Origin: a virus
Taxonomy: Duplodnaviria > Caudoviricetes
Virus record (IMG/VR): IMGVR_UViG_3300037510_000344
Span: 1-41,448 of that record
DNA length: 41,448 nt
Strand: one strand, 5' to 3'
Positions 1 to 41,448 of the stretch are shown here, piece after piece (positions within the stretch are counted from its first letter, which is position 1; each line of letters starts with the position of its first letter). The position numbers and the translations under genes were made by a program. The notes beneath the pieces were generated by a model. It ran no database searches. It was given only the letters and a program-made list of their open reading frames with translations, and was not told the origin of the DNA.

Positions 1-14
1 AACAGGGTCACGGT
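1..14. repeat. Left copy of 14-bp terminal direct repeat (AACAGGGTCACGGT)
   Basis: Identical to 41435-41448, the last 14 nt of the window. Confidence 0.95.
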
Positions 15-240
15 TGATCTCTCTTTTCAGTTAGTCTCCATAACCTCTAGAAAGCCTTCGTTGTGAAGATTGGCTAATAAACGTCAATTCCTGTCGATCT
101 ATAAGAAAAACCTTATACGAGGAAATTTTCGGGTGCTTATTGGGTTATGCGAGGGGAACGACCATGGAGGGCCTGTGGCGCGTCAAGCGGAAGGTAAAAC
201 GGGCCACATCCGAACCGAGTTCAGACCACGATGTATCGGC

Positions 241-453
241 ATGACCGGATTTATCCCAATTTTAGCCGTAGTCTCGACCGGGGGACTCGTCGGTCTCTTG
301 GTGTGGCTTCTGGTCCTTGCGCTCGTGCTTTGGCTGATCTGGCTAATCCTGGGCCTGCTGCCATTGCCGGAGCCGATCAAGAGCATCATTGCGGTCATCA
401 TCGCGCTGGTTGCGTTGCTGGCGATCCTGTCGCGGATTGGGATTGTTCTTTGA
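241..453 (+). CDS. Small two-helix membrane protein
   Basis: 70 aa from ATG 241, two long hydrophobic stretches separated by LPLPEPIK; the upstream part of ORF 70..453 looks non-coding. Confidence 0.7.
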   Translation: MTGFIPILAVVSTGGLVGLLVWLLVLALVLWLIWLILGLLPLPEPIKSIIAVIIALVALLAILSRIGIVL

Positions 454-482
454 CGTCTCGGAAAACCGTGGCATTCTCGGGC

Positions 483-556
483 AGCAGGTTGGTGTAGTAG
501 CAACATTTCGGGCTCATAACCCGAGGCCAAGGGTGCGATTCCCTTACCTGCAACCA
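483..556 (+). tRNA. tRNA-Met (CAT), initiator-like
   Basis: Cloverleaf: GCAGGT/ACCTGC acceptor with 1:72 A.A mismatch, anticodon arm TCGGG-CTCATAA-CCCGA with three G-C pairs, T arm AAGGG/CCCTT, A73, encoded CCA. Confidence 0.85.
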
Positions 557-584
557 ATTTCACTTCCGGGGCCACCGAATAGGT

Positions 585-615
585 ACAGCCGGGGTCTTCG
601 GGCCTCGGCTGTTTT
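585..615 (+). terminator. Intrinsic terminator downstream of tRNA-Met
   Basis: 12-bp stem ACAGCCGGGGTC/GGCCTCGGCTGT with TTCG tetraloop, followed by a short T run. Confidence 0.65.
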
Positions 616-676
616 GCGTTACGGGTAAACCTAAGGACTCGTTGCGCGCATTGAGAGCCGCCAGCAAGATGCCCGA

Positions 677-1399
677 ATGAAAGAGCGACCAATACTTTTC
701 AGTACCCCTATGGTGCGAGCCATTCTCGATGGGCGGAAGACGCAGACGCGGAGGATCTGCAAATGCATCTGCAATAGCATCCATCACGGAGGAAACCCGG
801 TGAAACTCCTTGGAGAATGGGGCCTTTCAACCCCTCCATTTCAGTGGGATGGAGAAGAATACCCATGGAATTGGACCGGTGAACGCGCTCCCAAAAAGTG
901 GGATTGGATCGAGGAATTCCAGACCGAAGTCGATGATCACGCTACCGCACCAGTTCGCTGCCCGTGGTCCGTTGGGGAACATCTCTGGGTCAAGGAAACT
1001 TGGCGAACCAACCGAAACTGGGACCACCTTGCGCCCAATGAGCTTCCGATCCACGACGACATCCTCACGGCTCAGTCGCAAATCGACTACCTTGCCGACG
1101 GAACCAAAAGCCAGCATGGCAAAACTCGTGTCTCCATCCACATGCCGCGGTGGGCATCCCGAATTGATCTGGAGATCACCGAGATTCGCGTGCAGCGATT
1201 GCAGGACATCAGCGAGGAGGACATCCTGTCCGAGGGCGTAACGGTGGATCGGGTAGCGGAGTGGTGCAATTACCCTTGGTCGAGCATTCCTACTCTCCAT
1301 CACGCTTGGAAAGTGCTCTGGGAATCGATCAACGGTGCCGACTCATGGAGCGCCAATCCATGGGTGTGGGCCATCAACTTCAAGCGAGTAAACGGGTAA
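677..1399 (+). CDS. ASCH/PUA-like conserved phage protein
   Basis: Family-typical motifs ERPILFSTPMVRAILDGRKTQTRR, SIHMPRWASRI, RLQDISEED, NPWVW. Confidence 0.75.
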   Translation: MKERPILFSTPMVRAILDGRKTQTRRICKCICNSIHHGGNPVKLLGEWGLSTPPFQWDGEEYPWNWTGERAPKKWDWIEEFQTEVDDHATAPVRCPWSVGEHLWVKETWRTNRNWDHLAPNELPIHDDILTAQSQIDYLADGTKSQHGKTRVSIHMPRWASRIDLEITEIRVQRLQDISEEDILSEGVTVDRVAEWCNYPWSSIPTLHHAWKVLWESINGADSWSANPWVWAINFKRVNG

Positions 1400-1447
1400 A
1401 CCTCCGCCGGAATTGACTCACTGCCGATGCGCGGGCAACTTCGGGAC

Positions 1448-1684
1448 ATGAACGCAAGCCAACGAGAGAACCCGAAAGCATACCAAGCCGTGAATGGAGT
1501 GGATGTCACGGCTGACTGGCACGCCGCCAACAACGCCCAGATTTACCGGGAGACGGCAGCGATGTTTTACGCGGCGTTGCTGGCGCGGCCCTGTGAGAGC
1601 AATACGCCTATGCTGGCTGATGCAGCAATTCTGCACGCTGAAGCCTTTTTCGCCGAACTGGACCGCCGATTCGCGAAGCCATGA
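1448..1684 (+). CDS. Hypothetical protein (probably leaderless)
   Basis: ATG 1448 lies 35 nt after TTGACT (1413); ATGA overlap with the next gene. Confidence 0.6.
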   Translation: MNASQRENPKAYQAVNGVDVTADWHAANNAQIYRETAAMFYAALLARPCESNTPMLADAAILHAEAFFAELDRRFAKP

Positions 1685-1884
1685 TCATCTCAGTCCTTAA
1701 ACCTTGTCCGTTCTGCGGAGATTCAGATGCTGAAGTCGCAGATAGTGATGTGCCCACTATTCACGGAAACAAAAAGGTCGCAGTTTTCTGCAACGCGTGT
1801 TTCTGCGAAGGACCTACCGCCAACTGCGAGTCAGATGCCATTGAACTTTGGAACCGCCGATTCGCGAAGGAGGACGGGAAGTGA
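1681..1884 (+). CDS. lar: Lar-family restriction alleviation zinc-finger protein
   Basis: LKPCPFCG...CNAC...AIELWNRR signature. Confidence 0.75.
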   Translation: MIISVLKPCPFCGDSDAEVADSDVPTIHGNKKVAVFCNACFCEGPTANCESDAIELWNRRFAKEDGK

Positions 1885-2132
1885 GCAATCTGGCCATCAT
1901 CGAGGCAGCTTCGAATCAGGAACTTGGTGTACAGCTAGCCGAGCTTTGCCGGGCCGGGCATCCGATGTTGCTGCATCAGGAAAACGGATGGGTTTGCCGT
2001 GTGGAAATGCACGTCGCCGCAGCGGGAACATCCTTCACTATCCGGTCGGAATCTGGGCATGTATCGCCACTTTGTGCTGTCAGCCAATGCCTTGGCCGAG
2101 TGGTGGCTGCGCTTCAACAATACGCATCATGA
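1881..2132 (+). CDS. Hypothetical protein
   Basis: GTG start overlapping the upstream stop (GTGA); in-operon ORF. Confidence 0.6.
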   Translation: MSNLAIIEAASNQELGVQLAELCRAGHPMLLHQENGWVCRVEMHVAAAGTSFTIRSESGHVSPLCAVSQCLGRVVAALQQYAS

Positions 2133-2189
2133 CCCCCGCCGGCACCATCCTCGCGTTTCTCGAACAGGCACAGCAGCGGGACATTGACT

Positions 2190-2585
2190 ATGAAAATAAT
2201 TGATCCCGGACATAGATACAGTCTATTGACGCTCGACGGAAGCGGAGAGCAGGAATTGCGCTTTGTGAAGCGGGTCGATCCAGATCGCCCGTGGCGCTTT
2301 CCAGGAAATACGAATGCGCATAGCGGGACGACGATGCAGAGCGTTATTCGCGCTCTGTTGGAGAGACTGAAGTATCTTCAGAATCAAGTTTGGGCTCTGG
2401 AAAACGTGCCAATAATTTTCGCGCTTCGATGCAGCCTTTGGCTGCTAGAGTTCCGCGCCGCGCGTCGCCATCACCGATGCTATTGGCACGGGTTCACGTT
2501 CGCTGAGACCTCTCAGCTCTGTCCACGCTGCGGGCACACGACATGTGAGCACGTCGATAACGCCCAAGCTGAGCAGCGGCCATGA
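2190..2585 (+). CDS. Putative Tad1-like (Thoeris anti-defence sponge) protein with C-terminal Cys cluster
   Basis: Pattern HxY...FxK...GTT...ERLKYLQ...EN...LxxLxxRxxRR recalls Tad1; ends in CPRCGHTTC. Confidence 0.45.
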   Translation: MKIIDPGHRYSLLTLDGSGEQELRFVKRVDPDRPWRFPGNTNAHSGTTMQSVIRALLERLKYLQNQVWALENVPIIFALRCSLWLLEFRAARRHHRCYWHGFTFAETSQLCPRCGHTTCEHVDNAQAEQRP

Positions 2586-2911
2586 AAACACAAACCGACA
2601 TCGACATAGAGATGGCTGGAAAAGAATTGACGGTCTATGAGACGCAATCGCCGCCTGCTCCGGCTCCAAGTTCTGTGCACTGGGGGGAGCCCCTTCGGAT
2701 CACGAGCGATGACTGCGACAAGTCCCCTATGGACTTAGTGATTCAGCAAGGTGGTAACGGTGACTGGTACATTGCGATCCTTCCTGAGGGGTATGTCATC
2801 GGTCCGGCCGTGAGGCTTTCCACAAGTGGCGGTGCATCGTCACGAGTGCCCGGTTTCACAGTGGCGATCGCGGCGGCTTATCGCGCGCTTTTTGAAGCAC
2901 AGTACAGCTAA
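2582..2911 (+). CDS. Hypothetical protein, paralog of 21890-22135
   Basis: Shares DDCDKS...QGGNGDWYIxILPEG...IGPxVRxSTSGGAS.RVPG with the minus-strand copy. Confidence 0.75.
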   Translation: MKTQTDIDIEMAGKELTVYETQSPPAPAPSSVHWGEPLRITSDDCDKSPMDLVIQQGGNGDWYIAILPEGYVIGPAVRLSTSGGASSRVPGFTVAIAAAYRALFEAQYS

Positions 2912-2922
2912 TTGAACAACCC

Positions 2923-3381
2923 ATGCCAGCCGAAAAACCCGATAAAAAGCGCCGCGGACCGAAGATTCAAACCGGCATTCGCTGGACCATTGGCATGATT
3001 GCATCGGAGTTCAATAAACCGCACGAACAAGTGAGAGCGTTGGTGCGACGTTCCGGCGTAATTCCGGGAAGCGACGAATGTTTCAGCACGGTTCAATGCG
3101 CTCAAATCTTTTTCGACCCGAATAAGTCGATGCTTCAGGAGCACGAACGAGTAGCGGCTGAGCGAAACGCGGAAACGGCGCAGATTGAGCACGCGAGGGC
3201 CATGAATCAGGTCGTAATGCTGGAGGACGCGCAGGCCTTCTGGAACGACGGGTTCGCTAAGATCATCGGGACCATTCAGGACGCGGATTACATCGACTCC
3301 GATTCGAGGTCTCGGCTTGTGCTGGAGATGAACGCGATCGACGTTGATCCTAAGGCGATTGGGAAGGCAGATCGGGAATGA
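2923..3381 (+). CDS. Terminase small subunit (putative)
   Basis: Position before TerL; N-terminal HTH-like segment followed by coiled coil, as in Nu1-type proteins. Confidence 0.6.
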   Translation: MPAEKPDKKRRGPKIQTGIRWTIGMIASEFNKPHEQVRALVRRSGVIPGSDECFSTVQCAQIFFDPNKSMLQEHERVAAERNAETAQIEHARAMNQVVMLEDAQAFWNDGFAKIIGTIQDADYIDSDSRSRLVLEMNAIDVDPKAIGKADRE

Positions 3382-3464
3382 TGCGGATTTGCCAACGGTG
3401 TAAAAAGGCTTGGTGGAGTGGCGGATTGAACAAGATTTGTCGCTCCTGTCGCTACAGCACATGA
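3378..3464 (+). CDS. 28-aa Cys4 microprotein (MMRICQRCKKAWWSGGLNKICRSCRYST)
   Basis: Not in the ORF track; ATGA overlaps with both the TerS stop and the TerL ATG at 3461; two CxxC motifs. Confidence 0.55.
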   Translation: MMRICQRCKKAWWSGGLNKICRSCRYST

Positions 3465-5479
3465 CCCCATCTCTCCGAAACCGACTCTCCGAAAACTGCG
3501 CGAATGCATTTAAGGCAGCATGGAAAAGCGCGCTGAAATTTCGGCGGATTCGAAAGCCGAGCGAATGGGCGGTTGAGGAAAGGTTTTTGGCGGTTGGGAG
3601 TTCACCCTTGGTGGAGACGCAGGCGAAGCGGTTCACACACGACAGCTTTCCGCACTGTGTGGAGCAGATGGATTCCCTAGACGATCCCTCCGTGAAATTC
3701 CTCGTGATTTGGGCCGCGATCCGCGACGGGAAGACTTCTTCGGTCTGCCTCTCGGGCATCGGTCGCATGGTGGACGATACCGGCGGAAACGCCTACAGCG
3801 TTCATCCAACTGAAGACGACGCGGATAAGTTCTCCGAGCAAGACCTAGAAACGATGATCGAAAGTTCTCCGTCGATTCGAGAGAAGTTCGTGAAGCGGAA
3901 AAGTCGGGACGCGGGGCGAACCAAAGGATTCAAAAAATATTCGGGCGGTTCGATCCGAATCGTGACAGCGGGGAGCGCGACCAAATTCCGAGGGACCTCG
4001 GTTCGTTTGATGTGCCTGCACGAGCTGGATGCGTTGCCAGCTGAGATCATCGCCAAAGCCGAGGGCCGCGTGAAGGGCTACCGCAAAGGCAAGATCATCA
4101 AGGAATCAACCTGCACAAGCGCCCCGGAGCTAAACGACAAGGGCGAAATCAAGCAGTACCGATCAAATATCCATGAGGCCTACGACCTTGGCGACCAGAG
4201 AAATTGGTTCTGCTCCTGCAAAAAGTGCGGTCATCTCCAGACGATCAAGTTCAAGCAGTTCGGCTGCGAAGACGGCGACATGGCCAAAGGGCACTATGCC
4301 TGCGAAGCCTGCGAATACCAGCACAGCCCAGCCGAATTCAGAACCATCTGCGCGACCGGGAAATGGTTCCCTACTGCCGGCCTTACCGATGAAGAAAAAG
4401 AGGACATTCTCGCCAACTTCCACAAGGCCAAGGCCAAAAATCCCGCCGTACGCAGCTACTGGCGAAACGGGTTTAATTCCCTGCTCCCGCATCACGAGAG
4501 CTACGCCAACAAGATCCACGAATACTTGGCTGAAGCTGAGGACGCGAAACGGGACCCCCAGAAATTCAAGACGTGGCAGAACGAAATCGCGGCGGAACTT
4601 CACAACCCAGAATCAGAGTCAGAAGCGGCTCCAGATTGGCAACCGATTTACAACCGCCGCGAAAACTACGCCGACGAGAAGGGCAATATCATTGTTCCAC
4701 GTGGCGCATTGTGGATGGGAATCGGAATCGACGTGCACCCTGACCGGATCGAGTTCGGCAAGATCGGGTATGGCCGGCGTGAAGAGGCATGGCATCTCAG
4801 ATCCGGCGTAGTTTGGGGAGACAAGCACGACGAGGCTACATGGACCGAATTGGAAGGAGAGCTTCAGCGGGCCTATACACACGAATTGGGGGGCCAGCTC
4901 GGGGTTGGGCTTGCATTCTGCGACTGTAGTCACGGCGCAGAACAGGTGGGCCGATGGTTGCTGAGTCTGCGCGACAAGGGATCGCCCCTTTACCGCAAGG
5001 TCTTCGCTTGCCGCGGCGCCATCACCTTTCCTCACCCCATCGTTGTTGATCGTCACACGCGGTTAATGAAAAACCTGTTCGGATTCTGGGTCGGCGGTGA
5101 CGAGGGTAAGGACTACATTTACGCCAAGCTTCGAGCGCCGATCATCACCAACCAGATTGTGCCCGATGGATTCCGGCACTACGGAAAGAATTGTGACCGG
5201 AAGTTTTTCGAGCAGCTCACGGCGGAACAAGTTTCCATCGAGTTCAAAAACGGGGAAGAGATCCGGCGGTACAAAAACCCACTGAAACGAAGGAATGAGC
5301 AACTCGACTTGGCGCTTTACAGCCTAGCCGCATTCAAGCTGAGGCAGCGCCGAATCGATTGGGACGCGTTGGAAAAAGAGCTTACGGTTGAGGTCAAAGC
5401 GGAGAAAAAACCGGCGGCAGAGAAGTCGAATCCGTTCGCCAGCATGGCCGGCGCATCCGGGATCGCTCGTCGGTGGTGA
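3461..5479 (+). CDS. terL: Terminase large subunit, lambda gpA family
   Basis: PSEWA N-terminus, Walker A-like AIRDGKT, Walker B-like LMCLHELD, zinc ribbon CKKCGH...CEAC, nuclease motifs GIDVH and RNEQLD, QLTAE. Confidence 0.92.
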   Translation: MTPSLRNRLSENCANAFKAAWKSALKFRRIRKPSEWAVEERFLAVGSSPLVETQAKRFTHDSFPHCVEQMDSLDDPSVKFLVIWAAIRDGKTSSVCLSGIGRMVDDTGGNAYSVHPTEDDADKFSEQDLETMIESSPSIREKFVKRKSRDAGRTKGFKKYSGGSIRIVTAGSATKFRGTSVRLMCLHELDALPAEIIAKAEGRVKGYRKGKIIKESTCTSAPELNDKGEIKQYRSNIHEAYDLGDQRNWFCSCKKCGHLQTIKFKQFGCEDGDMAKGHYACEACEYQHSPAEFRTICATGKWFPTAGLTDEEKEDILANFHKAKAKNPAVRSYWRNGFNSLLPHHESYANKIHEYLAEAEDAKRDPQKFKTWQNEIAAELHNPESESEAAPDWQPIYNRRENYADEKGNIIVPRGALWMGIGIDVHPDRIEFGKIGYGRREEAWHLRSGVVWGDKHDEATWTELEGELQRAYTHELGGQLGVGLAFCDCSHGAEQVGRWLLSLRDKGSPLYRKVFACRGAITFPHPIVVDRHTRLMKNLFGFWVGGDEGKDYIYAKLRAPIITNQIVPDGFRHYGKNCDRKFFEQLTAEQVSIEFKNGEEIRRYKNPLKRRNEQLDLALYSLAAFKLRQRRIDWDALEKELTVEVKAEKKPAAEKSNPFASMAGASGIARRW

Positions 5480-5515
5480 TTGACTTCTCAAACTTGAGAG
5501 CCTATCAGGCGGGAC
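5480..5515 (+). promoter_or_regulatory. Promoter with palindromic box TCTCA-AACT-TGAGA (5486-5499)
   Basis: TTGACT-N17-TATCAG; ATG 36 nt after the start of the -35 hexamer. Confidence 0.6.
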
Positions 5516-6142
5516 ATGCAACCGCCGCTTTGGTTTCAGGGTGGGCTGTGCCTGATTGAGGCCGGCAACACCTACACCACCACCCAGACCCTCACCGGAT
5601 ACCCGGCAACGCTCTACACGGCGGCGCTTGTCTTCAACCGCCCAGGAATCGCGCCAATCATCGTCAATGCGACTGCCGATGGCGAAAAGTTCGTCCTGAC
5701 CATCACCGGGACAACCTTCACGAATGCCACTGCGGGCCAGTTCGATTTTGCGATTTACCTGACCAAGATCGCCGACACCACGCGGAGCACCTACATCACG
5801 GGAGTAGTAAATGTGGAGCAGAACCTTGCAGTGGCGTACGAGCCTACAGAGGCCGAGGCCCAACTTACTGCCCTGAACGCGACAATCGATGCGCTCATGG
5901 CCACTGGCGAAGAGGGGGCGGTTGAATCGGCCAGTTTCAACGGCCAGAGCTACACCAAACGGGATCTTCCATCTCTTTATCTTTTGCAGACCCAGATGGA
6001 GGCAAAGGTTTACCGAGAAAAGCTTAAGCGTGACAGCCTTCGAGGGGACAACCACTCCCGAAACATGGGGCCGGTCATGCTGCCCGTGGGCCAAGGGATT
6101 GGTCGATGGGGATATCCATTCCCATATCCTTTTACACCATGA
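5516..6142 (+). CDS. Head-tail adaptor, gpW-like C-terminus with beta-rich N-terminal extension
   Basis: Between TerL and portal; ASFNGQSYTKRDLPSL resembles the gpW hairpin-helix. Confidence 0.6.
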   Translation: MQPPLWFQGGLCLIEAGNTYTTTQTLTGYPATLYTAALVFNRPGIAPIIVNATADGEKFVLTITGTTFTNATAGQFDFAIYLTKIADTTRSTYITGVVNVEQNLAVAYEPTEAEAQLTALNATIDALMATGEEGAVESASFNGQSYTKRDLPSLYLLQTQMEAKVYREKLKRDSLRGDNHSRNMGPVMLPVGQGIGRWGYPFPYPFTP

Positions 6143-7932
6143 GTTCCCGAAAACCACAGAAGCGGTCAGCGCCCTCAAAAAAGCGTCCGCAACAGCAACA
6201 ACAACGCACCTTTCGGGAAGTCCTCGCCACTGGCGATCTATTCCAGGATTGGCCCATCAACCCAATCTCTCTGGATTCGGATGTTTGGCAGAACATTTTG
6301 ATTATCCGTCAGCGTTCGCGCGACCTTTTCCGAACCAACGAATATTTTCAGAACTACCGTGACGAGATGTGGCAAAACGTCCTTGGGGACAATGGCCATG
6401 TCCTGCGCATGAGGATTCTGGAAATGGAAGATCGAGCGGTGAAATCGCCAGACGAGAAAGTTCTGCGTGCCGCCTTCTTCAAGCGACGCGCTAGAATTCT
6501 CGAATGGGCTGCAACCAAAACCACGGCTCGCCTGCGCACCATGATTCGCAATCGATCGCGCGAAATGTCTGGAATCGCGCGCGCCCAAATGATCGAAGCC
6601 GGCCAGCCCGACATTTACGCGAATCAACTGATCGAGGCGAAATGGAAGGACTGGAGCCGTGCCCAGAACTGCGATGTCCGCCAATCGCGCGATTATCAGA
6701 TGCTGCGGCAAATGCGGCTAATCAATGCGACGCAGGACGGAGGCTTTTTCATCCGCATGATTCGTGACCCGAAAGTCAACGAATACGGCTTTGCACTTCA
6801 GGGGATCAACGATGAATGGTGCGATTTCTGGGCTAACGGCCAGAGCGTTGATGGCAATGAAGTGCGCATGGGGATCGAGTACAAAAACAATTCGTGGGGC
6901 CTCGGAAAGCCGGTGTCGTATCTCTTCATCAAACGGCAGCCGAACGATTGGCAATTTGCGATTCCGGGCGCTGTCGGCCTTGGTGATGGGTCGCTCCACA
7001 ACCGTATTTCCGCAGATGACATTATCCACTACGCTCGGTTCATGGATAACGATTCCACGCGGCCCGCGCCGTGGTGTGCCAGCGTCATTCCAAAGGTTCA
7101 CCAACTGAATCAATTTGAGCTGGCAGAGGTCATTGCGGCTCGTGTCGCCGCCTGCAAAATGGCGTTTGCGGAAGCGGAACCCTACGGTCCTCCAGAGGGG
7201 GGATTTTTGGACGCACCTCCTGACCCTCTGCAAATCAACCAGCTTCGGCTAAAGATGATTCCCGGAAGCATGCAAGGGGTGCCGTATGGCGTGAAGATGA
7301 AGGCGCTGGATTTCAACCATCCGACGCAGAATTTCCCCGAGTTCCGCAAGGGAATGCTCCGCAGCGTCTGCGCCGGTATGCCGGGAGCCAGCTACGCCAT
7401 TCTTGGCCACGATTACGAGGGAATCAACTTCAGCGCCGGCAAACTCGATCGACTCAGCTACACCGATGCTTGGCGCATGATTCAGCGGTTCGACATCGAA
7501 AAGGCGGAACGACCGATCTTCGAGGCTTGGTTGGAAATGGCGCTGACGACGGGTGCGATTCCGTTGCCGCTTTCCAAGTTCAAGAAGTTCAACAAACCGC
7601 ATTTCCAGGGTCGCCGCTGGTCCGCGGTTGAGCCCTATAAGGACGTTGAGCCGACGCTTCTTCTGATCGCCAACAAGCTCACGAGTCGGACGCGCACCGT
7701 TGAGGAACAAAACGGCATTGATTACGAAGAGCTGCTTTACGAGATCGCGGAGGAAGAAATGCTGATGGAAGAGCTGGGCATGAGCACGCAGGTTGTGAGC
7801 CTCGCCAAACCTCAGGCCGAACCGGATGGAGACGAGGAGGATTCCGGGGACGATTCAGGAGATAATGAAGACGGCGAAACAACCACAACCGGAAAAAGCA
7901 GACTCAACGGAGTGCTCAACGGTCATTCCTGA
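6139..7932 (+). CDS. Portal protein, lambda gpB family
   Basis: IRQRSRDLFRTN, GIEY...GKPVSY, IIHYA...RPAPW, DYEGINFSAGK motifs; ATG 6139 overlaps upstream stop. Confidence 0.9.
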   Translation: MSSRKPQKRSAPSKKRPQQQQQRTFREVLATGDLFQDWPINPISLDSDVWQNILIIRQRSRDLFRTNEYFQNYRDEMWQNVLGDNGHVLRMRILEMEDRAVKSPDEKVLRAAFFKRRARILEWAATKTTARLRTMIRNRSREMSGIARAQMIEAGQPDIYANQLIEAKWKDWSRAQNCDVRQSRDYQMLRQMRLINATQDGGFFIRMIRDPKVNEYGFALQGINDEWCDFWANGQSVDGNEVRMGIEYKNNSWGLGKPVSYLFIKRQPNDWQFAIPGAVGLGDGSLHNRISADDIIHYARFMDNDSTRPAPWCASVIPKVHQLNQFELAEVIAARVAACKMAFAEAEPYGPPEGGFLDAPPDPLQINQLRLKMIPGSMQGVPYGVKMKALDFNHPTQNFPEFRKGMLRSVCAGMPGASYAILGHDYEGINFSAGKLDRLSYTDAWRMIQRFDIEKAERPIFEAWLEMALTTGAIPLPLSKFKKFNKPHFQGRRWSAVEPYKDVEPTLLLIANKLTSRTRTVEEQNGIDYEELLYEIAEEEMLMEELGMSTQVVSLAKPQAEPDGDEEDSGDDSGDNEDGETTTTGKSRLNGVLNGHS

Positions 7933-7936
7933 GAGC

Positions 7937-7965
7937 TTGACTCGCAAAACTGCGAAGCGTAAGAG
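7937..7965 (+). promoter_or_regulatory. Promoter with palindromic box TCGCA-AAAC-TGCGA (7942-7955)
   Basis: TTGACT-N17-TAAGAG upstream of the protease-capsid gene. Confidence 0.55.
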
Positions 7966-8025
7966 GCATCCCAGTCCGATGCCAGAGCCGCGGACAATCC
8001 ACCGCGAACCAATCTTATTCCGACG

Positions 8026-10092
8026 ATGAGCGCAGTCCCTAAAACCATCAAAGTTCCCGCCAATCTCACGCGAGCCCGAGAAGGCGGAGTCGAGATGGTG
8101 GGGGAAGGAGAAAAGAAAGAGCTTCGCATCTCAATTTCCAGCGATACGCCGTATTTGCGGTATGATTGGTGGACCGATGAGGAGTATTACGAGGTACTGG
8201 ACCATTCGCCGGGAGGTTTTGAGGATGGGCGTCTCAAAAATGGAATGCCGATGCTGTATCAGCACGAGCGGAATAAGCATATCGGTCGAGCACGAAGCTT
8301 TTCTTCTGATGGTAAGCGAATCATGGTTTCGGACATCATTTGGAGCGAAAGCGATTTCGCGAAAGAGAAGCGTTCCGACATGGAAGCCGGCGTCCTGGTT
8401 GATACCAGCGTAGGGTATTCACTGATCGGCGAAGGCGAATGCATCGGGGCAAAAGACGGAATTCCGATCTATCGTTTCAAATGGGAACCACACGAGTTCT
8501 CGCTCGTCAGCATTCCTGCCGATTTCAGCGTAGGGGTTGGACGTGAAATGGACCCTGCAAAGCGCGAGGAATTGCAGAAAATGGAGTTCCGCGAGCTTAA
8601 AGTCTCAAAAATGATTGACTCTTCACAAAAAAGAGAGCATTCCCGCAAAAAAGAAACCGCTATGGCCGACGAAAACAATCCTACCCAGCAAATCGATGTT
8701 GTCGCCGAACGTGGCGATGCCGTGAAAGCCGAACGCGCTCGCGTCTCTGAAATTCAGAAGTACGCAAAGGCGTTCAATCAGAACGCCAAGCTCAAGACCC
8801 CACTCAATGATCTTGAGCGAACCGCCATCAATGAAGGGCACAGCTTCGACGATTTCCGGCAGGCGGTGATGGACAATTGGGAGTCGGCTACCAGGGTAGA
8901 AGGGGCGGACGCTGATCCGAATATCGGTATGAGCAAAAAGGAACGGCGTCAATTCTCGCTCGCAAAGGTCATGCTGGAAGCGGGTAGCGCCAAGGGGTTG
9001 ACTGGCCTCGAAAAGGCTGCGCACGAAGCCGCGGTCCAGAAGTACGCAAAGGACGGTCGCACCTTCGAAGGCGTTTGCATCCCGCACGACATGCAGGCCT
9101 CCCGCGTCGATGAAGACTGGGATATGAGCGCGCGCCAGATTCGAAATCTGGCCGAGAGCATGGAGAAAGATCAACACGTTTTGCTTGGTCGCTCCCTCAG
9201 CGCCTCGGTCTTCGGTTCCGGCGGCTTCCTCGTTGGCACTGACTTGCTGGCCGGCAGCTACATCGATTTTCTCCGAAACGTGACCCTGATCGGCAACGGC
9301 CCATTCGGCATCATCGAACTCGGCGGACTTGTTGGCAACGTCGCCATTCCGAAACAGAACAGCACTGCGACTGTATACTGGCTGGCGGAAGGGGCCCCGG
9401 TCAACGAATCGAACTTCACTGGCGGCCAGCTATATCTGACCCCACGGCGCATGGCGGTTCAAACGAACTTCACCAAGCAGCTTCTGGCGCAGAGCACGCC
9501 ATCGGTTGAAATGCTGGTCCGCAACGATATCGCGCTCGCGATGGGGGTCGAAGAAGATCGAGTCATTATCCAGGGCTCCGGCCTCAATGGTGAGCCGGTC
9601 GGCATCACGAACACGACCGGGGTTGGCGCCGATATCACTTTTGGTGGCGCCGCCACTTGGCAGGACATCGTTGATTTTGAGTACTACCTCGAAAACGCGA
9701 ACGTCCGCAGCGGCCAGATGGCGTTTCTCACCACGCCTCTCACCAAGTCTCGTCTGCGTGCCACTCTCAAAGTGGCTTCCAGCACCTTCCCGATTTACCT
9801 CTGGGAACAGGCCCGCGGCGAATATCCTCCGATCAATGGTTCGATGGGCGGCATCATGGGTGAAAGCCCAGCGTATGCCACCAAGAATGCGCCCAGCTCG
9901 AACGTGGTCATCTTCGGTGTGTTCAACAACAACGTGACCAAGGCTCGCTGGGCTGGCTTTGACCTCGTGGTTGATCCCTACACGGGCGCCGGCTCCGAAA
10001 CGATCAAGACCTACGTCAATCAGTGGATCGACGTGGCTATCCGCTATCCGCAGGCGTTCGAAGTCTCCACGGACGCTCCCGCTGCACCGTAA
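8026..10092 (+). CDS. Fused prohead protease and HK97-fold major capsid protein
   Basis: N-terminal protease motifs (LYQH, SVGY, WEPHEFSLVSIPAD..VGVGR); C-terminal capsid motifs (GGFLVGTD, IPKQ, WLAEG, LVRNDIA, PVGI, DPYT). Confidence 0.9.
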   Translation: MSAVPKTIKVPANLTRAREGGVEMVGEGEKKELRISISSDTPYLRYDWWTDEEYYEVLDHSPGGFEDGRLKNGMPMLYQHERNKHIGRARSFSSDGKRIMVSDIIWSESDFAKEKRSDMEAGVLVDTSVGYSLIGEGECIGAKDGIPIYRFKWEPHEFSLVSIPADFSVGVGREMDPAKREELQKMEFRELKVSKMIDSSQKREHSRKKETAMADENNPTQQIDVVAERGDAVKAERARVSEIQKYAKAFNQNAKLKTPLNDLERTAINEGHSFDDFRQAVMDNWESATRVEGADADPNIGMSKKERRQFSLAKVMLEAGSAKGLTGLEKAAHEAAVQKYAKDGRTFEGVCIPHDMQASRVDEDWDMSARQIRNLAESMEKDQHVLLGRSLSASVFGSGGFLVGTDLLAGSYIDFLRNVTLIGNGPFGIIELGGLVGNVAIPKQNSTATVYWLAEGAPVNESNFTGGQLYLTPRRMAVQTNFTKQLLAQSTPSVEMLVRNDIALAMGVEEDRVIIQGSGLNGEPVGITNTTGVGADITFGGAATWQDIVDFEYYLENANVRSGQMAFLTTPLTKSRLRATLKVASSTFPIYLWEQARGEYPPINGSMGGIMGESPAYATKNAPSSNVVIFGVFNNNVTKARWAGFDLVVDPYTGAGSETIKTYVNQWIDVAIRYPQAFEVSTDAPAAP
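8603..8643 (+). promoter_or_regulatory. Internal promoter with two palindromic boxes ahead of in-frame ATG 8662
   Basis: TTGACT (8615)-N17-CATTCC; boxes TCTCA-AAAA-TGATT (8603) and TCACA-AAAA-AGAGA (8623) in an A-rich linker. Confidence 0.5.
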
Positions 10093-10110
10093 TTCTGACG
10101 ATCCAAAACC

Positions 10111-10401
10111 ATGACTAAGAATCAACCGAAGTTCATCGAGGTCGTAGCGACCCACAATATCCGGGTCCGAAAGGAGCACTTCCTGAACGGCGATACCCCA
10201 CAGGGTTTCGAGCCCATCGAAGACACGCTCGTGATCCTTTTCCCGAAGGGCGAAACCGCCAAGATCCAGTTCAGCGCAGCCGCTGATCTGATTATCGGCG
10301 GATCGGCCCTTGATGCTCGCAAGCCCGAGAACGCTGCGGAAATCCGCCGCATCGTTGATGAGGTCAAATCCGTACAAACGAAACTGAAGAAAGCCGCCTG
10401 A
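10111..10401 (+). CDS. Hypothetical head-associated protein
   Basis: Directly downstream of the capsid gene; codon style like the structural genes. Confidence 0.6.
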   Translation: MTKNQPKFIEVVATHNIRVRKEHFLNGDTPQGFEPIEDTLVILFPKGETAKIQFSAAADLIIGGSALDARKPENAAEIRRIVDEVKSVQTKLKKAA

Positions 10402-10402
10402 T

Positions 10403-10798
10403 ATGATCATCGATACAGTCAATTCCCTGACCCGAGTCCAGGTCATCTACCCGGTCGGACAAGCAACCAGCACCCTCAACAGTCCGGCGATTGACCTTCA
10501 GTCGTACGACTTCGTTGGCGTGCCGCAGCTTATCTGCTCTTGCGGCCCGAAATCGGCAGGCGATGCCAACCCGACGTGGAACGCCTATTTCCTCAGCGGG
10601 GCCGACACGAACATCGCCAACGCGACCAACCTCAATATCGCGATCACGCAGGTGACCAACAGCAACAACGTGCAGTCGGTTGCGATGGACATTCGGGCCG
10701 TGCCCAATCGTTACCTTTTCGCCAAGTCGGTTGTTGCCGGAGTCAACGGCGTCGTGCCGGTTTCCATCGTTCTGGAAGGCACGAAGAAAGTTCAGTAA
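10403..10798 (+). CDS. Putative capsid decoration/cement protein
   Basis: 131 aa, beta-rich, last gene before the capsid-operon terminator. Confidence 0.5.
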   Translation: MIIDTVNSLTRVQVIYPVGQATSTLNSPAIDLQSYDFVGVPQLICSCGPKSAGDANPTWNAYFLSGADTNIANATNLNIAITQVTNSNNVQSVAMDIRAVPNRYLFAKSVVAGVNGVVPVSIVLEGTKKVQ

Positions 10799-10822
10799 AC
10801 ACGGGTGGTCGTTCATCGAATC

Positions 10823-10856
10823 GGGCGCCAGCTTTGCGAGAGCTGGCGCCCTTTTT
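10823..10856 (+). terminator. Intrinsic terminator of the capsid operon
   Basis: GGGCGCCAGCT/AGCTGGCGCCC stem followed by TTTTT. Confidence 0.85.
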
Positions 10857-10920
10857 CGTGTTTACGGGTAGAGCATCGGTGGGCTTGAGCGGATTCGGTG
10901 TGTCGGCTTCATTGCTTCCA

Positions 10921-12087
10921 ATGAACCCTGAAACCTACACCGACGAGCAGATCAACGAGGAACTCCACCAAATCGTTTGGATAACGAAGCTGGCAGGCAA
11001 CTGGCCCGCACTGGCATACCTCCTCCAGCAGCGCACAGCCAAGCCCGCGCCGTCCTTCCCTGCGCTGCCCCCGGGTGAGCGGTACAGCAATCCGCAGGGT
11101 TTTACGCCACAGTTAATCGAAGTAGAAAAAGGCTATCGGCCTGTGCTGGAATCGGAGCGAGCAACAATTGAGCACGAGTGCGCATGCTCGGGGCTGGAAT
11201 GGTCGGAAGGCGCCAAAGTCGATTTTACATTTGGCGAAATTAATTCGAATGCTCCGCGCTTCACCTACCGCACTCGCGCCCCATTGCCCGAGCACGTCCT
11301 GCGCTGGCAGGCGGAGCAGCAGAAGGCTGGGAATTTCAGGTCATTGACCGCAGAAGAACGGGCAGCACTGGACGAATTCACGATGAATGAGCTTTTGAAG
11401 AAAGGAGGTGATGCACCATGCCCCACTTCGACGAGCCAACGGGAACGGGGAAGTAACGCGGAGCCGAAGTCCGATCCCTCGGCATCCGCACTATTCCGCA
11501 TCACTGGGCCAGGGCTGTACCGGACGCGGGATGGGGGGAAGGCGGAGGTACGGCAATACTTTAATCCGCAAGAGTATGATTATCCTTGGAGGGGTATAAT
11601 TGGTGATGACCATGAATGCTGGGATAGCAACGGGACATGGGCCAAGTGGTTAACCGAATCTAGGTTGGACATCGTATCTGACTGGACTGAAGACCCCGCT
11701 CAGCCAACCGCCGTCGAAATCGACTGGAGCAAGGTGCCGGAGGTGTACGACTGGGTGGCATCGGACAAGGATGGATACGCCGTTGCCTATACCCAAAAAC
11801 CAGAAATCAGTTTGCTCACCGGACGTTGGCAGTCAAAGGAGCTATGGACTACCTTTCCGGGTGACTACGCCGCCCCCGACTGGACCAAATCCCTCGTCCA
11901 GCGCCCAGCACCGGAGCTTGTCATATCTACCGGGAAAGGATCTTTCCAAGACCCAATCCGAAGACTCCTCTGCATCGTGGCTGGAGCCGTATTGGAGGGA
12001 TGCGAGAATTTCGGTGGACCATTCCGGGAAAACTGCCAATGCCATTCCTGCGAAGGGTTCCGTATTTTATCTCAATTGGATCAATGA
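10921..12087 (+). CDS. Mosaic hypothetical protein (moron-like)
   Basis: Start moved to ATG 10921 (after the terminator, 36 nt after TTGAGC); contains small phage modules YRTRDGGKA...YPWRG and IDWSKVP...WVASDKDG. Confidence 0.65.
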   Translation: MNPETYTDEQINEELHQIVWITKLAGNWPALAYLLQQRTAKPAPSFPALPPGERYSNPQGFTPQLIEVEKGYRPVLESERATIEHECACSGLEWSEGAKVDFTFGEINSNAPRFTYRTRAPLPEHVLRWQAEQQKAGNFRSLTAEERAALDEFTMNELLKKGGDAPCPTSTSQRERGSNAEPKSDPSASALFRITGPGLYRTRDGGKAEVRQYFNPQEYDYPWRGIIGDDHECWDSNGTWAKWLTESRLDIVSDWTEDPAQPTAVEIDWSKVPEVYDWVASDKDGYAVAYTQKPEISLLTGRWQSKELWTTFPGDYAAPDWTKSLVQRPAPELVISTGKGSFQDPIRRLLCIVAGAVLEGCENFGGPFRENCQCHSCEGFRILSQLDQ

Positions 12088-12737
12088 AGCTTTTCATTCC
12101 ACTCATCGACAACGGCGGCGGCTCACTCCGCACCGGATTCGCCATGTCGCTTTTCATGGCCATGATCGAAAGCCGAACATTGGAGTACCGCATGGAAAGG
12201 TTCAGTGATTCCGCCATCAGCCGCGCGCGGAATCGAGCCGCGGCATCGTTCCTCGAAACGGACGGCGATTATCTGCTCTTCCTCGACGCTGACCTTTTCT
12301 TCGAACCGGAAGCACTGACCTTCATCAACGAAACGGACGAGCCGATCGTCTGCGGAATGTACTGCCTGAAGATGCCCGGCATGATTCCGTGCCTCAACGC
12401 GTATCCTGAAAGCGCCGGTCAGATGATCGAGGACGGACTTACCCCGGTTCGCCGCGCCGGCACAGGGTTTATGCGAATCAAGCGCGAGGTGTTCGAGGCG
12501 ATGAAAGCCGTATGTCCGGCCTATACTAATCACGGCAGAACCGAGTGGGATTTCTTCCCCTTCGGCGTTCGCAACGGTGAGTATCTCTCCGAGGATTGGG
12601 CCTTCTGCGATACTGCGCGGGATCTTGGCTACAAGGTGCAACTCGATGGCCGCATCAAACTCCGTCACGAGGGCTCATGCCTTTACCCGATGGACCACGA
12701 AATTGAGGCGGTGAACAAACGGGACAACGAGCTATGA
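12084..12737 (+). CDS. Glycosyltransferase-like protein (GT-A fold, GT2-like)
   Basis: ISRARN, YLLFLDAD (DxD), GTGFMRIKREVF, YLSEDWAFC. Confidence 0.75.
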   Translation: MKLFIPLIDNGGGSLRTGFAMSLFMAMIESRTLEYRMERFSDSAISRARNRAAASFLETDGDYLLFLDADLFFEPEALTFINETDEPIVCGMYCLKMPGMIPCLNAYPESAGQMIEDGLTPVRRAGTGFMRIKREVFEAMKAVCPAYTNHGRTEWDFFPFGVRNGEYLSEDWAFCDTARDLGYKVQLDGRIKLRHEGSCLYPMDHEIEAVNKRDNEL

Positions 12738-13408
12738 AACTCGTCATCTATTCCAACTGGTCAAAGGACATCGCCGACCTTTGCTCGGTCACGCATCCGA
12801 ATCATAAGGCCTACGCGGCTCGCCACGGCTACATGCGGGTTTGCGAAGAGGTGCCTTACGAGCAAGCGCCGATCGCTCTTTTTGATGCAGTGCTTCGGTT
12901 GTTCGAGGAAGGCGAACAACTGGTTCTAACGCACGGGGCAGATGTCCTTTTCATGGACATGCGGAAGAGGTTTGAAATTGCTCCGTTCTTTCCCAACCCG
13001 CATGGCTCCAGCATTCAAAACTGTTCTCCCTCGGAATATCGGTGGCCAGTAACGATTGCCCGCGAGGCGATCAGCTTTTGGCCGATCAACAACGACGTGA
13101 TGATCTGGAGGAAATGCGCTTCAAGCATCCAATTGCTTTCACGCCTCAAGTCGGACGAACAAATCTGGCGCCCCTACAAATGGCAGTGGCAAACCCACCT
13201 CTGGAACCTAATCCAAACCGAGCAATGGGTAAAACACTCTGTGAATATCGTCCCTGCTAGAACGATGAACTCCACGCACAAGGACGGGGAATCACGCTGG
13301 CAACTCGGAGATTTCATCATCCATTTCGTTGGGGAATCGAACCAAGAGAAGGCTCGACTGGCTAGGAAGTACGTGAAATACGCGGGGGATTGCACTTACC
13401 ATGAGTGA
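12734..13408 (+). CDS. Glycosyltransferase-like protein (GT34/MNN10-like)
   Basis: HKAYAARHGY, GADVLFMD, INNDVMIWR, WQLGDFIIHFVG. Confidence 0.65.
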   Translation: MKLVIYSNWSKDIADLCSVTHPNHKAYAARHGYMRVCEEVPYEQAPIALFDAVLRLFEEGEQLVLTHGADVLFMDMRKRFEIAPFFPNPHGSSIQNCSPSEYRWPVTIAREAISFWPINNDVMIWRKCASSIQLLSRLKSDEQIWRPYKWQWQTHLWNLIQTEQWVKHSVNIVPARTMNSTHKDGESRWQLGDFIIHFVGESNQEKARLARKYVKYAGDCTYHE

Positions 13409-13565
13409 CGCCAGATACCCAATCACCGCGCCAGTGGAGGAATGGGAGCTGCCATCGCGCACAATCCCGGACCGAATCCGAGACATTCGCCGCGAGCAAC
13501 GGCACCAAGAGGAAGCCGAAGAAGGCTTGTCGGTAAAACCAAAGAAAGGTACAGAGGAGCCATGA
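13401..13565 (+). CDS. 54-aa hypothetical protein
   Basis: Not in the ORF track; overlaps the upstream stop and has ATGA overlap with ATG 13562. Confidence 0.45.
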   Translation: MSDARYPITAPVEEWELPSRTIPDRIRDIRREQRHQEEAEEGLSVKPKKGTEEP

Positions 13566-13879
13566 GCACCATCACTGCTGCATTCTCAGGCCTCTACAAA
13601 GCCCAGGGCGCTAGTGTTGACGCACAGTATGAGGCGACCGTTGCAGGGACAACGGCGCGGTGTGTGGCGAGCGAAATCAACCTCGACGAGATCCTTGTTC
13701 CGGGCGGAACGGCGAATCGCGGCGGATGGTTGCTCCAGATGTTCCGATCCGACTTCGCCGAGATTCCGCCAAAGTTTTCGGATGTGACTTTCCAAGGGCG
13801 CAGCCTCAAGGTGGCGAGCGTGAACGAAAACAACGGCGTGCTCTACGTCACGGCATATGATCCAGCGTCGAGAATCTGA
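13562..13879 (+). CDS. Putative head closure / head-tail joining protein (gpFII-like)
   Basis: 105 aa, beta-rich C-terminus VTFQGRSLKVASV; position. Confidence 0.5.
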   Translation: MSTITAAFSGLYKAQGASVDAQYEATVAGTTARCVASEINLDEILVPGGTANRGGWLLQMFRSDFAEIPPKFSDVTFQGRSLKVASVNENNGVLYVTAYDPASRI

Positions 13880-14057
13880 GGAGCAAAAAGCTTTCCTGAA
13901 AACTTTGCGGTGTCACTTTGCGGTGGATGAAAAAGGCGGCAAGTATTGGCTGCCAAGGTGTATGGGAGGAGCTGTTTACGGGAAAGGTCAATGCACTTGC
14001 GATTCAATGGAAAATTTCAAACGGGAATCCCGAAGGAATGTATGGGTGCTGTTTTGA
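13857..14057 (+). CDS. Small Cys-rich hypothetical protein
   Basis: ORF track; CMGGAVYG..QCTC. Confidence 0.45.
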   Translation: MIQRRESEEQKAFLKTLRCHFAVDEKGGKYWLPRCMGGAVYGKGQCTCDSMENFKRESRRNVWVLF

Positions 14058-14065
14058 AACCAACT

Positions 14066-14122
14066 TCTCGTTAATGAGAAACTGAGCTTGCCAAACTGAG
14101 AACGGGCGCAATACTGCGCGAC
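14066..14122 (+). promoter_or_regulatory. Promoter with palindromic box TCTCG-TTAA-TGAGA (14066-14079)
   Basis: TTGCCA at 14088, AATACT -10-like element, ATG 35 nt after the -35. Confidence 0.55.
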
Positions 14123-14479
14123 ATGGCTACCGTTTCAGTCTCCGCATCTCTCAAGTTGTCCGGCGCCGGTCAGGTTGACCAGCTTTCGGGGTCGCTGGCT
14201 GTAACGCCTGTCGGAACTGATTCGACCTTCGCGACTCAGACCATTGGAACCAGCTCTGAACTCGTCGTGATGGGGGATGTGACCACGATTGGCTACTTCA
14301 TGGTGAAGAACAACGACGAGACCAATTTCGTGCTGATCGACAACGTGACCAGCTTCGACAACTGGCCGCAGAAGCTTTTGCCGGGGCAGTTCATCCTGCT
14401 GAAGCCTCAGGCAGCCACGATCTACGCCAAGGCCGACACGGCGTCCTGCCAGATCGCCTACGGAGCCGTTGAGGTCTAG
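14123..14479 (+). CDS. Putative virion structural protein
   Basis: Beta-rich 118 aa in the neck/tail region. Confidence 0.55.
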   Translation: MATVSVSASLKLSGAGQVDQLSGSLAVTPVGTDSTFATQTIGTSSELVVMGDVTTIGYFMVKNNDETNFVLIDNVTSFDNWPQKLLPGQFILLKPQAATIYAKADTASCQIAYGAVEV

Positions 14480-14482
14480 GCC

Positions 14483-14932
14483 ATGGCCTCTATCGAGGTC
14501 GATGCCGAGACGGTCATCATTGCCGTCCTGAACGCGTGGCCGGCCTTTACGGCGCTTAATTTGCCGGCGGTTCACTACACCACGACGGACGACGAGGCAC
14601 AGTCGGACCGGGTGGTTGTCGAGTGCATGACGCCATCTCCAGCGGCGCGCAACGGGAAGGGCTCAAAGGTGCTCGTTTGGAACGCGCTGGTCAGTATTCA
14701 AGGATTCATTATAACGCGCACCGATCCGCCCAACCTCATGTCACAAGCCGTTAGCGCCATCGAGGCCGCGCTTCAGAGTCCGACTGATTCGAGCGTGATT
14801 GCGCTGGCTGCATCTCTGTTTCCGAACGGCATCGAGATCCGAGTCCCGACCGATGAGGAGCGCCAAAACGACTACCAGGACACGCAAAGGTTTTCGAGGA
14901 CGTACGGCTTCTGGATCGAGAGAGACAATTAG
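14483..14932 (+). CDS. Putative tail terminator (gpU-like)
   Basis: 149 aa acidic protein just before the tail tube candidate. Confidence 0.45.
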   Translation: MASIEVDAETVIIAVLNAWPAFTALNLPAVHYTTTDDEAQSDRVVVECMTPSPAARNGKGSKVLVWNALVSIQGFIITRTDPPNLMSQAVSAIEAALQSPTDSSVIALAASLFPNGIEIRVPTDEERQNDYQDTQRFSRTYGFWIERDN

Positions 14933-14935
14933 GGC

Positions 14936-14970
14936 TTGCCTTTCCTCACATTTGAGAGAAAACCCCTCTC
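14936..14970 (+). promoter_or_regulatory. Promoter with palindromic box CCTCA-CATT-TGAGA (14944-14957)
   Basis: TTGCCT at 14936, ATG exactly 35 nt later. Confidence 0.55.
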
Positions 14971-15126
14971 ATGCCTGCCGAGTCTAATTCACCTCTGAGA
15001 AAAGAAGCAGAGAAGCGAGTTGATCACGCCAAAAGCGTCCTGACTCGGAAGCTCGGTGAATCCGTCAAGGCGCGCTGGCAGAAACGGCTGCGTGATGCCG
15101 AAATGAAGCTCAAAACTCTCTCCTGA
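14971..15126 (+). CDS. 51-aa basic helical protein
   Basis: Not in the ORF track; open from ATG 14971 to TGA 2 nt before the next ATG. Confidence 0.55.
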   Translation: MPAESNSPLRKEAEKRVDHAKSVLTRKLGESVKARWQKRLRDAEMKLKTLS

Positions 15127-15128
15127 TT

Positions 15129-15497
15129 ATGCTCGTACTCGTCAACCTTGATGGGTTTCAACCCGGCGTCGAAGAAGATGAAACTGGCATCAACATCCAG
15201 AGTTTTACGGTGCGCTACTTCCCGGAGCGCAAGGTGAAGGTGCCGAACAAGCAGGGGGAAACGCTTGGCTTCGCGGTCAGCGAACTACCCTCGACCGACA
15301 TCACGCTGAACGGCCACGTCACTGGGACCGATGGACTCATGGATACCACTTTTGCGGTTGCCTACGCGTTCGCCAACGACACGAACGAATTCAACCAGAC
15401 TGGCGGAACCTACATCGATGAGAACACCGTCACGCAGACTGCGGAAGGTTTGCGTATGCTGGACGCTCGAGCCTCTTCGAATCCGCTGGTGCCCTAA
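15129..15497 (+). CDS. Putative tail tube protein
   Basis: Acidic, Thr/Gly-rich 122 aa upstream of the tail assembly chaperone. Confidence 0.5.
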   Translation: MLVLVNLDGFQPGVEEDETGINIQSFTVRYFPERKVKVPNKQGETLGFAVSELPSTDITLNGHVTGTDGLMDTTFAVAYAFANDTNEFNQTGGTYIDENTVTQTAEGLRMLDARASSNPLVP

Positions 15498-15560
15498 GCT
15501 TTGCGCCTCTAAGGCGCCCCACGAGTCCCCGGCAAGCTCTGAACCGGTTTTTCTAAATCT

Positions 15561-15788
15561 ATGCTTAAGTTGGTAAAATGTGAGGACCTCCCCTTTGGTG
15601 TCAGGGAATATAAAGGTCTCAGGGGATTTCCAGAGGGGAAAACGCGCGTTCGGATGCGCGCTGGACAATTCGCCAAAGTCTTTGTGAAAACAGAGAACGG
15701 CGTTCGTGAATTCACTCCAACGATCTCCGCGGACGGATATTTGGTATGTGATTCGAACTTGGAGATGGGGAACAACCAGCATCTTTAA
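15561..15788 (+). CDS. Hypothetical protein
   Basis: ORF track; fills the intergenic space. Confidence 0.4.
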   Translation: MLKLVKCEDLPFGVREYKGLRGFPEGKTRVRMRAGQFAKVFVKTENGVREFTPTISADGYLVCDSNLEMGNNQHL

Positions 15789-15792
15789 TCCG

Positions 15793-16314
15793 ATGGCACG
15801 TCAGAAAATCTACTATCACACGCAAGACGTTGCGCTGGCCTACGCGCTGGTGCAGGCGGGTGAACAGTTCAAAGGCCTGAAGAACGTCTACGACGACAAG
15901 AAACTTCGCCAACTCGGCTGTGAATCGGTTCGGGAAGCGTTCGAAAAGAACAAACACGGGCAAGTGTTTTTCTTCTTCGTAGATTCCGAATCACTGCGCA
16001 AAGTCGAGAAAGGTTTCCGCGAGAAGGAGGCCGAGATTGGGCGCAAAGAATACAAGCCAGAAGACCTCCCGATTGAGCCTGAACAGTTCGGACGGCTCGC
16101 CTGCGGCCTTCTCTCCGATCTGAAACCCTTCCAGACGCTCTGGACCAAGTATCCCGGCCTATACGCCCAACCCGGAGACACCCGAACGGACTTTGACCCC
16201 GACATGCCGAAGTACATCGGCAGCACCGAAAAATTCGGCCAGAAAACGATTACGGGGGCAACTTTCATTTCCCACAAGGCCAGTGCCGCAACCAAGGAGG
16301 CGATGGGAGTATGA
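15793..16314 (+). CDS. Hypothetical protein
   Basis: ATG 15793; ATGA overlap with the chaperone gene. Confidence 0.65.
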   Translation: MARQKIYYHTQDVALAYALVQAGEQFKGLKNVYDDKKLRQLGCESVREAFEKNKHGQVFFFFVDSESLRKVEKGFREKEAEIGRKEYKPEDLPIEPEQFGRLACGLLSDLKPFQTLWTKYPGLYAQPGDTRTDFDPDMPKYIGSTEKFGQKTITGATFISHKASAATKEAMGV

Positions 16315-16799
16315 GCATCGAACTTCCCGACCAGCAGAAGGAGCCGGAAGACCTTGCCGGAGTCCATCATTTCGCGGGTCAAAAGCTGGAGCCGTGGACC
16401 TTCGACCGTGAAGCCGCCTTCTTCCGCCTCGGCATCAACCTCAACGATGAGTTTGAGTCCAGCGTGGCAATGATCTTCCTTTGCACGCTGAATGAGGAAC
16501 GCACCTCGTTCGACCTGACCGGCAAAGATGTCGAGGAAGGCAAAGGTTGCCGTGGCATCGACTTCATCGACTTTGCGCGCGGTACTGGCGTCCTTGTGTT
16601 CCGGCGCAAGATGGCTGAATGGGCATCGTCGCAACGCATCTCGGCGTTCAAGTCAAAAGGGAAGTCTCAGGAGGTCGTGGATGTGGCCAGCGCCATTTTG
16701 AGGGAGGTGCAAGCTTCCGAGTTCGAGCCGGTGCCAGATCCGAAAGCGCCGAAGGCAAAAAAAAAGACCGCGGTCCCGGTGAAAGAGCCGAGTACCTAG
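16311..16799 (+). CDS. Tail assembly chaperone (gpG-like)
   Basis: Upstream of the tape measure region; in-frame slippery A-AAA-AAG at 16760-16766. Confidence 0.65.
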   Translation: MSIELPDQQKEPEDLAGVHHFAGQKLEPWTFDREAAFFRLGINLNDEFESSVAMIFLCTLNEERTSFDLTGKDVEEGKGCRGIDFIDFARGTGVLVFRRKMAEWASSQRISAFKSKGKSQEVVDVASAILREVQASEFEPVPDPKAPKAKKKTAVPVKEPST

Positions 16800-16960
16800 C
16801 GAGCGTTTCCCGTATGATCAAAGCCGACCCCGACTATATCCGCTGGAAACTCCCGCTGTGTGTCGGGAATCAGCTTATTGCGGTCATGTGGCGATGGGAC
16901 CGAGTTCCGATCCAGAAGCGAACGATTCGAGCCAACAGAAAGGACCGCCTCAATGGCTGA
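16757..16960 (+). other. -1 programmed frameshift extension (gpGT-like)
   Basis: A9G run; the -1 frame is open to 16960 (YLASVSRMIKADPDYIRWKLPL). Confidence 0.65.
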
Positions 16961-17606
16961 CGGCCTGACCTTCAAGTTCGACAGTTCGAAGCTCTCACGT
17001 GTGTTGAGCGCACATGCGCGCGCCTCTCAATCCGTCTTCTCACGGTCCCTAAACCGCTTTATGAAGAACGTGGCATGGAAAGCGTACCAACTCACGCGTG
17101 TTCGCAGTGCTGGGGAAATCGAGTCGCTGCTGAAGCAAGACAAGTTGGCGCTTCGAATCGTTACCGCGGCATTGAAACGACGCGCTGGCACGTTCAAGCG
17201 GGACAAGGAAGGCAACATCAAGAGCACGAAGAAGGGGAAACAAATGGTGTGGGGTCGAGTGACTCGAAAGCAGATTGCGGCTGGCGCTCGCAGATTGATC
17301 GCAAAACGCAAATCCGCTTCGGGCTACGTGCGTCTCGGCTGGGCACCCATCATCAACGATTTCGGCGGTCATATCGGAGGAAGGGCGGGGGGTGCAGCGG
17401 GCAAAAGCTTCGGCCAGATCGCGAAGCCTGATCATTTGGAGGCGTTGATGGAAAACTTCGTCACAACCCTCATGGATGGCAAGGCAGGCCCCAAGACGCG
17501 CGCCGAGGTGGATCAGGCACTTGTGAGCGCCGTAGACAGTCAAGTCGATGACATGGTAAAATGGGCCACCGCGCGGATCGGCGACGCGTGGCTCAAACAA
17601 TTCTGA
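16953..17606 (+). CDS. Basic tail completion/neck protein (gpZ or HK97 gp10-like)
   Basis: Very Lys/Arg-rich helical protein starting MADGLTFKFDSSKL. Confidence 0.5.
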   Translation: MADGLTFKFDSSKLSRVLSAHARASQSVFSRSLNRFMKNVAWKAYQLTRVRSAGEIESLLKQDKLALRIVTAALKRRAGTFKRDKEGNIKSTKKGKQMVWGRVTRKQIAAGARRLIAKRKSASGYVRLGWAPIINDFGGHIGGRAGGAAGKSFGQIAKPDHLEALMENFVTTLMDGKAGPKTRAEVDQALVSAVDSQVDDMVKWATARIGDAWLKQF

Positions 17607-17609
17607 CCA

Positions 17610-19238
17610 ATGGGCGCACCTCCACTCTCCTTCAAAGCAGGCATCAACACGAGCGACTACAAGGCGCAGCTCAAGGCGATGGAGACGGATGCGGCCTCTT
17701 CGGGCAAGAAGATCGCAACCAGCGTGTTTCGAGCAGGCCAGAGCGTTTCCCAGACCGGAGGCAACAGCTACGCCAACCAGATGCGATCCAGCTTTGCCGC
17801 GTTCGCGACCGAGCAAGAGAAGCAGGAGGACAAATCGGCTTCCAAGAAGAGGAAGAACATTTCCCAACTTGCTGCCGAGGAAGATGCGAAGGCACAGGAG
17901 TACTGGAAGAAAGAGGATGAACGAACCGAGCGCAATACCCAGAAGCGGGCGCAAGGATATCGACTGGCTTTCGGGATCGGCGTCGTCTTGGGTGAACGCC
18001 TCGTAAACCTCGCCACCGAATACAATCAGCGACTCGAATCGATCGACCGCGCGCAAGGCGGATTGAACGTCCAGAGCCAGCGCACGGTGCGTGATTGGCA
18101 GCAGCAGGCCGTAGCGGCTCGTACAGTTACCGACCAAGCACACCTTCAGCAAAAGGCTTTCGAGGACATTCAGGGCGTCCAGGAAGAGATGCGGACCACT
18201 CCCTTTCGTCAGCAGGGATTGCTTGGCATCTGGGATGATCTACTTGCCTCCACCGGCAACAAGACCAGCGGGGACCAGATTATCGAAGGTCTAGGAAACC
18301 GCATGAAGACGATGGAGAATTTAGCCGCATCCTCGGCCAAGGTGGCTAAACAGCGGCAAGAGTTCCTGACTGATGCTGGCTCGCAAGATGACCCGTTCCA
18401 GGTCGGCTTGATTCGGATGCGGATCAAAGAGCTACAGGAGGAAAACAAGACCCTCGACGTAAACAACGTGAAGCAGCGCAACCGGTATCTCCGCAATCAG
18501 GGAGAAATCGATTCGTTGCAACAGTCCGAGCAGTCCCCGTTTCAGCGTGTGCAACGCGAGCGTGAATATCAGGAGTCCGTGGTTCGTGGTCGCGACCGCA
18601 TCAAGATGCTGGAGGAAGACATTCTCAAGCTGGAGGAACGGCGCGAAGGGATGCAGTACGATCAGTCCGAAGAGGTGAAGAACCAGATTCAGGCGAAACG
18701 GTTGTTGATCGCGCAGGAGGAACGGCAGAACGAGATTCAGCGCACCGGGATCGAGTTCCAGCAAGCCACAGAGGCTCGTGGCGCCTTCTCCAACAGCATT
18801 GCTGGACGGATCAACCGCAGCGGGGCTCTGCGCCGTCTAGGAGGCGGCATTCAGTCCAGCATGGCCGACGTGATGAACACGGACCTACCGCTCGAGGAAC
18901 GGCTGTCCCGACTCAGTGCCTTGCGCGGCGAAGCGATGAGCATCGCGATGGAGCAACAGAGCCGGAACTTTGAGCTTGGCATGATGGGGCCGAACCAACG
19001 GCGAGAGCTGTTCCGTACTCAGTTCCACCAAGAGCGGGAATTCCGCCGGCAACAGCGCGTCAACGGCTACGTCGATGAGAATGGTGTATTTCACCCCCCG
19101 ACTCGTGCGGGTCAGGAAGCGCGCAGCTTTTCAACGCAGCTCGGTGCATCACGCGGCGACCTTGAGATTTCGGCAGGTTCGATTAATGCGTTGTCGCAAA
19201 GCATCTTAAATGGAATCAGCCAACTCGTCCTAAAATGA
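17610..19238 (+). CDS. Tape measure protein (putative)
   Basis: N-terminal FKAGINTSDYKAQLK, long Gln/Glu/Arg-rich coiled coil, position after the chaperone. Confidence 0.7.
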   Translation: MGAPPLSFKAGINTSDYKAQLKAMETDAASSGKKIATSVFRAGQSVSQTGGNSYANQMRSSFAAFATEQEKQEDKSASKKRKNISQLAAEEDAKAQEYWKKEDERTERNTQKRAQGYRLAFGIGVVLGERLVNLATEYNQRLESIDRAQGGLNVQSQRTVRDWQQQAVAARTVTDQAHLQQKAFEDIQGVQEEMRTTPFRQQGLLGIWDDLLASTGNKTSGDQIIEGLGNRMKTMENLAASSAKVAKQRQEFLTDAGSQDDPFQVGLIRMRIKELQEENKTLDVNNVKQRNRYLRNQGEIDSLQQSEQSPFQRVQREREYQESVVRGRDRIKMLEEDILKLEERREGMQYDQSEEVKNQIQAKRLLIAQEERQNEIQRTGIEFQQATEARGAFSNSIAGRINRSGALRRLGGGIQSSMADVMNTDLPLEERLSRLSALRGEAMSIAMEQQSRNFELGMMGPNQRRELFRTQFHQEREFRRQQRVNGYVDENGVFHPPTRAGQEARSFSTQLGASRGDLEISAGSINALSQSILNGISQLVLK

Positions 19239-20044
19239 GCATTGCTCTCGTAAACATCACGCAGTTCAACGAATCCCGGCAGCCGATGTTCGGAGGGGAT
19301 TCCTTCAACATGGCGACGATGACGCGTGAGTTCATTGGGCCAGTGGAACTGGAGCAGGCTTTTCTGCAACGCTGGAAGGTCACGACGCCTGACACCGAGT
19401 TTCCCAACTTCGCCTTGAGTGAACCGCCTTCGAGTACCGATTTTGGGGCCGGACTGAAGCAGGTCACGCTTACCTTTGTCGGGATGCCCGGCGCCGATCT
19501 TCCGCAACCGATCGTGCGCAAAGGCAGTTCTCTCGAAACTGCGCAGGTGGGCCTGATGCCGAACTTCGGGAGCTATCAATCTTTCGGCGCGATCTTCACT
19601 GGTATCGGGAATCAACCGCTCTACACTGGCGCCCAAATCCAAGGTTCGCAGGTCATCGCAAATACGCCGACCGGTCTACGTCCGATCCCGATGGCGGATC
19701 TGCTCATTACCAATGGCGCGCTCACCATCACGTACCGCAGCCCATGGACCGAGTTCCGCTACGTCTCCAAAAAGGAACCGGTCGAGCGCAAGTATAAGGA
19801 GAAGCTCATGTTCACGCAGGGTGATTTCGAAATCCTCGATCTTCGTCCCACCAACTTCATCGGGCGCCCCGTCATCAATTCCGTGGTTCGCGAGGTTGAT
19901 TTTCAGGCTGAACGCGCGGGCCGGCACTGGCACTGCATCGAGCGCAATCAAGGGATGCTGATGTCGCTTCCTGCCTCACTGAAGGGCATCTTGGCTCAAG
20001 TCCAGATCAGCGGTCAGAAACCGAAGGTCTACAACGTGACGTGA
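19235..20044 (+). CDS. Tail tip/hub protein (putative)
   Basis: Coupled to the tape measure gene; beta-rich. Confidence 0.5.
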   Translation: MSIALVNITQFNESRQPMFGGDSFNMATMTREFIGPVELEQAFLQRWKVTTPDTEFPNFALSEPPSSTDFGAGLKQVTLTFVGMPGADLPQPIVRKGSSLETAQVGLMPNFGSYQSFGAIFTGIGNQPLYTGAQIQGSQVIANTPTGLRPIPMADLLITNGALTITYRSPWTEFRYVSKKEPVERKYKEKLMFTQGDFEILDLRPTNFIGRPVINSVVREVDFQAERAGRHWHCIERNQGMLMSLPASLKGILAQVQISGQKPKVYNVT

Positions 20045-20045
20045 T

Positions 20046-20252
20046 ATGGAACTTCCTGCTTATTTCGTAGACGGAAACAAGTCGGCAAACGCCAAGCTGA
20101 ATCAGATGATCGACTTCATGAACAATCTGGAGGCGCGCATTAAGACCGTAGAGGCCGATCGATCCCCGCAAGAACTGATCGTCTGCAAGGATGGAAACAC
20201 CCAGGTCATCCAGATCAACGCCATCCCGTACCTGCCGCAAATCGCGCCGTGA
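20046..20252 (+). CDS. Small tail-associated protein
   Basis: ANAKLNQMIDFMNNL helix; tightly coupled to neighbours. Confidence 0.55.
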   Translation: MELPAYFVDGNKSANAKLNQMIDFMNNLEARIKTVEADRSPQELIVCKDGNTQVIQINAIPYLPQIAP

Positions 20253-21058
20253 GGATCGATGGACGTACGATTGGACTACCAGAAAGCCAGCCCTTCACCG
20301 CGCTAACGCCGGGCTGGGGAGATCAGCTTGCGGTTACCAGCGCGTATCCCTGCCTCCAGAAAGAAGATGACCAGTTTCTAGGTGGCTCCTATGCGACCAA
20401 TGCCATCGATGCGTGTCAACCCTATTGGCGCCCTGCGCGGCTCACCATTGAATCTTGGTCAATCGCGTACCGGGACACGTTCACCAACCTGTCTTACGTC
20501 GCAGGGTCGCTGTACCCCGCCCCCGTAATTGGTCCGGTTCGCCGCGTAGTCTCAACCGGGGAAGAAGCGATCTTCCAAAGAGACCTTGCTGTCTGCGGCG
20601 AGAAGATCGGTGGATACAATTGCCGCGTCGAGATTGAAGCCGGAGTCCAGCCGTCGTGGCTTATCCGGGTCAGTGCTCAAATCGCTCCATTCGTAATCAT
20701 CCCTCGGAGCCGCGCCGGCATCGACGTAAACAAGGACTACGGCTTGCCGATCTACCGGCCTCAACTCGGCGTGTCCCTCAACATCGATTCCGGCACCTTC
20801 AGCAACCGCGACCCTCAGGTGGGCGGCTCTCCAGGAACCGGGCCGGCGCCTACCTCCGATCAGACCTTTGTCCGCATCGGAGGCCGCGGCGTTATCGACC
20901 TTTCCGACCCAAACCGTGCGTGGGAAGGGGACAAGTTCCTCTACAACTTCCCAATGTTCGAGGCTCTCGACAACAGCACGAGCGATTACGCATTCAGGGT
21001 CACGAGTGCCTCAATCGTGGTCGGGTTTGTCAGCTACCCGATGCCGGGGATTCCGTAG
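20249..21058 (+). CDS. Putative tail protein
   Basis: GTGA-coupled last gene of this + strand block. Confidence 0.55.
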   Translation: MRIDGRTIGLPESQPFTALTPGWGDQLAVTSAYPCLQKEDDQFLGGSYATNAIDACQPYWRPARLTIESWSIAYRDTFTNLSYVAGSLYPAPVIGPVRRVVSTGEEAIFQRDLAVCGEKIGGYNCRVEIEAGVQPSWLIRVSAQIAPFVIIPRSRAGIDVNKDYGLPIYRPQLGVSLNIDSGTFSNRDPQVGGSPGTGPAPTSDQTFVRIGGRGVIDLSDPNRAWEGDKFLYNFPMFEALDNSTSDYAFRVTSASIVVGFVSYPMPGIP

Positions 21059-21893
21059 CGCGGTGCTTGGAAAGGACGGATTTTGCAAGGTTTGTAGCCG
21101 GACCGGCCGGTTCGTATTGGTCAAACTCGGAGATCTTCACCAGCGACCCGACCAGTTCAGAAATGATCTGCCTCGCCAACTGGATCGGCCCCACGGCGAA
21201 ATGATCCGGCATGATCTGGATGCAGTAGCGGATGAAGTCCTCGCGCTCGCCGTTGAGTCCGTTAAAAGCGGATTGAAGCTCCCCCACCTCGGCGCGCAAC
21301 CTTTCGTTATCTTCACGGATTCCTCGAATCTCCGAAACAGCAGTTTGCCACCGGAAGTTTTCGGCCTTTTCCATGTCCGCAACCTCGACACGCAGCCGGT
21401 CCCGCTCCTGCCGAATCGCCTCGGTCCGCAGAACCCAGCACCCGCCCTTGGGATGGTTCACGTCCGGGCCAAGGGCTTTTTCGTAGTCGTCGGCCAGTTC
21501 CTTGTAAAACGGGGCGTTCCGTTGCTCGATGTCGAGAAGGCTTTGTAGACGGGAGTTTTCGTCCTTCAGCGTAGCAATCTCGACGAGTACAGAATCCAAT
21601 GCTGCCTCAGTCACCTGAAACCGATTCTCGCCACCGTGGTTGGTGTCAAAGGCGTTGAGCTTAGACCGCAGTCGAAGATAGGCAGCAGATGTTTCTGCCT
21701 CAGCCTCTTTCCACTTGCCAATCTCTTCCGCCGGGTCCGGCTGGGCGAGGGCTTGGGTCGCCGCATCGTAAGCGTCTTGGAGGTTCTCGCGGTCGATGCA
21801 GGAACTGACCGGGGTTCCTGCGGTGACGACGCGACAAATTTCCAGAGCCTCCCGCAGCGTCGGCGGAGTAGTGGGTGTGGGATCGGGGGTCAT
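21030..21893 (-). CDS. Coiled-coil hypothetical protein
   Basis: Last gene of the leftward operon; heptad-rich. Confidence 0.65.
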   Translation of the reverse strand: MTPDPTPTTPPTLREALEICRVVTAGTPVSSCIDRENLQDAYDAATQALAQPDPAEEIGKWKEAEAETSAAYLRLRSKLNAFDTNHGGENRFQVTEAALDSVLVEIATLKDENSRLQSLLDIEQRNAPFYKELADDYEKALGPDVNHPKGGCWVLRTEAIRQERDRLRVEVADMEKAENFRWQTAVSEIRGIREDNERLRAEVGELQSAFNGLNGEREDFIRYCIQIMPDHFAVGPIQLARQIISELVGSLVKISEFDQYEPAGPATNLAKSVLSKHRATESPASGS

Positions 21894-22135
21894 GGCTTTT
21901 GGGCGTCGTAAAGGGCTTGGTAGACTTCAGCGATGGCGGCGGTTAATCCGGGCACTCTCGCGCTTGCTCCTCCAGAGGTGGAAATGCGCACACATGGGCC
22001 GATCCGGTGACCTTCGGGCAGGATCGAAATGTACCAGTCGCCGTTCCCACCTTGGAATATGGATAGCTCCAGGTCGGACTTGTCGCAGTCGTCCGTTTTG
22101 ACTCGAATGTCTGATCCCCAAGGCAATTTGCTCAT
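21890..22135 (-). CDS. Hypothetical protein, paralog of 2582-2911
   Basis: ATG 22135 (MSKLPWG); conserved DDCDKS/GGNGDWY/STSGGAS blocks. Confidence 0.75.
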   Translation of the reverse strand: MSKLPWGSDIRVKTDDCDKSDLELSIFQGGNGDWYISILPEGHRIGPCVRISTSGGASARVPGLTAAIAEVYQALYDAQKP

Positions 22136-22488
22136 GCCGTCACCCTCCCCTTCGCGAGAAGAAATGCGATTGCCTTTGTTCGGGGCTTTGCGCCAAGCAG
22201 GGTTTTGCAACGAAACATTCCTGGGCGGTATTTCGAGACAGACAGGATCGCCGACTCGTAGCAAAGCCAAGCATCTTGCGAATACTCGAACGTTTGCTCA
22301 AACTCCGCGCACGCATCCAGCGATTTGAGGTAGTCGGGAATCTGATGGGTCATGGCAAATCCTTTGCCTTTCAGATGCCATAATGCGTCGGTGTCGAACT
22401 TGACCGGATCGCAAAGCCTCCACCCGCACTCCTCAGCCACCATCACGCGGATCTGATCGTCGGACAGGTCGGATAGTTTCGGGGTCAT
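22132..22488 (-). CDS. Phage ABA-sandwich/NinX-like protein
   Basis: VAEECGW...IPDYLKSLDAC...AIAFL pattern. Confidence 0.5.
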   Translation of the reverse strand: MTPKLSDLSDDQIRVMVAEECGWRLCDPVKFDTDALWHLKGKGFAMTHQIPDYLKSLDACAEFEQTFEYSQDAWLCYESAILSVSKYRPGMFRCKTLLGAKPRTKAIAFLLAKGRVTA

Positions 22489-22916
22489 GGCTTAACCGTG
22501 ATTATCTTTTCCTCGCCGACCATGTTGACCAGTTCGTCCATCGGGTTGAGCGAAAGCCACCGGTCGATGTAGCTAGGAATCTCGTAGCTTTCGGAAAGGA
22601 TTTGCATGGAGGACTCGCGCAGCCAGCCCAGCCACATCTTGACGCCTTCCATCGGGCTTTCTCCACGCGCCTTGGCGTTATTCACAAGTTCAGATAGACG
22701 CTCCAGGTTCTTCGCCGATCCAGCCGCTTCAAGCTGCGGATAACGGGCTAAAAGCAGCGGCCCCGCCCAGCGCCCAGCACGAGGAAGCTGATGGGTAAAC
22801 AGGCTGTCTCCCGTCATGTGATTGAGGATTTTGTAAACGCCGTCCATGTCACAGCAGAGGCGCCCCGTGGTGATGCTCAGCACGTTGGCCAAGCTGAATG
22901 TTTTTGTAGTGCTCAT
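22485..22916 (-). CDS. Conserved hypothetical phage protein
   Basis: VLSITTGRL...ILNHMTGDSLFTHQLPR; coupled to the next gene. Confidence 0.65.
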   Translation of the reverse strand: MSTTKTFSLANVLSITTGRLCCDMDGVYKILNHMTGDSLFTHQLPRAGRWAGPLLLARYPQLEAAGSAKNLERLSELVNNAKARGESPMEGVKMWLGWLRESSMQILSESYEIPSYIDRWLSLNPMDELVNMVGEEKIITVKP

Positions 22917-23081
22917 AATTGTTCAGTTCCTGTCTGATCCTACCCAGCCCAGCCGCCACGCCAGCAGCCCAAGGCCCGGCTTTGTCCACCTTTACGATCG
23001 GCCCGTTGCCCGCAGGCTTGGCAGGTCGTGCGGACCTGTTGCGGCGGCGTGATTCTGCTTCGGTCATGGCTTGGGAGAGGG

Positions 23082-23306
23082 TCATTGCATTTTAAAAGTT
23101 GGGAAACTCCATCCACGCGAAGGGCTTTCATTCCAGCCAACTGCATATCCATTGGAAAGCTCCCACCAAGAAAGAACGTTCTTGTGCTTCCCGGGCCATG
23201 GGTTTTTACGCCCGTCGTTTTCTGATTTTACTGCTACAGGAAGATGCCTCTTCAAGATTTTTTCCTGAACAGCTTCCCGAGGAAGAACATCTTTTAAGGT
23301 TTTCAT
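23082..23306 (-). CDS. Hypothetical protein
   Basis: ATG 23306; Trp-rich AVGWNESPSRGWSFP. Confidence 0.55.
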   Translation of the reverse strand: MKTLKDVLPREAVQEKILKRHLPVAVKSENDGRKNPWPGKHKNVLSWWELSNGYAVGWNESPSRGWSFPTFKMQ

Positions 23307-23371
23307 AAAGTTTCGCTTTCTCTGTGCAGGGCCTAGACTGCGCCCCCGCAGGGACGCAGAAAGGCACGGCG

Positions 23372-23578
23372 TTAGACGTCCTCGCAAACTTCCATTGCCT
23401 TTGAGGCGTCCATGCGTTCCTGGTAGGACCATGTGCGCAGTCCACCTATGATGCGGTTGAGGCTGGCAGCTTCATTTCTCTTCACCCGATAATTGTAGTA
23501 AATCGGTTTCCCCCATTCCTTCGATTCGTCCAGATGGATGCGAAGAACGTAGACGGTTTTCTGTTTCGGTATTTTCAT
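23372..23578 (-). CDS. Hypothetical protein
   Basis: ATG 23578, 4 nt after the upstream stop. Confidence 0.5.
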   Translation of the reverse strand: MKIPKQKTVYVLRIHLDESKEWGKPIYYNYRVKRNEAASLNRIIGGLRTWSYQERMDASKAMEVCEDV

Positions 23579-23582
23579 GGCG

Positions 23583-23975
23583 CTAGGGCTGGGTTGCTTT
23601 GGCGATGGCTGCGCTGGCAAATTCCGCAAGCTCTTCATGGCTGACCTCAAAGAAACCGCTCGATTCCCAGCGTGCTACAAAGCGCTTGGCCACCTCAAGC
23701 AGTTCAGGTGCGGCGGCGATCAGGCGGGCGTTGGCTTCGTTGCAGTTCACGATACAAACCGGCCCGCTTTCCCCAAGCGGAGGGAGGATGTTGTATTCCC
23801 CACCGATAAAGTTCGGGCCATCGTTGCTTCCATTCTCCCGGTACAAAGAGCCAACCTCCCACGGCCCGGGCGTATGCCGCGCAGCCTCCGCGCTGGGCAC
23901 GCCCGGCATCGGCGGCTGATTGGTCTTGGCGGGCAGGAAAATTCGGGGCTTGGGTTCTTCGGTGTTCTCGTTCAT
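23583..23975 (-). CDS. Conserved phage hypothetical protein
   Basis: HTPGPW...ANARLIAAAPELLE motif; GGAG ribosome-binding site before the start. Confidence 0.75.
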   Translation of the reverse strand: MNENTEEPKPRIFLPAKTNQPPMPGVPSAEAARHTPGPWEVGSLYRENGSNDGPNFIGGEYNILPPLGESGPVCIVNCNEANARLIAAAPELLEVAKRFVARWESSGFFEVSHEELAEFASAAIAKATQP

Positions 23976-24035
23976 GTCTCCTAAATAGCTGATCCCGATT
24001 TCTTCGGCAATGAGTCAGATGTGTTACCCGTAAAC

Positions 24036-24455
24036 TCAGGCCTCTTTCGCCGCCGGCATCTCAAACGGAATGAAAACGTCCCCGTCACGAAGTGGCTGGA
24101 TGCTGAGCCACGAGTTTTGATTGAAGATCACCTTTTCCCAGCCGTTGCTCTCCATATTCCCCAGCAGAATGCGGTAGTGACTCTCTCCATTGGGCATCGC
24201 CTTGATCTGCTCCGCATCTCGGATCGCGCCGCCGAGGTGGTAGTATCCGCTGCGCTTGGTTTCCTTCGAATCGAGAGCATCATCGGCGCGCTCGCGGGTC
24301 GTGAAGAAAAACGCGTACGGTCTGACTCCGTGCCGTTCGATGATGGTCGATGCCATCGCGCAGGCCTGTTCAACCGACCATGAGTCGATGTCTTTTCGCG
24401 TTTCCTCCGCGCAGAATGTTCCGGGGCTGAGAAAGTGGACAAAGTGCTTTTGCAT
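24036..24455 (-). CDS. Hypothetical protein
   Basis: First clear gene of the leftward operon. Confidence 0.65.
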   Translation of the reverse strand: MQKHFVHFLSPGTFCAEETRKDIDSWSVEQACAMASTIIERHGVRPYAFFFTTRERADDALDSKETKRSGYYHLGGAIRDAEQIKAMPNGESHYRILLGNMESNGWEKVIFNQNSWLSIQPLRDGDVFIPFEMPAAKEA

Positions 24456-24559
24456 AGGCCATCACTTTCCCCGTCCGCATCTGCTTTCGCAATCGCGCCG
24501 TTGGTTCACCCGTAAAGCGAAGCGACAGCGAGCAGAGCGCATGCGCTTCGCGCGCGCTC

Positions 24560-25005
24560 ACACGGGGATATCACTCCGGTGGTGAAGCTGGAACGGTTTA
24601 ACGGCACGTGCCCTCCCGGCCTCCCGTGATCGAGAGACCAGAAGGACAGCACGTCAGGAGACAATCACCCCGTATGGAGCCAGCCGTATACAGCCTGAAC
24701 GTAGAGACTCGCGAGGCGTGGTCGCTATCTCACTTTGAGCAGTAAGACCACCGTCCGGTAGTCCGACCCCACCGCAACTCTCGGGGACATTTTGTAACGC
24801 GTCCCCTCCTAATCGGTATCGCTCCGTGCCAGCGCCGGCCACATTCGGTCGCTCGTTGTTAAGAGGTCTTGCAACAGGGTGCCGTTTGACGGGACACGCA
24901 TTTTATTGCCTTCCGAGACTCGTGCGGGCCTTTTGGGCTATTGCACACTCGGGTTGGCCCGTTTGGGGTCTGCTACGGGCATCCGCGCATTCGCGAGCGG
25001 CTCCC
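24560..25005 (-). ncRNA. Candidate large structured non-coding RNA or leader
   Basis: No credible ORF; chain of hairpins including a 17-bp stem at 24610-24647 with six G.U pairs that form only on the minus strand. Confidence 0.5.
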
Positions 25006-25008
25006 CTC

Positions 25009-25048
25009 AAAAGAGAAGAGCCGCCAAGTAGTAGTTGGCGGCTTCTTC
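25009..25048 (-). terminator. Terminator/attenuator hairpin with CTACTAC loop
   Basis: Minus strand AGCCGCCAA-CTACTAC-TTGGCGGCT followed by CTTCTCTTTT. Confidence 0.7.
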
Positions 25049-25103
25049 ACCCGGATACTCGTCCGGCAAGCATTCGACCCCGAGGGGCCAAAGTGAAATC
25101 TGT

Positions 25104-25161
25104 CGCTCGCACTACTACTGCGAACGTGGGGAATCAAGCACGGCGTAGGTTTACTCGTCAA
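25104..25161 (-). promoter_or_regulatory. Leftward promoter and 5' hairpin with GTAGTAG loop
   Basis: TTGACG at 25161-25156; hairpin CGTTCGC-AGTAGTAGT-GCGAGCG starts about 35 nt downstream. Confidence 0.55.
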
Positions 25162-25176
25162 ACCAAAACTGCGAGC

Positions 25177-25216
25177 TTGCCATTCTCATTTTTGGGAGAA
25201 AGATGCGCTCACTGAA
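25177..25216 (+). promoter_or_regulatory. Rightward promoter with box TCTCA-TTTT-TGGGA (25184-25197)
   Basis: TTGCCA followed by the same palindrome seen at other structural-gene promoters. Confidence 0.55.
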
Positions 25217-27199
25217 ATGGCCTCGGAAAATCCCGCTATCATCATCGACATTGGAGATCCCGAGCGGGACGGCGTTTACCAAAACTTCGACACCCAGACC
25301 AAGGGCAAGTTTGGCATCGACGCGCGCAGCTACACGCACCCGTGCAAATTCCGGCTCGTTCGGCAGTCGAAAACGACGGATCGGCCTTGGGACGACGTGA
25401 ATGTGAGCGGGGCCTTGATCGAGTTTGGGGCCGGTCTCGCTGATCGTCCGCCGACCGCTGGCACCTTTGGGCTCTCCTACAACGGCAGCAGCACCGGCTT
25501 GACTGCACTGGCCTACAACATCACCGCGGCAGCTCTACAGACCGCACTGAACGGCAATGCGGCGATCACGACTGCCGGCGGCGTCACGGTCCAGAAGATT
25601 TCCGATATCTGCTTTCAGGTGACGTTCGTTGTGGCCGGGAATCGGTTCACGATCGGTTCGGACGTTGGCTCGCTGTTCCCGCAATCCGCGATCTCGGTCA
25701 CGGTCGAGCGTGAAGGCACCGTCAGTGTTGCTGAGGTTCAACTGATCGTCATCACGCAGAACCCGTACTGTTACACGCAGGATTTCACCGCGGAAATCTC
25801 CGGCGCGGCCTCAGTCATCTCTCGCCAGAACGGTGCCAACAATCCGCCGAAGAAGTCGATTCAGCGGGTCCAGTTTGCGGAAGGAGTCGAGCCCTACAAC
25901 GGCAACCTGATCTACAACTTTGCGGCGCCCCAGGTCACGACGATTGGGATGCGCGCCAACAGCGACAGCGCACAGCGTACCGTCGTCACCTTCCAGAACG
26001 CTGATGTGGCCGGGGACTATGCCAGCACGTCGATTTGGATGTACAAGGCCAATGGCGACCCCGTAGTAGCTTGGTTCAAGGTCAGTGGCACCGGGACAGC
26101 TCCGCCAACGCCTACGGGCGGAACGATGGTCGAGATCGACATCACGACCGGCGCCGACATCTACACGATTGCAGCCGCATTTCAGACCGGGGTTGACGCG
26201 GCTTCCGGGCTCACCGCTACTCTCACCGCTTCTTTCGTGGCGGTGGTGACCGATACTTCCGGCATCGTGGCTGACTCGTTCCAGATCGGGCTCACTGGAA
26301 AGGTCAACATCCAGAACTTTCCCGGCAGTGATGGCGACCTTGATCAGAAAGTGTGGATCGGGCAGGACAGCCTTGGAAGCGTCGGAGTCTGGCTCAATGC
26401 GACCGGGGCTCTCGTTGCCCCACAGGCCGCTTTGGATTGCGCGCGGCAAGTCGAGGTCGATATCAGTGCGGCAACCACAGTGGGCGACGTTGTAGATGCG
26501 CATGTGACCGCTTTCACTGGCGACACTGGCCTCATCGTGGAATCGAACGTCTCTGGAACCGGCGTCATCGTCACCGACATTGTGGGCGGACCTCGAACCG
26601 ACACCGCGGATTCGGTGACTGCTCCTACCGGTTTCATCTTCGCCACGACTCGGACCGGCCAGAACCTCACCAATAACGTCCCCTACGACGCATCCCAGGG
26701 CGATTTGCAGGACGCCTTTGCGCAGTATTTCCGCGTGGTATACCGCGCCGATGGCAACATTGATTTCACCGCGATTGCGCCCGGGCCATTGCCGCTGATG
26801 ACGATTGACGATTCGGACCTCAGCTATCCAAACACCGTTTTTGCTCAACTCTCGCTCAACACCACGCCGCTTTTTCAAGCGTTCTCGACCGTCTCAGCCA
26901 CGCGTGACTACATCGACCTGACCGCGGAAGGCCGCATCACGTTTCCCGGCAAAGAGCCGTATCTTTTCCTTCGCATCCCGTTCCGCATCTACCGCAGTGT
27001 GCTGGACTCAGGCAGCTATGCGCCGACGCCGACGCCGATCAGCTTCATCGTTGATCCGCCGGCTGCGATGGATTCACCCGGCATCAAGGGTCAGCTCGCC
27101 TTCACCGATCAGGGCTTGTACGAATGTTACGCGACTGGCACAGGATCGGGCACAAATCGTTGGTTGTTCCTCCCCGGAATTGAGTTTCCTGTAACCTAA
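25217..27199 (+). CDS. Tail fibre/baseplate-type structural protein
   Basis: 660 aa, Thr/Ala/Gly/Val-rich, repeated ALAYNITAAALQTALN / VPYDASQGDLQDAF modules. Confidence 0.65.
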   Translation: MASENPAIIIDIGDPERDGVYQNFDTQTKGKFGIDARSYTHPCKFRLVRQSKTTDRPWDDVNVSGALIEFGAGLADRPPTAGTFGLSYNGSSTGLTALAYNITAAALQTALNGNAAITTAGGVTVQKISDICFQVTFVVAGNRFTIGSDVGSLFPQSAISVTVEREGTVSVAEVQLIVITQNPYCYTQDFTAEISGAASVISRQNGANNPPKKSIQRVQFAEGVEPYNGNLIYNFAAPQVTTIGMRANSDSAQRTVVTFQNADVAGDYASTSIWMYKANGDPVVAWFKVSGTGTAPPTPTGGTMVEIDITTGADIYTIAAAFQTGVDAASGLTATLTASFVAVVTDTSGIVADSFQIGLTGKVNIQNFPGSDGDLDQKVWIGQDSLGSVGVWLNATGALVAPQAALDCARQVEVDISAATTVGDVVDAHVTAFTGDTGLIVESNVSGTGVIVTDIVGGPRTDTADSVTAPTGFIFATTRTGQNLTNNVPYDASQGDLQDAFAQYFRVVYRADGNIDFTAIAPGPLPLMTIDDSDLSYPNTVFAQLSLNTTPLFQAFSTVSATRDYIDLTAEGRITFPGKEPYLFLRIPFRIYRSVLDSGSYAPTPTPISFIVDPPAAMDSPGIKGQLAFTDQGLYECYATGTGSGTNRWLFLPGIEFPVT

Positions 27200-27205
27200 A
27201 CCAAA

Positions 27206-28051
27206 ATGGCTCAATCAGCATTCGACATCCTCATCACGCAACGCGACGCCGATAACGCGTTTTATGTCCCGAAACTCGTGCACAAGCCTTCTTCTGGCGC
27301 TGTCACGATTACCTTCGATTCAACTGGAGCAATCAGCACTCAAAACGCCCTTCCTCCAATGATTGGCGTTGGTGAAACCAGCCTTTCGACGCGTCTTCGG
27401 GTGAACCCTAATGGGTCCATTGTCTCGTACACGTTGAGCGCGGAGCAAACCGGGCAGGGCGTGGGGGCCGTCGATCTTCAGTACCGCGCGAATACCTCCG
27501 GGCTGAGCTTGGCCGCTGGAGCAGTTACGACCATTTCAGGGGGTGAGTTGAATGGAATCGAGGAAACTGCAACCGGGGCTTGGGTTCCCGGCGGGCGTTT
27601 GGCGTATCCCTTTGCTTACGGCATGGGCGCATGGGCCTCTGGTTCATTTAGCGGGTTCGGCGGCGATGCGCAGGCAATCGAATGCATTTTCCGCAATACC
27701 ACCACCGATGACACACCAACCGAGCTTTTCTTGGATGGCAGCTCGAAGCGGTTGGAGATACCTGACGGGGCCATGATCTCCGCAGCGATTAGCGTTTCCG
27801 GCATGGGGAACGATGGGGTGCATTATGCGTCCTTTAATGGCTTCGGAACTTTCCAGCGACTGCAAGCCGGAGATGTGAACGCAGCCGGCTTATTGAACGT
27901 TTTTACTGTCACGGATGGAGATGGAGAAACAGCGGAGGTTACATTTGACACTGGCACACAGACCGCATCCATCACAGTCACCGGAGTTGCTGGGGTCACG
28001 ATGCGATGGGTCGCCCGCGTTTACGGCGTCATGGTATCCCATCCCGCTTAG
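27206..28051 (+). CDS. Tail fibre-like structural protein
   Basis: Gly/Thr-rich; GAVDLQ, TTDDTPTELFLDG and terminal MRWVA motifs. Confidence 0.6.
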   Translation: MAQSAFDILITQRDADNAFYVPKLVHKPSSGAVTITFDSTGAISTQNALPPMIGVGETSLSTRLRVNPNGSIVSYTLSAEQTGQGVGAVDLQYRANTSGLSLAAGAVTTISGGELNGIEETATGAWVPGGRLAYPFAYGMGAWASGSFSGFGGDAQAIECIFRNTTTDDTPTELFLDGSSKRLEIPDGAMISAAISVSGMGNDGVHYASFNGFGTFQRLQAGDVNAAGLLNVFTVTDGDGETAEVTFDTGTQTASITVTGVAGVTMRWVARVYGVMVSHPA

Positions 28052-28111
28052 AAAGAAGATCCGCTTTTATAGCTGCCACCCCACGCAGCCTACGGCATAC
28101 GATTCTGAGGC

Positions 28112-28534
28112 ATGAAGAAGATTTTGATTGTCGAGGATGATGCCCGGTTTGCGTCGATCATGGGTGAACTGCTGCGGACTGTGCGGCGAATCTTCGGATC
28201 TTCGGTATCGCTGGAATTTGTGGGTAGCCGGGCGGCAATGCTGACCCGGCTACCTGATGCCGATGTCATCGTTTACGACCTCGTATTGCCCGATTCGAAC
28301 AAGGAAGAGTCTCTTGTCTGGGTTCATGAGAATGCGACCACGCTGCCTCCAATGATTGCGCTATCCGGTTTTCAGGATGACGAGACGCGGCGCCAATGCC
28401 TCGCCGCCGGCTTCGTAGACTTTCTATCCAAAGACCTCTTCGTGATGTCACCTCCAGAAGCGTTTTTTGAGCGTTGCTATAACGCCACAATTCGGCATAG
28501 GTTTCCCGTAAATGGAAACCCGCAAGAAACCTGA
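28112..28534 (+). CDS. Stand-alone response regulator receiver (CheY-like) domain
   Basis: ILIVEDD, VYDLVLPD (phospho-Asp), IALSG, GFVDFLSK: all catalytic positions present. Confidence 0.85.
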   Translation: MKKILIVEDDARFASIMGELLRTVRRIFGSSVSLEFVGSRAAMLTRLPDADVIVYDLVLPDSNKEESLVWVHENATTLPPMIALSGFQDDETRRQCLAAGFVDFLSKDLFVMSPPEAFFERCYNATIRHRFPVNGNPQET

Positions 28535-28895
28535 CCCCGATTTTCAGCCGCGGGCTCTGTTTATTGAGCCGCACAAGATGTGGATTAGCTGGGGCGCAAT
28601 GGGCCTCATCTTGGCAGGAACTGCATGGGGAGTAACACTGCTGAACGATATCAAGTGGACGAACCGAGATAATCAGCGCGTGATGGGGGAACTGAGGATG
28701 GAAATCAAAGGGCAGGCCGATTCGTTGCGTGCCGATATGAAGGGGCAAGGTGAGTCCCTAAGAAGCGATATGCAGAAGCAATCCGTCGAGTTCTGGAAGG
28801 TCAAGCAACAGCGATCTTTCTCGCGGCAGTTGGAGCGCGACAATCCGATGGTCAATGTTCCCGACGTGGACGAGATTATTTCCCGCGTACCATGA
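28512..28895 (+). CDS. Single-TM coiled-coil protein (holin or inner-spanin candidate)
   Basis: One hydrophobic helix then heptads; in the lysis cassette. Confidence 0.5.
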   Translation: METRKKPDPDFQPRALFIEPHKMWISWGAMGLILAGTAWGVTLLNDIKWTNRDNQRVMGELRMEIKGQADSLRADMKGQGESLRSDMQKQSVEFWKVKQQRSFSRQLERDNPMVNVPDVDEIISRVP

Positions 28896-29140
28896 AATAC
28901 CTGCTCTGCCTTCTCCTGTTCTCTGGTTGCGCCTCAACTACGGTGTACGGCCCGAATGGTAAACCGCGACTGAAAACGCAAGCCGACCTCACCAATGTCC
29001 GCCTGACCTCTACGACCTTCACCGCCGATCTAGTCAACCACAGCGCGACCAACAAAATCATGGGTGACAACTTCAGCGCAGGAGCTGCCGCGGTAGGCGC
29101 CGGCATTGCAACCAGCGGCATTCTTTCCATCGTCAAATAA
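28892..29140 (+). CDS. Lipoprotein (spanin candidate)
   Basis: Signal peptide with lipobox LFSGC and hydrophobic C-terminus. Confidence 0.6.
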   Translation: MKYLLCLLLFSGCASTTVYGPNGKPRLKTQADLTNVRLTSTTFTADLVNHSATNKIMGDNFSAGAAAVGAGIATSGILSIVK

Positions 29141-29148
29141 CGCATCCT

Positions 29149-29637
29149 ATGACTGACCGATTTCTCAAATACTTCCCGCTCCTGATCGACTTCGAAGGGT
29201 CCGTTTTCGAGAACGACCCCGACGATGCCGGCGGTGCCACCAAATTCGGGATCGATCAACGCAGCCATCCCGGTGAGGACATTCAACACCTAACCCTGGA
29301 TCGGGCACGCGAAATCTATTGGAACGATTACTGGCTTCCGGTGCATGGCGACGAGATGCCAAAGGGCGTCGGTGAAGTCATGTTTGATATTGCGGTCAAC
29401 AACGGCCGAGGTCGCGCCATCAAATGGGCACAGGAAACGTCCGGGGCCACCGCTGACGGAGTTCTCGGGCCAAAGACCATTGCCGCAATCAACGCTTTCG
29501 GGACAAATATGGCGCGGACCTTGATCGAGCGTCGGGAAGACTTCTACAGGTCGATCGCGAAAGGAAGTCAGGCGAAGTATCTGCGCGGCTGGCTGAACCG
29601 GAATAACCGGCTCTGGGACTACGTGGCCGCCCTGTGA
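29149..29637 (+). CDS. Endolysin, glycoside hydrolase family 108
   Basis: EG...NDPDDAGGATKFGI, FDIAVNNG, DGVLGPKT, RGWLNR. Confidence 0.9.
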   Translation: MTDRFLKYFPLLIDFEGSVFENDPDDAGGATKFGIDQRSHPGEDIQHLTLDRAREIYWNDYWLPVHGDEMPKGVGEVMFDIAVNNGRGRAIKWAQETSGATADGVLGPKTIAAINAFGTNMARTLIERREDFYRSIAKGSQAKYLRGWLNRNNRLWDYVAAL

Positions 29638-29894
29638 ACGCTTGTGGTGGTTCGCCCTGCTCCAATGCAGAGTGCGCACGTAACCTGCCAAACCGGCTCC
29701 AGGTGGTTTATGAAATCGTCGCAAGCCACCGACCTCCATTGCCTGTATTCAGCGCGGATTTGACTCCAGTTCGGTTCGTTCTCCCATGTGGCTGAGATAT
29801 CGAGATTGTTTGAGGTGAGGGTGATCTTGACTGTGCAAGTATTCCCGGTCTTGAATTTGTGGACGTAGGTCCGTGAGAAAGATTCGTCACTCAT
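29619..29894 (-). CDS. Hypothetical protein
   Basis: ATGA-coupled to dnaB. Confidence 0.55.
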   Translation of the reverse strand: MSDESFSRTYVHKFKTGNTCTVKITLTSNNLDISATWENEPNWSQIRAEYRQWRSVACDDFINHLEPVWQVTCALCIGAGRTTTSVHRAAT

Positions 29895-31306
29895 AGTGGT
29901 AGTTTTGACTGCGTGTCAGGCCCCTTCGGCTCATTCAGATTCACAAACCTGGAGTAGAATTTATCAAATCTGACAGATACATCGCCGACTTCCCCGTTGC
30001 GGTTCTTAGCAACAATGAGAGTTGTTTTCCCGCTGTAGGAATCCTCGTCCTCCTCTTCTGGATGGATGAAAATCACTTTATCGGCGTCCTGTTCGATGGC
30101 GCTGCTCTCTCTCAAATCTGATAGTAACGGCCTTCGCTGTTTGCGTTCTACGTCTCTATCGATCTGCGCCAGAACGATGTGCGGGATTTTGAGGGACCGC
30201 GCGATGTCTTTGCAGGCTCCCGAAATCTCGGCGACCTCGACCGCTCGATTCTGAGCAGCCTTTTTCGAGTCGCTTTTCACGCGCTGAAGGTAGTCGGTGA
30301 AAATGGCTTGTACGCCGTACTCCTGAACGACTCTACGCGCCAAGGCCACGAGGGACTGGATGCTCATGCCGATGCAGTCGTAGAAGTGCATGGGAGCCTT
30401 TGAGAGTTCTTCGCCGGCCTCATTCAGCCTGCGGAAGTCTGCGCTATCACCGTGGCCTTGGCTGAGCTTCAGCGCATTGACCCGTGCGCGTCCGCAGACA
30501 GCTCTCTGCATCAACTGCTGCGCGCTCATCTCAAAGCTGAAAAAAGCGATCGGTCGAGCTAGGGAAATCGCGATGTGCTCCGCGATGTTCATCGCAATTG
30601 CCGTCTTTCCCTTCGACGGTCGAGCCGCAATCACCACATCGTCCCCAGGTTCAAGGCCGTTGAGCTTCCAGTCCAGCTCATGCAGGCCCGTGGTGAGGCC
30701 CCTGAGCGTTCCGGGATGCGCATAGCTATATTCGAGGTTGGAGAGCACGCTTGCCACCAATTGGCTGGCACTGGGCTCTTTGATGACCTGGATTCTTCGG
30801 ATCTTCAGCACCTCCGATTCAAGCTGATCAACGGCACCGCTTACGTCGTCCTGCTCGTTGTAGGCTTTCGTGATGAATTCGGTGCAAACCTTGATCCCGT
30901 TCCGAAGCATGTACTTCTCTTGCAGGATTTCGAGGTAGTAGGAGGCATTTGCCGCGGTTGGCAGGAAGGTGAAGAGATCGGTGGTGAAAGCGGCTCCGCC
31001 GCAACCATCCAGAGTCCCGGCGTCCCTCAGCGCCTGAGTCAGCGTAATGAAGTCGCACACCTCGTGGCGCTCCCAGAACCCCAGCAATGTCTCCCAGATC
31101 GTGGCGTGTGCCGGAATAAAGAACCACTCCTTTGTGACGCCCTTTTCGATGCAGAGTCCAACTACTTCTTTGAAGGCGATGAGGCAGGAGCTGAGCACTC
31201 CCTTCTCGGCATCGGGTGACTGAGGAAGCAGCCGATGTGGATCTGTTGGGTAGGTTTTCTTGGCCGTAGAAGCTGCCGCCAAGTCTTCTGGTGTTGGTTC
31301 GTTCAT
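29891..31306 (-). CDS. dnaB: Replicative DNA helicase DnaB
   Basis: Walker A AARPSKGKT, FSFEMS, DYLQ, LAQIDR, SDLRESSAIEQDAD, AKNRNG. Confidence 0.96.
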   Translation of the reverse strand: MNEPTPEDLAAASTAKKTYPTDPHRLLPQSPDAEKGVLSSCLIAFKEVVGLCIEKGVTKEWFFIPAHATIWETLLGFWERHEVCDFITLTQALRDAGTLDGCGGAAFTTDLFTFLPTAANASYYLEILQEKYMLRNGIKVCTEFITKAYNEQDDVSGAVDQLESEVLKIRRIQVIKEPSASQLVASVLSNLEYSYAHPGTLRGLTTGLHELDWKLNGLEPGDDVVIAARPSKGKTAIAMNIAEHIAISLARPIAFFSFEMSAQQLMQRAVCGRARVNALKLSQGHGDSADFRRLNEAGEELSKAPMHFYDCIGMSIQSLVALARRVVQEYGVQAIFTDYLQRVKSDSKKAAQNRAVEVAEISGACKDIARSLKIPHIVLAQIDRDVERKQRRPLLSDLRESSAIEQDADKVIFIHPEEEDEDSYSGKTTLIVAKNRNGEVGDVSVRFDKFYSRFVNLNEPKGPDTQSKLPL

Positions 31307-31935
31307 TTTGGATAAAGCGTGATTTTCTTTCCGATCCTCTCAACCCTGCATTCCGAGATGACGCCATCCTCGATCCACCTTAATATGCAGCTCATCGCGC
31401 TGCGATCGTTGGAATAGTGGTGTTTGGCTTTTCCTATCAAATCGCGGAGACTGATTCCAGGGAAGGCCTTGATCGTCTCGACCACGTTTCTACAGGTCGC
31501 CTTGAAAGGGGTGTAATATCCGCCTCGATTTCCGCCAGCTGCGCAAAACGTCTTTTGTTCCTCGTGGAGTTCTGGGAGATGTTTCGGCCTTCTCATCGGA
31601 GCCATACGCATTGAAGGATCTTCGCCTTTACCGCGCATCCAGAGATACCCGATACCGAACTCGCGAAGGATCGGTTCGACGCGGTAAGATCCCTTACACA
31701 TGGGAGCCGCAATTGAGACGTAGTGAGTCGCCTCCCTCCAATTCAGAGCCTGCAAAATCACATCGAGGTTTGGGCTTTGCTTGCACTCGATCGCCCAAAG
31801 GACTGGCCCTCTCTTCGCGATCAGATCGCAAATTGATCCGCAATGCTTTACCTCTTGGTAAACCTCCCAATGCGAAGCCGTAAGCCACTCCCTCAAATCT
31901 TGAGCCAATGCAGCCTCGGATTCGTACTTTTTCAC
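31303..31935 (-). CDS. PD-(D/E)xK nuclease-like protein
   Basis: EVYQEV...CDLIA...WAIECK motif; GTG start coupled to the upstream stop. Confidence 0.6.
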   Translation of the reverse strand: MKKYESEAALAQDLREWLTASHWEVYQEVKHCGSICDLIAKRGPVLWAIECKQSPNLDVILQALNWREATHYVSIAAPMCKGSYRVEPILREFGIGYLWMRGKGEDPSMRMAPMRRPKHLPELHEEQKTFCAAGGNRGGYYTPFKATCRNVVETIKAFPGISLRDLIGKAKHHYSNDRSAMSCILRWIEDGVISECRVERIGKKITLYPK

Positions 31936-32468
31936 TGCGCATTCCTCCAAGCCTTGAACTCAGCCTTGGCCCACTCCGGAGCTGATCCGAACTCGAAATC
32001 GTAGGTCTTGTCTTGGCAGAAATGCACCCAGCCTTCAGGAGCTTCTTTCAAGGCCGATTTCGGAGCAACCGCTACCCGATTATCTTTGGCCCAATTGCGG
32101 AAACCATTCCGGGCCGCGCTGTGCCAATTCTTCATCGCGGTTTTCCCGCTGACACGCCAGCCATTGGCTTCGAAGTGGTCGAACCATGACGCAATGTCTT
32201 TCGATGGCCAGCGCCCTTTGATGATCTCGTCGGAAGCGGCGAATTCGATGACCTCAGCCAGCGATTCGGGACGATTCGACGGACCTTTGCGCCGGATCAG
32301 TTGTTGCAGCTCTGCCGATGCAGCTTCGCGATTATCGGCCTTAGCGCGGTCAAGCTTTGCGCCGGCATGATCGCCGTCGAGTTCTTTCACGTCGGCTCCA
32401 GCACGTAAAGACAGCGCGCTTTTCTGTAGGTGCTCCAGCAATCTGGGCATGAGGGATCGATTTTGCAT
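31932..32468 (-). CDS. Replication-associated protein with initiator-type C-terminal domain
   Basis: PESLAEV...WFDHFEANGWRV...MKNWHSAARN resembles the C-terminus of phage replisome organisers; upstream of dnaB. Confidence 0.55.
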   Translation of the reverse strand: MQNRSLMPRLLEHLQKSALSLRAGADVKELDGDHAGAKLDRAKADNREAASAELQQLIRRKGPSNRPESLAEVIEFAASDEIIKGRWPSKDIASWFDHFEANGWRVSGKTAMKNWHSAARNGFRNWAKDNRVAVAPKSALKEAPEGWVHFCQDKTYDFEFGSAPEWAKAEFKAWRNAQ

Positions 32469-32482
32469 TAGATTCGGGAGGG

Positions 32483-32827
32483 TTAGGATTCTAAGTTTTC
32501 TACGATGGCGCTGACGGCCTCAAATTCGGTTCGGTGACCTTCCGTCAGTAGACCGCGCTCATCCATGAGCCGGCAATATCCCGCAAATAGCGAAATCGGG
32601 TCTTTCTTCTCCTCGTCAGTCAGGTTGTATCCATTTAGGTTTTTGAGGCATTGCGGAACCGAAAACGCCATCCAATCCTTTTTCCCTACGAAAACCCCCT
32701 CTATTGCGTGAGTGAAGATGCCATATTTTTCCCTCATTTCCTTAACGTATTTACCCCGCTGTGCGCGGGTTTGAACGCGTCGGGGAACCCTGTCTTTTGG
32801 CACATCAATTAAGGGATCTTGGCTCAC
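32483..32827 (-). CDS. Hypothetical protein
   Basis: Coupled to rusA. Confidence 0.55.
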   Translation of the reverse strand: MSQDPLIDVPKDRVPRRVQTRAQRGKYVKEMREKYGIFTHAIEGVFVGKKDWMAFSVPQCLKNLNGYNLTDEEKKDPISLFAGYCRLMDERGLLTEGHRTEFEAVSAIVENLES

Positions 32828-33279
32828 AGCGTTTTCTCCCGGATAGTGATCTCAACGCCGGGACGCGATCCGTACCGCTTTCGAATGATGTGATCGACGA
32901 CAAGGCAGTCGTCTCGCCAGATGATCGAAGTTAAAGCATCCTCTACTGCGCGCGTCAGCTTCACGCTGTCCGGCTTGGCGTCCGGGAAGGGCGGCGCGCT
33001 ATCCTTGAGACGAGAGGCGTTTTTGCCGGTTCCGAAGTGCGACGCAGGACGTGCAAGGTGGAAGGTCAATTCCAAGTAGATAGGGCAATCCCAGAGTTCA
33101 CCATCGTACTCACGACGCGCTGCATCAGAAACCGTGGTCTTCCATGCGCGAGACTTAGGGTTGTCGTCGGTGACCACCGTTCGGCCCGTGAATGCTCCGG
33201 CTTTCTTAAGAGCGAACGCTTTCTTTGATCCTGCCGTCTCCGGCTTCCCGTAGACGTAGAAGTTGATGGGAGGTTTCAT
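32824..33279 (-). CDS. rusA: RusA-family Holliday junction resolvase
   Basis: VYGKP..AGSK, FHLARP, KPDSVKLTRAVEDAL, WRDD. Confidence 0.85.
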   Translation of the reverse strand: MKPPINFYVYGKPETAGSKKAFALKKAGAFTGRTVVTDDNPKSRAWKTTVSDAARREYDGELWDCPIYLELTFHLARPASHFGTGKNASRLKDSAPPFPDAKPDSVKLTRAVEDALTSIIWRDDCLVVDHIIRKRYGSRPGVEITIREKTL

Positions 33280-33464
33280 GCGTACCAGAATCCTTTCTGA
33301 GTTCGGATCTCTTCGAACTTTTGCGCGATGTCGTGATGTCCAATATCCCGAAGGAATTGAAGCAGAGCTTCATCCGCGTCGCCGTGTGCGCATTCGACAT
33401 CGAAGTATTTGGACACTGCTTCCAAGGTGTTCATGCAGTGACGGGCCGCTTCAATCTCGTCCAT
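33276..33464 (-). CDS. Hypothetical protein
   Basis: ATG 33464 with GGAGG upstream; HGDADEALL...FWYA. Confidence 0.6.
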   Translation of the reverse strand: MDEIEAARHCMNTLEAVSKYFDVECAHGDADEALLQFLRDIGHHDIAQKFEEIRTQKGFWYA

Positions 33465-33691
33465 CACTTCACCTCCCTCAGTTGATCCGCGGTCGGCTCC
33501 CATTCGCTGAAGTGCTCCAGCCGTTTTCGAAGCCGTTCGAACTGGCGAGCGGACTTTTGTTCGGCGTAGTCGCTCTGTGAAATTCGGGATTCGATGCGCC
33601 ACATTGGTTTTTTGTCGGACTCCCTGTTGATAGGAGCCAGAATCCCGTCCGTGACGATGCAGAGAATTGCGAGTGCAATAAGTGCTTTCAT
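33464..33691 (-). CDS. Small protein with N-terminal signal/TM segment
   Basis: MKALIALAILCIV; downstream of a TTGACG element at 33744. Confidence 0.5.
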   Translation of the reverse strand: MKALIALAILCIVTDGILAPINRESDKKPMWRIESRISQSDYAEQKSARQFERLRKRLEHFSEWEPTADQLREVK

Positions 33692-33814
33692 AATTTTGAG
33701 TTAAGTATCCCCGCGCGGACTCAGGCAACAAAATCCCTCGTCAACCTGCCGCCAAGCACCTCCAGCGTGAGGCATATATCGGCAGGCCATCGTGTTGATG
33801 CGCGCGGGAAAGGG

Positions 33815-34618
33815 TTATACGATTTTCTCCATTTCCTTCCGAGCCCATTCCGGGATTCCGATGCGGAGAATGTTCTCGTCGTATCCGGGCCACTGATCTT
33901 TTTCGACGCAGCTCCGGTAAAGGGTCAAGTCGCGCTGGTACATCTTCCGACCGTATTCCAGCACGTCCGGCTCAATTGCGTAGACAGCCACCAGATAGGG
34001 CGCAGTTTTCTCGACGCAAATCAGCACGAATTCCCGTTTATCCATGCCGAGCAGGTTGCACAGATCGATGTAGTAGGCGCCCTGGACGTGGTAACGGTAA
34101 TTGTAGATCGAGCGTTCGAACTCGCTGACGCAGGCTTCAGCCGTGGTCTTGACGTCCGCGACCACGTTTCCGGTGATCGGCAGAAGATCCATACGACCTT
34201 TCCTGAGCGTCCCGTGGCCGTCTGTGGCCCAGAGCGACCGTTCCTTGTCGTGACCAAGCAGAAGCTTTGCGCGCGGATGCTTCCAGAGATTTCCGCACAT
34301 CGCATCGATCTGTGATTTCTCTTCCCTGGTCACGATATCCCTACCAGCATTCTCCGCCTTCCACGCAATTCCCTCTTTGGTGGAAAACTTCATCCCTTCC
34401 GGACGTACCGCCAGTTCGGAAACCGTATCAGGCTCCAAAAGGCAGCGGTGAAGCAGCGCGCCAAACCGCTGCGAATCGGTCGCCTCTGGCTTGCGCTCAA
34501 GATACGCTTTGAGGTGAGCCGGCGTCTTGGGCCATGCAAGCTGATCCAGCATCGACTTGCTGACACCATCGGCGGCGGTGTAGTCCTCGAAGGCTACGGA
34601 ATGAATGCCATCTTTCAT
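33815..34618 (-). CDS. recE: RecE/ExoVIII-like PD-(D/E)xK exonuclease
   Basis: GVSKSMLD, FGALLH..LLEP, KGRMD, DVKTT, YHVQGAYY, VEKTAPY. Confidence 0.85.
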   Translation of the reverse strand: MKDGIHSVAFEDYTAADGVSKSMLDQLAWPKTPAHLKAYLERKPEATDSQRFGALLHRCLLEPDTVSELAVRPEGMKFSTKEGIAWKAENAGRDIVTREEKSQIDAMCGNLWKHPRAKLLLGHDKERSLWATDGHGTLRKGRMDLLPITGNVVADVKTTAEACVSEFERSIYNYRYHVQGAYYIDLCNLLGMDKREFVLICVEKTAPYLVAVYAIEPDVLEYGRKMYQRDLTLYRSCVEKDQWPGYDENILRIGIPEWARKEMEKIV

Positions 34619-35370
34619 TTGGTTTCAGCGTCGAGGGTGAATGCTTGTGCAGCCGATTCTTTAGCGGCCTCAGGCCCAGGAATGAAGGGCTCTTGAGCCG
34701 GACCGCCAATGTCGAGGCCAGAAGCCACTTCGCGAGCCTTCGCTGGCTTCTCGGCGTATTCCCCAGCCATGAGGTCTTGCGCCAACGGAAGACCTTTTAG
34801 CGCATTCGGAAACGCATCGTTCTCGGCGCGATGGCGAGCCTTGTAGCGCAACATGTCTTTCGGATACTGAGACCACGGGCCAGCCTTCTTCCAGAGCCCG
34901 GCGACTTTGGCGTCTGACACGCTGAAGGTTCTACGAACCGGCTCACGATTACGAGGCTTGATGACCGAGACAGCGCACACCTCTTTGTTTGCCGTGATGG
35001 CCGGCGTGACTTCTTCCTCATCGGCGCGCGCGCCATCGACTAGGAAAAATTCATCGATGTCTTCGAATCCGGGCTGATTCATGCAGATCGCAAGGGTTGC
35101 GGGGCCGTAGACACTGACTTTCCCATTGATGACCGCAATGTTTTGAAGCGCCTGCATCGGAGAAAATCCAAGCTCTGCGCCGGTCTGGATCGCCAGCATG
35201 ACTTGCTCCGGCGTCTGAAACGATTTCGGGGCTAGATTGCTGGCGCAGACCGCTCGCGAAAAGCGAAACATGTCTTCCAGCGTAGTAAGTTGCACGCCAC
35301 GTTCAGTGACGAGGATCGGGGCTTTGGGTTGCTCGCGAGTAGCGAGTGCTTCGGGTTGGGGTTCGTTCAT
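34615..35370 (-). CDS. recT: RecT-like ssDNA annealing protein
   Basis: GAELGFSPMQALQNIAVINGK, AKVAGLW...GPWSQYPKDML; start moved to ATG 35370 because the longer ORF overlaps a tRNA. Confidence 0.8.
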   Translation of the reverse strand: MNEPQPEALATREQPKAPILVTERGVQLTTLEDMFRFSRAVCASNLAPKSFQTPEQVMLAIQTGAELGFSPMQALQNIAVINGKVSVYGPATLAICMNQPGFEDIDEFFLVDGARADEEEVTPAITANKEVCAVSVIKPRNREPVRRTFSVSDAKVAGLWKKAGPWSQYPKDMLRYKARHRAENDAFPNALKGLPLAQDLMAGEYAEKPAKAREVASGLDIGGPAQEPFIPGPEAAKESAAQAFTLDAETK

Positions 35371-35388
35371 AAATGCGATGTTGAAAAG

Positions 35389-35480
35389 TGCATCCGGCAG
35401 GGATCGAACCTGCATGGGCTCCGGTAGAAACGGAGTGCCTGTTTAGGAAACAAGTGCCTGATCCATTCGGCCACGGATGC
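35389..35480 (-). tRNA. tRNA-Arg body with two tandem anticodon arms (CCT and TCT)
   Basis: GCATCCG/CGGATGC acceptor, D loop with GGA, CTTGT-TTCCTAA-ACAGG, CTCCG-TTTCTAC-CGGAG, GCAGG-TTCGATC-CCTGC, A73; CCA not encoded. Confidence 0.85.
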
Positions 35481-35585
35481 GAAAACTCGGGACGGCCAGA
35501 TATTGGACTTTTGATCCACCGACCTTTCGGCATCCCGCTGCCGTGAGCTGAACTTACCGCACGTCTGCGGCAGGAGGGCTCAAAG

Positions 35586-35685
35586 TGGGAGGAGTCAAGG
35601 AATCGAACCTTGGCCTGTCTTTTTTGATGCCTACTCCGGGTTTTCCCGTCTCGGACTTACGGTGCTACCATTACACCAACTCCTC
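35586..35685 (-). ncRNA. tRNA-like RNA with the anticodon arm replaced by a ~48-nt insert
   Basis: GAGGAGT/ACTCCTC acceptor followed by CCA, D arm GTGT-AATGGTA-GCAC, T arm CAAGG-TTCGATT-CCTTG. Confidence 0.75.
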
Positions 35686-35695
35686 ATAAAACTCG

Positions 35696-35795
35696 TTGCT
35701 CGGGCCGCGCTGTGGCGGCTAGAGAGTCGCAGCGTATATTCACGCCAGCGGTGCTTCAGGCAAAGCCTTGTACGTCATACCGTACTGCCGAGCAA
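35696..35795 (-). ncRNA. Degenerate tRNA-shaped RNA
   Basis: TTGCTCGG/CCGAGCAA closing stem, D-like GTAC-GGTATGAC-GTAC, T-like GCCGC/GCGGC abutting the 3' strand. Confidence 0.45.
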
Positions 35796-35803
35796 ATCGA
35801 AGG

Positions 35804-35888
35804 GCGAAGCTTGTGCGACAGGACTTCCACCTGCAACTACCCGGAGTCCCGGGCCGTCTTTTGATCGTTGGCGTACGCACAAGCTCGC
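35804..35888 (-). ncRNA. tRNA-like RNA with extended acceptor stem and 4-nt anticodon loop
   Basis: AGCTTGTGCG/CGCACAAGCT, CCCGG-GACT-CCGGG, T arm GCAGG-TGGAAGT-CCTGT. Confidence 0.6.
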
Positions 35889-35904
35889 TTCCTTTCGGAA
35901 AGGG

Positions 35905-36018
35905 CGGCTTTGGCGGGATTTTCACCCGCGAATGGCGTTGACGGAACGCCCGTTTTGTCTCGGTGGTGCGCTTGCTAGGTGGTCATCCAAAGCACCGCTG
36001 CCTACAAACTACAAAGCC
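35905..36018 (-). ncRNA. tRNA-like RNA with ~50-nt D-loop insertion
   Basis: GGCTTTG/CAAAGCC acceptor, TA, D stem GTTT/AAAC, GGCGT-TCCGTCA-ACGCC, T arm GCGGG-TGAAAAT-CCCGC. Confidence 0.65.
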
Positions 36019-36022
36019 GTTT

Positions 36023-36194
36023 AATCTGTGAAAGAACTGCCGGTCTCTCCCGGCTGTCACGACTTCAGGAGTTTCCTCCATTTAGAGCCATGGGTGACGT
36101 GTCGTTCACCTTATTTCCATTTTACGGGGCGTGATCTCAAGCAGCCCCAAGCCCGATATTCACCAGCGCAGGCATCCGCTGGAATCTGTGAAAG
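36023..36194 (-). ncRNA. Multi-hairpin element bracketed by a 12-bp direct repeat (CTTTCACAGATT)
   Basis: Repeats at 36023-36034 and 36183-36194; five hairpins between them, the last GCCGG-GAGAGA-CCGGC. Confidence 0.5.
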
Positions 36195-36195
36195 T

Positions 36196-36363
36196 CTACG
36201 CCTCAATCCCGATCTCTCCAATCGGCACGATTCGCCGACCGCAGAGTTTGCCGGCGTCGATGGCTTGATTGTAGTCGGTGATGGACGGAAGCAGTCCTTG
36301 GTGGATCAAGCCACGGGCAGCTTCGAGCAGCATCAAATCGGTGGAGGTAAGTCGGCGTTTCAT
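36196..36363 (-). CDS. Small hypothetical protein
   Basis: ATG 36363 overlapping the upstream stop. Confidence 0.45.
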   Translation of the reverse strand: MKRRLTSTDLMLLEAARGLIHQGLLPSITDYNQAIDAGKLCGRRIVPIGEIGIEA

Positions 36364-36992
36364 TCGGTTTTTACGGTTTGAGTGTGAACGGAAAGGATTT
36401 CGAAGGCCTCCAGCGGCGTCTTCACCGCGTCGATCAGGTCTTTGATGACCACAACCATTGGATGCGTCCACTTCGCTTCACGGGCCGAAGCTTTGAACGA
36501 CTTCCAGAGCAGGCTGATTTTCTCGGCGTCGTCGTCGGCAACGATCGATTCAGGATGCGGCAGATTGCATGGAACCCGGTCGATTCTAGCGCCCGCGGCT
36601 GCGATGATCAGCTTTGCCCGGATGGCACCATCGAAGCCTTCGGCCAGAACGTAAGAATCCGTTGAGATCGCAAAGTCAACCGGCGGTGGTTGCGGGACGA
36701 TTTCTTCAGCCAGCGGCAATTCCGGCTGATCAGGGTCCGCAATCGTGTCCTCGACCGAATCGCTGTGCTTCTTTGAAAAGCTCAGCGTGGTTTTGATGCG
36801 ACGATCCTTGTCCGCGTGATTGCCAGATTCGGCGTCTCGGAGCGTGATCTTGAATGAGGCGTGGAGATTGATTTCTCCTTCTTCAGCAATGATCGCTGAA
36901 ACCTCGGGCCAATTGCGGCCCAGAAGGGTGGAGAATTGGACGCCGCCTTTTTCGGCAATGTCTTTGGCGAGTTCGGTCGTGATTTCACTCAT
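36360..36992 (-). CDS. Hypothetical protein
   Basis: ATG 36992; DPDQPELPL linker typical of phage early proteins. Confidence 0.65.
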   Translation of the reverse strand: MSEITTELAKDIAEKGGVQFSTLLGRNWPEVSAIIAEEGEINLHASFKITLRDAESGNHADKDRRIKTTLSFSKKHSDSVEDTIADPDQPELPLAEEIVPQPPPVDFAISTDSYVLAEGFDGAIRAKLIIAAAGARIDRVPCNLPHPESIVADDDAEKISLLWKSFKASAREAKWTHPMVVVIKDLIDAVKTPLEAFEILSVHTQTVKTE

Positions 36993-37179
36993 TGGTTGGT
37001 GCGTTTTTGGTGATTGGTTTCCCCTCGTAAGCATCGAGACCGATGCCGATGAGGTGCGCAATGGTTTGCTGCTGAGAAAGAATGGTTCGGCCCTGAATCT
37101 TGCCTTGCTCGATCTGAACCCGAACGATGCGATCCGTGAGCCTCTTCGGGACTCGGATGTGGATGGAATGCTCCGTCAT
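36985..37179 (-). CDS. Ribbon-helix-helix-like DNA-binding protein
   Basis: SIHIRVPKRLTDRI...SQQQTIAHLIGIGL fits an Arc/CopG-type strand-helix-helix. Confidence 0.5.
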   Translation of the reverse strand: MTEHSIHIRVPKRLTDRIVRVQIEQGKIQGRTILSQQQTIAHLIGIGLDAYEGKPITKNAPTNE

Positions 37180-37484
37180 TTGATCAGAGGACAATCGGTT
37201 TTGTGATCCATGCCATCGGGCATCCCGCAGAGTCGGCAAATCGACCGAAGAAGCGCCGGCTCGCCCTGGATCTCCATCACGGTTGAGAACCGCGGCATGT
37301 CGTGACGTGCAAAGGGATGGCGGTCCAGTTCGGCTAGAAGCTCTTCGTTGCTCGAGATGAGCGTATTTATCTGGGTTTCCTGGGCCTTGATCTTTGCGCC
37401 GAGTCGTCGGTTCGATTCAAGGACAGCATCGAATCCTTCCTTGATCGATTCCAGAAGATGCATCGTTTCCTCGTGAGCATTCAT
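37176..37484 (-). CDS. Coiled-coil protein with C-terminal CxxC...HxxxC
   Basis: ATG 37484; CRLCG...HKTDC. Confidence 0.6.
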   Translation of the reverse strand: MNAHEETMHLLESIKEGFDAVLESNRRLGAKIKAQETQINTLISSNEELLAELDRHPFARHDMPRFSTVMEIQGEPALLRSICRLCGMPDGMDHKTDCPLIK

Positions 37485-37693
37485 TGCGCGGAACGGTATC
37501 CCTGCTGTTTCAGGTGGGCTTGGATATCCGATCGAGCAATGATGCAATAGGCATTTAGCTCGATCAAATCCGTAGATTGAGTCGGCAGCGCTGCGTTTTC
37601 TCGCATGATTTCCGCCAGCTTGAGAATCGATTCCCGCAGGCACCGATATTCGATGCCCGTCCTCACGTCCTCGATGGTTTCTGTTTCGTTCAT
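37481..37693 (-). CDS. Hypothetical protein
   Basis: Coupled in operon. Confidence 0.55.
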   Translation of the reverse strand: MNETETIEDVRTGIEYRCLRESILKLAEIMRENAALPTQSTDLIELNAYCIIARSDIQAHLKQQGYRSAQ

Positions 37694-37703
37694 GGATCAA
37701 CCT

Positions 37704-38006
37704 TTAGCGGTTCGACTCATTTGCGGCAATGAGTTTTCCGGACTCCGTAGCTTTACACGTAGAAAACACCGTTTTATCAAGGGTTTTCGATCCGTAGACC
37801 AGACTCAAATCAGGCTCCGAAACCCAGAGAATCGATTCCCCTCGCTGCATATCTTCGAGCGCCGCAATCAAGGCCTGCGTCTCCAGAACGCGACCACGGA
37901 TGTCTTCGGAGCTGACCGTTTTTGGGAAATCCAGGACAAGTGCTTCCTCGTACGCGGTGCAGCGTTTGAGCAGGAGCGTGCGCAGGAGATCGAGGGACAG
38001 ATTCAT
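37704..38006 (-). CDS. Hypothetical protein
   Basis: In-operon ORF. Confidence 0.55.
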   Translation of the reverse strand: MNLSLDLLRTLLLKRCTAYEEALVLDFPKTVSSEDIRGRVLETQALIAALEDMQRGESILWVSEPDLSLVYGSKTLDKTVFSTCKATESGKLIAANESNR

Positions 38007-38085
38007 CGCATCAAATCCTTCCAGAGCATGCGACCCAATATGATCCGCATCATCCTAATGATTGCGGTAAATCCATCATCGTTTT

Positions 38086-38277
38086 TCATGGCACTTTTGT
38101 TTCGTTGGAAGTTTTCAATTCTGATCGTTCGATGTTCTTTCGAAACTGCTGCATCATCTCGATGAGCTGGTCCATGTCTTGAACGGAAGGAGAACCGGCG
38201 CTCGGGCTGTAAAATGAGAGGTAAACGTTGAAATGTCCGATCGGGAAAGACCAAGTGATGGTTGTCGGTTGGTTCAT
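38086..38277 (-). CDS. Hypothetical protein
   Basis: ATGA-coupled. Confidence 0.5.
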   Translation of the reverse strand: MNQPTTITWSFPIGHFNVYLSFYSPSAGSPSVQDMDQLIEMMQQFRKNIERSELKTSNETKVP

Positions 38278-38492
38278 TTATCTCGATAGAATGAGAGTTT
38301 CATTTTGGGAATCCTCCCCTGAAGTTCTCGACTGAAGATTGACCTGAAACCGGCTTTCATTTTTCTGAGTCTACTCGAATACCGACCCGCCGCCGCCAAC
38401 CGAGGGTTATATTGCCAATTTAACGAGCAAAGAAATTGACCGTCAAAAGGATCGGTGAACACAGCTTCGATTCGAGAAGGTCTATATTTCAT
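38274..38492 (-). CDS. Hypothetical basic protein
   Basis: ATG 38492 overlapping the upstream stop. Confidence 0.5.
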   Translation of the reverse strand: MKYRPSRIEAVFTDPFDGQFLCSLNWQYNPRLAAAGRYSSRLRKMKAGFRSIFSRELQGRIPKMKLSFYRDK

Positions 38493-38773
38493 GGCGCTGT
38501 AGCAAAGTACCGCGCCGCAGCCAGCATCCGCATTTCGCGACGAATGTTGTCGAGCTGCCGACGCTGAATCCATGTGTTACTCCCGACGTATCGAAGGTTG
38601 CGGTACCGTTCTCGCTGGATCTGCCAGAGGTTTCGCATCGCGGATCGGCTGAGAGGGGGCGGAGGATCTAAGCGCACCCGCATTGACACGAATTTGATGC
38701 CGCCGCATCCATTTTCGTCAACGGTGTCGTCGAGCTGGGCAAACTGTCTGAGACTGAAAGGCAGTTTATTCAT
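38489..38773 (-). CDS. Hypothetical protein
   Basis: ATG 38773 overlapping the end of the upstream gene. Confidence 0.5.
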   Translation of the reverse strand: MNKLPFSLRQFAQLDDTVDENGCGGIKFVSMRVRLDPPPPLSRSAMRNLWQIQRERYRNLRYVGSNTWIQRRQLDNIRREMRMLAAARYFATAP

Positions 38774-39164
38774 CCTCTTTAAGCTGAAGAGTCCCATCAG
38801 CTTTCAGCCCCATGATTTTCTGCCCGCAGCAGCCATAACTTGCGTACCAAATCGGGGTGCTGCGCCCCATCTGGAAATCACCGCCCTTGTAACCTTCGAA
38901 GATTTCTCCCATGCACGGGCGCACAATCGCCAAAGCTTCCGCAGCCGTGAATTGCTGGCCATCCACAAGCTCAAAGGCCAAATCGGAGTAATAACCGCGG
39001 TAGCTGTGTGGTTCGTGGAACTTGTGGACCAGAGTTTCAGGCTCCAGAGAAGACAGATGATCAATCAGCTTCCCGAGCGTCATTTGGGATTCGGATCGCT
39101 CTTTCTGCCATTGCGCTGACATTCCGTTAATCAGGGCCTGCATTGGGTGAATGGATTCGTTCAT
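38766..39164 (-). CDS. Conserved phage hypothetical protein
   Basis: PHSYRGYYSDLAFE...YKGGDFQM..TPIW..YG motif. Confidence 0.7.
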   Translation of the reverse strand: MNESIHPMQALINGMSAQWQKERSESQMTLGKLIDHLSSLEPETLVHKFHEPHSYRGYYSDLAFELVDGQQFTAAEALAIVRPCMGEIFEGYKGGDFQMGRSTPIWYASYGCCGQKIMGLKADGTLQLKEDE

Positions 39165-39226
39165 GCCCGCATCCTCTCATCCCGACGAATCGCTTCAAGG
39201 CCGGCGATGGTTTCACCGTAAACGTG

Positions 39227-39571
39227 TCAGCGGAAAGGCCAGAGTGGATGAAACGATGACGAGGAGTTCGAAAGTTTCACTGGATCTGGCTGACGAGGAG
39301 CAAAATCTCCCCTGTATTGCAGGTGATTTTCTTCATCCCACCAAATTAAAAATCTGAGGTCATCAGCAGCGACGGAAGCGGTGTTATATCCGAGAAACGC
39401 TAGATCTTCGATAATTTTGTTCGATGGGGACTTTCTCAGAAGCAAAGATCCGCATCCGTTTTTAATCGCCAACTGAATCAGGCGCGCTATTTCTTCGCGC
39501 TCACGATCCGTCGCTATAGGTGATGACAAGGCTTTGGCTTCTTCTGCGGTTGGGATCTTCACGGCTTCCAT
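39227..39571 (-). CDS. Hypothetical protein
   Basis: IPTAEEAK...LGY...IWW; similar layout to 39559-39807. Confidence 0.55.
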   Translation of the reverse strand: MEAVKIPTAEEAKALSSPIATDREREEIARLIQLAIKNGCGSLLLRKSPSNKIIEDLAFLGYNTASVAADDLRFLIWWDEENHLQYRGDFAPRQPDPVKLSNSSSSFHPLWPFR

Positions 39572-39807
39572 GAGATAGAAAAAGTGGGCTCCTTAGCTCC
39601 AAATCGAGTTGGCAACAGGATATCGTATCCGGCTTGAACCAGTAGAGCTTTTGCTTCCGACGAAATGTCCGTCACGGCGATTTCAAATTGACCTTTTTCA
39701 GCGGCTTCTTCGATCGACGTTTTCAGCGATGAAAGCTCGGCTTCGAGGCGGGATCTTTCAACGGCCAAGGCTTTTTCGGCTACGTCTTTTGCGTTCGGGA
39801 TGTTCAT
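39559..39807 (-). CDS. Hypothetical protein
   Basis: IPNAKDVA...AGY...ISW. Confidence 0.6.
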   Translation of the reverse strand: MNIPNAKDVAEKALAVERSRLEAELSSLKTSIEEAAEKGQFEIAVTDISSEAKALLVQAGYDILLPTRFGAKEPTFSISWKP

Positions 39808-39823
39808 TGGGTTAAACTGGATT

Positions 39824-40402
39824 TTAGGGCTTTCTATTGATGTATTTCACTCCGCTTTTCTCTCGGATTCGGTGCCAACAACAGCCGATGAAATATTGAA
39901 ATTTTACTGCGGCTTCTTCTTTTCTGGCTGTCGCGTGGATGCATTCGATGATTTCCGTCAGCGGTAGTCTCTTCACGAAGTAGAGGATTTTGGGACGTAC
40001 ATTGCCCGCCATGGGGCCAAATGTTTCGGCCCATTCCTTCAAGACGATTTCGACAGCTTCTTGACCTTGGTTCTCGATCGATCTTCTAATTCCCCGAAAC
40101 TTCTCAACGTCCGCGGCGATCCTTTTTGAGACTTCTTCTTCGTCGTAAAGCATTTGGCCTTTCCCCAAATTGCATGATCTACACGCCGCAACCAAATTTG
40201 TGAGATCGTCGCTCCCTCCTTCGCTTTTGGGCTTGAGATGGTCGACCTGAAGTTGTGCATCTGGACTTTTGTCTCCGCAATAGCGGCAGGCAAATCCAGC
40301 GATCGAAAGAACTTCAAATCTGGTAGTCAGAGAAAGACCTTCCCTTTTCCACTTCGGCCCCTTCTTTTTTTGATTCACCTTATCGGGCGTTGCGGATTTC
40401 AT
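39824..40402 (-). CDS. HNH endonuclease
   Basis: RFEVL..FACRYCG...VDHLKPKSEGGSDDLTNLVAACRSCNLGK. Confidence 0.85.
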   Translation of the reverse strand: MKSATPDKVNQKKKGPKWKREGLSLTTRFEVLSIAGFACRYCGDKSPDAQLQVDHLKPKSEGGSDDLTNLVAACRSCNLGKGQMLYDEEEVSKRIAADVEKFRGIRRSIENQGQEAVEIVLKEWAETFGPMAGNVRPKILYFVKRLPLTEIIECIHATARKEEAAVKFQYFIGCCWHRIREKSGVKYINRKP

Positions 40403-40820
40403 CGACTGTTGGTTCGGAGATTTGATTTTCAATTACAGCGCCGTTCACTCGTTCTGCTGGGTCGTGAATGTGAATTCCAGCCGCTGCCGCTCTTTTGCGC
40501 GCCGCTGCCCTTCCACCAGAAGAAGCCAGAATCCGGTTCTTGCGGGCCTTGTCTTCGTGCCGCTGCGGATAAAAGGCCACCTTGATTGAATCTCCTTCGA
40601 ACCACCAAAGGTCACAGTCGGTCATGGCTTCTTTGCGTGTGACGCCGGCTATTTGTTGCCACTTGCGATCCGACCACTCTCGACAATCCTCGATTATCCC
40701 ATGGTTTTCTTGCCCGATCGCGAAACGAAGCAAGCAAAGCCAAGTAGCGCGTTGAATTGGGTCGGCACCCTTAAACTCCGGCCCATCTAAGGCGGAGATG
40801 TGAATGTTGAGCCATTCCAT
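40380..40820 (-). CDS. Replication initiator N-terminal-like protein (YdaU/DUF1376-like)
   Basis: MEWLNIH...RATWLCLL...then basic ARKNRILASSGGRAAA, the usual initiator N-domain layout. Confidence 0.45.
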   Translation of the reverse strand: MEWLNIHISALDGPEFKGADPIQRATWLCLLRFAIGQENHGIIEDCREWSDRKWQQIAGVTRKEAMTDCDLWWFEGDSIKVAFYPQRHEDKARKNRILASSGGRAAARKRAAAAGIHIHDPAERVNGAVIENQISEPTVDEIRNAR

Positions 40821-40830
40821 GGTTGGGGGC

Positions 40831-41031
40831 TCAAGAAATGCGCCAAACTCTAATCTGATCATCAGTCTTGCGCTGCACCATCACCCACCCCTGCTTGCGA
40901 CCGTATTCGCGTACGCATCGAGCTTCACCCGCTGAGGTCAAAATGCTTTGGTTGGGAAGAAGAAGTCGAGCGGCGTCTGGCAGCGCGTGAATGCGTTTTC
41001 TGGGTGCAGGAGGGAGTGGAGTGTCGTGCAT
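40831..41031 (-). CDS. Small basic protein, first gene of the early operon (leaderless)
   Basis: ATG 41031 is 36 nt after TTGACG (41067); ends IRVWRIS. Confidence 0.55.
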   Translation of the reverse strand: MHDTPLPPAPRKRIHALPDAARLLLPNQSILTSAGEARCVREYGRKQGWVMVQRKTDDQIRVWRIS

Positions 41032-41128
41032 ATAGTCCATGATGTGTGCGTCGCGTGCATACGTCAAGTGCATTTGTGCATTCACTACCGTTCGCTAGTA
41101 CCGTTCGCTACTCATCTGGGAAGTGCAT
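41026..41128 (-). promoter_or_regulatory. Early leftward promoter with five GTGCAT copies and a tandem 12-mer
   Basis: TTGACG-N17-CATCAT; GTGCAT at 41026, 41055, 41068, 41076, 41123; TACCGTTCGCTA at 41086 and 41099. Confidence 0.55.
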
Positions 41129-41406
41129 AATCAAATCAAAGGGTTTGCTACGCCTTTCGTGACAGCATCGAACCATCAAAATCCATGACTATCGGTACGA
41201 AGCTGTGCTTCGGACCTAAGCCCAAGCGGCTATGAGCGCCGTCGCTGTCACGGGAAGGGCTGAAGCGCGGGCAACGGTGGTGAAAGCGGTGCTGTCACAA
41301 TCACGCGAGGATCGAATACTCATCGACTGGTTTACGGTGATACCATCAGAACTGATAATTCTCATCCATAACTGAGAATCCGCGATTCTGATACTCGCAT
41401 TTTTGA

Positions 41407-41413
41407 GGGTCCT
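41407..41413 (+). other. cosQ-like site GGGTCCT
   Basis: Matches the lambda cosQ heptamer; 21 nt before the terminal repeat. Confidence 0.65.
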
Positions 41414-41434
41414 TCCCATGTTTGAGAAATTGGG

Positions 41435-41448
41435 AACAGGGTCACGGT
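41435..41448. repeat. Right copy of 14-bp terminal repeat (probable cohesive end)
   Basis: Identical to positions 1-14. Confidence 0.9.

Follow-up and report, generated by a model that had tools for sequence, protein, structure and literature searches.

An array of tRNA-framed RNAs in the early region of a soil phage genome includes an arginine tRNA gene with two anticodon arms

The window, by which we mean the whole stretch of DNA analyzed (41,448 nucleotides), comprises a 41.4-kb phage genome with a 14-base overlap at its termini. The head genes are located on the plus strand, and the minus strand carries a block encoding RecT, exonuclease VIII, RusA, and DnaB, directly downstream of the array of RNAs described here (Table 1). 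Since the named homologues among the best 120 matches of the DnaB protein belonged to the Chthoniobacteraceae (~50% identity), and since the 3' end of unit 5 was identical in 23 of 24 bases to tRNA-Arg from genomes of our Verrucomicrobiota sample, the host of this soil phage is probably verrucomicrobial. A single tRNA-Met(CAU) gene with a UGCGAUU-type T loop was observed at the start of the late block (positions 483 to 556, plus strand), and a gene for a response-regulator receiver domain (28112 to 28534, plus strand) was found just upstream of the GH108 endolysin gene (29149 to 29637). The search for homologous arrays next to related RecT genes provided 13 loci with 43 to 44% identity, of which none contained a tRNA or array match. 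The region had initially been described as ORF-free, which holds loosely: short mechanical ORFs overlap the array, and none of the six tested matched PHROGs.

Table 1. Features of the array and its surroundings (positions in the window)
Feature	Position	Strand	Description
RecT-like gene	34615..35370	-	Directly downstream of the array; first gene of the recombination/replication block (exonuclease VIII, RusA, DnaB); context only
Unit 5	35389..35480	-	Frame of tRNA-Arg (A20) that carries two anticodon arms in tandem; no encoded CCA end
Unit 5, second anticodon loop	35424..35430	-	Anticodon UCU (reads AGA); C38, versus A38 in four homologues
Unit 5, first anticodon loop	35443..35449	-	Anticodon CCU (reads AGG)
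Spacer between units 4 and 5	35481..35585	-	Structured, hairpin with UCAAAAG loop, not tRNA-shaped; z -1.85; no homologue found
Unit 4	35586..35685	-	tRNA frame with a conserved module in place of the anticodon arm; belongs to a phage family that is widespread
Unit 4, insert core	35629..35658	-	Short stem, GAGA/GAGUA internal loop, capping hairpin
Unit 3	35696..35795	-	Multi-hairpin closed by 8 bp, no T loop; z -2.96
Unit 2	35804..35888	-	13-bp closing stem, UGGAAGU T loop, hairpin with 4-nt loop in the anticodon position
Unit 1	35905..36018	-	tRNA frame, UGAAAAU T loop, ~45-nt D-loop insert, noncanonical 7-nt anticodon loop
Leader hairpin	36039..36060	-	GUGACAG box, then a GC-rich stem; 20 nt upstream of unit 1; not in Rfam

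The initial annotation proposed five units, each with an acceptor-like stem and an abutting T-like arm. A descriptor consisting of a 7-bp acceptor stem that abuts a T arm with a 5-bp stem and a 7-nt loop matched the minus strand four times (36018 to 35906, 35882 to 35811, 35685 to 35589, and 35480 to 35390). These matches correspond to units 1, 2, 4, and 5, with ends in agreement with the coordinates first assigned, and only unit 3 failed the descriptor. There was no further match in the rest of the window, and not even one was obtained in any of 2,000 dinucleotide shuffles of the 821-nt region. The descriptor is strict, since the plus-strand tRNA-Met escapes it. The peculiarities ascribed to the individual units were all recovered, namely, the D-loop insert of unit 1, the extended acceptor and the 4-nt loop of unit 2, the stem-closed multi-hairpin core of unit 3, the replaced anticodon arm of unit 4, and the doubled anticodon arm of unit 5.

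The Rfam tRNA model (RF00005; gathering cut-off of 29 bits) scored unit 5 with 50.9 bits and unit 4 with 40.5 bits, no Rfam match was obtained for units 1 to 3 at an E value of up to 10, and ARAGORN with default settings called only unit 5 in the array. None of units 1, 2, 4, and 5 contained a single 5-bp anticodon stem with a 7-nt loop carrying U33 and a purine at position 37. In the anticodon position, unit 5 has two such arms, unit 4 has none, unit 1 presents a loop with C33 and C37, and unit 2 has a 4-nt loop. The statement that the decoding parts of all units are altered therefore does not extend to unit 5, in which both anticodon loops are well formed. The branch geometry is 7/5 in units 1, 4, and 5, whereas in unit 2 the T stem has 5 bp and the closing stem is longer; the combination of an 8/4 or 9/3 branch with a serine-type long variable arm, typical of allo-tRNAs, was absent from these units. 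When cultured phages and plasmids were searched by BLAST with the whole array or with parts of it, only generic tRNA or leader matches were returned, and the 20 best matches inspected in a Verrucomicrobiota-centered sample of 401 genomes corresponded to chance or to ordinary tRNA-Arg/Gln.

The leader hairpin recurs in unrelated phages. It resembles the P2 region of C4 antisense RNA (RF01695), yet there was no Rfam match, and no 9-nt target of its loops was present within positions 33000 to 41448; an assignment to this family was thus rejected. The GUGACAG box of the leader (36054 to 36060, minus strand) is found twice more near the right end (41245 to 41298, minus strand), again on the early strand. 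The window contains 8 matches to this box versus 3.6 expected, a number reached by 4 of 100 shuffles. In Cronobacter phage CS01, an unannotated tmRNA-like stretch (L050, 1534 to 1727, plus strand) directly follows the same leader hairpin.

The fold of unit 2 had a z value of -3.02. Unit 3 also has a good fold, yet the hairpin in its T position has a 6-nt loop that lacks a T-loop signature. This unit carries an 11-nt perfect complement to the insert of unit 1, which is marginal given that 14 of 300 shuffles reach it; long-range pairing of the two units was rejected as a mechanism, as cofolding of the excised units gained only 1.4 kcal/mol. A pattern search of viral contigs for units 1 and 2 resulted in 0 loci and 5 chance loci, and pattern and BLAST searches for units 1 to 3 provided no homologues, which is a weak negative. 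These three units are probably further lineage-specific passengers of a nondecoding kind.

Unit 4 belongs to a family that was detected with a D-loop/T-loop pattern allowing a long gap and subsequently with a pattern for the insert core only. Its module contains an internal loop that we take to be of the bulged-G type and is capped by a variable loop of 7 to 10 nt, and the D arm is like that of phage tRNA-Trp. Of the 119 loci from the core-only search, 86 show a paired T arm following the core, and an ordinary tRNA lies next to it in 60 of the 86. The family comprises 60 distinct sequences in addition to that of the window and is not in Rfam; L548, a chance row among the 62 aligned, does not enter the numbers 60 and 86 given here. 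Below the insert, the two pairs of the stem are formed in 94% and 98% of the rows (shuffles, 57% and 62%), and the capping hairpin is formed in 98% of the rows of the 62-row set. In an alignment of 23 sequences, 19 of 24 pairs changed on both sides. A covariance model scored 13 held-out members with 61 to 93 bits and ordinary tRNAs with 40 bits at most. With the same model, 151 genomes (26 candidates scored in each) gave only matches of 77 to 78 nt with at most 48 bits, and no cultured phage carrying this family was found.

The suggestion that tRNA scaffolds carry cargo RNAs is supported for unit 4, because the conserved insert covaries across phages, sits on varied frames, and occurs in arrays of repeated frames; it does not apply to unit 5, which resembles a functional arginine tRNA to which an anticodon arm has been added rather than a decoy deprived of its decoding parts. 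In ten loci (L472, L539, L543, L555, L556, L563, L577, L579, L586, and L623), one tRNA frame with an AGUCAGG-type acceptor is repeated two to four times with differing inserts of 40 to 100 nt, and in most of these loci the unit 4 module is one of the inserts. In L111/L152, a 219-nt unit with a Leu-type tRNA frame and an insert of ~160 nt lies directly 3' of a two-armed tRNA-Arg gene, and in L616 the same acceptor sequence encloses a unit of 149 nt as well as an RNA of the unit 4 type. Unit 4 is predicted not to decode. Phage tRNA clusters contain at least two further recurring types of remodeled tRNA: one has a GAAGUAGAC-type insert (L396, L399, L414, L427, and L487), and the other carries a hairpin and an ACAGCA segment between the D and anticodon arms (L400, L416, L429, L435, L460, and L463).

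Both anticodon arms of unit 5 have a 5-bp stem and a 7-nt loop and are related by a 19-nt tandem repeat. The same design was found in four other distinct sequences (L030, L074, L111, which is identical to L152, and L337). Among viral loci, pattern scans detected it once in a set of 34 and once in a set of 23, both times in the same phage (L030). Of 120 metagenome loci, three had it (L074, L111, and L152; 51 of 64 parts scanned). It was absent from 120 genome_contigs loci, for which 44 of 64 parts were scanned, and from the 401 genomes of the Verrucomicrobiota-centered sample, and cultured phages contained no full-length match. A search with the first arm only returned 76 loci, which corresponded to 37 single-arm tRNAs, 22 non-tRNAs, 13 rewired tRNAs, 2 others, and 2 two-armed tRNAs. 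The latter two (L030 and L337), in which the D arm is normal and a hairpin is added, each bear the other AGR loop. The set thus consists of five sequences, mostly retrieved with patterns that demand two Arg-type loops, and L030 and L074 are related phages. The window has no protein in common with the DNA available for the other four sequences.

The rewired tRNA-Arg, with a UCU or a CCU anticodon, has in the place of the D arm a stem that is capped by the anticodon arm, followed on the 3' side by a D-loop-like AAUUGGA segment. This type was observed at L345, L351, L353, L356, L367, L368, L372, L379, L380, L388, and L389 (at ~1185 to 1265), with similar forms at L346 and L391; its 7 distinct sequences are recognized by Rfam as tRNA only, with 37 to 42 bits. 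In L337, a complete 71-kb phage, a phage RNase P RNA (870 to 1132, minus strand; 131.8 bits) is encoded directly downstream of the two-armed tRNA-Arg gene.

All five two-armed tRNAs combine a UCU with a CCU anticodon, in the order CCU-UCU in two cases and UCU-CCU in three. For the four sequences that are equally long, pairing holds in 100 of 100 cells, and both sides change in each of the five pairs of the second arm; L337 was kept outside this count because of its longer linker, and the structure, having been derived from the same sequences, is favored over slid controls. The D loop contains A20 in all five, and C35 and U36 are present in both arms of each, which is in part imposed by the search patterns. 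Position 73 is A in three, including the window, and U in two. The CCA end is encoded in four of the five genes, the exception being that of the window. The second arm is followed in every case by a variable loop of 5 to 6 nt whose last base matches position 15 (Levitt match), and it is preceded by GGC-N, a copy of the 3' strand of the D stem, even in L337 with its longer linker. The C that completes this copy, immediately after the first arm, was seen in all five, as compared to 6 of 30 single-arm relatives (p = 0.0014, a generous value given the incomplete independence of the five sequences).

Units 4 and 5 have homologues that occur apart from each other, and those of units 1 to 3 were not found, which contradicts the idea of one five-unit system. 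The array combines, in mosaic fashion, two or more RNA types with independent distributions and is not a set of five decoys, and the feature described initially is mostly real, although misread in part.

Two genomes, one complete (G004) and one 75% complete (G003), encode ~30 tRNAs each, among which the two-armed gene is the only one with a UCU or CCU anticodon. By comparison, UCU and CCU are provided by two separate genes within 2.4 kb in 14 of the 37 single-arm loci. In the DnaB gene of the window, AGA/AGG encode arginine (7 of 11 fall at columns that are at least 95% Arg), and a recoding of AGA/AGG was rejected. These codons account for 51 of 225 Arg codons in the early block, the strand of the array, and for 35 of the 398 Arg codons of the late block (p = 3e-6), and their genome-wide use of 8.5 per 1,000 is similar to the 7.7 in the bacterial loci sampled. 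A modified UCU arm alone could read both AGA and AGG, so that a second decoding arm would not be needed.

The array is best read as a processed polycistron that would release nondecoding RNAs similar to RNA1 and RNA2 of phage T5 and a two-headed arginine tRNA. With somewhat less than even confidence, we propose that a row of four tRNA-framed genes and a hairpin cluster is cut from the early transcript by host tRNA enzymes, that unit 5 is charged with arginine and reads AGG or AGA with either arm, and that unit 4 does not decode. RNase P, 3' trimming, and CCA addition would free the units from the polycistron. The identity elements of tRNA-Arg are A20, C35, U/G36, and A/G73, and the arginyl-tRNA synthetase would charge unit 5 via A20 and the C35/U36 present in both arms. 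Pairing of the 5' strand of the D stem with either GGC copy would bring the first or the second arm into the decoding position, and this choice of register would let one gene replace the usual UCU/CCU pair and keep a spare anticodon. We interpret the conserved features, the gene content, and the codon use as those of a single gene that likely takes the place of two isoacceptors and may decode through either arm. The tRNA frame of unit 4 may serve processing and stability, the bulged-G module being displayed to a host or phage protein. A bolder version, in which a two-headed tRNA switches registers, uses two anticodons on the ribosome, survives a cut in one loop, and rides on a mix-and-match array of exchangeable RNA domains, appears possible but doubtful.

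The main rival holds that unit 5 decodes via the first arm only and that the second arm, placed in the variable-arm position, is a fixed handle or bait for the arginyl-tRNA synthetase, a modifying enzyme, or an anticodon nuclease; for the other units, this rival agrees with the proposal above. Constrained folds placed the two registers within 4 kcal/mol of each other in all five sequences, which supports our proposal. With all helices fixed, however, register B was 2 to 8 kcal/mol weaker than register A, and the first arm lost two pairs in four of the five, whereas register A keeps all five helices and is the minimum-energy fold predicted for the copy of the window. The latter results speak for a fixed second arm and against equivalent use of both, and a long variable arm is tolerated in type II tRNAs. 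The lack of an encoded CCA end and the C38 of the second arm in the window, together with U73 in two of the five sequences, also count against our proposal, as do the small number of two-armed sequences and the patterns with which most of them were retrieved. A handle for charging, on the other hand, would be needless, as C35 and U36 are already part of both Arg anticodons; a fixed division of labor does not predict that UCU and CCU swap freely; and the second GGC-N is retained regardless of linker length. We regard a fixed second arm as a serious possibility, but not a probable one.

A parallel exists in tryptophan tRNAs. A search without anticodon constraint revealed, in 14 of 113 loci (L408, L412, L424, L428, L448, L454, L456, L465, L468, L486, L492, L493, L494, and L498), a tRNA-Trp with a UCA arm followed by a CCA arm, as illustrated by L428 (1188 to 1283, plus strand). 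In the 11 distinct sequences, 55 of 55 and 53 of 55 cells of the two stems were paired, and UCA came first in all 11. Two of the five phages checked keep a separate Trp-CCA gene, and in three of five the longest ORF became 1.5- to 4-fold longer with TGA read as sense. The fixed order and the separate Trp-CCA gene favor a nondecoding second arm in this tRNA, a parallel that supports the handle or bait and weighs against two decoding arms in unit 5. As in the Trp form, the tandem 5-bp/7-nt arms of the Arg form differ at the wobble base (U34 or C34), and a short variable loop follows the second arm. The Trp form, in contrast, has a fixed order, lacks a second D-stem copy, and is tied to stop-codon recoding, whereas the Arg form swaps its order and its phage uses the standard code. 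The logic of the Trp case is not simply transferable to Arg, because both Arg anticodons suit the synthetase and their order is free.

It is unlikely that all units, including unit 5, are nontranslational decoys that titrate tRNA-binding defense enzymes, with the two Arg loops doubling the bait. Unit 4-type RNAs, which are widespread and cannot present a normal anticodon, would suit this role, as would the position of the array in the early block; irregular tRNA polycistrons near toxin-antitoxin genes are described in the parts of PMC5389517 covered. However, no defense-related family was seen among the flanking ORFs scanned. A decoy also sits poorly with a two-armed tRNA that supplies the UCU and CCU anticodons in two almost complete sets of tRNAs, keeps A20 and the Levitt match, and encodes CCA in four of five genes.

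Less probable still is a precursor that loses one of its arms, either through cleavage and ligation of the RNA or through recombination of the short direct repeats, and so yields one or the other of two ordinary tRNAs. The second arm is indeed a 19-nt tandem repeat, and the loss of either arm leaves a canonical cloverleaf, but no splicing enzyme or intron signature was evident, the ORFs scanned included no RNA ligase, and the linker of L337 is unequal. The only sequencing run listed as containing this DNA was of soil DNA and is possibly its source, none being of RNA; its contigs contained no joint that skips an arm of unit 5. Least probable of all is a decaying tRNA cluster in which the doubled arm is a neutral tandem duplication: no homologues were found for units 1 to 3, which may therefore have decayed, and no unit encodes a full discriminator and CCA end, but decay is excluded for units 4 and 5, since a neutral copy would repeat both anticodon and stem, whereas all five two-armed tRNAs have mixed anticodons and compensated second stems, and the core shared by a covarying family is preserved in unit 4.

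Taken together, the analysis establishes the shapes of the RNAs, that units 4 and 5 are conserved and covary, and that UCU is constantly paired with CCU. The arginine tRNA with two anticodons is conserved and appears to be undescribed. The textbook rule assigns one anticodon to one tRNA, and a gene whose two arms swap order offers a cheap and direct test of two-headed decoding. The occurrence of both Arg and Trp two-armed forms suggests a recurring phage design. If one arm alone decodes, the second would point to an unrecognized function as handle or bait. The unit 4 family is a large, covarying, and alignable addition to the long-unexplained tRNA-like stable RNAs of T4 and T5, and it can be seen as a natural counterpart of the tRNA-scaffold trick of RNA engineering.

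With respect to known systems, the insert of unit 4 recalls loops L1 and L3 of the yybP-ykoY Mn2+ riboswitch (RF00080) in its GAGUA/GAGA loop and its CA-containing loop of 8 to 9 nt. According to the parts of PMC6754395 covered, this riboswitch has two helical legs and a sarcin-ricin-like (SRL-like) L1 from which an extruded, conserved A docks on L3. We compared a permuted version of it with real riboswitch loci and with that article and rejected it: the loops of unit 4 are 3 bp apart on one helix instead of on two docked legs, there was no RF00080 match, and no invariant docking A is present, the second position of the 5x4 loop being A in 46 of the 62 rows and G in the other 16.

Mukai et al. 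(PMC5389517), as far as the parts of the text and supplement covered are concerned, describe polycistrons of irregular tRNAs in soil data, with possible five-stem junctions and one 64-nt D loop that is similar to the D-loop insert of unit 1. Those tRNAs have 8/4 or 9/3 branches or extra loops and are attributed to Acidobacteria, near toxin-antitoxin genes, whereas the array consists of 7/5 frames in a phage. Among the 35 and 40 ORFs scanned, no toxin-antitoxin family was recognized, most upstream ORFs being without any match. A two-anticodon tRNA was not present in these parts, and other parts of the supplement or the figures may hold closer cases. Titles and the beginnings of abstracts listed in literature searches, subscription papers aside, likewise mentioned neither a natural two-anticodon tRNA nor the insert family of unit 4.

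The closest relatives in kind are RNA1 (144 nt) and RNA2 (125 nt) of phage T5, annotated as "tRNA-like stable RNA with unknown functions" (NC_005859), and the species 1 RNA rnaC of T4 (NC_000866), which, like the array units, are RNAs of phage tRNA clusters. As in unit 4, RNA1 and RNA2 keep the D arm, the T arm, and the closing stem, and other hairpins replace the anticodon arm; the unit 4 family shares with them the upper half of a tRNA, the replaced anticodon arm, and the location in a phage tRNA region. The insert of unit 4 nevertheless differs from T5 RNA1/RNA2 and T4 rnaC/rnaD, as its model matched only ordinary tRNAs in the T4 and T5 loci, and the T5 RNAs are annotated as stable RNAs, whereas unit 4 is known here by prediction only. 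Unlike unit 5, neither RNA1 and RNA2 nor rnaC has two anticodon arms. With the single-arm phage tRNA-Arg(UCU) and tRNA-Arg(CCU) (RF00005; 30 distinct sequences), unit 5 shares the frame and the first anticodon stem, and it differs from them in a second full arm that bears the anticodon of the other isoacceptor.

What the first reader, a model, noticed from the sequence alone, without database searches (positions are those of the whole stretch)
35389..35480. tRNA-Arg with two anticodon arms in tandem, for AGG and AGA
Seen: one 92-nt tRNA body carries CTTGT-TT(CCT)AA-ACAGG then CTCCG-TT(TCT)AC-CGGAG, each a 5-bp stem with a 7-nt loop, U33 and A37. An 8-nt direct repeat CAGGCACT (35453-35460 and 35434-35441, period 19) precedes each arm. 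Deleting either 19-nt unit leaves a canonical 73-nt tRNA-Arg. The two stems differ in sequence but both pair, so this is not a fresh duplication. Known: A20 and A73 are ArgRS identity elements and both are present; AGA/AGG are typically rare codons. Inference: a switchable or dual-specificity tRNA, a recombination-resolvable cassette (recET is adjacent), or a nuclease decoy with a spare anticodon in the variable-arm position.
Basis: partly seen in the sequence, partly recalled or inferred. Interest (0 to 1): 0.88.

Follow-up and report, generated by a model that had tools for sequence, protein, structure and literature searches.

The report
Phage arginine tRNA, two anticodon arms
This soil-phage gene encodes a transfer RNA with two complete arginine anticodon arms in a row (for AGG and AGA), a layout that recurs with different paired sequences in other virus and metagenome DNA, and it likely refolds so that either arm can be the reading arm, which would let one tRNA serve two codons.

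Summary
Confirmed (minus strand, 35480-35389). No sign of a chimera: one contig, no 73-nt allele (possibly the source run). Three other genes pair CCU with UCU behind the same CA linker, one in reverse order; three more pair UCU with ACG. Stems differ but stay paired, and both loops are always Arg. In all four CCU/UCU genes arm 1 ends in a second copy of the D-arm 3' strand, and arm 2 is followed by a normal 4-5-nt variable loop, so the D stem can pair in two registers. I infer a switch tRNA (0.5); the second register is 4-8 kcal/mol less stable on paper. Rival: arm 2 is a nuclease decoy (0.2). The RecET cassette idea is not supported. The same five-helix design occurs in 83 distinct phage tRNA-Ile genes (UAU plus GAU), some in cultured E. 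coli phages. Expression, charging and decoding are untested.

The parts
35389..35480 (-). two-anticodon tRNA-Arg gene, 92 nt (G1 at 35480, A73 at 35389; CCA not encoded)
35474..35480 (-). acceptor stem 5' strand (pairs 7/7 with 35396-35390)
35455..35473 (-). positions 8-26: D arm with A15, G18G19, A20 (35462) and the first D-stem 3' strand (register A)
35438..35454 (-). anticodon arm 1, anticodon CCU (35447-35445), reads AGG
35436..35440 (-). second copy of the D-arm 3' strand: last three bases of arm 1 plus the CA linker (register B partner)
35419..35435 (-). anticodon arm 2, anticodon UCU (35428-35426), reads AGA
35414..35418 (-). 5-nt spacer, the size of a class I variable loop, ending in U48 (pairs with A15)
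35397..35413 (-). T arm
35453..35460 (-). 8-nt direct repeat, copy 1
35434..35441 (-). 8-nt direct repeat, copy 2 (period 19)
34615..35370 (-). context only: RecT-like gene starting 19 nt after the tRNA, followed by exonuclease VIII (33815-34618)

Best explanation
The gene encodes a five-helix arginine tRNA with two intact anticodon arms (CCU and UCU) and two copies of the D-arm 3' strand, and it likely works as a two-register switch in which either arm can take the anticodon position, so that one charged tRNA would read both AGG and AGA and would keep a spare reading arm if one loop were cut. Shown: the anatomy, its recurrence, compensatory changes in every long stem, the 15-48 pair kept in five of five aligned genes, Arg identity elements A20, C35, U36, A73. 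Inferred: in register A the D-stem 5' strand pairs with the first 3' strand, arm 1 is the anticodon arm and arm 2 sits in the variable-arm slot; in register B it pairs with the second copy, arm 2 becomes the anticodon arm with a normal 5-nt variable loop, and arm 1 is pushed out into the D loop after A20. Host ArgRS would charge either form, and a flip cannot cause mistranslation because both loops are Arg. Register B is predicted to be the minor form and would need protein binding, base modification or a cut in loop 1. Origin is likely a 19-nt slippage duplication, then kept and diverged under selection.
For: (1) Four distinct CCU/UCU genes (window, L070/L105, L097/L153, L245) with different acceptor, T and arm-2 stems; arm 2 was not constrained by the search pattern for L070 and L097, and neither anticodon for L245, yet arm 2 is the partner AGR anticodon in 3 of 3. 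(2) Order is reversed in L245, so neither anticodon has a fixed slot. (3) Alignment of five genes: 98.4% of cells paired, two-sided changes at 7/7 acceptor and 5/5 arm-2 pairs, 0 of 500 shuffles as high. (4) Arm 1 ends in AGG before CA in 4 of 4, while acceptor strands average 40% and arm-2 3' strands 30% identity; only 1 of the 50 other distinct anticodon stems in the fetched set ends in AGG. (5) Spacer after arm 2 is 4-5 nt in all. (6) The 136-kb provirus holding L245 has about 30 tRNA genes with Arg ACG and CCG but no separate UCU or CCU gene, while it carries both U34 and C34 genes for Ser, Leu(UUR), Thr, Pro and Gln (75% complete). (7) Parallel Ile family: 115 of 119 loci, 83 distinct genes; the upstream D-stem partner keeps 11-24 (82/83) and 12-23 (76/83) without the pattern asking for it, and the two registers differ by a median of 0.6 kcal/mol. 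(8) AGA+AGG are 42 of 187 Arg codons in the 12 same-strand ORFs counted against 48 of 450 in 22 opposite-strand ORFs, p=0.0002.
Against: Register B costs 4.3 kcal/mol in the window and 4.2-7.6 in the four genes; a nick in loop 1 only lowers this to 2.5-6.0 (secondary structure only). Four genes are few, and the AGG could be inherited from one duplication. I picked the aligned genes because their arms pair, so the percent paired is partly circular. In L020 (UCU+ACG) register B is broken and loop 2 has A33; L355 and L403 have no linker and no second D strand, so the switch is not universal among Arg doubles. A modified U34 UCU tRNA can read AGG as well (recalled), which lessens the need for two anticodons. 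In the Ile family loop 2 has A33 in 82 of 83 genes, which points to a non-decoding role for arm 2 there. 64 of the 67 other well-formed long-region Arg genes parsed have no second anticodon arm, so long extra arms are tolerated without one.
Confidence: 0.5

Rival explanations
1. Fixed class II-like tRNA-Arg: arm 1 always decodes, and arm 2 is a non-decoding anticodon look-alike in the variable-arm slot that draws off Arg-specific anticodon nucleases (a cut there would leave a working tRNA).
For: Register A is favoured by 4-8 kcal/mol. Long extra arms are common in phage and metagenome tRNA-Arg(UCU/CCU). Colicin D cuts tRNA-Arg between 38 and 39 (PMC9990079, passage); phage tRNAs are proposed to be shaped by such nucleases (PMC10264068, passages).
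Against: Does not explain the conserved second D-strand copy, the 4-5-nt spacer, or why arm 2 is always the other AGR anticodon and not the same one. A bait on the same molecule brings the nuclease close to arm 1.
Confidence: 0.2
2. Division of labour as inferred for the Ile family: one arm is a handle for the synthetase or a modifying enzyme and the other reads the codon.
For: Ile doubles: UAU arm plus GAU arm with A33 in 82 of 83; E. coli IleRS prefers LAU to UAU 360-fold (PMC3575796, passages). L020's ACG arm also has A33.
Against: Both window arms carry C35 and U36, the ArgRS determinants (PMC9976931, passages), both have U33, and their order swaps in L245, so neither looks like a dedicated handle.
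Confidence: 0.1
3. A conserved tRNA mimic that is not used in translation (binds ArgRS, EF-Tu or a defence protein).
For: The window gene lies in a row of irregular tRNA-like folds (35685-35588, 35885-35808); CCA is not encoded in the window or L070. Some five-stem allo-tRNAs did not work in E. coli translation (PMC5389517, passages).
Against: All canonical motifs are kept, L097, L245 and L020 encode CCA, and in G001 it is the only AGR gene found in a near-complete tRNA set.
Confidence: 0.1
4. Neutral remnant of a duplication or a chance loop in a long variable arm.
For: 13 of 19 bases match between the two units (sequence); L022 and L152 carry longer extra arms that may be decayed copies.
Against: 21 of 200,000 shuffles; recurrence with fully compensated, different arm-2 stems and canonical Arg loops.
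Confidence: 0.05
5. DNA-level cassette that RecET resolves into a 73-nt CCU or UCU gene.
For: 8-nt repeat at period 19; RecT and exonuclease VIII adjacent.
Against: The repeat can remove only arm 1; it is 4-5 nt in relatives; no RecT/RecE hit beside L097, L070, L020 among 12 ORFs scanned; no resolved allele in contigs; 0 of 13 RecT-relative loci hold a tRNA.
Confidence: 0.03
6. Assembly chimera of two strain variants.
For: Only contigs of one run, possibly the source, could be laid.
Against: Single clean contig; the same layout in other records with different sequence.
Confidence: 0.02

Closest known systems
Canonical bacterial and phage tRNA-Arg(UCU) and tRNA-Arg(CCU) (Rfam RF00005; E. coli argU/argW, names recalled)
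   Same: 7/5 acceptor branch, D and T motifs, A20, C35, U36, A73; the five closest GenBank phage hits fetched are 72-77-nt genes of this kind
   Different: 19 extra bases forming a second full anticodon arm and a second D-arm 3' strand
Class II tRNAs (Leu, Ser, bacterial Tyr) and phage long-variable-arm tRNA-Arg seen here
   Same: a helix in the variable-arm slot in register A; G13-A22 D arm
   Different: the helix is a 5-bp, 7-nt-loop anticodon arm of the same amino acid followed by 4-5 nt; the single-arm long-V genes mostly have 3-4-bp stems with 3-5-nt loops
Allo-tRNAs (Mukai et al. 2017, PMC5389517; passages and a supplement search)
   Same: long extra arm; some have AGA/AGG anticodons; some are drawn with five-stem junctions
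   Different: allo-tRNAs are 8/4 or 9/3 with G73/U73 and mostly Ser or Ala identity; this gene is 7/5 with A73 and A20; no second anticodon is described in the passages seen (Figure S5 image not visible)
Chloroplast tRNA-Ser(GCU) said to hold 'two anticodon arms' (PMC10228390, passages)
   Same: the only printed use of the idea that I found
   Different: an ordinary Ser variable arm read as a stop anticodon from a fold prediction; no same-amino-acid pair, no second D strand
Mirror mitochondrial tRNAs (bioRxiv 10.1101/2025.11.12.688142, abstract)
   Same: one locus, two anticodons
   Different: two separate RNAs from opposite strands, different amino acids
Phage two-arm tRNA-Ile (UAU + GAU), unpublished as far as searched; noted earlier in this scan
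   Same: five helices, same-amino-acid anticodon pair, second D-arm 3' strand, 4-5-nt spacer
   Different: 6-8-nt linker lets both arms stay folded in both registers; fixed order; A33 in loop 2

Membership tests
tRNA (RF00005) | cloverleaf core: 7-bp acceptor, D arm with G18G19, 5-bp T arm with T-loop motif, 15-48 pair | tested here: met
   50.9 bits against a cut-off of 29
tRNA (RF00005) | one anticodon arm | tested here: not met
   two arms
tRNA (RF00005) | transcribed, processed, CCA added, charged, used on ribosomes | not testable with these tools
   no RNA holder listed; CCA not encoded
tRNA-Arg (bacterial identity set) | A20, C35, U/G36, A/G73 | tested here: met
   sequence against PMC9976931 passages; met by both arms
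Class II tRNA (Leu/Ser/Tyr) | long variable arm | tested here: met
   24-nt region in register A
Class II tRNA (Leu/Ser/Tyr) | Leu, Ser or Tyr anticodon and identity set | tested here: not met
   Arg anticodons and A20; A73 excludes the Ser G73 set; A73 and A15-U48 are shared with Leu, so some leucylation is not excluded
allo-tRNA | 8/4 or 9/3 acceptor branch | tested here: not met
   7/5 in all five aligned genes; definition from PMC5389517
allo-tRNA | G73 or U73 and Sec-like D arm | tested here: not met
   A73 and a normal D arm in the window
intron-containing tRNA gene | bulge-helix-bulge or group I core around the insert | tested here: inconclusive
   none seen by eye, no intron family in Rfam; insert is itself a conserved anticodon arm; no dedicated motif search run
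RecET-resolvable or phase-variable cassette | conserved repeats of useful length and a resolved allele | tested here: not met
two-arm phage tRNA (Ile type of this scan) | two same-amino-acid anticodon arms, second D-arm 3' strand, 4-5-nt spacer | tested here: met
two-arm phage tRNA (Ile type of this scan) | A33 in loop 2 and near-equal registers | tested here: not met
   U33 in both loops; register B 4.3 kcal/mol higher

The most novel reading that the evidence does not exclude
Phages use a structural class of tRNA that breaks the one-tRNA-one-anticodon rule: a D-stem register shift swaps which of two cognate anticodon arms is presented. In the Arg type both arms decode (AGG or AGA, with a spare after nuclease attack); in the Ile type one arm is shown to the synthetase (GAU) and the other to the ribosome (UAU), separating charging identity from decoding.
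Probability: 0.45. Interest if true: 0.96.

Novelty: new variant of a known kind. Interest (0 to 1): 0.86.

Why it matters
If the switch is real, a single natural tRNA carries two usable anticodons, which no paper found here describes. It would give phage tRNAs a new way to meet rare-codon demand and tRNA-cutting defences, and a natural scaffold for uncoupling charging from decoding in genetic-code engineering. The class is largely invisible to annotation: ARAGORN makes no call over 59 of 83 Ile genes and names only one as Ile, and it reports only arm 1 of the Arg genes. It is directly testable: the Arg gene is 92 nt, and Ile-type genes sit in cultured E. coli, Vibrio and Klebsiella phages.

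Tried and rejected
No RNA holder listed for the locus, so expression is open. Exact CCU-then-UCU scan of the viral collection: 3 matches, all chance. RecT relatives (43-44% identity): 0 of 13 loci hold a tRNA. BLAST of the window gene or region, L245, L097 and L355 against GenBank phages, and of the window gene against plasmids: no full-length match; five partial hits fetched are canonical genes. Any-anticodon double-loop scans: of 29, 41 and 37 loci, only L245's gene had all helices with two canonical loops; the others were chance, canonical tRNAs or Ser variable arms. Genome scan: 46 loci, mostly archaeal intron-bearing Arg genes, no double. 96 of 180 pattern matches were dropped as not well formed before counting. 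One search used a mis-registered structure string and is discarded; one search replaces it. Kin genomes cannot be drawn for a virus record, so host tRNA content is unknown. No sigma-70-like promoter found at 35200-36500. A 2-nt slipped fold of arm 1 exists in the window, L097 and L245 but not L070: not used. Arm 1 as an intron was rejected because an intron has no reason to keep a cognate anticodon loop. Rfam has no family for the layout beyond tRNA.

Full report
Setting. The window is a whole 41,448-nt record with a 14-nt terminal repeat and the genes of a tailed phage: terminase, portal, capsid, endolysin, DnaB, RusA, exonuclease VIII and RecT. The one run that holds it is a soil metagenome. 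The named DnaB relatives are Chthoniobacteraceae at about 49-50% identity, a weak hint of a verrucomicrobial host.

Observation. The gene lies on the minus strand, 35480 to 35389. It has a 7/7 acceptor stem, a D arm with A20, arm 1 (anticodon CCU), a CA linker, arm 2 (anticodon UCU), a 5-nt spacer, a T arm and A73; CCA is not encoded. Both loops have U33 and A37. The predicted best fold is the five-helix form. Of 200,000 shuffles of the 24-nt extra region, 124 give an anticodon-like hairpin and 21 an Arg one. The run's contigs show the locus in one piece at depth 33.8 without variants or joints (contigs drop rare alleles and the run may be the source). All three 19-nt deletions tested give a callable tRNA-Arg, but the 8-nt repeat can remove only arm 1.

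Relatives. A pattern fixing the D arm, a UCU/CCU loop and a long region before the T arm gave 11 viral, 122 metagenome (about 170 estimated; 45 of 64 parts scanned) and 46 genome loci. Of 180 matches including the window, 84 were well formed and 68 distinct. Most are long-variable-arm tRNA-Arg genes with short, unrelated loops, or archaeal intron genes. Three of the 67 non-window genes have a CA linker and a second 17-nt arm: L070/L105 and L097/L153 (CCU then UCU, all stems paired) and L020 (UCU then ACG, 4 of 5 pairs, A33). A pattern allowing any anticodon in both loops gave 29 loci, of which one had all helices, L245, with UCU then CCU; two more scans found only L245 again. Two further UCU+ACG genes without a linker turned up in L355 and L403. 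So the window has three CCU/UCU relatives and three looser ones; every double with arm 1 Arg and this geometry has arm 2 Arg. In five aligned genes 98.4% of cells pair, with two-sided changes at all 7 acceptor pairs and all 5 arm-2 pairs, above all 500 shuffles and all slid controls. I chose these genes for their paired arms, so the weight lies on the different sequences and the free anticodons, not on the percentage. The 15-48 pair covaries (A-U three times, G-C twice), which fits an L-shaped core under selection.

Two registers. In 4 of 4 CCU/UCU genes the last three bases of arm 1 plus the linker repeat the D-arm 3' strand, although acceptor and arm-2 strands are only 30-40% alike; 1 of the 50 other distinct anticodon stems ends that way. 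Arm 2 is followed by 4-5 nt, the size of a class I variable loop. The D-stem 5' strand can therefore pair upstream (register A: arm 1 reads, arm 2 in the variable slot) or downstream (register B: arm 2 reads, arm 1 is extruded after A20). Register B is 4.2-7.6 kcal/mol less stable, 2.5-6.0 after a nick in loop 1. In L020 register B is broken. The provirus holding L245 (75% complete) has 30 Rfam tRNA matches, Arg ACG and CCG genes, and no other UCU or CCU gene. In the window AGA and AGG are twice as frequent among Arg codons on the tRNA's strand (42 of 187 against 48 of 450; ORF choice unverified).

Wider class. A model built from the five genes flagged a second gene beside L020's, a tRNA with Ile arms UAU and GAU. 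A scan for that layout listed 119 loci (about 150 estimated); 115 hold a double gene, 83 distinct, with 37 arm-1, 28 arm-2 and 46 acceptor stems; loop 2 has A33 in 82, CCA is encoded in 81. The downstream D pairs were imposed by my pattern; the upstream ones were not, and they keep 11-24 in 82 and 12-23 in 76 while 10-25 is never Watson-Crick. The registers differ by a median of 0.6 kcal/mol. Covariation on 28 of the 83 exceeds all 500 shuffles. Four of six GenBank phage loci fetched pass a strict parse (E. coli ESCO41 and UALMA_PCEc3, Vibrio River4, Klebsiella KP13-26), three of the four unannotated. Since E. coli IleRS charges UAU 360-fold worse than LAU (PMC3575796, passages), I noted a charge-by-GAU, read-by-UAU idea before seeing that earlier agents of the scan had written the same; that agreement is not independent evidence. 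The Ile family makes register switching more credible as a design, but its A33 shows that arm 2 need not decode.

Mechanism. For the window gene I favour the switch with both arms able to read (0.5): both loops are canonical, both carry the ArgRS determinants C35 and U36 with A20 and A73 (PMC9976931, passages), the order can swap, and the pair is always AGG plus AGA. Against it stand the energy gap, the small sample and the recalled ability of modified UCU to read AGG. A decoy arm (0.2) fits the known attack on tRNA-Arg loops by colicin D (PMC9990079, passage) and on anticodon arms by OLD (PMC12445682, abstract), but not the junction. The RecET cassette is unlikely. That U33 is needed for decoding and that RecT needs longer homology are recalled, not tested.

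Known and new. It is a tRNA-Arg by identity elements, not an allo-tRNA (7/5, A73; PMC5389517 passages; PMC7609411 section 7). Nine literature searches (listings and abstract starts, open-access library only) showed no description of tRNAs with two cognate anticodon arms; the nearest are a fold-based remark on chloroplast tRNA-Ser (PMC10228390, passages) and mirror tRNAs (bioRxiv 2025.11.12.688142, abstract). Two PhiM1 papers mention only 'a tRNA-Ile' (PMC5377504, PMC6115819, passages). The five-stem drawings in Figure S5 of PMC5389517 could not be seen and may bear on novelty, mainly for UAU genes. In the scan's own notes the Ile type is frequent, an Arg(ACG) duplication is noted once, and a word search for the CCU/UCU type and a sequence search found nothing.

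Verdict. Real, conserved and selected anatomy; mechanism inferred. New variant of tRNA, categorically new in mechanism if both arms are used. Interest 0.86.

Noticed in passing
window 35588-35685 (-): 98-nt tRNA-like gene missed by ARAGORN (Rfam 40.5 bits): intact acceptor, D and T arms, with a 42-nt centre lacking a clean anticodon arm; its D and T regions resemble the phage's tRNA at 483-556.
   Followed up: partly
window 35808-35885 (-) and 35890-36200 (-): Further tRNA-like or multi-hairpin folds: a 10-bp closing stem with a 5-bp, 7-nt-loop T-arm-like hairpin, and two related T-loop-like hairpins 238 nt apart. The stretch from about 36190 to 35390 looks like a non-coding RNA row ahead of recT.
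   Followed up: partly
window 483-556 (+): tRNA with CAU anticodon, A1-A72 mismatch, short D loop and an unusual T loop; Met or Ile2 identity not resolved.
   Followed up: no
L017-L027 and many of L056-L177: A broad group of phage and metagenome tRNA-Arg(UCU/CCU) genes with class II-like variable arms of 14-20 nt; not found described in the searches run.
   Followed up: partly
L020:2876-2976 (-), L334-L452, L453, L454, L456, L457: Two-arm tRNA-Ile family (UAU + GAU with A33), 83 distinct genes, present in cultured phages; 20 of 76 loci also hold a normal GAU tRNA and 30 of 76 a CAU tRNA within 1.5 kb.
   Followed up: yes
L066, L115, L148, L159, L172, L184, L197, L152: tRNA-Arg(UCU) genes in small AT-rich phage-like loci with a 29-33-nt extra arm whose loop holds a UCU/CUC-like motif; possibly a remodelled second arm.
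   Followed up: no
L294:9450-9526, L295:440-517, L295:2308-2384: Three tRNA-Leu genes of only 77-78 nt (short variable region) in provirus G001.
   Followed up: no
L022:2984-3086 (-): tRNA-Arg(UCU) missed by ARAGORN with a 33-nt extra region that starts with a copy of the D-arm 3' strand; may be a decayed duplication.
   Followed up: partly
window 29891-31950 and 39824-40432 (-): AGA/AGG codons cluster in DnaB, the gene before it and the HNH gene (11 of 27, 9 of 16 and 9 of 14 Arg codons).
   Followed up: partly
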